Assembly: GCA_003427395.1 (NCBI GenBank) | Contig: BFEA01000004.1 | Span: 5,563,706-5,617,541, forward strand | Length of the DNA: 53,836 nt | Reading direction: 5' to 3' | Origin: Chara braunii | Lineage: Eukaryota > Plantae > Charophyceae | In this document: positions 1-53,836 of the stretch, piece by piece | Layout: each line of letters starts with the position of its first letter | Position numbering within the stretch: position 1 is the stretch's first letter | The notes under the pieces: model-generated | What the model was told of the DNA's origin: nothing | Database searches by the model: none | Seen by the model: only the letters and a program-made list of their open reading frames with translations | Position numbers and translations under genes: made by a program

Positions 1-171
1 AGTTCAAAGAAGAATGAGAAATTTAATGGTTTCAATCTGCCCTTGTTTTTTCTTTTTCTTTTTCTTTTTATTTTTGCATGTTATCACTGTGCCCGTTTTT
101 TGCTTTTATTCTTTGTTCCGCAAAGTGCGCTCTTTTAGTTCGTAGTTATGTGACAATATGTATATATATGT

Positions 172-204
<33 letters not shown>

Positions 205-635
205 CCCCAATCTAACTAATTACAACACCCCCCCTCCTCGATGAAGTGTAGTATCCATTCCGATCAGTTTCATATCTGACCCGTGGTCCACCAGGAGTCC
301 TTTTAAAAAAGGAAAAAAAGAAAAAGAAAAACCTGCAAGTGTGCGCGCGCAAGCGAGCGCACGAGAGAGAGAGATTGAGAGAGAGAGAGAGAGAGAAGAA
401 AAAGAAAAACCTGCAAGTGTGCGCGTGCGAGCGAGTGCACGAGAGAGAGAGATTGAGAGAGAGAGAGATGAGAAAGAAAAGCGGCGCACCCCAATCCCAA
501 TCTAACTTCTAAATGCTCACCCCCACAAAAATCTAACTACCCCCGTAGTATTTGTTCTGATCATTTTCATATCTGATCCCTGGTCAATGGGGACCCATTA
601 AAAATAAAAACACGGTGTGTGTCTGTGTGTGTGTG

Positions 636-708
<73 letters not shown>

Positions 709-2378
709 AGAGAGACAGTCAAGTCTACCCAGAATTTCGCCTCCCACTTCCCCCTAACATTCCCCCTCCCTCTTCTCATATTTGTTTCTCCCCTTCATTT
801 TTTTTGCGTGCGAAGCTGCAACATATACCCTTGTATATGAGAGAATACTCTTATGACAGATGAGCAGTAGGGTCAGTTTCCTCAGGTTAATGGTTATTGA
901 TAAGTGCTAGCCCACCAGAGGGGCTTGGGTTTGAACTCTTGTCCAAAGTCCTCCCTTTTGGGATGCATCTGTGTGAAGGGTAGTATAGGCGCTACAGCTT
1001 AACCCGGGTGGGGTTAAGAGGATTAGCATTCAGTATCTGTATTTTGTAATGATTCTTTACGCGTTAAACCACCAGTACACTCAGAGCTGCAGGCACCTTT
1101 CTGCACACCAAGCTTCTCTGAACCGACTGCGCTGCACTTTTTCTCTTTTGTGGCTGGCGCCGCCAGCCATTGTCATGCGGTAGGCTGAGCCTCCAAAGGC
1201 TATGAGTTTCTTTTTCAGCAAGGCTGGGGCCGTGTACTTGCAGTGTAAGAGATTGTTGGGTTGAGTGAAGAGTGGTTAGCACCGGGGTTTGACATCATTG
1301 ACAGTGTGGTTTTAATTAACCGACCGCTGTTGCCTTGTGTTAAGCTGGAGGTGAGGAGTCAGACGTGGAATGATTCACCCGTTCCACCGCATGCCCTCAT
1401 CTTTTTCATTTTCATTTAAGAGGTTGTCTGAGTGCGGTTCAGGTGTGTTAGGTCCAAATGCATCTAAGACGCCAGCGACGGCCCAGCGCACCAAAATCTT
1501 CTCAGTGTGTCTGATTAGGAGTAGGCATTATGGGGAATGGATCGGACTAGTTGATGGTCGTCGTGTATAGAGTGGCTGACTTTACCTGTAAGTGAAACTA
1601 TTTGGCTTCCCAGTATCTCTGATGCAATGGAAATGCGCTCGCTTCTCTATCTATGATGGCGCTAATGTTTCTCTGTACTGTGTATAAAGACGACAACACT
1701 TGTCATGATCCCATGGATTTGGATCCTCTTTCTGTCTAGTTGTTTTCTGCGTTGTAAGGAAAACAATTATGGGTTTTTTACATTTGTCACGGAACGAGGT
1801 ATTTGGTTTTTCAGAACTTTTTCCTTCTATTGATATTCTTCACTGGCAAGTTTGACATTTGCCACTCAACGAGGTATTTGGTTTTTCTTTTTTGCTGGCA
1901 ATTGAAGAGGACAAGGAAGATGCTTTTTTTTTCCTCCTCTTTTTTTTTGCAAGTCACTGTCACTGCAAAGATGCTGGTTTCGTCACGTTCACACTTGCGT
2001 ATGTTTGCTGTTGTTGTGGCAGCAAGCATGTTTGCCGTGTCTGATGTGATTTGCCTGATCCAACGCATGGCTGGTGATTTGTTGAGTACAAGGAAGGGGG
2101 TTATAAAGTCGTTGTCCCTGCTATTATGCCAGCTTTCTCATGTACGCACGCATTCATGTTCGGTTTATTGTTGTAGTGGCAGCGAGTACGGTTTTCAGTG
2201 TCTGATATAATTTGCCTGATCGCATGTGTAATGCAGATCTTCAGTACAAGTTTTTGCTGTCATATTGTCGACATGGTGGACAAATGTGGATGGCTGCCCC
2301 TTGTCCCTGTGGTTGACTTCCGCAGAGTATGACCTCTGGCGATTTTCTGACTTGGTATTGTGTTGGCTTGTGCTACAG

Positions 2379-2481
2379 CGATGGGCAGTTTCTGGCAATG
2401 GCAGAGCCTCGCGACTTCATCCACATTTTTGACTCAAAGCAGGACTACAAACGCTCGCAGGAAATTGATTTGTTTGGTGAG
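2379..2481 (+). CDS. Penultimate exon of a WD40-repeat protein (DUF2415 / C2A9.03-like family)
   Basis: Acceptor tacag| at 2378 and donor |gtaagt at 2482. Encodes (S)DGQFLAMAEPRDFIHIFDSKQDYKRSQEIDLFGE, matching the plant family motif DGQFMAMAEPADFVH...QEIDFFGE. Splices in phase 0 to the exon at 5310. Confidence 0.88.
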
Positions 2482-4116
2482 GTAAGTGAACAGAATCTCT
2501 CTTGCCGGGGATGCGTTCCTTTGCTGCTTTATTGGCCGGGATCCAGAGACAGCGCTGTTCACTTCGATTTTTTTTTAAGTGATAGGAATATCTGGGTATA
2601 GGTGCTCCCTGTGAATGATAGAGAATTGCTCGTGTGTGCGCTTGTCGTGCCATGTTGAATGAAAGGTAATGAAGAGTGGCAAGGAAAACAGGATGTATCA
2701 AACCATAAGTACCAAAAAACATCTCCTCCTCCCCCTCCTCTTCCTCCTCCTCCTCCTCCTCCTCCTCTGCCCCTTGCTGCTGCTGCTGCTGCTGCTGTGC
2801 CTTGAATGTTGCTATGTGGCATGCTCAGGATCCCCCAGTGTCATCGTCAGCAATATGTTCCGTCACTTCCGTGGCATCATTGCTGTCACTGTTAATAACG
2901 CTGTTGCGTTTTTCTACCTCCCTGTTAGAATTGTCGCTGTTCTTGGTCGTCTTCATGCTCTCCCTCGCAGGTCATTAAGAAGAAGGGAAGGAGGAGAAAA
3001 AGACCGGGTGATTGAATGATTTTATCTGTACAGACAAAAGCATTCACTGTGGCCGTAATTCTTTTCGTTCTTTATTTTTTTCATGTCACGGGGACACAGT
3101 CTCCATATCAGGTGATGGGGTCATGCTCTCCCTACCAGTATGGCGCCATGCTTATCGTGACCCACTTTTGTTTTTAGGTCATGGGGCCCTAATGGAAGAC
3201 CCAGGTTAACTGGTCCCTCCCCCCTCCCCCCCCCCCCCCCCCCCCCCTCTAAACACACACACACTGTCAGGTCCTAGGCTTTGGGCCCTTTTATTTGCAT
3301 GCCATGCGGGGCTTGCATGTCATGCAAATAAAGCATCACAGGGGAAGACATGGGAAGAGCAACTGCCCAGTGGAACTGGCTTCTTCCTGAAGTAGGTGAG
3401 GATGAGGATGATCCTTGCTGTGTTTGGGCTACTGCTGAATCGGCAGAATCGCACGGTGGTTGTTATCTTATCCAATACAAAAGAGATACAAATCACTCAA
3501 ATGAGTCAAATCATGCACTTAGTATGGTTATTACGGGAAAAAAAACGGCACACGATAAAGTGAGTTGTTGGGGAAAGTTACGGAGAAGCTGTGGCTCTTG
3601 CGAGGGTGCCTCTTTCTCGTTCTTGTCTCTGCCTCTTCTCCGAGGAGGAAGATGGCCCCACATGAGTCCTGAACCGGTGGTTACACACGTCTCCAGTCTG
3701 CTGCAATCAGCTCATGCTGATGTTGATGACATGTCAACCCTTGTGTTTTTTTTTTAATTTGGATTCTTGACTTATGTGTCATCGTTTCGCAGGCTCCGCA
3801 GGGGCCATGCTAATCTTCATTCTCTATTTCGTTCCAATTTTAACGGATGTCCCGAAGGACGACATTTCATATTTCTCAACATGAACGATATGCTAACTCG
3901 TTTTGCTGAAGGGTTGGTCAACATGGGCAAACCAGAAATTAAGTAGTTCGGCCTATACGAATTGACGGTCCTCGGGAGTTCGAACGTGTTGGTTGTGTGC
4001 ATATGTGGTGATTGTAACAATGTGTCGATTCTATCGAATTGCGCATGCGACCGGTCTCTGAGGCTTCTGTTTTTTTTTTTTTTTTTTTTTTTNTTTTTTT
4101 TTTTTTTTTTTTTGCC

Positions 4117-4147
<31 letters not shown>

Positions 4148-4442
4148 TAACGGATGTCCCGAATTGCGCATGCAAAGGTCTCTGAGGCTTCTACCAAAGG
4201 TAAAATAGTAAAATTTGTCTCAAGAACTGTCAAGTACATAAACCTCACCGTGAGTATTCACTGGAATGCACTGTGCACTGTGACAGCACTGGAGTGGAAC
4301 GTTTGCAGCGGAGGGACCACGATTCTGAGGGTCACACGATTCAAGCGACTTTTTTTTTCACTTCCATTTCCTTCGATGAAGAATTGTAAAGAAAACAAAA
4401 AAAAAGAGTCATGGGCTTAGGGTAGAAAGAAAATATCGGAGA

Positions 4443-4545
4443 GTACCAACTGGCCTAGCTCAGATCCTGGCCTAGCTCAGTTGGTACACTCCCCCGGAAC
4501 TGAACTCTGTTGAAACACAGACCCGAGTTCGAACTCCCTCCGAAG
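4443..4545 (+). mobile_element. tRNA-derived SINE-like head
   Basis: A-box-like TAGCTCAGTTGG, stem-loop CTGTtgaaacACAG and B-box-like GAGTTCGAACTC. Homologous copies at ~10309, ~15500 (-) and ~36773. No closing acceptor stem. Confidence 0.65.
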
Positions 4546-5309
4546 CAAATGAGTGAAATGAGTGAATTCTGAATTACCTAGGGGCGGTCAGTTCGATGAT
4601 GATGTCTCCAGGTCAAGCAATGTTTTCGCCTGCCAAAAAGAAAATGGCACGAACCAAACTGTGAGTGCATATTTTTATTTTTTTGGAAAATTTTCCCCTC
4701 CTTGCGGTGGCCCTGTACGCCCAACCATTTAGTCCAGGAAGGCTAGGGTCAGCATAAACACCAGGGTTATTGAATAGGTTTTCTGGGGTGGTAGTGGGTT
4801 TAAAGTTGAAACCTCCTGAGGGCTCTATTAGTCTGTTATACCGTGGCGGAACTTTGCGGCTCTGTTTTCGTTTCAGTGGCAGTTCATCTCTTATGAAACG
4901 ATACTGCTCTCTCATGGTCCAGTCAGTGGGAAAGGCGCTACCCTCTTCAGAGTCTTCACCTTAATAAAACGCCCCGTCATTATAGCTGTATCTGGAGTCT
5001 GGACTGATTAAAATTGCACCAAATATGGCTATAAAGGCCAGGTGTTCCGTTGAGGTGAAGACGGTAGTGTGCTGAGACATCTGTTAAGTGTGTGATGGCA
5101 CACAGTACCTCATCCAGGTATCAGAAGTTTGAAGTTTGGACGTCACACGAGGAAGGGTACCATTATCAGGTGGGGACTCTGGTGTGCATTAGATAGAGAG
5201 ATTTATTGCCCTGAACGTTGCAAGATCCCACTGTTGGGCGTGGACGTTTGTGAAATTGAAGCTGATTCATGTTCGAATGTTTTCTTCACATCATTTCTTG
5301 TGGTTGCAG

Positions 5310-5435
5310 ATTGCAGGAATCTCTTTCAGTCCTGATGACGAGGCATTCTTCATTGGCGTGTCAGATAGATATTTTTCAAGTCTGCTCGAATACAACCGTG
5401 CAAGGTACAATGAGTACTACGATTGCTTCCTATAG
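5310..5435 (+). CDS. Terminal coding exon of the same WD40/DUF2415 protein
   Basis: Pyrimidine tract and tgcag| acceptor at 5309. Encodes IAGISFSPDDEAFFIGVSDRYFSSLLEYNRARYNEYYDCFL*, continuing the family motif GEI(S/A)GISFSPD.E..FIGV.DR...SLL.Y. Intron 2482-5309 is GT-AG. Upstream exons were not identified in this window. Confidence 0.88.
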   Translation: MAGISFSPDDEAFFIGVSDRYFSSLLEYNRARYNEYYDCFL

Positions 5436-5559
5436 TGTCCGTGAATTGTTCATGCGTGCACACACACACATACACACACACAGACAGAGAGATAGAGAAG
5501 GGGAGGGGGGGAAGGGGGAGGGATTTTGAAGGGGGGGGTGAAGAGGGGAGAGAGAGAGA

Positions 5560-5616
5560 GAGAGTAATATGTGGGCTTCGATCAAACTGTAGGTGAGAGA
5601 AAACATTCCTTGGAAG

Positions 5617-5675
<59 letters not shown>

Positions 5676-5770
5676 ATATGTGGGCTTCGATCAGACTGTA
5701 GGTGAGAGAGAGTAATATGTGGGCTTCGATCAGACTGTAGGTGAGAGAAAAACATTCCTTGGAAGTGCAT
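5560..5770 (+). repeat. Three-copy tandem unit interleaved with (GA)n, downstream of the WD40 stop codon
   Basis: gagtaatatgtgggcttcgatca(a/g)actgtaggtgagaga occurs three times. Confidence 0.85.
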
Positions 5771-7230
5771 ATGTATTGCCAAAATGAGAGGGGAAATTGA
5801 AAATGGTTAGCAAGTTACGTATATGGGCCTGCGCAGCTGGTTCTCTCTCCTTCAGTGGCCTTAATGTTGACCAAATCCTTTTCATCCAGTTGTCAGGCAT
5901 GGCAAATCCCTTCCCTTAGTGTATCAGTTAGTGAAAAATTTACGGTTTCTCCCATTGTGTAAGCCATGCAATAAAGCTCCGGAGCTTTCTATCAGACAGG
6001 CAGAATTCGTCAACATGCTAACGTTGCACAAGTTCTATTCGCGCGTCTGTTGTGTGTCCCGCACTCACGTGTTCCCACTCCTATGCGCAGTGATCCGCGG
6101 CTGTTGTCATCCAGTAAGTTGTGGGGCTCTTTCCATGAGTGAGCGCATCTCCGCAAGGGTGGGGAGAGGAGGGGTGGTGGTAGTAGTACGAGTAGCGGTC
6201 GGAATTGGGGGGTTATGAGGGGTAATGGTGGTGGTACAAGCCGCTGACAACGCGAGGTGTATGCAGGTTGGCAGAGTTAGTCCTGCCAATAGCAAGAAGG
6301 AAAAGGATTGGAACAGAAACATTACTACACCCGTGTGCTTTGGAGCTCTGCTCTCTGTACGGGGAGAAACGCCTGCGATTCGTGTGTCGATGTCCTTGAC
6401 ACGCTCACGGCATAAACGATGTTCTCAGCGATGGGACGGCGAACTTTCAGCAGACGGTCAGCGTTTCTTTGGCGTTCTGTTGGTTTTTCTCAGCAGGAGG
6501 TGCAGGTGTTGGACAGGCTCCATGGTCATCATGTGGTTCGAGGTTCGAGGTTCGTATGAGAGAAGCACATCATGTTGTTGAAAGTGTTCGATAAGCACAT
6601 CAGGTAACCTTTTCTGTTGCTAGTGTATGAAGCTTGGCAGTGTCAGAAGTGCCTTAGCTTTCCTAGCACTTAGCGCGGTAACGTCATTGGCAGCGATTGG
6701 TAAAGCGTCTTAGCTGTGCCATCTCTCAGGCAAGGGAAGATCCGGTTAACTTGGTGAAGCGATGGCAGTGGCAGACAACACCTCAGCGTGCAGTCTGTTG
6801 AATGAGATTTGGAAGATGCCTACGAAGGCATCGAAGCAATTGTTTGTACAGGATCGCCAAAAACTGGGCGGGGGTGTGAGGAAAGAGGGTTTGTAGGCTG
6901 TTCGCGAGGGTGGGAGGATGCGCCAGGCTCACCGGAAGAGTACCAGAAGGACATATGTTGTGGGAGAGGACAGCCAAACAAGGCGACGCGATATTGTCCG
7001 ATGTGTTTAACATGTGGTGAAGGAAGAGGGGGGTTTGTGATGCTTTGAAGGGTGCCAGCACATTCGAGGCTCACCGGAGTAGCACCACAAGCGCATGTGT
7101 TGCGGGAGAGGACGGCCAACATGGTAGAGCAGTATTGTCCGATGAGAGAACATGTGGCGAAGTAAGAGTATTTCTGGCGTACGACTAACTGTCAATCTGA
7201 CACAATTGAAAATGGCTAGCTCGGTGCGGA

Positions 7231-7582
7231 GGGGGGCAATTTCTACAGGGAATCACAATTCAATGGTCTGGATTCTCTCTTCTGGGAGGAAGGAGATTTT
7301 AGACTACCACGGAGTACAACATACATATCCATCAGCACAGAGATGGCTGCAGAGCACACTCTAATTGCTTCAGAAGTGTGATGATCGGTGCCAAGTTTCT
7401 CCTCGGTGCAGAGGGGGGGGCAGTTTCTACAGGGAATCACGATTCAACCGCCTGGATTCTCTTCTGGGAAGAAGGAGATTTTAGACTACTACAGAGTACA
7501 ACGTACATACCCATCAGCACAGAGATGGCTGCAGAGCACACTCTAATTGCTTCAGAAGTGTGATGATCGGTGCCAAGTTTCT
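7231..7582 (+). repeat. Tandem duplication, 2 x ~180 bp
   Basis: ggggggca.tttctacagggaatcac...gtgatgatcggtgccaagtttct at 7231-7400 and 7414-7581. Confidence 0.9.
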
Positions 7583-7801
7583 TGGCGAAGCACTGTGATG
7601 CACTGGCATTGTTCTTGTCTAGAGGTATTGTGATCAGTTCGAAGGCGTTCTATTGAGAAATCCTAGTGCAGCTACTCAGCAACCATGAGGCCCTCTCTTG
7701 TATCAATTGTACATACATAACTTGTGTGAGCTTTGGCAGCTACTGTAGACATGAAAAATGAGAGAGAGAGAGAACACTGCAAGAGAGAGAGAGAGAGAGA
7801 N

Positions 7802-7854
<53 letters not shown>

Positions 7855-9587
7855 CCAGTGGCACAGATGCTCTGCTGCCCCTCGAGAAGTTGTTGAAAAA
7901 GAACAAGTCCTTGAAGTATAGAAGGGCATTGTTGCTGCTCGAGTAGCTGTTTGCTAATGTACATTCCACATTTTGCTACCTACCGCGTGTGGTCGTGAAC
8001 GTTTGTGTGCTGAATGTTTTCATTCTTGTTAACTTTGGGGTGACTTTGTCGCTTTCATCTCATAGGCAGTATCAGAAGCTGTTTTCCGCTTCCTTTATGA
8101 AGCCGCCGCTGGATGGGAGCTGCCGGTTGGGTTCTTGGAAACGTCTCTGTCACCATATGTGAGGCTGGCTTATTATATGCCACAACTCAAGACCTGTGCT
8201 TTTTTTCCTTCTCTTTTTTTTCCCCCCCCTTCCCCCCCCCTCCCCCCTTTCTTTTTTTTTTTATCCTTCAATGAAGCGCTTGGTTTTGCATCACAGTTTG
8301 CTTGTCATGTCTTTTTGTTTGTTTGTTTGCTTGTTTGTTCTTCTCAGGTATATAGCTATTCAACCTAGGAGCAGCATCAGCCCCACGCATGTCCATGGAG
8401 TAGCTCTTTTTTTTCCCTTTTTCTGAGGTAGAGTTATTTGGCCCAATTTCTTACGTGTAGTTGATGTCAGCCACTTTGTTGTTCTATGCGTGCTCTGTCT
8501 ACCGTCTTCCACGAATAAAATGTGGTGTCATTAGTTACGTACCTAGACTGCAAGTTGTTCGAAATACCGGAATGAAAAATACGGGAATAATGACCGCAGG
8601 ACGTATGTTCTATCAACATTTGTTCGCTCATCAACATTCGTCCGCTCAACGTCAGTGGCCGACTGATTTGCTCAACTCTCCGCGATCGCCGCAATGATCA
8701 TTCCTTCGGTAGCTGAAGATGTTTTATTGATGTCCCATATGCAGCCTTCCACAGAAGCACTAAGGCCATAATAATGACCATACATTCTGTTCACGGGGAC
8801 GACGGTAGTTCATTCGCTCGTCAACGTTCGTTCTTTCAACATCGATGGCCGACTGATTTGCGCAGTCTGTCCAATGATCATTCCTTCAGTAGCTGAAGGT
8901 GTTTTATGCATGTCCCATGTGTCCTTTGACCAAAGCCGTAATTTTCTTCTTCCTACACGGATGGTGAAATCGCCTTCTTTCTGCTCAGCCGGTGGAGATT
9001 CCAATGAGAGACTGTGGATTGAAAATGCCGTACCTAGTACCTGCTGTGGGAACGAGAGAGGTATGCAGAGCGAGCAATGAAGGATTTGCAACTGCACTGA
9101 TTCCTACCCGCTTTCTACTTCACGCATTTCACACTGCGCGGTCACGGTCTATGCGATCAATCAGTCGTGAAATATGGACCCCCCATATCTTAGAGGTGGC
9201 CCGATGAAGCTGCGAAGGGCTGCTCGCTCTGTCTTCATCTTTTAGGATGCTTGACGTCGATGGTGTCATTCTTCGATGAAATGCAGAATGAACTGAGAAA
9301 AGTCGATTCGAGTCGCGAAGAATTTCTGGCATAACGACAACAGGGTATGTTGTTATGTAGTGGTGAGTTTTGGGAGACCGTCATTCGTCCAGAGTAGTGA
9401 GAAGGTGTCATCAAGGTAGTGACTCTAGTGAGTGTATCACAGCAGTGTCCTTCAAACTTCTACTTATGTAGACCCTTCCTTTCTTTTCTTTCTTTTTTTG
9501 ACAATGCTCCAGTCTATTCATCAGGAGCAGCACGTGCCAGGAATCGGGCCCAGAGTGCTATATGAGAATTTTGAAGAACAATTTGAG

Positions 9588-9905
9588 GTACCGGGCTGGA
9601 CTACCAGCCGTGCCGCCCAGGTACCAAGGCTGGCATGGGACCCGCTCAGGACAACTGGCCGGGCAACCGGGCTGCATGGGGTCCCGGACGGGATGCAATT
9701 TCTGCTCTCCCCCCCCCCAAATAAACACCGGATTTGGGTACCTCACGGTGGGGGCAGAACAGCCCTACCATCAAAAAACCAAAAGAAAAACGTTTCGACG
9801 GGGGTTTGACCTGCTCGGGTCACCTGCGCGGGTGGGTCCCAGTTGCACTGGCCCAGCCGCACGGCCGAGCAGCCTGGCCAGCGCGGATCTGGTAGCCCGG
9901 GTATC
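9588..9905. mobile_element. Probable MITE with GC-rich inverted ends
   Basis: gtaccgggct...ctaccag at left versus ctggtagcccgggtat at right; internal tgggacccg versus cgggtgggtccca. Confidence 0.4.
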
Positions 9906-10308
9906 GGAGCCATCACCCTGTTGTTCTTGTAGTTCGGTGGACCCCATCGTGTTGAGCTGGGAATCTTCCTCTTGGGTGCAGATTGAATAGGCCGCATGCA
10001 GTCCCCAGTTTGTCAAAGGTTCATTCACCAGGAGCAATAGTGCAGAATTTGCGAGAGGGGGTCAGGAACTCGTGGTTTAATTTCTGCTGTCCTGTCGATT
10101 ACGTGTGAAGGTACTGCCAGGTCACTCGTTTACCAGTGTAGTCATTGTAGCTAGATAGTACATACTTTTTATGCATGTGGGGGATTAGATGGGTTTGATT
10201 TTGTTTTTTCTTTTTTTTTTGGGGGGGGGTTGGAGGGGGAGGGCGGGGAGATGTTTGATTGTTTTTTTTTCAGGCTTCCCGAACAGAGTTGGGGGGGAAA
10301 TGGGGGAA

Positions 10309-10380
10309 GTACCAGTGAGCCTAGCTCAGTTGGTACACCCATGAACTGTTGAAACACAGACCCAAGTTCAAATCCCGATG
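10309..10380 (+). mobile_element. tRNA-derived SINE-like head (same family as 4443)
   Basis: gtaccagtgagcctagctcagttggtacacc...ctgttgaaacacagacccaagttcaaatccc. Confidence 0.65.
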
Positions 10381-11080
10381 GACCTAGGTCGGAGATGTAT
10401 GGTCTGCATTTCGTATGTGGGCGTGTATATGCAGCGAAAAGGTGGGCTGGAGAAGAAGGGGTGCAGTATGTCATGGAAATCTTTGTGTACAGGATTTGTT
10501 ATTTCATGTGCCACATGCTGCCCAAGGAAAAAGCAGAGAAGGGTTCAATTTGGAATTTGGAATTTTGGTTACCTGGATTTGGAATTCTATGTATCTTCGA
10601 CAACCTGTGTATACACGGTGGTTAATATGATGTCAAAAAAAAAAGGGGAAAAAAAAACGAGTGTGGCAGCATGTGGCACTTATCCATGCTGTCTGAGTGC
10701 TGATGACAAGCAGAAATTTTCTTAAAATGTGGCACAAGCAGCCATTCTCTCCGCAGTGGTACGAGTGCCCAATTGTGACATTCTTATTCCTGTCTCCCCC
10801 TCTTTGGAGAACTGTTATAGGTAGTTGGTCCCCCATGGGAGACAAATAATACGCAAAGGAATCAAAGTTGAGGAGAAAGATGATATGAGTTTTACTATCA
10901 TGGCGTTATCACCTCCCCCCCGACATCTCCTTGATCGCCGAACACCATCAAGGATCTCAGCCCATCGGATTGAGAGAGAGAGTAATAGGTAGTTGCTCCC
11001 CGATGGGTTGGCTACGGATTTCGGCTGCGCTCTGCCCTACGTAGTTACTTGCTCTGTTCTTAAGCTCGTGTTTTTTTTCT

Positions 11081-11133
<53 letters not shown>

Positions 11134-11295
11134 CAATGCCCTCATGCTATGCTTGAGAAGTCAGCACTTTTGCAATCAGGCTGACACTCTTTGAGGGTGG
11201 ACAGCACACCGGGGGCAGTGAAGAGAGCTGGTGAGATGTGCAGTCGAACTCGCAAAGCTGTGCAGAACGAGTGGAGCGGTGTGCATGGTCGTTCA

Positions 11296-11342
<47 letters not shown>

Positions 11343-12925
11343 TGATGTCTGTGAAAATAAATGTGTATCCATATCTCCAGTACAACACAGCTGTGCCCCC
11401 AAACAGCCACCTCGCAGGAGAAAACCATGCGCAAACACTCTACCATGCGCAAACACTCGAGGACAATTCTTACTTAGCTCTTCATTGGACAGAATGAATG
11501 TTGGAAGCGTGGAAGAAGTACAGGGAACAAGTACGGAGAAACGACAAGGATAATGACATACTGTTTCGTAGGGATAGCACTGGATGCCGAAGAACCCTAG
11601 ACACTGCAGAATCCCCACACTGATGTTCCGAGTCACGGGGCCTAGAGTCTAGACTGACTTTTCATGAGTGACGCCTCGCTCCACTTACACCCTTCTAGAG
11701 GTGTCAGAAAGCAGTCTCGAAGGGCGCACTCACGAAGCATCTAGTGTAGTTGACAGCCTGCAACGCTTTGGATTTCTAGTGTCCTCCTTCCTTTTTTTTA
11801 AGGCCCTTGTGCAAGGCCTCTATCCCAGTGGCCGATGATGCTTTTCTTTTTGACGAGTGTGCCAGGTGTCCCGTCGTCAGTATGGTTGGCGCTGTCGCGT
11901 AGTGCTCTAGGAACAAAACGAGTCCCCAACTGCTTACACTGATGCTTCTCCCTAGAGAGGAACGCTCCCCTACCGATGTTATTTTACATCCCACAGCTTC
12001 GGCTTAAGTCCCGTTCATCTTCGGCGCGAGAGCGCTTGATCAGTGAGCTATTACGCACTCTTGTCAGGATGGATGCTGCCTGCTGGACCGAGGCCGATAA
12101 TCAGCTGGGCAGAGGAAATCCCAATCAGCAAGGCAAGGGTGAGGCAATTGAAGAGGGCACTGCAAGGTGGGAAACGGAAGGGGCAGGTGAACAGCCAGCC
12201 AAATGACAAAGCAAGCAGCTGGGCAGCATCATGGGCAGCAAAAGAATAAGTCAAGAGGCGCTACACGGGAAGCAGCAGCGCCACACATTGGGTGGAGGGC
12301 ACAGGGGAGGAGGGAAGGCTGCGGAGCCTGTCACCCTCTTGGCAGTCCTGGAAGAAAATGACCTGGATCGCAGTGTTTGATCTTGAGAGAAATTCCCATC
12401 AAACCACCGGACGGATACCTCAGCGCTGACACGGCTGATCAACTTCTTGATCTGACAGATGGACTTAGGACGACTGGACTGCTGCCACACACCATTGCCG
12501 GGACAGAACACAGATGCACTAATAGACGATCGAACACCCATTACGTGGTCACAGCAACCCCACCCCTCGCCTCCCCCCTCTCCCCCAATCACCCCCTCTA
12601 CCCCAATCACCCCAGCCCCCCCTAGTACCCACTACCCCTAACTCAAAAAACGTGGTGATTCAGACAACTGGACTGCTTCCACACACCATTGCCAGGACAG
12701 AACACGGATGCACTAATAGAGGATCGAATGCCCATTACCTGGTTACAGCAACCCCGCACCCCCCCCTCCCCTCTCATCCCAGACCCCCGGTACCCCTATC
12801 TCACCCTCCACCTACCCCCACCCCTCCCAACAGATCCCTNNNNNNNNNNNNNNNNNNNNNNNNNNNNNNNNNNNNNNNNNNNNNNNNNNNNNNNNNNNNN
12901 NNNNNNNNNNNNNNNNGGATAAGGG

Positions 12926-12963
12926 CTGTCTCTTATACACATCTAGATGTGTATAAGAGACAG
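12926..12963. other. Nextera mate-pair junction adapter (two inverted 19-bp Tn5 mosaic ends); assembly artefact
   Basis: Exact CTGTCTCTTATACACATCT+AGATGTGTATAAGAGACAG, 10 bp from an N-gap. Confidence 0.97.
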
Positions 12964-15308
12964 CCCCCACCCTGACCCCGGACTAGCCGCCGCCTCCTCT
13001 CCCTGTCACCGCCCCTTCCCCCGGACTCCCTCCTGCCCATCCCTCTGCCCCTATCAGTGTTTACCCCAATCCTCACCCCTCCAGCATGAGCCTGGCAACC
13101 CCAACCCTCGCCAACAAGCCAAGCAGGACAGACAGATGGCAGCGGCACTACAAAAGATGTTTCTATGGTGGCCCAACATCGCCAACTCGGAAGAAGCGCT
13201 GGGTTCTGTGACCAGGGAGGGCAGCAGAGTGTTTGAAAGCTGCCCAAGTTGACAATTAAAGACGAGGGATAAACGTTAGGTGAAGTGAACGGTGGCCACG
13301 CTCCCCTTGGATTAGGGGCCAATTGGGAAATACACACCTTTTACCCTGCAAAGACTCCTTACAGCGGCTGCTTTCATCGACCTAACTATTCCCTTTTTTT
13401 TCTTTTCTTCTTTGTTTTAAAAACAATAGGTCCTTATGGCCCTGGCTCCATATCCATTTTGGGGAGCGTCAGTCTGGTTCCTATTCCACCGGCAAGTCAA
13501 AAATACAATTAAACGTATCAACATACTCACGCTTCCTTCCGTCTGGCCGAAGGATCCGACCTAACTATTCCCTACTGTCAACAAATACGAAAGGGTCCAT
13601 AAAACCCTGCCAGCACAAATCTGATGCACCTGCCCTCACCACGCCTCGGGGGTGGCAGACGAATATTGTCAACATATGTTAGTTATCCAAACATTTATCA
13701 GTCATTGTTATGTCCTCAGTGGGGGTCGCAGAGACCTGGAATTGAGCTCGGACTACTAAGCTGCAGGGGGATGTAAGATAGGAGGAGACAGTGGCCAATT
13801 GTCTAGTTGGGGGCTGGGCCAGTAGTAGGAAGCCGGAGCCTTAGAAGTAGTAGTAGGACGGGAGACCTATGCAGCCCCGAGGGAAGCATGGTGGTCCAGG
13901 CCCGGATCTGAAATGGCCATAGTCCCAAGAAACACTGTACTGAGATGATGTATCTAAGGGACGCTGGACTCGGGGTCTCCGGCACGTGTCGCTCCCCACC
14001 AATAGATGGAGCAGCCCGACAGGCAAAGCCTGAATTCCGGCAGTTCTATTGGGATAGAGGCCTTGCAGAAGGGCTTTTTGTGCAAAAAAAAAAAAAGGTA
14101 GCGGTTGTTGTAGAGGTTGGATACTAGACATATGATAGTCACCCTTGGTAAAAAAAAAAGAAAAAAAAAGAAAAAAAAAAGAAAAAAAACAAAAAAGGAT
14201 CTGCTCTTCATATCCCCCATGAACCCTTGACTCCTAGGGGACTTCTTTTGAGAGGATGGATTTGCTCTTCCAGAGGTACATTCCTGATATAGAAGTGCCC
14301 GTCTCCTCTTAAAGAGAATCAGCGGAGGGGAGTTCTCACGGCCGAAAAACTTCCGAGCAAACCTGCAACATCCTCCTTCAGGGCATATAGCAAAATTGGC
14401 AAGATCGTGTGATCGTGTGGCGCTGTACACGGATGGGATGCACAAATTGAGAGGAAAAAAAGTGGGTCTCATTTGATAGCTCCCCATCATTGGTTTTGGT
14501 GTGGAGTGCCCACGGTGGCATAGGGCCACCGAAAAACTCGCGGCGAGTAGCCATCGCCACACACACACTGCATTCAGCAACAGGAAGCGTTGTGTCGGGA
14601 CCACGTTCCCTGGAAACGTGTAGTGCGATGGTTCACTCACCCCAACTGGTGTGCACCTGGTCCAATTGAGAGATCAGGTGCACACCAGTTTGTGGCTGCA
14701 CACCAGTTTGTGGCAGTGGCATCGATGTGAGTTCAAGAAGACGATTCAGTCTGGACCGGCGGTCTGGACCATGGAAAACTCAGCGCGCTGGAGAGAGCCG
14801 GAAGGTGGAATACTCAGCGCGCTGGAGAGAGCCGGAAGGTGCCACCACAAGTCACCCATGACAGGCTGGGGAAACCCTTCTTGTGACGAGTACTCGCCTC
14901 GCCCATTCTTCTTTCCCTTGAACATGAGCAGGTATGTGGGGGGGGAGCGCGTGCAGCCATGCGACTCACCCCAGAACTGGGGGTGCTTGAGTAGCGCAGC
15001 AAGGCCCATAGACCATGTTGTTCTGGGATCGTAAAGTTGTGGCGGATCTAGATTAGGCACCTGGGCAAGTCAGCGAGGATTCCAGAAACCGTTGTGTTCC
15101 TCTCAAAATGAATCTGACTATATTACTTCGAAAACACACAACAGTATCAGATCAGTACATTCACAGCCTCGGATCCCTGTGTTATGACAGCACACGGGTT
15201 CGGACCCTCGTCCTTGGCCTCAAGAGCCAAGCATCGTAACCACTGCAGCCATGTTGTGGTGTTCAAAAGTGAAACCATACTGGTAATGATATCCACCCCA
15301 CCAACACA

Positions 15309-15406
<98 letters not shown>

Positions 15407-15499
15407 CAGTCACTCGCACACCTGCTCTTGATCCAGCACATGACCCTTAACAACACAACCTTGGGCGCTGGACCCTTTTCCTTTTTTTTCCGCTTCCAC

Positions 15500-15552
15500 T
15501 GGAATTTGAACCCAGGTCTGAACTTCGACAGGGTGTACCAACTTAGCTAGGG
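15500..15552 (-). mobile_element. tRNA-derived SINE-like head (same family)
   Basis: Reverse complement reads cctagctaagttggtacaccctgtcgaagttcagacctgggttcaaattcc. Confidence 0.55.
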
Positions 15553-16529
15553 AAGGTGGTGGGCCTTGGACATTTTGCACCGGGGACAGTGGACCTTTTT
15601 AAAGAAAGGGAAATAAAGCCTCTGTTTGCCATCCCCTTTTGGGGGACCGCTCAGTTGAGTGTTCTTCCGGTGCCAGGTATGATTTCCCATTGCTGGCTAG
15701 CCTTGTCATGCCGTTGTGGATGAGAGCAAAAGAATATCGTGTAGCAGCACCAGGCATACCAGTGACCACCGTCTAGAGATTTTTTTCTTTCTTTTTTAAC
15801 ATCCAGGTGGGGTTACTAGAGGGGGTGGTATGAGCATCCTCCCTCCACTGGTAGCTTCCCGTGACCAATGGCTCTTGTCTATTGGTGGCGGGCGGCGCCT
15901 GCTGGAGAAAAAATGGGTCCCGCATCCCATTTCAATTATTCACAGACTATTCACAGGTGCTCCAGAAAAAGAGCATCGGTTTGGACTGCAGCAAGCCCCG
16001 CAAGCAATTGACGAGGAAATCAGGTCGAAATCCATGAAATGTGGCAGCCAAGAGGAAAAGGAGCCTCAGGCAAGGGCACGAATCCAGGCCTCCTGCCGGG
16101 AGTTACGGCAGGATCCACACAAAATTTCCAGTGACCTGGTTGGCAACCTCAATCAAGTGTGAAAATCATGGAGGGGTACAGAATGCACCTGGCAAAGGCA
16201 ACCGTTCAGCCACTTTGCGGTCCCCTACCTCCAGACTAATTTCATCATCCTCACGGACCTGACACAGCAACCTCTGTCTGATCGGTCTGACCCTCCCCGC
16301 CTGCCTGGCCCTTCACTTGCACTACCCCCACTTCCCCTGATCCTACCTCCCCCTCCACCTCCCCTTCCCCTTCCCTCTCTCTATCCCCTCGCTCTGCCTC
16401 CTCTTCTGCTCCTACCCTTCCCGCTGGTCTACCATCAATGAAGGCTGGTCTGTGGAAGGAGAATAGTGACAATAAACAACAAGGCAAGCAGCAGTGCAGG
16501 AACAGGCAACAAGGCAGCATAGAGTGGAC

Positions 16530-17260
16530 ACGTCAGTTCTCCCCGACCTTTCTAGGACTTGCACAAAGCGGCCACAATTATCAGCTATCATTTCATCAGG
16601 CCTCTGACCTCCCTGCTTCATCATCCAATAATATGATCAAATCGACCTAAAAACGTGTCCGAATCAACCCATGTATACCGAGCGAAACCAGTCATGCGCT
16701 ACACCCCTCAGTAAAGGCCATACCATCGCCCTCTTTTCTCTATCCGAGTATCCTTGAGCAGCAAAGTTTCTGATCCATGTGCACGGTAAGTGTACCCAGC
16801 GATATAAGATGGAAGTCGGCCGGGCTTGGAACTGCCGAGTCGTGATTGGCTGTCCACTCCAGAGCTCCTCCACTTGGTGGCCACTTTGAAGAAAGAGTGG
16901 ACACGTCACACGTCAGTTCTCCCCGACCTTTCTAGGACTTGCACAAAGCGGCCACAATTATCAGCTATCGTTTCATCAGGCCTTTGACCTCTCTGCTTGA
17001 TCATCCAATAGGTGGCATCTCAGCTGATATGATCAAATCGATCTAAATAGTCGTCGACAAACGTGTCCTAATCAACCCATGTATACCGACCGAAACCAAT
17101 CATGAGCTACACCCTGAGTAAAGGCCGTACCATCGCCCTCGGTTCTCTATCCGAGTATCCTTGAGCAGCAAAGTTTCTGATCCATGCGCGAGGTAAGTGT
17201 ACCCGGGATAGAAGATGGAAGTCAGCCAGGCTTGGAACTCCCGAGTCGTGATTGGCTGTC
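16530..17260 (-). mobile_element. Ty3/Gypsy gag remnant, tandemly duplicated (~375 bp unit)
   Basis: Minus-strand NFAAQGYSDREKRAMVWPLLRGVAHDWF and QRPDEMIADNCGRFVQVL resemble retrotransposon gag motifs (D..K......L.G.A..W; Q...E....Y..RF..L). Direct repeat about 16521-16893 versus 16894-17260. Confidence 0.65.
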
Positions 17261-19366
17261 CTTGCAGATCAGTAACCCTCCTACTGCTGTTGGGTGAGCC
17301 ATCCGGAGCCTTGCTTCAGCTGGCCGGCTTCAGGTGACCAGAGGGCTTCTAGTAGGTGAGGGAGAGGTGAAAGAAGACCTTCTAGACCTTGATCCCTTGC
17401 CCGCTCACCAAGCTTTCTCAGAACTAACACGTGTCAGCTCCGATACCAACTGCACGCCCTCCGGTGCTTTCCTGACGGAGCCAGAGTATGATGCGGAAGG
17501 GCCAGGGAAGCTCGGAAATGGGGGTGTGGCAAGGACTCTTGGGAGAAGGGGGATGGAGTTCCAGGCTGGAACTGAAATCCCTGGTGTTTTCAAGAAAATA
17601 AGATGAGCACCAGGGGACTAAGGCGAGGAAATTTCCGTACACATACAATGTGCAGTTAAATATAACGGCCTCGTGAGTTCAAAACTCAAAGCGGCTATGT
17701 CGGGCCCCGCGGTGTCTCGTCCCAAGTCGTAAGGTAGCCGATGTGTAAGCGGGATCCCTGCTCCGGGTGAGAGCTCGACGACGTGTCTCACAAAGTTTGG
17801 AATTGGAATCAGATGGTCACAGGCGCTCAGCCCTTTCCTGTATTTCCTACTCTCCACATGGCATGTAGTCAAACCCTCTCGCTCTCAGGCTCTCGCTTCG
17901 TCAGCAGTCTTAGCATAAAGTTCGGGGCAAGAGAGGCTTGATCGCCAACCGTGGGATGACAGTGAGCTCATTGAAAGGAAATAAGATGGAAAATGGGGGA
18001 AAGTATCTACGATCTCAAACAAGGATGAACGAAAGCATAGCAGCGCTAGTTGCTGGGATAATTGTACGGTTGACAAATTTGTGTCATAGCCTCGTGCGTG
18101 TCTCACTCACAGACGCGCAGTCTTTCCCCATTGTACAAGATGTCAACATCGGAACTTGAATAAATGTGAGGATACGGAACGCAACACAACGCTCGAGCAC
18201 GATCTGTCATGCATGTGTGGGATATTGAGATCGGGCCATGGGGCACATGAGGGTCGTGTGCACATTCCAACAAGTCAGGCAGATGGCAACGCCCAACCTC
18301 ACGGGCAGACCCCAAAAGCATCACACATACCACAAGACTCTGCCTTCACAGATGCCAAGTAGTCGAAGCAGCGTCGAGGTCATCTACCCCACCACCCCAT
18401 GCCGCTACTCGGATGGCAAAGAGCGTAGAGCCCCCTTACCAACTTGTGACACCACCCAAGACAAATCAAAAGCACCATTATGAGAACAGATATATAGACC
18501 ACACCGTTGCATCCGCAGATGATGGTGCTGAGATCTGAGACTCGTGATTGACACTGCCGCCTCCATCACTGTAAATGACCGCCAACCGCACCGCCGCTGG
18601 CGGTAAGTGCTAGTCATCGTAAGAGGATGAGCGAGGGTGACCACATCCAGCCACTAGCCAGCACCACGCCATCGAAAAGCCCCAATAGTTGCGACCACGG
18701 CCAACGACGAGCGACCTGTCATGGAAGTCCTCCAAGAGAGACACCTCGAGGCCTAATCGGTACCGCAACGATCAGTTGTCGATCATCCGGTGATGACTCG
18801 CCTCTCTCACGCAAACAGGAAACCATCGAAAGCATTTCCAAAGAGTCCCTACTAACTCGAGAACAAGGTCTCAAAACTAACGCCCGGATCATTGCCCTCA
18901 TTGACTGCAAGGGGTCTGCTAATCAGGCAGGCCCCGTGCCACATCCAACGATACGAATTGCAGGGCATACAAGACCATCATTCTATAGTTGATGTAGCTG
19001 CAAAATTCTGAGTTTCTCGCCTAATCGGAAATGAAGCCCTTGATCGCCAAGGACAAAATCATATTGTGAGCAACCCAAAACATTCATAAAATGAAAATAA
19101 AAGAGATGCATCCATCCATATAGGAAAAGAACTCCACACCGAAGTCAAGGCAACACAACCCTTAATAATGAAACACACTCATCGTCCTACGATAGAGCGA
19201 TCACCAGTCACGTGCTTCTTGCAAGCAAAAGAGTGTTTCAAGAGTTTGAGAAATACACATCCATTTATTCAGATAACAACCAAGACTACGTCATCTTCCC
19301 ATTCATAGTTGAGAGAAAGGGAGAGAAAGACATATATGAGAGAAGCAACCGACAAATTCATACGTC

Positions 19367-19459
<93 letters not shown>

Positions 19460-19855
19460 CACATGCATACATACTCACAAAGCCCATGCAAGAACGGATC
19501 AAGCAAGTTGAGAGATAAAGATCTACACACAACTAAGGAGACAAAATAGCATTTTCGCCATACACAATCTTCACCCAAAAAAAACACCTGGGGAAGTGAA
19601 TTACCCCACTCTTGTACCAGTGGCGCTGCCATCAACATGCACCATTGCATCACCATCGCTGAAGCACCAACAGTCCGTGACGCACACCTAGTAACTACTC
19701 CTAGCAATCGTCACTCCGTCGATCCAACCCCTTGCTGATCTGCTCAAGTTCTGCAAATTCCCACAGCGTCACTGCTGACTCGACAAAACTGTTCGGCCCG
19801 CTAAGTATCAACGGCTAGCCACTACTTAACCCAAGTTGGAGGATAGCATAAGAGA

Positions 19856-20102
19856 TAGAGAAGGTAAAACGCTTGCAAAGGCCGTAGGCTCGCTAGCTAG
19901 AGAAAGATTAATCACTACAATGATACTTTTTTCTATTTTTTCAAGCATCGCTTTAGTTTCTGGAGTTATGGTTATACGTGCTAGAAACCCAGTTCATTCC
20001 GTTTTATTTCTCATTTTAGTAATTTGTAATACTTCAGGTTTACTTGTGTTATTAGGTCTTGATTTTTTTGCTATGATTTTTTTTTTTTTTTATGTAGGAG
20101 CG
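19856..20102 (+). pseudogene. nad6: NUMT: 5' fragment of mitochondrial nad6 (ATG at 19920) with probable upstream leader
   Basis: MILFSIFSSIALVSGVMVIRARNPVHSVLFLILVICNTSGLLVLLGLDFFAMIF...YVGA matches the N-terminus of green-plant mitochondrial Nad6. AT-rich codon usage, abrupt truncation after YVGA, and a poly-T tract in place of the usual LVV. The left boundary is approximate. Confidence 0.9.
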
Positions 20103-21349
20103 TGATTTATAGTTGCGGAGATGTTGGAGCAATAAGAAGGTAGAAGGGTTGGGGAGTCCATGGTGACGCCGAGAAAGGGGTCCAAAATTGGTTGAATCCA
20201 AGTATGATGGATCTGATCAAATCCCCACACAGCGATCTGATCTCCGCCGCCATGTCAGTTCGCTAAGATTGTCCCGAGGTTGAAGCAAAAGTGGGAAAGG
20301 AAGGTATGAAAAATGGTGTGGGTAAGGACCAAGCTCCAACGAGATTGAGTGAGAAAAGGAGGGGGATAAAGCGGGGAAAATCAGTCAATTGCGATTGTTG
20401 AAAAATACGCGAAGAAGGAGATAGAAGGGCACTCAAAAAGTTGAATGCCGATGTGCGCGTGGAAAGGGCGAATGCTAGAAAAGTGCAAAGGTGCAAAAAA
20501 ATGTTTGCCAAACAAAAAAACGTACTCAAAAACAAAACAAAAAAAATGTTGAAGGCTCGAAAAGAAAACAAACAAGGTCAGTGAAGTTTTACAAAAATTG
20601 CAAGCAACTAAGAATTATCTATTATGTGAATTTGTCTGTTAAAAAATATGCAAATGAAAGAGTTCCACGAAATGGGAGTGAAAATAGCGCCCAATTCATA
20701 CGACAAATTTGAAATTGAAATCTCCGAAAGAAATTCGGGTGCGCTCGCTAAGTATGCAAAAAATCCTACGTCTATTCCTATCTCATTTAGGCAAAAATCC
20801 AAATACAAGCGGATCCCGGTGGCATATCCAAAACTAGAGTAGAGTCAAAATTTAACAAGATAATCTGACCCAGTCACACATCATGGGAGAACCTAGAGGG
20901 GCTCCAGGCCCGGTCGGTGCCACCATGACAGCGTACTGGCCCCAGTATCCTGATCCCAACAACTTTCCATACACTCTTGTTGGTGCCTAAATCCCGTTGA
21001 CACCCACTCCGCTAATCATACAACCACCTCCTTGTGCAATCCTTAACCCTCTCGAAGGTATTGCCCAACTGTGAAGTACATCAGCAGATGTTATAATCAT
21101 ACGTAAATGAGTTTTGGTTGGTACAACCACTCGATTATTTACTTCTAATAAACGTAATTGGCCCTATTCTAGATCATCCTCTGAATCATATAACTATCAA
21201 AAGCAAGTGACTGTTCATCATAAATATTACGAAGCCTGCAGAGTATGCAAATATTCCAAAAAATGAAAGGAAAAGATAGCATACAACCCCTTTGAAAAAA
21301 GTAGCGAAAACAAGGGGTACAAAAATATGTCCAATGTTGAAAGTTCGCT

Positions 21350-21925
21350 CGTCATAAGGGGGGGCTAAGGAGTCGATCTTGGTCCATACTGAGTACACCC
21401 ATAAGAATCCGAATCCATTATTTTTTACGTGTTTATCATGCTCTTTTATATAATGAACGTTGACAACATTTCAACGTCATATCTCAAGAGATCAAAGTCG
21501 GAGATTGGAGACCGATGTTGAGAACCATATTGAAATCTCTCATAATAATTAAATACTTTATGTTTGCAATTTGTAGTGATAGGTATGCAAAACAAATAAT
21601 GTTTTTAGCGTACTCCATTGAAGCATGGATGTTTATCATCACCCAATCTTCCTTGTCCGTTGCCATTTTCACCCATGCCCATCATCCTTTTTTATCTTCA
21701 AAGTTATAAATTACTTCGACTTCCAAGTTCTCATCCAACAAAATCTCAATCCCCCTTTAGTTCCATCTACCAAGGCTTATAATTTTTGCCCCTTTCAGCA
21801 ACCATGAATCTTTTGGATCCTATCTGTGTTTAATTTAGTTTTTTGTAGGCAAAGGATATGAGCTCTCTAAGAATGTGTCATGAACCCAACCTCTTACATT
21901 TGTGTTTATTATTAATGTCATTCAA
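21350..21925 (-). mobile_element. Degenerate L1-type LINE apurinic endonuclease (ORF2 N-terminus)
   Basis: Minus-strand motifs in the expected order across frameshifts: NTNVRG, ILCLQKTK, KG.GIEILL, WVMINIHAS, LIIMRDFNMVL, KID. These correspond to NVRG / LQET / GVAIL / NIYAP / GDFN / RID. Confidence 0.75.
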
Positions 21926-24839
21926 ATCCCTAACATTCAAATTTATAATTCTGTTTTTTTTTACTACGACCATTAAAAGGGTCCTTGTCGTGAGGTTTTT
22001 GGATATGGAACTTAGACGAGTGAACCTTCGCACCCTAAAAAGTTAGTTTGGTTTTAAACCACCGGTACCTTTCTCAACCATTGATTCCGATCCAAAAAAT
22101 GTTTTGCATGCCGACTTTGTGCGAGCCTGAAATTGACAAGTACCAACATATGGAGAAAAAAACCCTTGTGAAGCCCGTCGTTTCCACTCGTGGAAAAGAG
22201 AAGAATAAAAACAAAAAAAGAAATGTAAGAGGCTGATATGCACTTCATTGCTCTCCGCAGCTCACGGGGAGTTACATATGAAATAGGCGTTTGTCTTGTT
22301 TCCTAGGGAAAAGAAAAAACTAATAGCAAGTGTTGAACATATTCCCGTGAATTTTCCCTTGTTCTAAAAGTAAGATTCATTGACAGGGCAGTCTCGACTG
22401 TTGTCTTGGTTATTCCCTTTTCTTTTTGTTTTTTTTTTCGTTCTCTTTTCATACTTACTCGCTACACTACTCTCCACATGCACAAAAGACGAAGTTTAAA
22501 AATATATCGTTTCATGTTCTATACGAGGATTCAGTCTCAATTTGCACGTTTGAGGGCAGTCTCAACCGTTTTGTTTTTTAGTGTCTGGCTCCACTAATCT
22601 CAACACACACGAAAGTCAAACAGTACGAAATGTATCTTCCCATGTTCTACAGAAGGATTTATTCTCAATTTGCACGTTCCGAAAGTAGTAGAGCAAGGGG
22701 TCTGCAGATCTCAACTAGACAGTCTTAACCATTTTTTTTTCCCCCCTTTAGTACCTCCCCCCACTAATGTCCACACGCACAAACGACAAAAAATAAGTAA
22801 ATGTATCTTTCCAATGGCATCCTCTAGACGAGGATTCAGTCTCGTTTTGCACTTTCTAGCTAAGGATGCAGTTTCATTTCGCATAATTTGTTCGAGGGGA
22901 GTGCACTGGCAAGAAGGCAGGGCAGTTCTTTTTCCTTTTTGTACAAGCCTGTACGAACCCTCAAAATTGGTATAGATGCATGAAATGATCTGCAAAAAAA
23001 AAAAATTGGAAGTTTAAAACGGGCATCCGTTGAACAAGGCATCTGTCTCGTTTCCTTGGAGACCTGCAGTCTCCAAAAATGAGGTAGGTTCCTATTTCAA
23101 CGGGCATCGGTTTTTTTCTTTTATCTTCCTGCTACCATCTGGCGGGCGACCTTTTCTTTCTGTTTTCTCTTTGCCATATTTTTTTTCCCTTCAGGCGTTT
23201 TGCCAGTAATTTTGTGTGCGCATGTGGAATCATGTGGGATGAACCAGGAATAAAACACAGTCTATTTGTTCTCTACGAGGCCTTCCCCGACCCCCGAAAC
23301 TTCCCCACGTTAACCGCTACTTATTTGTTTTTCAAGTAGGGAAAGGTACTAGTGATTTAACTTCCCCTCCTGATGAATCGATTAATATGACCAACCTATG
23401 GCTTTGAATCGACAATTCAAACTTGTATGAGAATATAAACTTCAAGTTAGCGAAACAAAGCAAACAGTCTGCACCACCGGGGTTGATAAACCCGCTGCTA
23501 AGCGGATTTCCTTCAATCAGTCAAATTATAGACATGAAACTTTTGCCAGTGGATACCAGTGACAATTAAAATTACCTTATTGTTGTTTATGATTTGTAAG
23601 TAATTGAATGTGTAGGACGAAAAGTGTGAACCCACTATTTCCGCCCTCCGGGCCATCCACATTGTGGTGTTACATATTCGGCCTAGGCATATGCACCACA
23701 TATTTTTTAACGAGACTCACAATCTTGGAGGTCGTTGTAGGACCCTCGATTGGCAAAGTTGGATTTCCCGTACTCCATCGTTAGGGGAGGAAGTCAGAAT
23801 TGTTAACCCCTGAGGGGTGTGTGTATAAATAGTTGGGACTAATAGTTCCTTCACCTGACCGTTTTTCTTGTCCACCCTGATTTTAGTTCTTTTTTTTTCC
23901 CTTTTTTTGTAACCCCCCTCAGAAGACCCCCCTCCACCCTTCCTCTTATCAATTACTCTGCCCACCCCCTCTATCATACCTTAGGTGGACCAACCAGGAC
24001 CATCACCCATCACCAAGGTGACCTGACCAAACAGCGTGGGCAAGGGGACCCCTGCTTCCCCACTCGATCTTGGTTGAAGCGAACGTCGTGCAAGCCCTTC
24101 GCGGGGACTTCAGAAACTAGGTGTGAACGTGCGACTATAGACCTTTCCTGAGGGGGTTCAAACTCCCCTGTGTGTCCCCCAAACGACATTATTGTTATGA
24201 TCTGGGACCCTGAAAGCCTAGATATCACGGGCAGTGTTTAATTGCCCCTCCCTAGCCAAGGTCTAACCTCAAGACATTCCCTCAAGAATCCCAGGTTGCC
24301 TACCCAGTAATCATGTTATTATGTTTATTCTGAACGTTATTTTATCGGATGTCGGTCTATTGGGATCCTTAGCCTCTGTCATCAGTGGGGTGTACGGTCC
24401 AATCATCCATTACCTCACCTCAATCATAACTAGATCCCTCCGTTGTTGTTATAGGGTTGTAATCGGTCCTTAGTCTTTTTCATTAGTATGCACTAGCACA
24501 CCATCCGTTTAATTACTTTCGTCATGAATTAGGGTCGTTGTTAGAGTTTTATATTAGGACGGGATGCAGACAATCCTATATCGAAGAATCCCCGTCAGAC
24601 AACCCCTACTTAAGTTTTCCCAACGATCTTCTCAGGGTGTTGTAGAGATTAGATGCTAGACAAGCACCAGTGGCGGTATCCATCGACCATTGGGTGGCCT
24701 GACAATGAGGAGGCTACCTCCCAACCTATCCTTCTCATAAATTCTCCCATCACATCCCCACTATCCTACCTCAGTGTGAGGCACTTAGGACAATCATCCT
24801 ACCAACGTGGAGGTTGGCGTGGACCGAATGGCAGAGACA

Positions 24840-25330
24840 AACACCAAGGTTGAGTAGATGGCACGGCCTAACCCTACTCACCCCTAATTGAAGCGGGATC
24901 GAACGAGCCTCGTCGTGAGGCAACTTCAGACACAAGGCTCAAACATTCGAATAGAAGCCCTCCGATTGGCCTCCCCAGACTGGTAATACGGTGATGTGTG
25001 TTGGTGAATGTGCCTGAAGGCGGCTGTGGACACCAAGGCTGAGTAGACGTCACGGCTTGACCCTACCTAGCCCTGATATGTGCAATGCATTTACGAGTGG
25101 TTATGTGTGCCCGAAGGCTGTTGTGGGCACTAAGGTTGAGTACATGGCACGGCCTGACCCTACCCAACCCTGATATGTGCGATGTATTCATGAGTGGTTA
25201 TGTGTGCCTGAAGGCTGTTGTAGACATCAAGGTTTAGTAGACGGCACGGCCAGACCCTACCCATGCCCGAGATGTGCTATGGAATGTTTGTTAGAACAGA
25301 TGTGTGGCCGAAGGCTGCTGTGGATGAGTG
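24840..25330 (+). repeat. Degenerate tandem repeat (~95 bp, 4-5 copies) upstream of Gypsy gag
   Basis: Recurring gtgcc(t/c)gaaggctg.tgt.gaca..aagg...agtagacggcacggcc.gaccctac near 24840, 25010, 25105, 25200 and 25300. Confidence 0.8.
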
Positions 25331-25479
25331 GTGGAGTAACCGGTGGCCAAGGCTATGGCCAAGGATATGGGCAGGGGTATGGGCGAGGTGGCAACCAGTG
25401 GTATGGACAACGGTACGACAAGGGATAGATTGATTATAGCGAGTTTATTTGTAACCACTGCAAACAAAAAGGCCACTTT

Positions 25480-26960
25480 GTAAAAAAGTGTCATGTTAGA
25501 AAAATGGACGAGGTGGAAGGGCTCATTACGTCAAGCATCCATGACAATGTCTATGACAAGGAGGGACATTTTATAGACCGGAACATTCCCGGAGGAACGA
25601 GGAAGGAGGCCTTGTGTGTAGCTAGTCAAATTTCTAAGGCCCCTGTCATGTTTCGAGTACGGTAGGAGGAGGATTGCCCACCGGTAAAAGTAGAGGATGT
25701 GCGTCGAGTTGGAAGCGAAACTGGCTATTGGTTGGGATGGAGAGTCGTTAAGGACGAATGACGGAGTAAGTGTTAATGAAGATGGAAACGAATAGGTGAT
25801 GGAGGGTGTTAGTGGAGATGGAAAAGAAGAAGTGACAAAGGGATTGGTGGAAAGGATGGAGGATTTACGTATAAGACTGGGTAGTTGTCAGACGCAGTTA
25901 CGATCGATTGCGAGCAGGCAATGGTCTTGCGGGCCCCTGAGATGTTTGTTATGGAAGAGGGCCCCTTGGAATAGGACACTATAAAATTAGTGCCCCATCT
26001 TCCCCAAACAAACTCGACCCTCATGCTAGGGGTCTTCTATAGGCCCTCACGTGGGGCACTGTTTTACGCAACGCGGCAGTCAAGGGGAAAAACGACCGCC
26101 AAGGAACAACCACAACCTTTGGAGGCCTCGACGACTGATACTCCGATTATGGTGGAGGATAATGAGGCAGAGGATAAGAGGATGAGGGAAGAAAAGAGGA
26201 AGTAGGCAGAATAAATAACTAAGAGAAGGGGTTGAGGGCTCAAGAAGGAGAAAGAAGAACAAGAGGAAATGGATCAAGAGGCGAAAGAAGTTCCACATAG
26301 TCATGGAAGAGGGAATTGATCTGGTGGAGATGGTGAACCGGTTACTGGAAGGTCACAATGACCTTATGAACTTGAAAGAGGTGTTATCCTCCACACCCCG
26401 ATTTAGGGAATTGTTTTGGTCCGAGTTATCATGATGAAGGGTGACCTCGATGCGCGTTGGCGAGATTATTCCGAAAAATGTCAATTGGTCGGCCACTGAA
26501 AGAAAAATGGATTGAAAGTTTGTTGCTACCAAGTCATTTAACTTGATTGTGAAGGGAAAAGAATGCACCAACATAATTGATACGGGAGCCGGAATGATTA
26601 TCATCAGTGAGGAGACGACGGTGAGCCTGGGGCTGGAGATGGACAAGGAGGACGACAGGTTCCTGAGTGGGGCAAGCGGAAGATGGGCTTACACTGGATG
26701 GCAAAGAATGTGATATTGGAGGTGGGAAAAGTGAAAGTGCCTATGAGTCTGTACGTCATGCCAATTTTAGATGTCCTAATGTTACTGGACAAATCGTTTT
26801 TGTCCCACTTCGAATTATTATCCTCAACCGACATGATGAGACTACGTACATGATTTTATGTGACTCTGGTTGTGGCAACTATAAGGTGATTACATGCAAA
26901 CACACGGGGCCGCATAATGCGAGGAATAACCCCAATCGTAATTCGTATACATTCGAAAAG
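25480..26960 (+). mobile_element. Ty3/Gypsy gag-protease region, decayed
   Basis: Aspartic protease motif near 26545-26640 (LIVKGKECTNIIDTGAGMIIISEE..SLGL), followed by VILEVGKVKV...MLLDKSFL. Purine-rich gag-like sequence with many stops lies upstream. Confidence 0.7.
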
Positions 26961-27742
26961 TGTGGGGAAAAAAAAAGCGAGTTGGAAGAAAGTTGGGAAG
27001 AAGAGGAAAATGAGGAAGAAGGCATCGTGCTAAGTTTGATGAACATTAGTCAAGCTATGGAAATAGCGTCAGGATATGGTATGGTCGAACCTAGGACGAC
27101 TGAACTTGGTCTATAAGCCTCTTACGCAAGAGCCCGAGTCTAGCGTATTATTGGCCTGATTAGAGTATCAATATTTTTTAAGGGTGGGCTTAAGGAGGGT
27201 TCTCAAAGGCGGTACAAAACAGTAGACAAAAAGAGTAATTTTGTCCACGTTTTGGATAGCAAGGAGCGAGAGGTCTATTATGACCAAGAGAGAGCCTTGA
27301 TTGCCAAAATGCGAAGAAAAGGAGAGGAAGGTATGTGTTGTATCGAAAAGGAAACGAAGAAACAGTTGATCATAGGGGAGTCGGGGTTCCTTACTAAGCG
27401 GGAAAGTTGATGGAGAAGCGGCATGGGGCATATGCATTCAATGATCACCAACGAGGAAGGTTAGACGTCTATAAACTTGAGATGATTTGTATACATACCG
27501 TCCTGCACGAGCCCTGGAACGTGGCGCAAGGTATCCCAACCCCAACGACCAGCGACAACCTATAGGTGGTGGATTACTTGACAGCAACATGCGTTCGAAT
27601 GTGGCAAGGTATTTTAGTGGGCCTTACACCTCACCATTGTTTTGTTTCGATAAACCACCACTACCTTTCACAGACAAACGCAAAGTTCATCTAGTAGCCT
27701 GCTCCTGAAAGCACGGGGGCTCGGGGCAAGGTTGGGGGCCCT

Positions 27743-27779
<37 letters not shown>

Positions 27780-28130
27780 TGAATCCAGGAACGTCAGGGA
27801 AGGCCTTGACGAGGGTGGAAGTTACACTAGTGCTTTGACAAATGTATTTGGCCACTATGTCGAGAAAGGGATTGCAGTTGATTTTTCTTTTTGTTTTTGT
27901 TTTGAATTCCTTGTAGTGGCCTGCCAGCCAGGCAGGGCGTGTTTCACGGGTGACACGTAACTATCTAAGTGTTGTAACATCTTGTATCAACCCTCTATCA
28001 CAGCATAAGGGATGTTTTTTGTTTTGTTTTTTCATTGCTTCTCTGTTTTCTCTTGTACATGCCCTCAATAAGGACACAGTCACACGAGCACCTCATAAAA
28101 TTTATCTGGTGGTTATCAAAGCGTTTGGAA

Positions 28131-28163
<33 letters not shown>

Positions 28164-28229
28164 CGTCGACGAACTGTCCGGCTCGGTAAAACTCGGTGCG
28201 TAGTTAAAATCAGGGTCAGCAAAAATAGA

Positions 28230-29047
28230 CTCGGAGGTAGCGGTGGTTTATGCCCAACGGACCGCTCAGGTGGGTGCAAGACCTACAAAGACTCAATGCA
28301 ATTACGGTTCGAGATGCGGGTGGGTTGCCAAATGTCGACCAATTGTCGAAAACCTGTGCAGGGAGGGCTATTAATAGACCTCAATTCGGGCTGCGACCAA
28401 TTCCTCGTCTACCCCGTTGACCGGCCTATCACTATCATGCCCACACTGCAATGCCTTATTCATATGAATGTGGTCTCTCAGGGTTGGACCAATGCGGTTG
28501 CAATGATCCAACGCATTATGATTTGGGTGATGCAACCGATTAACCTTCAGATAACAGAGTCATACATTGACGACATCGCAGTGAAAGGATCAATACATCG
28601 ACGACCTCGTCGTGAAAGGATCGATGGCAAAAGATGGGATGGAGGTCATTCTTGGGGTCAGGAAGTTTGTCTGACCTGAAAAAAGGTAATCGATTTACTT
28701 CGAGAATATAACCTTACTGCGAGTGGTGTCAAGTATAAGCACTTCATGTGTCAAGCAACAATCTTGAGATTCGTTTGTAATGAGAATGAGAGACGGCCGT
28801 ATGAAAAGAAGACAAACAAAATTCTTAAAATGACTGATCACATTCAAACCATAACCGAGGTGAGGAGCTTCTTGAGCACATATAGGTTTTGGCGAATTTT
28901 TATTTTTTCCTTTGCAACAACTTCGAAAGTTGGTGAGGCAAAATCGAAATTGGGGGTGGGGTGAAAAGCAAGAGATTGCGGTAGCATAACTAAAAAAGAA
29001 TTTAAGGAGGCCAGGCTGGTGCTTGGGGTCCCTGACTATAGTACCAC
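28230..29047 (+). mobile_element. Ty3/Gypsy reverse transcriptase remnant
   Basis: WVQDLQRLNAITVRDAGGLPNVD (one frame), IDLNSGCDQF...MNVVSQGWTNAVA..QR.M...YIDDIAVK, TITEVRSFL....FWRIF, ending VLGVPDYS. Confidence 0.88.
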
Positions 29048-32000
29048 TGTCAGGGCAAATACCCTGACAAGGGTATTTGCCGGGGGGTTTCAACGTCGGA
29101 CACTGTCCGACTCTTTCGTGAATTGAAGGACTTGATGAGACTGATGTTTGTCAAAAGTTTATTCAGACCTGACCTATGACTGAGAGATTTAAAGTTTTCG
29201 AGTTTTAGTCTGGACGCTTGTGGCGTCCGAGTATAACGATAGTAGTTGACAGTGCTCCGCTCTTGTCGAAGACGCAGAGGCGTGTGGTCATGGAAGTGGT
29301 AGAGTTAGACCTATTATAACAGCCGCGCGATTCAGAGCCGAAGTAGGCAAAAAAGAGGGATGCGTCGGGTACAGGGCCGCGACACAGGGGGAATAGGAAG
29401 AAGGGTTTTTTTTCTGGGCCGTGGGGGTTGACATCGAGCCAGAGGGTTGATATGCAAATGTCGAGGTCAAGTGGCCAACCGACGGAGGAGGGTGTGCCAA
29501 CAAAGCCTATTAGGCTTCAGGCAGGCCGGATCTGCAGAGCCTTAGGCAGGCAGGGGGTGCACGTGGCCTGGTAAAACGGCCAGGTACTCCTGGGGGTAAC
29601 GACCTTGGTTCCCCTAGGGGAAAACCAAGGCTCCTAGCTCCTCGCCATTGATTTAGATCAAGGGTCAGTGGCGCTGACGAATTTTGCCTGGTTGTGGGCA
29701 AAGCAACTGCCCACAGTCCTCGGCTGGCTATAAAAGTCAGCACTCCACCCAACAGCCTCACACTTGTGGCAGTGCTGTTGGGCCATTCACCTGAGTGAAT
29801 GCTGGTTGGCTGCTACTATGGGGCGGTGCTGCAAGAGAAGAGGGAGTGTTGCTGGTGGAGTGGAGGTCTGCAAAGAATTGGAAGAGGAGAAGGGAGGCAG
29901 CCATAGCCGAGGTTGGGAGCTCACTGCCCCACCTCTGCGTGGTGCCGCGACTGGTAGGCTGCATCAGGAGTTACGCTATGTGGTGAACGACACACGTTGG
30001 GGCTATGCTGTCGGATTTACCGTGCAGCGTCAACTTTTGTGTGTATGGGGAGATATTGCCCGTCCGACAGCGCAGTAATTGTGGCATTTTTCCAAGGGTT
30101 ATGCTGTTGAAATTTTGATTTGGCGGCGTTTTTTTTAAGGGGAGGTGTTGTCGGGGTTGCCACACGATGCCGACATTTTTTTAATGTGAGTGTAGGGAGG
30201 TGCTGCTCAATCAACGGTGCAGCAACGACAGTGTATCCGGTGGGGTCGTGCTGCCGAAATTGGCGGTCGTGGCAACATTATTTTTGTTGAGGTTATACTG
30301 CCTGGTTGGCGGCACGTCGACGACACTATAATGAGGGAAAACACTGCGTCACAGTGGAGCCGTTTTTTTTTTTTTTGTGATCTGGCGGTGGTGTTGCGGG
30401 GCAGCCATGGTACCGATTGATGGCGTGGTGAGTGATGGACCACCGTTATATGTTTTGTGGCACTGGTGCATATTTAGGACTGTGCAGTGGTGCGTGGACA
30501 GGCGGCATGAAGAGATCGCAGAATGAGTGCACGCGGTGCTGGCTATTGGAGTTGCAGCGCTTGCGGTTGCGCCGGAAGGACATCTTTATTTTTTTGGGCC
30601 TCGCGGCACATGCGGTTGTCAGCCAGGGCCACCTTTATTTTTTTTGCGGCGCGCAGTGCAAGCGGGGTTTGAGTTAGGGACCATCCAGTGCTGCGGCGGT
30701 AGCACAGGACCGTCTGAGACCATTTTTGGAACTAGGTGGGACTGATTTTGAGATCGGGACCGGCATGTTCATGTGGTCATTGTGAGCGGACATGATGATT
30801 TGAGGTGGCATGGACTTGCGGTTGGTTGGGGAAGTGTCCTTGGAGGACGTCGTGCAGTAGGGACTGCGTTGAGACAATCCAGGATGTTGAGGCGACTTGA
30901 GATTGATCATGGGAGCACCCTCTTTGAGGGTTATCTCATTTAGACATCTCAGTGGACCCGACCTTGGTGTGATCGGACACTTGGAGAAGGACATGGACCT
31001 TGATTCATGAGAGATGCCACAACTTGTGGAGTTGTGAGTCGCGTATTCTACGGCGGTCATTTTCTTTTGATCGGAACATTACTCAGACTTTCTTGAGTGA
31101 GCCGGATCAAACTTCACTTAAGGTCAGTCAGCTGAATGACTCAGATTTTCTTTCACGCATGTGTGAACCCACACTTTGCTTGACCCTGTTCATTTTCAAT
31201 GTTCAAAGGAAAGGTAGAGGAAAGTTGTGCGAGTCATGCACGTGAATGAAAAAGTATGACTTGAGTATGAAATTGTATTGTTTTCCTTGCATGACGTGCA
31301 GGTAGGTAAAATTATGCTTGCAAAGGAGGTTGATTGTGTCTACATGGGTTGATGCAAAAAATTGTTTCCTTTCTACCTTCCAGTCTGTCTGCTTGTAAAA
31401 TGAATTCGATTGAAATAAAGCAGAATAAGGTCAAACGGATTTAGTCTTTTTGTAAGCAAGACTCTTTCTATCATGAATGATCTTATCTATCTATACCTGT
31501 CCAAATGATTATCATTTTTTATCTCTTCGTTTTCTTTTCGTCCAAGTTACCTAGAGTTTAGAAAACAAGAACAGTTAAAACCTACTTGCGGTGAACACAT
31601 TCTCTTTTCTCGAGGAAGCATATGGGGCGGGGGTTCGTTGCTTCAGAAGCCGACCATGTTATCGACGCAGAGTGGACCGTTCTACGGGGGGGTACTTTGC
31701 CGAGTTCGGTGGAGATAGCCCGACTTCTGATATCCGAGTCTTGTGCTCGAGCGAGGAGGAGTACCCTAGACCACTTCCTAGAGGGAGAGGCATGCAACAC
31801 TTCAAGCAATGCCCCTGATCAAGAATCATTCAGAAAGCAGTCTGTTATCCAAGAAGATTGAACAAGTATGCGGACAGGTGTGAACGTGCATAATCTTAGG
31901 TTGGCGGTAGGCTGAAATGAATGACTTTGGCAACGCGCCTCATCAAGTCAAGATTGAGGTTGTCCAACTACCATGTTGGCAACATCAATGTTATTTTCGA

Positions 32001-32707
32001 TAGCCAACTCCTTATTGGCGGTTGTTTGATTATTTTGTGGTGTTCGACCTGAGGCGGTCGGATTGTTTTTGATATTGTGTTATTGATGTATCAAATGAAG
32101 ATTTTGATTCTCCCCGTTATCATTTCGGATTAGATATATTCCTGTCGACTACGGTCGATTTTTTTTTATGTAATTATATGTAGATGTTTTAATTTTCTTT
32201 GGACGGTGTGTTTAAGGGACTAGGATGAATTGGGTTTTCACGCTTGGTTGAGACCGTCCTAGTCGACCGGCGTCCGATCCGGACCTAGGAGATCAGCGCC
32301 CTAGGAACGGACGATGTTCGGGTTCGCTTGGCGTTAACCATGCGTATCTATACTACAGCGAATGAGCAAATGCCCGCGGCTGACCTACCTCTACAATTGC
32401 ATCTAAAAACTTTCGTAATAGCTCGGTAGGGATATGCCCCTAAGGTTGGTGACACCCCCTTAGGGAGGGAAAGCTTAGGCCCCGCGGGAACCTATCCTGT
32501 CGTAGGGGACCGCGGGATATACAGTTGGCGCACTCGACTAGAACGGCGAAGGAGCGACGCGACCGCGACCGTCTTGGCGGTTCGTGGGGTTATTTTGCGT
32601 CGTTCCCAAGTTGTCTCTCATTTTCGTTTTGTTTAAACTCCTGCGTGACATGGCCGGGAGGGCTCCCGCTTCACAAAAAAAAAGGTAGGGAGCCGATACG
32701 CTCGACA
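29048..32707. mobile_element. ~3.66 kb nested insertion splitting the Gypsy pol (TGTC...GACA termini, solo-LTR-like)
   Basis: Pol reads VLGVPDYS before 29048 and resumes TMERPFIIETD after 32707. The insert begins TGTC and ends GACA. No clean target-site duplication. Confidence 0.6.
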
Positions 32708-32709
32708 CA

Positions 32710-33094
32710 CACAATGGAAAGACCCTTTATAATCGAAACAGATGCGGAGCCAACTGCATTAGGTGGTGTCTTGATCCAAGAGGACAGTGAGGGGAAGGAG
32801 AGTCCGCTACGATTTGAGAGTCAAATCTTAAATGTGAATGAAAAGAACTACTCTCAGTCCAGGAAAGAGGCGTTGGCGGTCTTGCACTGCCTTCGAGTGT
32901 TTCAACACTATCTATTTGGGTCCCAATTTGTCTTACGATTGGATCTTACAGTTCTGATCGCCTCGATCAAGAACTATGCTCCTACCAGTCTCATTATCGT
33001 CAGATGGTTGATGTATATTTGGATGTTCGACTTTTGGATCGTGCATTTACCCGACGATAAGAATAAGGCGGACAAAGTGAGTAGGGTTGATTGA
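32710..33094 (+). mobile_element. Ty3/Gypsy RNase H remnant
   Basis: RPFIIETDA...LGGVLIQ......PLRFES..LN..EKNYS...KEALAVLHCL..F.HYLFG..F.LR.D. Confidence 0.9.
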
Positions 33095-34792
33095 AAGTCG
33101 AAGGATGTGTCAAAAGAAACGCCCCTCGTAGATGGGTTCATATCAATCCATGGGTCATATACAGTGAACGGCATGATCGTCGAGGCCAACCAATGAGAGA
33201 CCCTCCACTCGGATTTTAACCCCAGCCGAATCTTTTATCGACGACCATGGTGAAAGAATACCCGTGGGAGGAAATGATACCAGATGGATGACAGAGTTGG
33301 CCCTCACGGGGCCAATCAAGTTCACTGTCGAACCAATTACTATTGAAACGGGAGTGCAACTCGTGGACAATCAACTCGCCAGGATGAGAGGAATGTACTA
33401 TCTTGCAAACTCACTTTTGAATATGAAAGCGGTGGTTACGAAACCCGTGGAATAGATCGAATAGGTAGTGAGTTATCCTAGCTAACTACGTTTAGCATGG
33501 ATTGAGTTGTATACGTGTTGTGTATGTGATTGAAACTACCGATAGGGTTGTATGGGTAAAAGTCCAAGGAATGAATGAGGATAGTGAGTCACAAAAATTG
33601 TATTATACTTGATGAGCCTGAGTAGGTAAGAGTCAAAATTATCTGAAAGGGTCTCAGTACATAGTTAGGGGATAAACCAAAGTACTTAGCGGAGAATGAG
33701 GCATAGTACGGAGAAAGACTATTGAGACTCGTGACCACTATAACTTTCATTATGTACATAAACAATGATGGATAATAACTGAGTTGACTTGGGCTACCTC
33801 GAACATTCCCACGTTTTCAGCCTCACGTGTGTTCGGGTGGCCGAGTAGATATGTACGTTGGACTCACTTTGCAAAACGGGTTGAATGAAAGTGTTAGCAA
33901 ATTTCATTTGTCATATGCGAGGATTGAAATAGTGTTCTGTGAGTCTTCATATGGGCTGAGTGAATATGTTGTGCAAGTCTCTGTGTAAGGTTAAATAGGT
34001 TTGTATAGGCGTATGAAATACATCGTGTAAGTGAGTAATGATGTGTAATGTGAGTAGTGATGTGTAAGTGCATTGATTGATTGTTGTTGTTGCCCTCGTC
34101 ACATTGGAAGAGCCGATCACAAGTGGTCAAGACGATCTAAGGGTGAGGAGGAGATCATGATAAATACATCTCATATTTATATGAATGACAATTGTCCAAA
34201 TGACATGTTTCAATTATGAACATTATGTATGGATGTATGAAGCTTGATAAGGATTGTCATAATAAGTGCATCTCATTGTGTGAAATTTCTCACCCTGCTG
34301 ATGAGCCAAAAAAATCAGTCGTATTATGTTTGAAATGGAGGAGAAGTGACAATGTGATTGTAGGTCAAAGGTTCCAACCGCCGAGTGAAGACATCCAGTC
34401 ATCCTCCCAGACGTGAGCGGCAACCTAACGAGGTCTGACTTGACAAAGGCAGTCGTCTGATCCTCCTAGACATGGGCGGATCGTTGACGAAGAGTTTATT
34501 ATTGTATCTAACTCACATAAATGTTTAATATAATAGAAAAGGTCCCTATGGAAACTATTTGCTTAAAATGGAAATGGTTGGAACGTAATTGCTTTCTGAG
34601 GAGTTGAACCAGTGCATGCCCCATCGGACGAGCTTGGGCCCTAAGTATCGGTTATGCCAAAATGTTAGGCCGTAACCCCTAGTGCAGACTGTTGACTTGA
34701 GTAACTAGGCAGCGGACCTTTAAGCTTGGACCAAAGACAAGTATAACTAGTGAGGGGGATCTCCGGTCATACTTAGCCTGGAGACACCCTTG

Positions 34793-35078
34793 AACTGTCA
34801 CTTTGTCAAAATTAACATTTTTTATTTTTTTAAATGAAATTGAAACCGAGTAATCTGACAGAAAACAGGTCCAAATTTTGGCTCATGAGGGTCCGACGTT
34901 CTTAAAACGCATGACCCTCTGCATATACCTGGTTTTGAGCTAAGTCCACATACATCTAGGGATCTCGCGTTTTTATACCAAACTCTCATGAGTGAAAATT
35001 TTGAACTTGTTTTCAGCCAAATTTCTCAGTTTTAATTTCATTATAAAAAAGAAAGTTCATGTTGACGAAATGGCAATT
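34793..35078. repeat. Long imperfect foldback (MITE-like inverted repeat)
   Basis: 34793-34895 is recognisably the reverse complement of 34980-35078, and pairing continues towards the centre. Confidence 0.8.
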
Positions 35079-35569
35079 ATTGGAGAGCAGGGTATAACGG
35101 GAATTGTATGATAGGAAGGATTCAACCTTACCGAATAATCTGCAGGGTGAACATTGTCTTACAAGAAGCCCCCACCATGACCTTCACGCTCTAATTTAAG
35201 GCTCCCATGAGTGTGCTCACTAAGGCCCGCACCATATGCGGTGAATCGCGGATCCTTGATGGCGGTTTATCCGCAGGTGTAGGCTCGATCCTCGGTGGTG
35301 GTTGTTTTTGAAATCTAGTGACCAGAGGGAATGAGGTGGAGCCTTGGGAAGATGTGAAAGAGAAGAGTTGACACCACCTTGGCAATAAAACCGATCATTG
35401 TAGTACGGATCTAGTACCCCCGCTTACCGCAGTGTGCATGTTGAGGCCGCGTGTGAAACTTGGGTTAGAGCATCGACGGCGATAAGAGAAGCTAAGGTGG
35501 AGCCGGCCTTGAACTGTGTCGTTGCCTGGCGCCTGAAGGGATGACAAGGCTCATCAACAAAGGTGTTTA

Positions 35570-35632
35570 TATATAGGAAGTTTTTCATGCCCGGTCGGGC
35601 ATCCGGATGTGACGCCCGGGGTACCCGGATGT

Positions 35633-35673
<41 letters not shown>

Positions 35674-36058
35674 TTCTGCGCTCTCCTAGAGGACCCAAAA
35701 TCCGGGCTTGCTTCATTTTTTGAGAGTTGGCTGTCAGAGGGGGGAGAGGGGGGTATAAATTGTTCTTAAAGGGGCGAAGAGTGGTTAAAGGGGGGTCTAT
35801 TAGTGTGATTTTTTTTTTTCTCCAACTTTGTGAGGAATTTTGATGTGACCCTCATCCAAAAGTGGTTTGTATTGGAATTCTACACAACATATATTTTTTT
35901 TCTGGAATTTTTTTACTTTCGTTCTTTTTTTTTTTTTTTTTTGGGTGGGGGGGCTGGCCGGAACCCTGCCTGGGGGTCATGCCCGACCGGACACCTGGGC
36001 GTGTATCCGGGCACAAGTTGGGTGCCCGGGCACCCAGGAAAACAACCTAGGTTTATAT
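35570..36058. mobile_element. Probable MITE with GC-rich CCCGG-type inverted subterminal repeats
   Basis: atgcccggtcgggcat (35588) versus atgcccgaccggacac (35979), weakly inverted ends, and internal poly-A / poly-T tracts. Confidence 0.45.
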
Positions 36059-36772
36059 TGCATTTTGGTTTCCTGAGCGACGAGGACGTTGCTCAATGAG
36101 TTTCAGGAAGCCGTCAGAACAGATACCCTTAGAAGGGTATCTATTCACATACACATTTTAGGCTGCCTAACCGACACAAGGTTCGGGAGGGTTCTCGGGT
36201 CGTCGCAGCACGCCTGAAGGTCAAGGCAAGTCATCGTGCCACCATGCTAAGTTTTTTCCAAGTGCCCCAATCAGTCGCTGGGGGTGGTGCCTTGACTTGG
36301 TCGCAAGGACCACCTCTTTTGTTTTAGTCGAAATGCAGGCGGTCTAATTGGTTCGCGTCCATTGTTTTTTATTTTATTTTTATTATGATTTTTTATTTTT
36401 AATTTTTCATACTTTTGCTATATTTTCATCTCATTACTATTATTATTACCGTTATTACCGTCCGAGACACTATTGCTATCGGATCCCAGCGTATTACCCC
36501 GCCGTGGAATGGGGCGGCGACGAAGGAGTTAGGAGTCGTGGGTTGTAGGCTAGAGGAACCGGTACGGGCGGAGCAAGTGCGAATGGAGGTCGGCCGAGCT
36601 GTTGGACATTTGAATTTGGGCTAGGTTTGTATGATCGGTTGGTGGGCGGGTCAAGGGTAGGTGAGTTTGGCATGACCGATGGAGGTAATTGTTTGGTCTA
36701 GTCGAAGTGGCTTTTTGCTCTGGCCCCTGAAGAAGCCTATGGTGGCGTCAATGAGCCTGGTTCACTTGACGA

Positions 36773-36840
36773 GAACCAATGAGCTTTAGCTCAATTGGTA
36801 CACTCACAAACTGTTGAAATATAGATCCAGATTCAAATTT
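36773..36840 (+). mobile_element. tRNA-derived SINE-like head (same family, diverged)
   Basis: gaaccaatgagctttagctcaattggtacactcacaaactgttgaaatatagatccagattcaaat. Confidence 0.55.
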
Positions 36841-39800
36841 ATATACAGTTAGATGACCATAATAAAATGATTGTAAATTACATGAGGTTGGGCGAATCCA
36901 CTGAATATCTGAGGAGTATCGTCTTGACCTTGATCATTGGGTCATGGAGAGGAGCAACATTCTTTTGCATTTGGTTGTCGAATGTCTAGTCCATCACCAG
37001 AGGAACCGATACTGCGGTCATTCCGCCATAAACCCCCCCCAAAAAGGGTGCTTTTGGTGACTCGTACCCATCGTCACTCGCATGATGTGAATAGTGATGG
37101 GGATCTAAACATCACGAGGAATCTCTTTCGTGATGCATCTCACTAGACCCCCAAAAGATCATTCCAAGGTCCCAGGTAAACAAGTGTAGTAAGCTGCTTA
37201 ATAAGAAAATCCATGATGAGTATTTGGTCCGACACAAGAATCCGGGACTTGTTTATAGTATCCATGTAGCTCCTCCTTACTTGCAGCGGAATTATGGGTT
37301 GCTGGTCTGATTGGGCGACCATGTAGATCACGTAAAAACAAGTGAGCTTAAAAATTCAGCACCCTAAGCCACATTCCGCACTTCACCATTACATGGGCGA
37401 GCTACCACGCGTTTCCCTTTTATGTCGCAACAACAATGAAACGCCCTTTGATCATTCACCTCTTGTGCAACAAGTAAGAATTGCCCTATGTGAGCTGGTA
37501 GCTCAGCATGGATACACCCACCTAAGAGCGGTGACAATTCCTCAGGCGGAGGCAGGTTATACCCCTCGACGCTCTGTTCTGTCGCAGGGAGTCGAGGGAA
37601 GTATAGCTGGCTCACTCGGCCGGAGCGGTACCCTGCTCATTGCATGTCCAAGTTGAAGGCGGTTACATCTTGTGTGACATGGCGAGGAGGACCCTTGGTG
37701 CGCACACACCCCGCACAAACGCGCATTTGGGTCGATGCGCCCGACAACGAGGCTACCTCTCATCCCATCCTCGCGTCAATACCTCTAATGCACCCCCTCT
37801 CGCCACTCTTAATCAAAGTTATCACTATGAACCATTGCGGGTCAGCCTCTCTCATTTCGCCATCATGTATTATAGTAAGGAAACGGAAAAAATATTAGCA
37901 AGGAAATTCTCATTACGATACACACCAGTACCTCCGCCACTACGTGGTCATGGGGTGTTAACGTCAACGCGCCGTGATTTTCGAGGGCTGGGAACCGTTG
38001 AGATTTTCCATGAACGATCTAAGTTGCAGTGCGGGCCCTGCGGCTGTGTAGTGGCGGAGGCACCAATGGCTTAAGCTTGTGGCTCAGTGTTTAGGGCACT
38101 AGTTGTCAATACGCATTGTGAAATGATGTTGTGGGTTCAGAACTCCGCACCTCTGCACAGACATACCGACGGGCATTATTTGACGTTTTTTTTTGCAAGT
38201 TGCACCAGTGCAGCTTCTTCCAGTTGACGGCGCACTCGAGGGTGAGAGTTGAGTCCTTGCCCGGGTGAGCAGCGCGCGCGGGGTATCGACAACGAGGTGC
38301 AACCATGCGTGGCCTAGCGGGACGCGGTGTGGTAGGTCAGCGGAACGCGCGGCCCTTAGTTTTTATATACTACCTCGCGTTTATATTTATTATTATTATT
38401 ATTATTTTATTATTATTACTTTTATTATTATTATTATTGGACGTTGAAGTCTGTGACAGCCATCAAAGTCAAACCTCTTGACTTTTCTCAAGGCCCTGGA
38501 TAATGGAGCTTGGCTTCATGGCCATAAAGGGTTGACTGCCACCACAGGCCGAAACCTGTGTATCACCCACTCGACGCAGGGTGTAGAAAAGGGTGTGGTT
38601 CTCAACCGTCGTGGCGGTTATGTAGCGTCGAGAGATTAACCCCTTAAGGCGCGTGTCATCCGACACTTGCATGTCGAATGCGACCCTCGATATCATCAAG
38701 GACCACACGATTATGGGTACAACATAGTATGCCATCATTGCGACTGCTTGCGAATGTTTGCATGGCTAATCAATATGAGAAAGCCTTGCATCCGTGTAGT
38801 TTTATATTAAGTCATGCGCGTGATGCCTAAACGATTTCCGTAGCAGAAGGTTATGGGTTGGATACTGAAGGGACTAAGAGTGTTTTGTTTCGTGTGAGTG
38901 ATCTGACTTTTTGTTTTGGCGTGGTGTAATGCGTGGTAAAAATGACGCATCGTAGTCGACCGATGATGACTCGCGCTTGGGACTTCAGCCTCCCAGCGCG
39001 TCGGCTTACGTACGGGTCCGATAGAGGTGTGGAACCACGCGTACCCCTTATGCTACAGCATACGAGAAAATGCCCTCGGCTGGTCCACCTCTGCGATTGC
39101 ATGTAAAAACTTTCATATTGTGGACTGGTAGCTCGGCGGGGATACGCCCACCTAAGGGATGGTGACAGCTCCCGCAGGTGGAGGTAAGTTGTACCTCACG
39201 TGCCCCTATCCTGTCGTAGGGGTTCGCGAGAGGTATGGCTGGCACACTTGGTCAAAGCGGCAACACTCTACGACTAAAGTCCTGTCGAATGTTGTGTGAC
39301 CACCCAAGGGATCATCCATGGTGTTGTATGTTGGGTCCTGGCCTATGAGGGGTTGCCTGATACATTTAGCGGTCTAATGGGGATGTAGGTACGAGTTTGT
39401 GGTTAGACTGCTCATGTGTGTTGGTTACCTTAGGCTCTGCTATGGGGGGGTAAGGACCTTAGGGCGGATGGGGTCCGTTTGGGGGAGCGTTAGCTTGGGA
39501 CAAGCTCTGCTGGAGGATATCGGTAGGGAACCTACAGTAGGGGATTGCCTTAAGGGACCTGGTAAGAGGGGTGTTAGTGGACAGACTCTGGTGGAGGAAA
39601 CCGTTGGGAAACCTGCGGTAGAGGCTGTCAGAGGCGGATCCTCCAAGATACGAAGGTTTGTAGATAGGTAACTGTCATGGGTTAAAAAACCGACCTCTAC
39701 AACACCCAGGACTTAAAAAAAGAAAAAAAAAAGGAAAGAACTTCATTTCTCTCCCATTGACTTCCATTGATTGCTTAAAAAAAAAAAAAAAAAAAAAAAG

Positions 39801-41154
39801 TCTCTCCCATTTACTTCCATTCTCTCTAGACCGCTGTTGGTGGGCAGCATCCCCTCCTCGTAGCAAACTCTGATCATCTTTCTGACACGTTCTTCCTCTG
39901 GCCGATAGTCACTTTGAACTTGGGCGCTTGCATCCCTGTCTCCTTCTGTAGCTGGACCTTGTTCCACGAGAGGTGGTTAACGGAGGCCCTAATTTTCAGA
40001 CAACTTGTCAGGCCATTTATAACAAAATCCAATAGTCAAACTTGCCACCAAGTCATAGAGTAGAGACCATAGTTACTAACTGCAAAAAAAAAAAAAAAAA
40101 AAACCTATAAAACAGCAAGGCAAAAGTGCACTTTCATGCAAATTTTCCCAACATTTAGTTTCAGAAATCTTAGCAGAGGAAATTCCAATGCTCCAAATGA
40201 GACCAAATTTGGTACACAACAACCTTGAACCAAAACAAAAACAGGCAAAAAAAAAAAAAACGCATAAAATTTGACCCCCAAACCCAAATTTCAATTTTGG
40301 ACCTGTTAGTCAGGAGCTGAAACTGGGGGTCCCCGTTAACCATGTGCGGGTTCCGCCTCCATCTTCGTGACTCCGTTCACCTGCTCCTGGTACCAGGGAG
40401 ATGTATCTACTTCGCACACAAGGCCTACACTTGCAACCAATTCGTGAGTAACACAACAACACGTGGCAGGGAGGCACGGTTAAGGATGAAATTCTAGTTG
40501 CTGGTATCATCGGCTATGCGCCATTCGCCATAGTTCGGGTTGGATCCCACAGGCCCGCAGTAGCTTTGCGCCTAGAAAACATCCGCCAGCACAAATCATG
40601 GCCGTCAGGAATGGGCAAGAGAAAAGGGAGTTCACTGCCACAACATATTTCCGCATGTCAGCGGGTTTAGGTTACCAGATCAGGAAGACTTGCCCTTTCA
40701 GGCAAGTGTGCCTCCTCTTTTTCAGAACGTCCAATCCCTATGCCTCCTTTCCGCACGGGATGGCTGAATCAAGAGGGGAGCCTGGGGCCTACCATGTTCT
40801 TTTGGCGCAATATTTTGGAAATTGGAGTGCCACGGAGGAATTTCCCATGTTGACGCTATGTGGAAACGTCCTCCCAAAGTTTTCCAAGCCCCTCCCCCTA
40901 CGGCCTGTGGGGTCTGAAAAAATCCCTCAGCGCCTATCCATATGCCTTTTTTTTTTTTTTTTTTAAACCACCAGTACCTCGCCCTGCTATTGAGTCCGAG
41001 CCTCGGCCGACCGGTATGTTGAGCCTTGCCGAGGCTCGGAACTACTGGTTCTTCACTTCCCAGGCCTAGCGCGAGAAAAAAACGGGAACAAAAACTAGGA
41101 AAAAAATAGAAAAAGCAAAAAGAAAAAAAAATAAAGCTGTTATTTCTGTTGGCG

Positions 41155-41187
<33 letters not shown>

Positions 41188-41473
41188 NNNNNNNNNNNNN
41201 NNNNNNNNNNNNNNNNNNNNNNNNNNNNNNNNNNNNNNNNNNNNNNNNNNNNNNNNNNNNNNNNNNNNNNNNNNNNNNNNNNNNNNNNNNNNNNNNNNNN
41301 NNNNNNNNNNNNNNNNNNNNNNNNNNNNNNNNNNNNNNNNNNNNNNNNNNNNNNNNNNNNNNNNNNNNNNNNNNNNNNNNNNNNNNNNNNNNNNNNNNNN
41401 NNNNNNNNNNNNNNNNNNNNNNNNNNNNNNNNNNNNNNNNNNNNNNNNNNNNNNNNNNNNNNNNNNNNNNNNN
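41188..41473. other. Assembly gap (other gaps at 12840-12916 and 43444-43520)
   Basis: Runs of N. Confidence 0.99.
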
Positions 41474-42633
41474 CCGCACGTCTTTTTCTTTGTGACCGTT
41501 TTTTAATTTTTTCTTTCGTTTCTCTTAGATGAATTCGGTTACTTTCCCTTTTTTTTTTTTTTTTTTTTTTGCAAAATAGCCCCTGCACAAGCCTCCCATC
41601 CCAGCGGTGGTGAGAGAACCGCCGGGCTGGAGGCTGTCGGGGTGCTCCATTTATTGGTGGGGAGCATCACCTGCTGGAAAACGGGTCCAGCGTCCCATTC
41701 ATACATCTTTGTAACACAAAGTTCGCTGTTGTTTCCAGGGCCACGACCGAATCATGTCATAAAACCCCGGGCTCCCTTTTCCCCTCGGAGCTGCTAATGT
41801 TACCCAACCCTATGTGGAGCTAATTTGATGTCGACCTGTCCAAGTCTGCAGCCCCGCTAAAGTGAAGCCCTGACTTAACCCAAAACCCTGTGTCGTGCAG
41901 TTATCAGCAAAACCAATTTTGTAGATAAGCAGTATTTATTCGTATTTCAAACCCAAAACCCTGCGGTTGTCAAACCCCAAACCCTGTGGTTGTCATCCCT
42001 CAAACCCTGATAAAAACCCTAGTAGAACCCCTGACGTAAACCCAAAACCGTCTGTGGAGCCAGGGTTCGGGGGATTGTGGCCTGTACAGCCTGAAGGCCA
42101 TCGGTGTATGCTACTTTCCCAAGTTTCCCCTATGTGTCATCGCTTGAAACTTGGGGCCCGGCCATTCAGCAGCGACCGGGCCTTCCCTTGGCCGACCCCC
42201 CTAAGGCTTCGGCGCGTATACGGGAAGGCCCGCGACCGATAGCTGGGCCAGGTACTGGTGGTTTAAGGCTAATTCCGATTCAATTACCTGTCCAATCTGG
42301 ACAGGACAGCCTTTCAGGCCTTTTTTTATTGTCATTACACTATTACGGGGAACCCCGCAGCAGCCACATCCGTGCTCAAGCCTCCAACGAGGGAACATGC
42401 AGGAGCTGCACCCGCCAGCAGGTATGACACCTGCTACAGCAGGTGGGCGATACCGGCCAGGGGTCAGCCAGTAGCAACAGGACCGAGCTTCTTCGATGGG
42501 CCAGTCGCTTTGCCTCCCCTCCGGTCCCCTACCCCTACGAACATCAGCAGTCTCTGCTCAATGCCACTCGGGAGGACTGACGGCCTATCTCTAGGTGGCG
42601 GGTGCCAAGCTTGCCCGAAAAGTTTCATGAGGT

Positions 42634-42700
42634 TAGTGGGGATTGAACCCAAGACGTCCTGAATGCCACTTGGTTGCCTTACGACCTGAGCTAGGCCGCT
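42634..42700 (-). mobile_element. tRNA-like SINE head, second variant
   Basis: Reverse complement ggcctagctcaggtcgtaaggc...aggacgtcttgggttcaatcccca has A-box and B-box-like motifs at tRNA spacing. Confidence 0.5.
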
Positions 42701-44378
42701 GGATTCCATACGCTTTTCCGCACGCCCATGGAGTTCCGACCACCGTCGTCAACGCGAAGAGGCGGTGATACGACCTGCGGTCTACTCCTCGGTGGAATTG
42801 CTACCGCCAGTCAGGCTTGCCCAAGGGCAAGCAGCGGTAGGACCGAGCGCTAACGCGCCAGCCGGAGCGCCGTCCCAAAACCGGCCTCCCGGAGACGCCG
42901 ACGTGTCCATGGGGGTATCTTTCCATTCCATATTGTAGCGACAAAAACTCCTGCGGGGGTATCTGTCCATATTCTAGCGGTATAATACGTTCTCCACTTC
43001 ACACATTTGGGGCCTCGCTTGAGGTACAACATGCTAAATGTGTCTGGACGAGGTAACAGTCCAGAAATATGTTGTGTAGTTGTGTATGTAGTGGATTGAG
43101 GCCTTTCATGTGTAGGGCGGCAAGAGCCGAGTTGCAATTGCAAAGCGAAAGGAATGCCGCGAGGCGTGGGTCGTGCTGACGTGCTTTGCGGAATTCAAAT
43201 CCGCGGGGCCGGTCTCCGTGGCAAATTGGAAAAGTTCTTTTCATATAGAAAAAAAATAAAAAAGTTCTTTTCGAAGAAGTCGAGCTGGCAATACAAACAG
43301 ACGTTTTTGCACCCTTTTACCCTGATGCGGAGAGATCGGCGGGCGAAGCCGTGCGACAGCGGCGCGGCGTGGGCAAGTTCAACTGCCAACGGCGGGGACG
43401 GAAAAGGTGGAGGCGCGCGGGAGTTGGGGGGGGCGGGAGTGGGNNNNNNNNNNNNNNNNNNNNNNNNNNNNNNNNNNNNNNNNNNNNNNNNNNNNNNNNN
43501 NNNNNNNNNNNNNNNNNNNNGGGAGTGGGCGCGGGTGTCGGGCCCAAGCGGGTCGGCGGGGGAAGAGGGTATCGGTGGGCTTGCGCGGCAGTGGAAGGAC
43601 AGCTGAAGAAAGCGCCTGGATCGCCGCAGCTTGGCGGGAAAACTCAACATTCACGCACATCGGCAGTCAGCCGCGCAGGCTTCCCGCCAACTCTCCCCTG
43701 CTAGTTCAAATTAAACGACGGCTGAGTGGTCTCGCGGCCGTGCCGGCCACGTGGAGAGTTCGCTGAACGGCACATCAGGTCAGGCGATTGACGTGCGGGG
43801 GGAAACTCGGAAGTCGCTCCTCAGTCTCATGGCTCTAGGTGCTTCTTGTCGGATTTGGGGTAGTCTTCGTGGTCATCGTTTGATCTGCATTGTGAACACA
43901 TGCTACAGATATGGAGGATGGAGGAAGGGCACGATCATGCGCGCCCGCCGTGCTTGCCGATGATCCTACCCTCGGCTTGAAGGTGGCGGCTATGGCGGTC
44001 GTCGTAAGGCGCAACAGTTGCAAGTGTGCCAGCATTGTCTCCTCCCTCTCAAATGGTCTCTTCGAAATGTGGTGAAGTACCGATCCTCAAGCGTGCGGCA
44101 TTCGGGGAAAAAAAGAAGGCAAAAAAAGAATGACCTTGGTTGTGCCGACTGGGCCTGTTGACTGTGCGGAAACCGAGCCTGATTGCGAGCCTAATGCAGG
44201 TGTCGACGCCGTGTCGAAAACCCAAGGAGCTTGTCATTGATCCATGCGCACAGCGAGTGATGTCCTCCCAGCACCAGTTGATTGGTTCGCGAAGGAAGCC
44301 CTTGGCCTGTGTTGAAGACTCGTTCGGTCATCTAGCTTCGCGGTGTAAATTTGGTGACGTCAACGTCTTTAATCCGGA

Positions 44379-44491
44379 ATGGCTCTCGCGGGCATCATCG
44401 ACCAGATGACCATGGCAAGAGAGTACGCTCTACTGGGAAACTACGACACAGCATTGGTGTATTTCGATGGGGTCATATCCCAGATCAACAA
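44379..44491 (+). CDS. KTN1: First coding exon of katanin p60 ATPase subunit (N-terminal MIT-like domain)
   Basis: ATG at 44379. Manual translation MALAGIIDQMTMAREYALLGNYDTALVYFDGVISQIN(K) matches the katanin p60 N-terminal signature AREYAL.G.YD....(F/Y).G...QINK. Phase-2 donor AA|gtgagc at 44492. Too short for the ORF track; exon 2 not found in the window. Confidence 0.88.
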
Positions 44492-47400
44492 GTGAGCAAT
44501 TCATGGCCTTTGAACAGATTACCTGTCTGCCTGTCTGTCCTTCCAGCCCTTAATGGGGATTGCTTGCCTCCTGCAACGAATAGGTCTCCTCCTATCTTAC
44601 GACGCTCTTAACGTCGTCGTCTTCTTCTATCGATCGGGGCACCTGCAGGCGATCCTTGCGCGTGCGCGCGAGAGAGAGTGCTTGGTGGCGGTGGGGAAGA
44701 ACCTCGTCTTCGCGGTTCTTCTTCCCCAAGAGGCAATTCTGGCCTCACGGTCCTCTGTGCTGCGCGGCGCGTATGCAATGTATCAAGGTGCGCGGTCGCG
44801 GTTACTCCCCCGCATGGTGGAATGCACTCTCAATTTTGCGCCATCAAGTCCGCGAGCGCTTCCCGCTTCCCGCTTCTTTCGCTCTTTTCTTGGCCCTTTG
44901 TGTAATGGCGTGTTCTTCATCTTCTGGTCCCCTCCCCCCCCCCCGTTCTCTCTCTCCCTTGCTAGAATATTTTTGTCTTCTCTATGCGTTTCTCCCCTAC
45001 CGTCCCTCGTTTCCTTTTTTTCCTTGGTAACAAAATTTCCACCTCTCTTTCGGCCTACTTCCCGAGTTTCTTCAACACCAAAAGCAAAATGAAGAACCGC
45101 TCTTCCGTCGATTTCTTATTCTCATTTCTCTCCTTTTCCTCCTCTTCCGTCGATTTCTTCTTCTCATTTCTCCCTTTCTTCGTCTTCCTTCTTCTCGTTC
45201 TAACGTCACCAGCGCACTCATCTCCACGCCTGGGGTCCTCTTTCCTCACACTGCATCTCCTCCTTCCTTTCTTTCTCTCACGTTTTATCCCCTCTCAGAT
45301 TTGCGTTATATTTCTCCTCTCTTCTTTCGGGGGGAAGCTGTCAAGTTTTACTGCGTCTCCTTCGTTCAGAGCCCTTCGCGAACCCTTCTCCAATCGTTGG
45401 CGCGCTTCCGTTGTGTTGCCTCCGCCTCAGTTCTTTCCTCACACCACGTTCTTGTCCTCGTCCTCCTTTCTCCGATCTCTCCTCTGTGGGTCTCATCGAA
45501 CTTGCTTGTGTTCCATGCCGCTTCTCATTCCTGCGTTGAGCTTTTCCTTGTCTGTCCCCCCCCCTCCTTTCCCCCCCCTTTTCCCCCCGCCCCCCTTTCC
45601 GCTTCTGATCTCTACGCGGCGTCACTGAATCCGCTTGTTTTCCGTGCTGCGTGTCACTACTGCATTGAGTGTTTTTTTTTTTTTTTTTCCTGCTTTCTCT
45701 TCCTCTTTTCTTCTCACTCGTTGGTTTTGGAAGATTGGGCGATATGTCGATTTGCGCTGGGTGTCCTTGCGCAGGGGTCCTCCCGATCTCCTCTGTATCG
45801 CACAAAATTGTAGCGGACGCCCCTCTCTGTGCGCACCCTCTTCCGCGTCCATTGATTGCGCCCTTTGTACTGGTCGTGATTCTCTGCGCTAGTCATTCTT
45901 ACTCCAAGTTTCTTCCTCTCCTATGATCTCTGCGAGCCCTTGACAGTCAACTCCTGCTGCTCGCCTTCAGAAGCTCATCTCGTCGTCTGGCAGTTGCTTT
46001 CTCACGGTATGTAATTGTTTACCGACTGTGGTAGATTTCTCCGCTCTCTCTCTCTCTTTCTGTTTGTTTCGCTTCTCTTCTCGCTCTCTCCCCGTGTGTC
46101 ATATCTGGTCTCCTTCTTGCGTCTCTCCCGCCCCCTTTCCCCATGTCTCTTTCCTAGTGCAGTGGTTATTCACATGGAATCTGTCTAGAGGATGCTTGCG
46201 CGCTGTCACTCTCTCCGCAATCTCCCCCGCTCGCATTGGGCGCTCCAACGAAGCGCCCCGTTGTCCTCGACCGCTCTGCTTGGGTGTAATTGTCTCCCTT
46301 CTCTTCTCTCATCTTGCCGTTTCCCTTGTTTCAAGTAGTATTATTATTTTCTCTGTCGGCTATTATTCCGTGTTCCCTCGTATTGTTTTTCTCGTGAATC
46401 CTCAGACCACATTCTCTTCCGTCGCTTCCACCTTTCCTCCCTTTCTCTCTCTGTGTCTATCTCTGCCTCTCCTCTGCTGTTCTTGCCGCCTCCTTTTGGC
46501 CTCTTTTCTTTTCTCCCGACTCTTCCGGCCAATCTCTTCCGTCGCTTCCGCATTTCTCTTTCTCTCTCTCTCTGTGTCTCTCTCTCGCTCTTCTGTGCTG
46601 TTCTTGCCTCTTTTTGCCCTCTTTACCTTCCACGTCGTCTGTTTGCTTTCTTGTTTACGCACTTTTACCCTACCTTGTTCTCCTGCCTCAATTGTCTTCT
46701 ACCTCTTTTTGTCCTTTCTCCTGTCCACCCTCTTTCTCTCTTTCTTTAAAACAAAACAATCCGTTTGTTGTTCCACACTCCTTCCGGTCGTCCTCCTGAT
46801 GCTGTCTGCCTGCGTTAGAATTTGAGAAATCTGAATTTGATCTAAATAACCTTTGACAGCCGCATATTCTCTGTGCAGCATATTCTCTGTGCATGCGCTT
46901 TTTCTCTTTCTCTTTTTGACCGGACTCTCAGATCTTCGTTCTTCATTTCGAGGGGAGTATACTGTCTGTCCGGTTTTCCTATCTCCGCTTTAACCCTCTC
47001 CATCCTCTTTGCTTGGAATTGTTGTGGGTCTTCTTCAATCGAGTACAAGAGAAATGAGTTATCTGACTTTGCTCCTCAAGCAAACTATTACTGTAAGTGA
47101 GAAATGATTTGGCAGACTTAACTCGGTAGGGTATGTGCTGCTGGCCTGCAGATGACGGCGGATGATGAGAACTGTCTCCCTTGACTGCAAGACAGATCTC
47201 TAAGGTCATGGTCTAATAAGATTGATTAGTGCCTGGCCGGGATAGTAGAACCGTGGAGTGGGATATCGCTTAATCACGTATACCACCCCATTCTCCTATG
47301 GTCAGGTAGGCAGTCTCCTAGGATGTTCTTGCACGCGCGTCTTTTTGCATAAATTCGTCCATCCAAGAGTTGTGTTCGCTGTAATCCGGGTCTCTTTCTT

Positions 47401-48072
47401 TCTTTCTTTCTTTCTTTCTTTCGTTCTTTTGATTGTTTTTTCTTTTTTGTGAAGGGTGATGACCTTGAGATATCATCATCGGACTGGCCGGCCCCAGGCA
47501 AGGCGTTATTATCGGAATTAGGTCTGTTGGTCCAGAGTTCATGGGTGTACCATTCAGCCACGTGGGCTATGTTTATGCGGTTGTTTTTTTGAGTTTATTA
47601 TTATGCCCTTATTTGTGCTTTGAGGGAGGGGGAAATGACGCTTGGATGTTAATTTGCGTCCCTGTTTTGACTGGATTCAAGGACAATATGAAGGATATTT
47701 TCATTGATCAAAATTTAGTAAATAGTTATATTTATTATTATTATTATAGATACGCTTATTAATAACTCGTCGATTGGGGCGTTGTGTATCGAAATATAGG
47801 TTACCCTTTGACCAAACGATCCCAAAATGGACCGTGACAGTGGCTGGACTGAGCCGTGCCTACATGACCAGTCTTCAGTTCTTCGACTCAGTCGTGACTC
47901 TGTGCGCGGCGACAGAGCATAGAGCTCTGGCCCTCTGCCTTGTCAAGGTGCTTGAGAAGGCTAGTCAGAGAAGTGCTCTCTCCTACCTGTACGTCTCTTG
48001 TCTGTGCGCGTCTATGCTCGCGTGTCTGTGGGGCCTAGAAAGGGGTAAGCTTGCTCGTTCGCGCGCGCAGGT

Positions 48073-48179
<107 letters not shown>

Positions 48180-48819
48180 GGATGCAGAGATTTTGGCATT
48201 CAGTCAGAAATGGTCAGCGAAAATCAGAAATAGTTTTCAGCCATACTATATTTCAAAACACGGTTATAAGCAGCCTGGTTATGTTTGACCGGACTTGAAA
48301 AGATATGACGGCGCACTCTTTTAGACAGTTAACGAGCCAATCGAAAGTAATAACCAATGCTAGGAAAGCATCCATTAGTCGATCACAGGAATCGAACGCG
48401 CGATCTCTCTCTCATATGCAATGGGAGTTTGCTTTAGAGGACACGAAAAAAGGGGTTCACATCGTTTACTTTCGACTCCTGATTGAGGGGGTCCTCACAT
48501 CATCAGCTCTATCTTAAATGTGTCTGACCGCATTTACGGCCGAACGTGGATGCATCTGACCACAATTACGTCCAGAAACAAGTGAAAAAGTCCCACTGTG
48601 AGTATGTGCTAAGGCAGTTTGAGAACACCATGGTCGTGGCGGCTGGCCACTATGGAAAATGCCGTTCTGTATAGATTTTCTGTTGAAGGAAAGACGATTT
48701 GCTGTCGACAATGTAAGAAAACGGTAGGGGGTCTTCTGAGAAAGGCCTTGGCGGTATTAATTACAGTATGCATGACAGCGCTTGCCTGTTTTCTTGTGCC
48801 TTCTTTGGTGATGTCTGAT

Positions 48820-49005
48820 TATAGTCGGGATACATATGCCACCTATGTCCGATGAAACAGCACGTCACAACCTCGCTTTCTTTATGGGTATAGTCGGGAT
48901 ACAGATGCCAAATAGGTTCGATGATCGATGAACAAAATGTCACAGCCTCGCTTTCTTTATGGGTATTGTCGGGATACAGATGCCAATGAGGTCCGATGAA
49001 ACAGC
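48820..49005 (+). repeat. Tandem repeat, ~3 x 70-78 bp
   Basis: gtcgggataca.atgcca...cgatga...gtcaca.cctcgctttctttatgggta is repeated. Confidence 0.8.
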
Positions 49006-49137
49006 ATTCTCATAAATCAGGGTGCTATTTGGAGTCGCGGAGGTTCAGGTTTTCTCCCATCAATCAAGACTGAAGGCATATGCCTGGCTGGTCATCGGAA
49101 ACCTAGGGATATCGTTTCGCGGCAGTCCACGTTGAGC

Positions 49138-49138
49138 G

Positions 49139-49174
<36 letters not shown>

Positions 49175-49205
49175 CGATGATGAGGATGATGATGCGACCA
49201 TATAG

Positions 49206-49237
<32 letters not shown>

Positions 49238-49612
49238 GGTGCTGGGGGAGGTGGCGATGTCCGTGACGGTGATGGTAATGAGGATAATGATGATGGTGAT
49301 GATCGTTGTGATGGTTGGACAATGAGGTGCCCCAACGTCGGCTTTGCTCGTCATGTAAATTAGTGGGCTTGTGAGTCCAGCATTTGCTTGAGGACGAATG
49401 GCAGACTTGAGTACTGCAGAGCTAAGGAGATTGTAAGGGACAGCTGGGCGATTAATTGATCGATTGATCGATTGATCGATTGATTGATTGGCTCATCTGA
49501 CAGCCGGGCAATTAATTGATCGATTGATTGATTGGTTCATCTGACAGCTGGGCGGTTAATTGATCGATTGATTGATTGGCTTATCTGACAGCTGGGCGAT
49601 TAATTGATCGAT

Positions 49613-49644
<32 letters not shown>

Positions 49645-49770
49645 CGGTTCATCAGTCGATCGATCGATTGTTTTGTTGGTTGATCGATTGATTGATTTGT
49701 TGGTTGATTGGTTGACTGACTGATTGATTTATTGATTGTTTGATTGATGGACTTATTGATTGATTCGTTT
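49138..49770 (+). repeat. (GAT)n tract followed by a ~45-60 bp minisatellite built on (GATT/GATC)n
   Basis: (gat)n at 49138-49310; gacagc(t/c)gggc..ttaattgatcgatt... occurs four times at 49439-49630. Confidence 0.9.
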
Positions 49771-50266
49771 TACTGATTGGAGTACCTTACCCATTGCCCC
49801 TGGTTATTAGACGACCATTTTGGTTTTCAAAAATGTAATCATTGTTGAGGGGAAAACAGTTGGTGGTGTGCGGCGGGGAGATGAAGCTCCCGAATTCAGG
49901 GTTTCTGTGGGAAGTTCAGAAAGGGAAAACTGGAAAAGAGAAAAAACACGTCGAAGGAGAGGCAATCAGACTGTCTAAGTCTGCCGCCGCTTGATCGACC
50001 AATAGCCAATCAATCGCCGAGCAGCCAATCGAGGCATGAGCTGTTTATGGTTAGTTAATAAGTGAAAGACAAAGATCAAGCCGGTGCAAATAATAATCTC
50101 TGTTGATTAATCAATTGCCAACAACGCATATCACTCATTGAAATAAAATTATCGAAGTAATAATCTGTATATATAAATGTCTGTTTGACGATATATGAAA
50201 AACGAATTGATTTATTTTCTTGTTTTCCTTGTCTTTTTCGCTTTTGCGCTCTGATATCTCTATGAC

Positions 50267-51045
50267 GGTACACGGACACGTTCATCCAATATTGCTCTTC
50301 GTATGGTGGTCCGTGGACCGCGTGCAGGGGAGTGGACAACCGATACGGGACCTGACACTCTTTCTGTGTCGGACATTCTTCAACATCTTCGTTTTATTGT
50401 TACTAATACATATTTATATACAGCGGATGGCCTTGTGCGTCATCAAGACGTCGGTATCCCTATGGGGACAAATGCTGGTCCTGAGATTGCAATCTTACAC
50501 TTTATTGGGATGAGGCGCAGTACGTGGACAACCTGCAACGTGTGGATCCTTCCGCTGCTCGACAATATGCTTTCACTTATCGTTTCATTGATGATGTCCT
50601 CACTTTCGGTTGCCTCCCGCCATCGCCAGCCTGTTATGGTCTGGAATGGAAGGAGACAACGGATCCTGATGGTTCTTGCACTTTCTTAGGTGCGAAGCTG
50701 CAGACACGCACAGATGGATCCCTCCGATTGAGTGTGTATGATAAGACTGTTGCATGGGGTTTCCCTGTTATACGATACCCTAGTGCAACGTCAAACATTC
50801 CATCTCATCAGCCTGCAGGTGTGTTCACTGGCCAGCTTACGCGGTTTGAGCAGATTTGTGACAATTGGCTCGAGGATGGACTTGTTATATTCGTGCCCGC
50901 CGTTTGCTTTCCCGTGGCCATGTTCCATCAACACTGGCTCGAGGATGGACTTGGTATATTCGTGCTCGCCAGCGTCGGCAGCCTACACATGTGACGAGAC
51001 TTACACAATGGTTTCGTCGCATGCTTAGTTGGTCCATGCATCATC
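50267..51045 (+). pseudogene. Penelope-type reverse transcriptase, C-terminal part, frameshifted
   Basis: Reads LRFIVTNTYL...RHQDVGIPMGTNAGPEIA, then a 1-nt frameshift near 50490, then NLTLYWDEAQYVD...YRFIDDVL...TFLG...SVYDK...IRYPSATSNIP...GVFTGQLTRF..IC. The thumb continues in another frame as RRLLSRGH. G.PMG...P..ANL, R(Y/F)IDD, FL, VY.K and YP..S..P are characteristic of PLE RTs. Confidence 0.85.
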
Positions 51046-51306
51046 CTCTTCTACCCTCTCCTCCCCTTGCTACCCCTTCTCCCCCTCCCCCTCCCCCTTC
51101 CTCTGTTCCATCTGCTCGTCCTTCTCCTCCCTCTCCCCCTTCCCCTCCTCCTCCTCCTCCTCCTCCTTCCCCTCGCCCTCCCCCTCCCCCTCCCCCTCCC
51201 TCTCCCTCTCCCTTCCTCCCCCTCTCCCTCTTCTTCTTCACCTCCCTCTCCTCCTTCTTCTTTTTCTTCCTCTTCTTCTTCTTCCTCCTCTTCTTCCTCT
51301 TCTTCT

Positions 51307-51371
<65 letters not shown>

Positions 51372-51435
51372 TTCTTTGTCTTATCGACACCGTCGACTGA
51401 GATCAGCCCTTCCCTTATCTTCGTTGTCTATATGA

Positions 51436-52515
51436 GGACGGCGGCAGGCTCGTTCATTCTCCCCACCTTCTAGTCCCCCTTCCTCTCGGCGTCGTATTGA
51501 TCCTAAACTGCCTGGTTCGTTGTCTGACCGACAACCTGCTTTGGTACGTCGACGGCGTTCGTCAATTAAACGCCGACCGCGCCAAATCAGACCGGGCCTT
51601 CCAGTGGTGACCGATTCGGATTTGCGAGCAGATCTACCAAACATTTGTGGCCTGACAGCCACGAGTGTTTGTCTGCAAGCTTATCAGCGTCAAGGTTATA
51701 CTGTATCTCAATTTGTTACGATTGCTTATCAGCTTGACGCTGTTGAAAATGAGTTGTTGTATGACCATAATGGTCTAGCTCCTGAGGATAGTAATTATAC
51801 TACCTCAGGAGGCTTTACTATAAATGTCTTACAGTTAGCATTTCACGGTCGCCACCTTCTCATGCATTATGGGACGCCAGGCGAGGACCTTAATGCCCGT
51901 CCTCATATTTCTGCATGCATTTTGCACAAACCCGGGCACTATATGGCACTCGTTCGTGCAGCTGCTCAGTGGGAACTGTGGGATGGTGGGACGGTGATTC
52001 AGGTTATTGTCAACATAAATGAATTCTTGCGAGGTTTGTTGAATCATACACTGTTCTGGATTGTTGAGCGACTCTCGTGCGACATTTGTCGGGATAGAGA
52101 CGTGGTGCGTCTTGGTTGTGGAATGCATTATCTGTGTCAGCACCATTATCAATCCATTGCGACTGCCGCCGTATGTGCGGAAGGGTGTCTAACATTTCCT
52201 CATTGTGCACATCCCTATCACCCAGATGTACGTTGTCCTTTCTGTTCCCAAAGACGCTATCAGAACTGCATGATGCCGCACTGTGACGAACGTCCTGCTG
52301 TTTTTTTGACATGTGGGCAACATGTCCTATGTCGGGATTGTTTCGATGGGATGGTTCGTGCTAGCCGTCCGGCTGAATGCTGTACTAACGCAACTCTCCT
52401 TGGGTATCCCTGTGAACATCCCCGTCATCCTCACCGTAGTTGTCCTATCTGCCGAGGGGGTGACAGAAGAAGTGTAGAAGAAACAGATAAAGAAAGAAAC
52501 CGAGTAAAAAGATAA
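51436..52515 (+). CDS. Josephin-like cysteine protease / deubiquitinase domain plus two RING-like Zn fingers (PLE cargo, probably the C-terminus of the RT polyprotein)
   Basis: Open frame of ~360 codons with no proper ATG start. NICG, TIAYQLD..E, SN.TTSGGFTINVLQLAF and CILHKPGHYMALVRAAAQWELWD align by eye with ataxin-3 SLCAQH, SIAHQLD..E, GNMDDSGFFSIQVISNAL and ICNYKEHWFTVRKLGKQWFNLN. Followed by two CxxC..CGxHxLCxx(C/H)..CPxC units. Confidence 0.72.
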   Translation, partial: GRRQARSFSPPSSPPSSRRRIDPKLPGSLSDRQPALVRRRRSSIKRRPRQIRPGLPVVTDSDLRADLPNICGLTATSVCLQAYQRQGYTVSQFVTIAYQLDAVENELLYDHNGLAPEDSNYTTSGGFTINVLQLAFHGRHLLMHYGTPGEDLNARPHISACILHKPGHYMALVRAAAQWELWDGGTVIQVIVNINEFLRGLLNHTLFWIVERLSCDICRDRDVVRLGCGMHYLCQHHYQSIATAAVCAEGCLTFPHCAHPYHPDVRCPFCSQRRYQNCMMPHCDERPAVFLTCGQHVLCRDCFDGMVRASRPAECCTNATLLGYPCEHPRHPHRSCPICRGGDRRSVEETDKERNRVKR

Positions 52516-53437
52516 AAAATAAATAAATAAAAAAAGAAACCAAGGAAGGAAAAACACAAAAAAAGAAACCTGANAAAAAAGAAAAAAGAAAAAAGAAAAA
52601 TATGTTCTGTGGGATGGTAATTGGATTATCTGTGGGATGTGTCACTTGCTTCGGCTTTCTTCTTCTGTGAAGTTTGGTTTCCTCCGCCTTTTCTTTACCT
52701 CTTTGGCTTTTGGCTGCGTGCAAGTGGGTCTTTATGACACACGGGGATGGGGGCAGCCAGCGCTCAACCTGTCATCCACGTGGCTGGCCTAGTACGTAAG
52801 AGGTGACGAACAGGTGGGGCTTTCCTTCCTTGCTTCTTTTTCTTTTTCTTGTTCTGTCTTTTTCCGCCTATGCGCTCCGATTTCCACTGTGACAATATAT
52901 TGCAGCAGGTAGCGGTGCTTCATGTGGGACCAGTCATCCGTTTTTTTTTTTATTGTCTTGGCATCCTGGTTGGTTGTTTCCCGTTGTTTGGCCTTTTGAG
53001 CGTTGGGCGGTGCTTGATCGTCATCCGGGATGGGTTATTTTTGGTACTTTCTTTGATTTCTTTGCAGACAAGAATGTTTTGACATCCTGGTTGGTCTTGT
53101 CCCGTCGTTTGGCCTGTGGGCAAGGGCGGTGCTTGCATGTGGGACTTGTCATCTGGGATCTGGTTTGTTGCCCCCTTTCCTGTTTTATTTGGCTGTTCCC
53201 TTCCTCTCTTCTTTGCCTCTTTGCCTTTTGGCTGTGTGCAAGTGGGTGGATATGACAGACGGGGGTGGGGGCAGCCGCCGCTCAACCTACATCCACGTGG
53301 GCGGAGGTTCTGAACAGGGGGAGTTGTAAGGAAGAAGATTAAAAAGGAATTAAGGCTTTTTGGTTTTCCTTGTTTTCTTTCTGTTTTTTCGCTTTGGCGC
53401 TCTGATATCATGTGACGATATATATATACAATATATA

Positions 53438-53675
53438 CACAGCCCCTCGTTTGTTGTCCTCTTCTCTCTCTCTGCCTACGGTTTACCGGGCAGTTCTGTT
53501 TGTGACGATATATCGTTTGTTGTCCTGTTCTCCCTCTCTGCCTACGGTTTACCGGGCAGTTCTGTTTGTGACGATATATATATATATATATAGTTTGTCA
53601 CAGCCCCTCGTTTGTTGTCCTCTTCTCTCTCTCTGCCTACGGTTTTACCGGGCAGTTCTGTTTGTGACGATATAT
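53438..53675 (+). repeat. Three tandem ~60-75 bp units separated by (TA)n, each ending in a hairpin plus TGTGAC
   Basis: Near-identical units ...tcgtttgttgtcct.ttctc.ctctctgcctacggtttaccgggcagttctgtttgtgacgatata ending at 53506, 53572 and 53668. Confidence 0.9.
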
Positions 53676-53836
53676 ACTACGACTTCGCTAGCTTCCTGCT
53701 ACGTTTTTTTCCGGTCAGGTCGAGCGGCAGTGGTCAGGGCCATTACTAGGCGGCCATGCTGTGCCTCTAGTGCCAGCGGCGTGTCTGGAGTGTATTTTTT
53801 GGCTGTGACAGACCTTTCTTTGTTTCGTGGATGTTT

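Follow-up and report, generated by a model that had tools for sequence, protein, structure and literature searches.

In the window, by which we mean the whole 53,836-nucleotide stretch of Chara braunii contig BFEA01000004.1 that was analysed, part of a Penelope-like element (PLE) reverse transcriptase (RT) lies upstream of a long open frame encoding a Josephin-type protease domain and two modules rich in cysteine and histidine. No class of eukaryotic retrotransposons is understood less well than PLEs, whose accessory domains hint at the host pathways that they have to overcome. The locus raises the question of whether the RT and the downstream domains belonged to one retrotransposon polyprotein and, if so, what those domains would do.

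A 5'-truncated insertion on the plus strand

Positions 50215 to ~53676 very probably represent the remains of a Chlamys-type Penelope-like retrotransposon of C. braunii, inserted in 5'-truncated form and now dead. Intact polyproteins encoded by a single ORF in metagenomes (P0014, 1282 aa) are colinear with 50271-52515 on the plus strand, and so is P0010. An initial annotation of this DNA had described a PLE-type RT, a Pro/Ser-rich tract and a long open frame on the same (+) strand, and all three are present in this interval. The features of the insertion are as follows.

50215..50262 (+), pseudo-LTR remnant carrying the element's 3'-terminal motif (TTTTTCGC..GCGCTCTGATATC..TGACG), 87% identical to 53365-53409
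50271..51050 (+), C-terminal half of a Penelope-like (Chlamys-type) RT in three frames, found by tblastn against P0014
50327-50497 (+), RT piece in frame 2, 61% identical to P0014 residues 781-837 (tblastn)
50458-50865 (+), RT piece in frame 1, 56% identical to P0014 residues 825-961 (tblastn)
50866..50970 (+), 69-bp tandem duplication and rearrangement within the RT thumb, where the frame changes for the second time (repeats of family D11, 94% identical; compared with the thumbs of P0010 and P0014)
50901-51050 (+), RT piece in frame 3, 54% identical to P0014 residues 975-1024 (tblastn)
51040..51435 (+), low-complexity linker rich in Pro and Ser, with the microsatellites (CTCCCC)n and (CTT)n; the private in-frame TGA 51433-51435 closes it
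51436..52515 (+), open frame encoding a basic patch, Josephin, RING-like modules 1 and 2 and a basic tail, with a TAA stop at 52513-52515
51544..51591 (+), Arg/Lys-rich, NLS-like patch, 15-30 residues upstream of the candidate catalytic Cys
51622..52065 (+), Josephin (MJD-family) cysteine protease domain (Pfam, AF2, Foldseek, alignment A1)
52069..52257 (+), RING-like module 1 (invariant columns of alignment A4; sub-threshold RING-family matches)
52258..52464 (+), RING-like module 2 (Pfam, PDB profile and Foldseek matches, all sub-threshold or weak)
52516..52600 (+), A-rich stretch immediately after the stop codon
52600..53425 (+), 3' UTR consisting of two diverged units of ~520 bp each (repeat comparison)
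53438..53676 (+), ~3.5 tandem 66-bp units, each ending TGTGACGATATA, the terminal repeats of the element family

The domain order in P0014 is an N-terminal GIY-YIG, a CxC motif, RT, a low-complexity linker and Josephin. The window copy keeps only the part from mid-RT onward, and P0014 residues 1-780 had no tblastn match anywhere in the window. GIY-YIG, CxC and the N-terminal part of the RT are absent from this copy because of the 5' truncation; with these parts missing the copy itself cannot be functional, and its family membership therefore rests on its relatives. The coding part has no second copy within the window. When 18 other long window ORFs were compared with Pfam, only LTR-retrotransposon RT and RNase H were found and no host gene. 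All pieces were searched separately, as unjoined genomic sequence.

Penelope-like features of the RT region

The RT sequence begins shortly before motif B (GIPMGTNAGPE) and includes FIDD and the thumb. Searched by themselves, the RT pieces had no Pfam match, and the identification as RT came from relatives: the window pieces share 54-61% identity with the RTs of P0014 and P0010, both of which have GIY-YIG, CxC and DK motifs. The hallmarks of a PLE-type RT that fall within this C-terminal half are all present (motif B GxxMG..P, motif C xxDD and the thumb signature YPS..SN.P.HQ..G...GQ..R).

Chlamys-type elements are the group of PLEs with a GIY-YIG endonuclease at the N-terminus. A GIY-YIG N-terminal to the RT was seen in P0014, P0015, P0016, P0019, P0021 and P0024, at sub-threshold Pfam scores (15.8-22 bits against a cutoff of 22.6), and the CxC motif of the relatives appears as CHC, CPC or CAC, followed by DGH. 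In P0014 and P0015, an N-terminal GIY-YIG (15.8-17 bits in Pfam, sub-threshold), CxC, DK motif and RT are combined with a Josephin domain scoring 38.6 bits. We also looked for a hammerhead ribozyme. The whole window contained no Rfam match at gathering score, and 48500-53836 contained no ribozyme match at E<=5, only chance microRNA and snoRNA matches in microsatellites. The canonical hammerhead ribozyme is absent from most Chlamys elements (PMC8557442).

Two breaks of the frame lie in the RT and a third in the linker microsatellite, and there is one stop codon in addition. The stops are private to each copy: the window TGA corresponds to an open codon in the relative L001, while a TAG in L001 corresponds to an open codon in the window. 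This pattern is consistent with the decay of a frame that was once continuous. Read-through of TGA as selenocysteine, which is known for Naiad elements, was considered and rejected: TGA 50992 lies in a frame that the RT has already left, and TGA 51433 is a sense codon in L001.

The Josephin domain

Compared to the Pfam Josephin family (PF02099), the window ORF scored 26.8 bits, just above the cutoff of 26, and its relatives scored up to 40.3 bits. The AlphaFold (AF2) model has a pLDDT of 80-95 across the domain. In a Foldseek search of the PDB, the seven best matches were without exception Josephin domains of ataxin-3 or JOSD2 (E 2.5e-6 to 9.6e-5, probability 1.0); the matches include 2dos, 3o65, 6pgv and 1yzb, with target-normalised TM scores of 0.45-0.61. 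A phmmer search with the window Josephin retrieved no LINE proteins.

The candidate catalytic triad consists of Cys (51646-51648), His (51937-51939) and Asp (51982-51984), which in the 331-aa ORF are Cys43 (NICGL), His140 (GHYMAL) and Asp155 (LWDGG). It is conserved across alignment A1, the third position being D or N. The position of the oxyanion-hole Gln aligns poorly, and an Asn is found two residues before the Cys instead. Upstream of the domain, the basic cluster holds its position in P0001, P0014, P0010 and P0011 (alignment A1), and it is presumably an NLS.

Two RING-like modules

Module 1 has the pattern C-x2-C-x9-C-x2-H-x2-C-x2-H ... C-x2-C with an inserted C..C-x-H-x2-H site. Module 2 has the pattern C-x4-C-x9-C-x2-H-x2-C-x2-C ... 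C-P-x-C-R, with a CCHH site inserted as in module 1. The two modules are 33-44% identical to each other and to the modules of other copies, and the cross-brace ligands are invariant in all ten modules of alignment A4 (C4, C9, C19, H22, C25, C/H28, C62, C65). These ligands follow the eight-ligand RING pattern C-x2-C-x(9-39)-C-x(1-3)-H-x(2-3)-C/H-x2-C/H-x(4-48)-C-x2-C, with a first spacing of x2 to x4. The extra CCHH site may be a third zinc site in each module.

Database matches of the modules were to RING families throughout, and every one was below threshold. For module 2, the best Pfam match was zf-RING_5 (E=6e-4, 20.1 bits against a cutoff of 27.9) and the best match in a PDB profile search was the arenavirus Z RING (E=1.2e-3). 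When the ORF itself was searched against PDB sequences, a cIAP RING was the only match, at E=5. AF2 confidence over the RING-like part was 45-72; module 2 had a pLDDT of 71.7, and its Foldseek matches, although almost all RING domains, were weak (E>=1.4). Both modules therefore appear RING-like by ligand pattern and sub-threshold matches. Of the Josephin and double RING named in the initial annotation, Josephin was borne out by Pfam, AF2 and Foldseek, while the double RING is a putative assignment.

Compared with the second copy at locus L007, the Josephin part gave a dN/dS of 0.37; the value for the RING part was 0.20. Judged by these ratios (0.20-0.37), the Josephin and RING parts were under purifying selection while the family was active.

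Repeats at the ends, and other copies

The pseudo-LTR remnant lies directly upstream of the truncated body, which starts in mid-RT. Pseudo-LTRs arise in PLEs through partial tandem insertion. The terminal motif or the 66-bp repeats also precede other 5'-truncated copies (L007 12924-13041, L007 7424-7899 and L008 9900-10017). In the window, the cores of the two 3' UTR units lie at 52716-52803 and 53234-53300, and the units end in the terminal motif, at 52860-52895 and 53385-53425. In L004, L007 and L008 the UTR core is 81-94% identical, also in subfamilies with only ~42% protein identity; the C. braunii loci that we fetched comprise at least two such subfamilies. RNAalifold gave weak structure for this core and hardly any covariation (a single compensatory pair; covariation term -0.57), and we claim no RNA structure. 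The 66-bp units are 95-100% identical to those flanking copies at C. braunii loci L007 and L008. Short repeats with 95-100% identity occur in C. braunii BFEA01000451.1 and BFEA01000037.1.

At L007, one strand carries RT (8066-9615), Josephin (10466-10717), RING (11497-11835) and the 3' UTR core (12560-12640). The second copy there matches window 51695-52369 with 86% identity in DNA and 79% in protein; together with the near-identical short repeats, this fits C. braunii or a very close relative as host. L008 holds Josephin, two RING modules and the UTR. Among related PLEs, a Ulp1/C48 protease (P0020) or an OTU-like domain (P0019) occupies the same position after the RT.

One polyprotein

By comparison with these relatives, the ancestral element is reconstructed as one polyprotein with GIY-YIG, CxC, RT, a linker and basic patch, Josephin and two tandem RING-like modules. 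An intact ORF with RT, Josephin and both RINGs together was not found in the databases searched; a single-protein query of JGI metagenomes found no relative, and the 359-aa ORF retrieved a single one in a word-indexed protein search.

One alternative is that the adjacency is coincidental and that a PLE RT fragment landed beside a Josephin-RING host gene unrelated to it, or beside another transposon, for instance a Dualen-type LINE. Frame changes, a stop and a microsatellite do separate the RT from the ORF, and continuity cannot be read from the window copy alone. However, RT, linker and Josephin form one open frame in P0014, P0015, P0010, P0011 (ENA), P0017 (Logan) and P0009 (C. braunii GBG62897), the C. 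braunii loci repeat the order RT, Josephin, RING with a common 3' UTR after the RING ORF in all copies, and no APE, RLE or LINE-type RT was seen. We regard coincidence as exceedingly improbable, in agreement with the initial annotation, which had taken the adjacency to be meaningful. A separate downstream ORF (ORF2) encoding Josephin and RING, rather than a fusion to the RT, is also very improbable. Metagenomic P0001 has an ATG 40 residues upstream of Josephin and the window has stops between RT and ORF, both of which would suit an ORF2. On the other hand, the frame of L005 is open upstream across its Pro-rich linker as far as the contig end (linkers rich in Pro, Thr or Ser occupy the matching place in P0014, P0011, L005 and L001), the intact relatives each have one ORF, as does the published family (~1800 aa), and the stops are private to single copies. 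The window ORF, moreover, has no ATG ahead of the Josephin domain anywhere in 51436-52515, as had been pointed out at the outset. A single polyprotein, which had been proposed on condition that the RT frameshifts, a microsatellite slip and TGA 51433 are allowed for, thus agrees with the single-ORF relatives and the private stops.

Possible roles of the accessory domains

The Josephin domain is most likely a deubiquitinase that would act on the element's own protein or RNP, or on nuclear host factors. Removal of ubiquitin would shield the machinery of retrotransposition against degradation or restriction that depends on ubiquitin. The candidate functions put forward in the initial annotation were stabilisation of the RNP, defence against host silencing or degradation, and self-processing of the polyprotein. 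The RING-like modules could be a pair of E3 ligases in which module 2 is active. Alternatively, they could serve as a zinc-dependent interaction platform that modifies itself, a modification that the adjacent deubiquitinase would reverse.

It is possible that the Cys/His modules are not ubiquitin ligases at all but zinc-binding modules for nucleic-acid or protein interaction, for example in RNP assembly or target-site binding, in which case the Josephin would have no accompanying writer. All RING matches were sub-threshold, the extra CCHH site is absent from canonical RINGs, and the best PDB profile match is to arenavirus Z, whose RING acts through protein binding. In addition, the related P0014, P0010, P0011 and P0017 have no RING and function without one, and Craig et al. 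gave the motif no name (PMC8557442). Against this, the eight cross-brace ligands are invariant with RING-type spacing, the fourth ligand is His as in RING and unlike PHD, and the modules adjoin a deubiquitinase. The Pro after ligand 7 is nearly invariant and in module 2 an Arg directly follows the last Cys, both of which are features of active RING E3s. It could also be speculated that the main role of the Josephin domain is to cleave the polyprotein in cis and free the RT from the C-terminal module, in the manner of viral papain-like proteases. Its position in a polyprotein after a long, flexible, disordered linker would suit such a role, and many viral polyprotein proteases have a DUB fold; however, neither the window linker nor the linkers of the aligned relatives contain a conserved Gly-Gly or other common cleavage motif. 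Three families of Ub/Ubl proteases (Josephin, Ulp1 and OTU-like) occupy the one slot, so that Ub/Ubl deconjugation is an easier explanation than specific self-cleavage, and we consider cis-processing unlikely.

The occurrence of Ulp1 or OTU-like proteases in the Josephin slot, seen by sequence comparison, points to removal of Ub-like modifiers as the selected function. Tentatively, the post-RT position in this branch of Chlamys-type PLEs may be an exchangeable cassette for Ub-like deconjugating enzymes, filled by Josephin in most members, by Ulp1/C48 in P0020 and by an OTU-like domain in P0019, and enlarged in the Chara lineage by a duplicated RING module, so that one retroelement would hold a ubiquitin eraser and writer. 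If so, host ubiquitin/SUMO conjugation would be a general barrier to PLE retrotransposition that has been countered repeatedly and independently. The window copy alone adds little, being a dead relic of a published family, but a RING-like pair beside a deubiquitinase, together with other Ub/SUMO proteases in the same slot, suggests a link between Ub-like modification and the control of PLE retrotransposition.

Comparison with known systems

The Josephin domain resembles ataxin-3 and JOSD1/2 in fold (Foldseek), Pfam family, Cys-His-Asp/Asn triad and the 15 residues from His to Asp, a spacing that we take to be the same in ataxin-3 (His119 and Asn134). In contrast to these proteins, with which it shares only 16-19% identity, it is part of a retroelement polyprotein and its oxyanion-hole Gln is not evident. 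Unlike Josephin/MJD deubiquitinases, it has no UIM or polyQ tail.

The modules resemble RING E3 domains (zf-RING_5 / zf-RING_2 / zf-P11 clan) in the C3H(C/H)C... C2 order and spacing of their ligands, in the CPxC at the last ligand pair and in the Arg after the last Cys of module 2. They differ from RING E3s in a long loop between ligands 6 and 7 with extra conserved C, C, H and H, in their tandem arrangement and in their sub-threshold scores.

Dualen/RandI elements, green-algal non-LTR retrotransposons with a Josephin-like protease (Kojima and Fujiwara 2005, cited in PMC8557442), likewise combine a retrotransposon polyprotein with a Josephin-like cysteine protease, which is thought to interfere with protein degradation. 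Dualen, however, is a LINE, with an RT of that type and both APE and RLE endonucleases, whereas the element described here has a PLE-type RT and its intact relatives an N-terminal GIY-YIG; the relatives and the surroundings of the window copy yielded neither APE nor RLE. Josephin is N-terminal in Haematococcus Dualen (10.64898/2026.06.17.732966), while here it is C-terminal and followed by the RING-like modules.

The closest system is Chlamys-1_cBra, which Craig, Yushenova, Rodriguez and Arkhipova described from C. braunii in 2021 as a single ORF of ~1800 aa whose C-terminus has a weak Josephin match and then an unnamed conserved C/H motif (PMC8557442). The architecture had thus been described for this genome already, and the find is real but not new, contrary to the initial presumption that Josephin and RING had not been seen together in a PLE. 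The window element shares with Chlamys-1_cBra the host, a PLE RT, the C-terminal Josephin and C/H motif, 5' truncation, pseudo-LTRs, tandem repeats and the absence of a canonical hammerhead. In all probability it belongs to the Chlamys-1_cBra family or is sister to it; the two were compared by published description, and the window copy may represent a sister subfamily. Two points are new here: some relatives have a Ulp1 or OTU-like protease where Josephin would stand, and the unnamed C/H motif can be read as two paralogous RING-like modules in tandem, both with an additional CCHH site.

The RT and Josephin parts derive from one polyprotein

We translated window positions 50224-52515 in the three forward frames and searched the broken pieces of the copy separately. 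The C-terminal half of the RT of this Penelope-like element (PLE) is spread over all three frames, and downstream of it are a Pro-rich tract, (CTCCCC)n/(CTT)n microsatellites and an open frame.

Coding features of the window copy (+ strand)
RT piece GIPMGTNAGPE, frame 2
RT piece YWDEAQYVDNL...YRFIDDVL...FLGAKL...SVYDK...VIRYPSATSNIPSHQPAGVFTGQLTRF, frame 1
Thumb end LLSRGHVPSTL...WFRRMLSWSMHHPL, frame 3
51433-51435, in-frame stop TGA
51436-52515, open frame ending in TAA (52513-52515)

No ATG lies ahead of the conserved part of this open frame, which gave a Josephin match of 26.8 bits (curated Pfam cutoff, 26) and a weak RING match. The initial annotation, which had reported the RT, the Pro-rich tract, the TGA at 51433 and a frame lacking an ATG, was correct in its coordinates and description. 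Breaks in the copy are frame changes near 50490, in a rearranged stretch (50866-50970) with a 69-bp tandem duplication, and inside the linker microsatellite, together with the single stop codon. This stop is private: a sense codon occupies the aligned position in the 71%-identical relative L001, whose own stop aligns with an open codon in the window.

When 1.84 billion representative proteins were searched exhaustively with the 331-aa ORF (phmmer), only 12 relatives were returned. One uninterrupted frame holds RT upstream of Josephin in P0010 (787 aa), in P0011, and in P0008 and P0014 (1282 aa), which belong to one cluster. The order in P0014, an intact metagenome polyprotein, is GIY-YIG (VIYAIV...YIGQT; 15.8 bits in Pfam, sub-threshold), CxC motif (CHC...DGH), DK motif, RT, Thr/Pro-rich linker and Josephin (38.6 bits in Pfam), and tblastn alignment with the window was strictly colinear.

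Alignment of P0014 with the window (tblastn)
781-837, window 50327-50497, frame 2, 61% identity
825-961, window 50458-50865, frame 1, 56% identity
975-1024, window 50901-51050, frame 3, 54% identity
1124-1248, window 51640-51987, frame 1, 34% identity

P0014 residues 1-780 had no tblastn match anywhere in the window, and the window copy is therefore 5'-truncated. The proposed fusion is supported by this colinearity and by the intact relatives that hold both domains in one frame; the ancestral element encoded a single polyprotein.

Related copies in C. braunii

Five of the 12 relatives are C. braunii proteins: GBG83788 (P0003), GBG63275 (P0004), GBG64487 (P0006), GBG77352 (P0007) and the gene model GBG62897 (P0009). 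These "hypothetical proteins" include PLE RT or Josephin-region fragments, in GBG64487 fused to an amino-acid transporter domain. PLE fragments in C. braunii gene models are probably transposon contamination or exonisation. DNA loci were taken for two of the five relatives, L007 (BFEA01000451.1) and L008 (BFEA01000037.1).

Order of features in L007 (one strand)
8066-9615, RT
10466-10717, Josephin
11497-11835, RING
12560-12640, 3' UTR core

The adjacency seen in the window thus recurs in L007. A second, 5'-truncated L007 copy (13042-13716) has 86% DNA (79% protein) identity to window 51695-52369, and a third is inverted. L008 holds Josephin, two RING modules and the UTR. These identities, with those of the 66-bp repeats and of window 1-165 given below, place the window in C. 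braunii or a very close relative.

Nei-Gojobori dN/dS for the window copy compared with L007 copy 2 was 0.28 overall (Josephin, 0.37; RINGs, 0.20); for the L004 and L008 RING pairs it was 0.26. Neutral decay after insertion inflates dN/dS; purifying selection therefore acted on both the Josephin and the RING parts during the family's active period.

Josephin domain and RING-like modules

An AlphaFold2 model built from a 17-row alignment had pLDDT 80-95 across the Josephin domain, and its best seven PDB matches were all Josephin domains (ataxin-3, JOSD2; E 2.5e-6 to 9.6e-5, probability 1.0). Cys43 (NICGL), His140 (GHYMAL) and Asp155 (LWDGG) are kept across relatives, the third position being Asp or Asn. 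The His-to-Asp spacing of 15 residues equals that from His119 to Asn134 in ataxin-3. At the sequence level, the triad is intact. All relatives have a basic patch 15-30 residues before the catalytic Cys; this patch may be a nuclear localisation signal.

We aligned ten of the Cys/His modules that follow Josephin, from five loci (window 52069-52257 and 52258-52464 for modules 1 and 2). C4, C9, C19, H22, C25, C/H28, H54, H57, C62 and C65 were invariant and C42 and C52 nearly so. In their order, the first six and last two conserved positions match a RING cross-brace whose fourth ligand is His; a third zinc could be held by the four conserved positions of the long loop. Identity between modules 1 and 2 is 33-44%, and they therefore arose by tandem duplication. 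L005 has one module only, which lacks the two loop cysteines. All database matches were to RING families and all were weak: zf-RING_5 (E=6e-4, 20.1 bits; cutoff, 27.9), zf-RING_2, zf-P11 and others, and the arenavirus Z RING in a PDB profile search (E=1.2e-3). For a 69-residue AF2 model (pLDDT 71.7), Foldseek likewise gave weak matches (E>=1.4), nearly all of them to RING domains. Because every match is weak, we call the modules "RING-like". Module 2 ends C-P-x-C-R; this Pro, and an Arg following the final Cys, typify active RING E3s. An E3 activity of the modules is putative.

3' UTR and element boundaries

Regions downstream of the RING ORF were aligned from the window (twice), L004, L007 and L008. 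All have in common a core of about 90 nt in the 3' UTR, GCGTGCAAGTGGG..TATGxCAxACGGGGATGGGGGCAGC..GCGCTCAAC (short form GCGTGCAAGTGGG..ACGGGGATGGGGGCAGC..GCGCTCAAC), and a terminal motif, TTTTTCGC..GCGCTCTGAT..TGTGACAATATAT.

Positions of conserved 3' elements
3' UTR core, window: 52716-52803 and 53234-53300
3' UTR core, relatives: L004 943-1029; L007 12560-12640, 14038-14160 and 14897-15020; L008 11245-11330
Terminal motif or 66-bp units 5' of truncated bodies: window 50215-50262; L007 12924-13041 and 7424-7899; L008 9900-10017

The element includes the sequence 3' of the stop codon. The core is 81-94% identical between subfamilies with only about 42% protein identity; nucleotide BLAST aligns nothing else between them. 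The core had no Rfam match and almost no covariation in RNAalifold, and the RT may recognise it as a cis element.

Each 5'-truncated body is immediately preceded by the terminal motif or by 66-bp units (ending TGTGACGATATA); in the window, L007 and L008 copies this makes the partial-tandem, pseudo-LTR arrangement that PLEs typically show. Window 53438-53676 consists of tandem 66-bp units 95-100% identical to those in L007 and L008, each terminating in the element's TGTGACGATATA. They resemble copies of the extreme 3' end in series, which repeated insertion, abortive or with template switching, may have produced. Window 1-165 falls within the 3' UTR end of a further copy of this family, has 92% identity to L008 11345-11517 (3' UTR end) and 82% to L004 1068-1149, and closes with the family terminus TGTGACAATAT.

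An Rfam search of the window found no hammerhead ribozyme, in agreement with the description of most Chlamys elements as lacking one (PMC8557442). Immediately 5' of the element (49450-49765 and 49139-49236) lie long (GATT)n arrays, which show 44-bp higher-order units, and a (TGA)n array; these gave the only chance Rfam microRNA matches. LTR retrotransposon fragments unrelated to the PLE lie on the + strand at 28035-28679 and 32525-33094 (RVT_1, 25.9 bits, below cutoff; RT_RNaseH, 84.7 bits).

Post-RT proteases and a possible mechanism

An RT-based search recovered related PLE polyproteins with N-terminal GIY-YIG that carry other proteases at the post-RT position where P0014, P0015 and P0017 have Josephin.

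Metagenome PLE polyproteins
L006 1912-5760, P0014, Josephin
L009 100-3768, P0020, Ulp1/C48 (Pfam 26.5 bits, cutoff 20.7; yeast Ulp1, E=3e-5)
L010 211-3861, P0019, OTU-like (DGDCFFHA motif, only 15.7 bits)

This apparent exchange of domains supports a deconjugation role, and the linkers share no Gly-Gly-type motif favouring polyprotein self-processing. A C2H2-like motif (CxxC...H...H/C) lies just upstream of the protease in P0005 (L005 249-1181), P0019 and P0020; the window copy does not have it.

In the mechanism we propose, the RT would recognise the conserved 3' UTR for target-primed reverse transcription and the basic patch would take the protein to the nucleus. Josephin would strip ubiquitin off the element's own protein or host factors, shielding the retrotransposition complex. 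The RING pair might ubiquitinate a host factor, or act as a zinc-dependent interaction module whose self-modification Josephin reverses.

Comparison with known elements

The Naiad/Chlamys PLE clade with N-terminal GIY-YIG was defined by Craig, Yushenova, Rodriguez and Arkhipova in 2021 (PMC8557442), who drew a parallel with the Josephin-like domain of Dualen LINEs. Dualen/RandI are APE and RLE elements, whereas the RT relatives found here are GIY-YIG PLEs and APE and RLE domains are absent; we therefore rejected that identity. The central idea of the initial annotation is correct, but the RT-Josephin-C/H architecture is already published for C. braunii (PMC8557442). By its published description, Chlamys-1_cBra has the same architecture in the same genome, and the window copy may belong to a sister subfamily. 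The element is thus a decayed member of a described family, and its novelty is low. The words Ulp1, OTU and SUMO are absent from that paper, and a limited literature search returned no report of Ulp1 or OTU-like domains in PLEs. To the described family our data add that the "unknown C/H motif" is RING-like and duplicated, that the 3' UTR core is strongly conserved, and that ubiquitin/SUMO proteases have apparently been exchanged at the same position in related elements.
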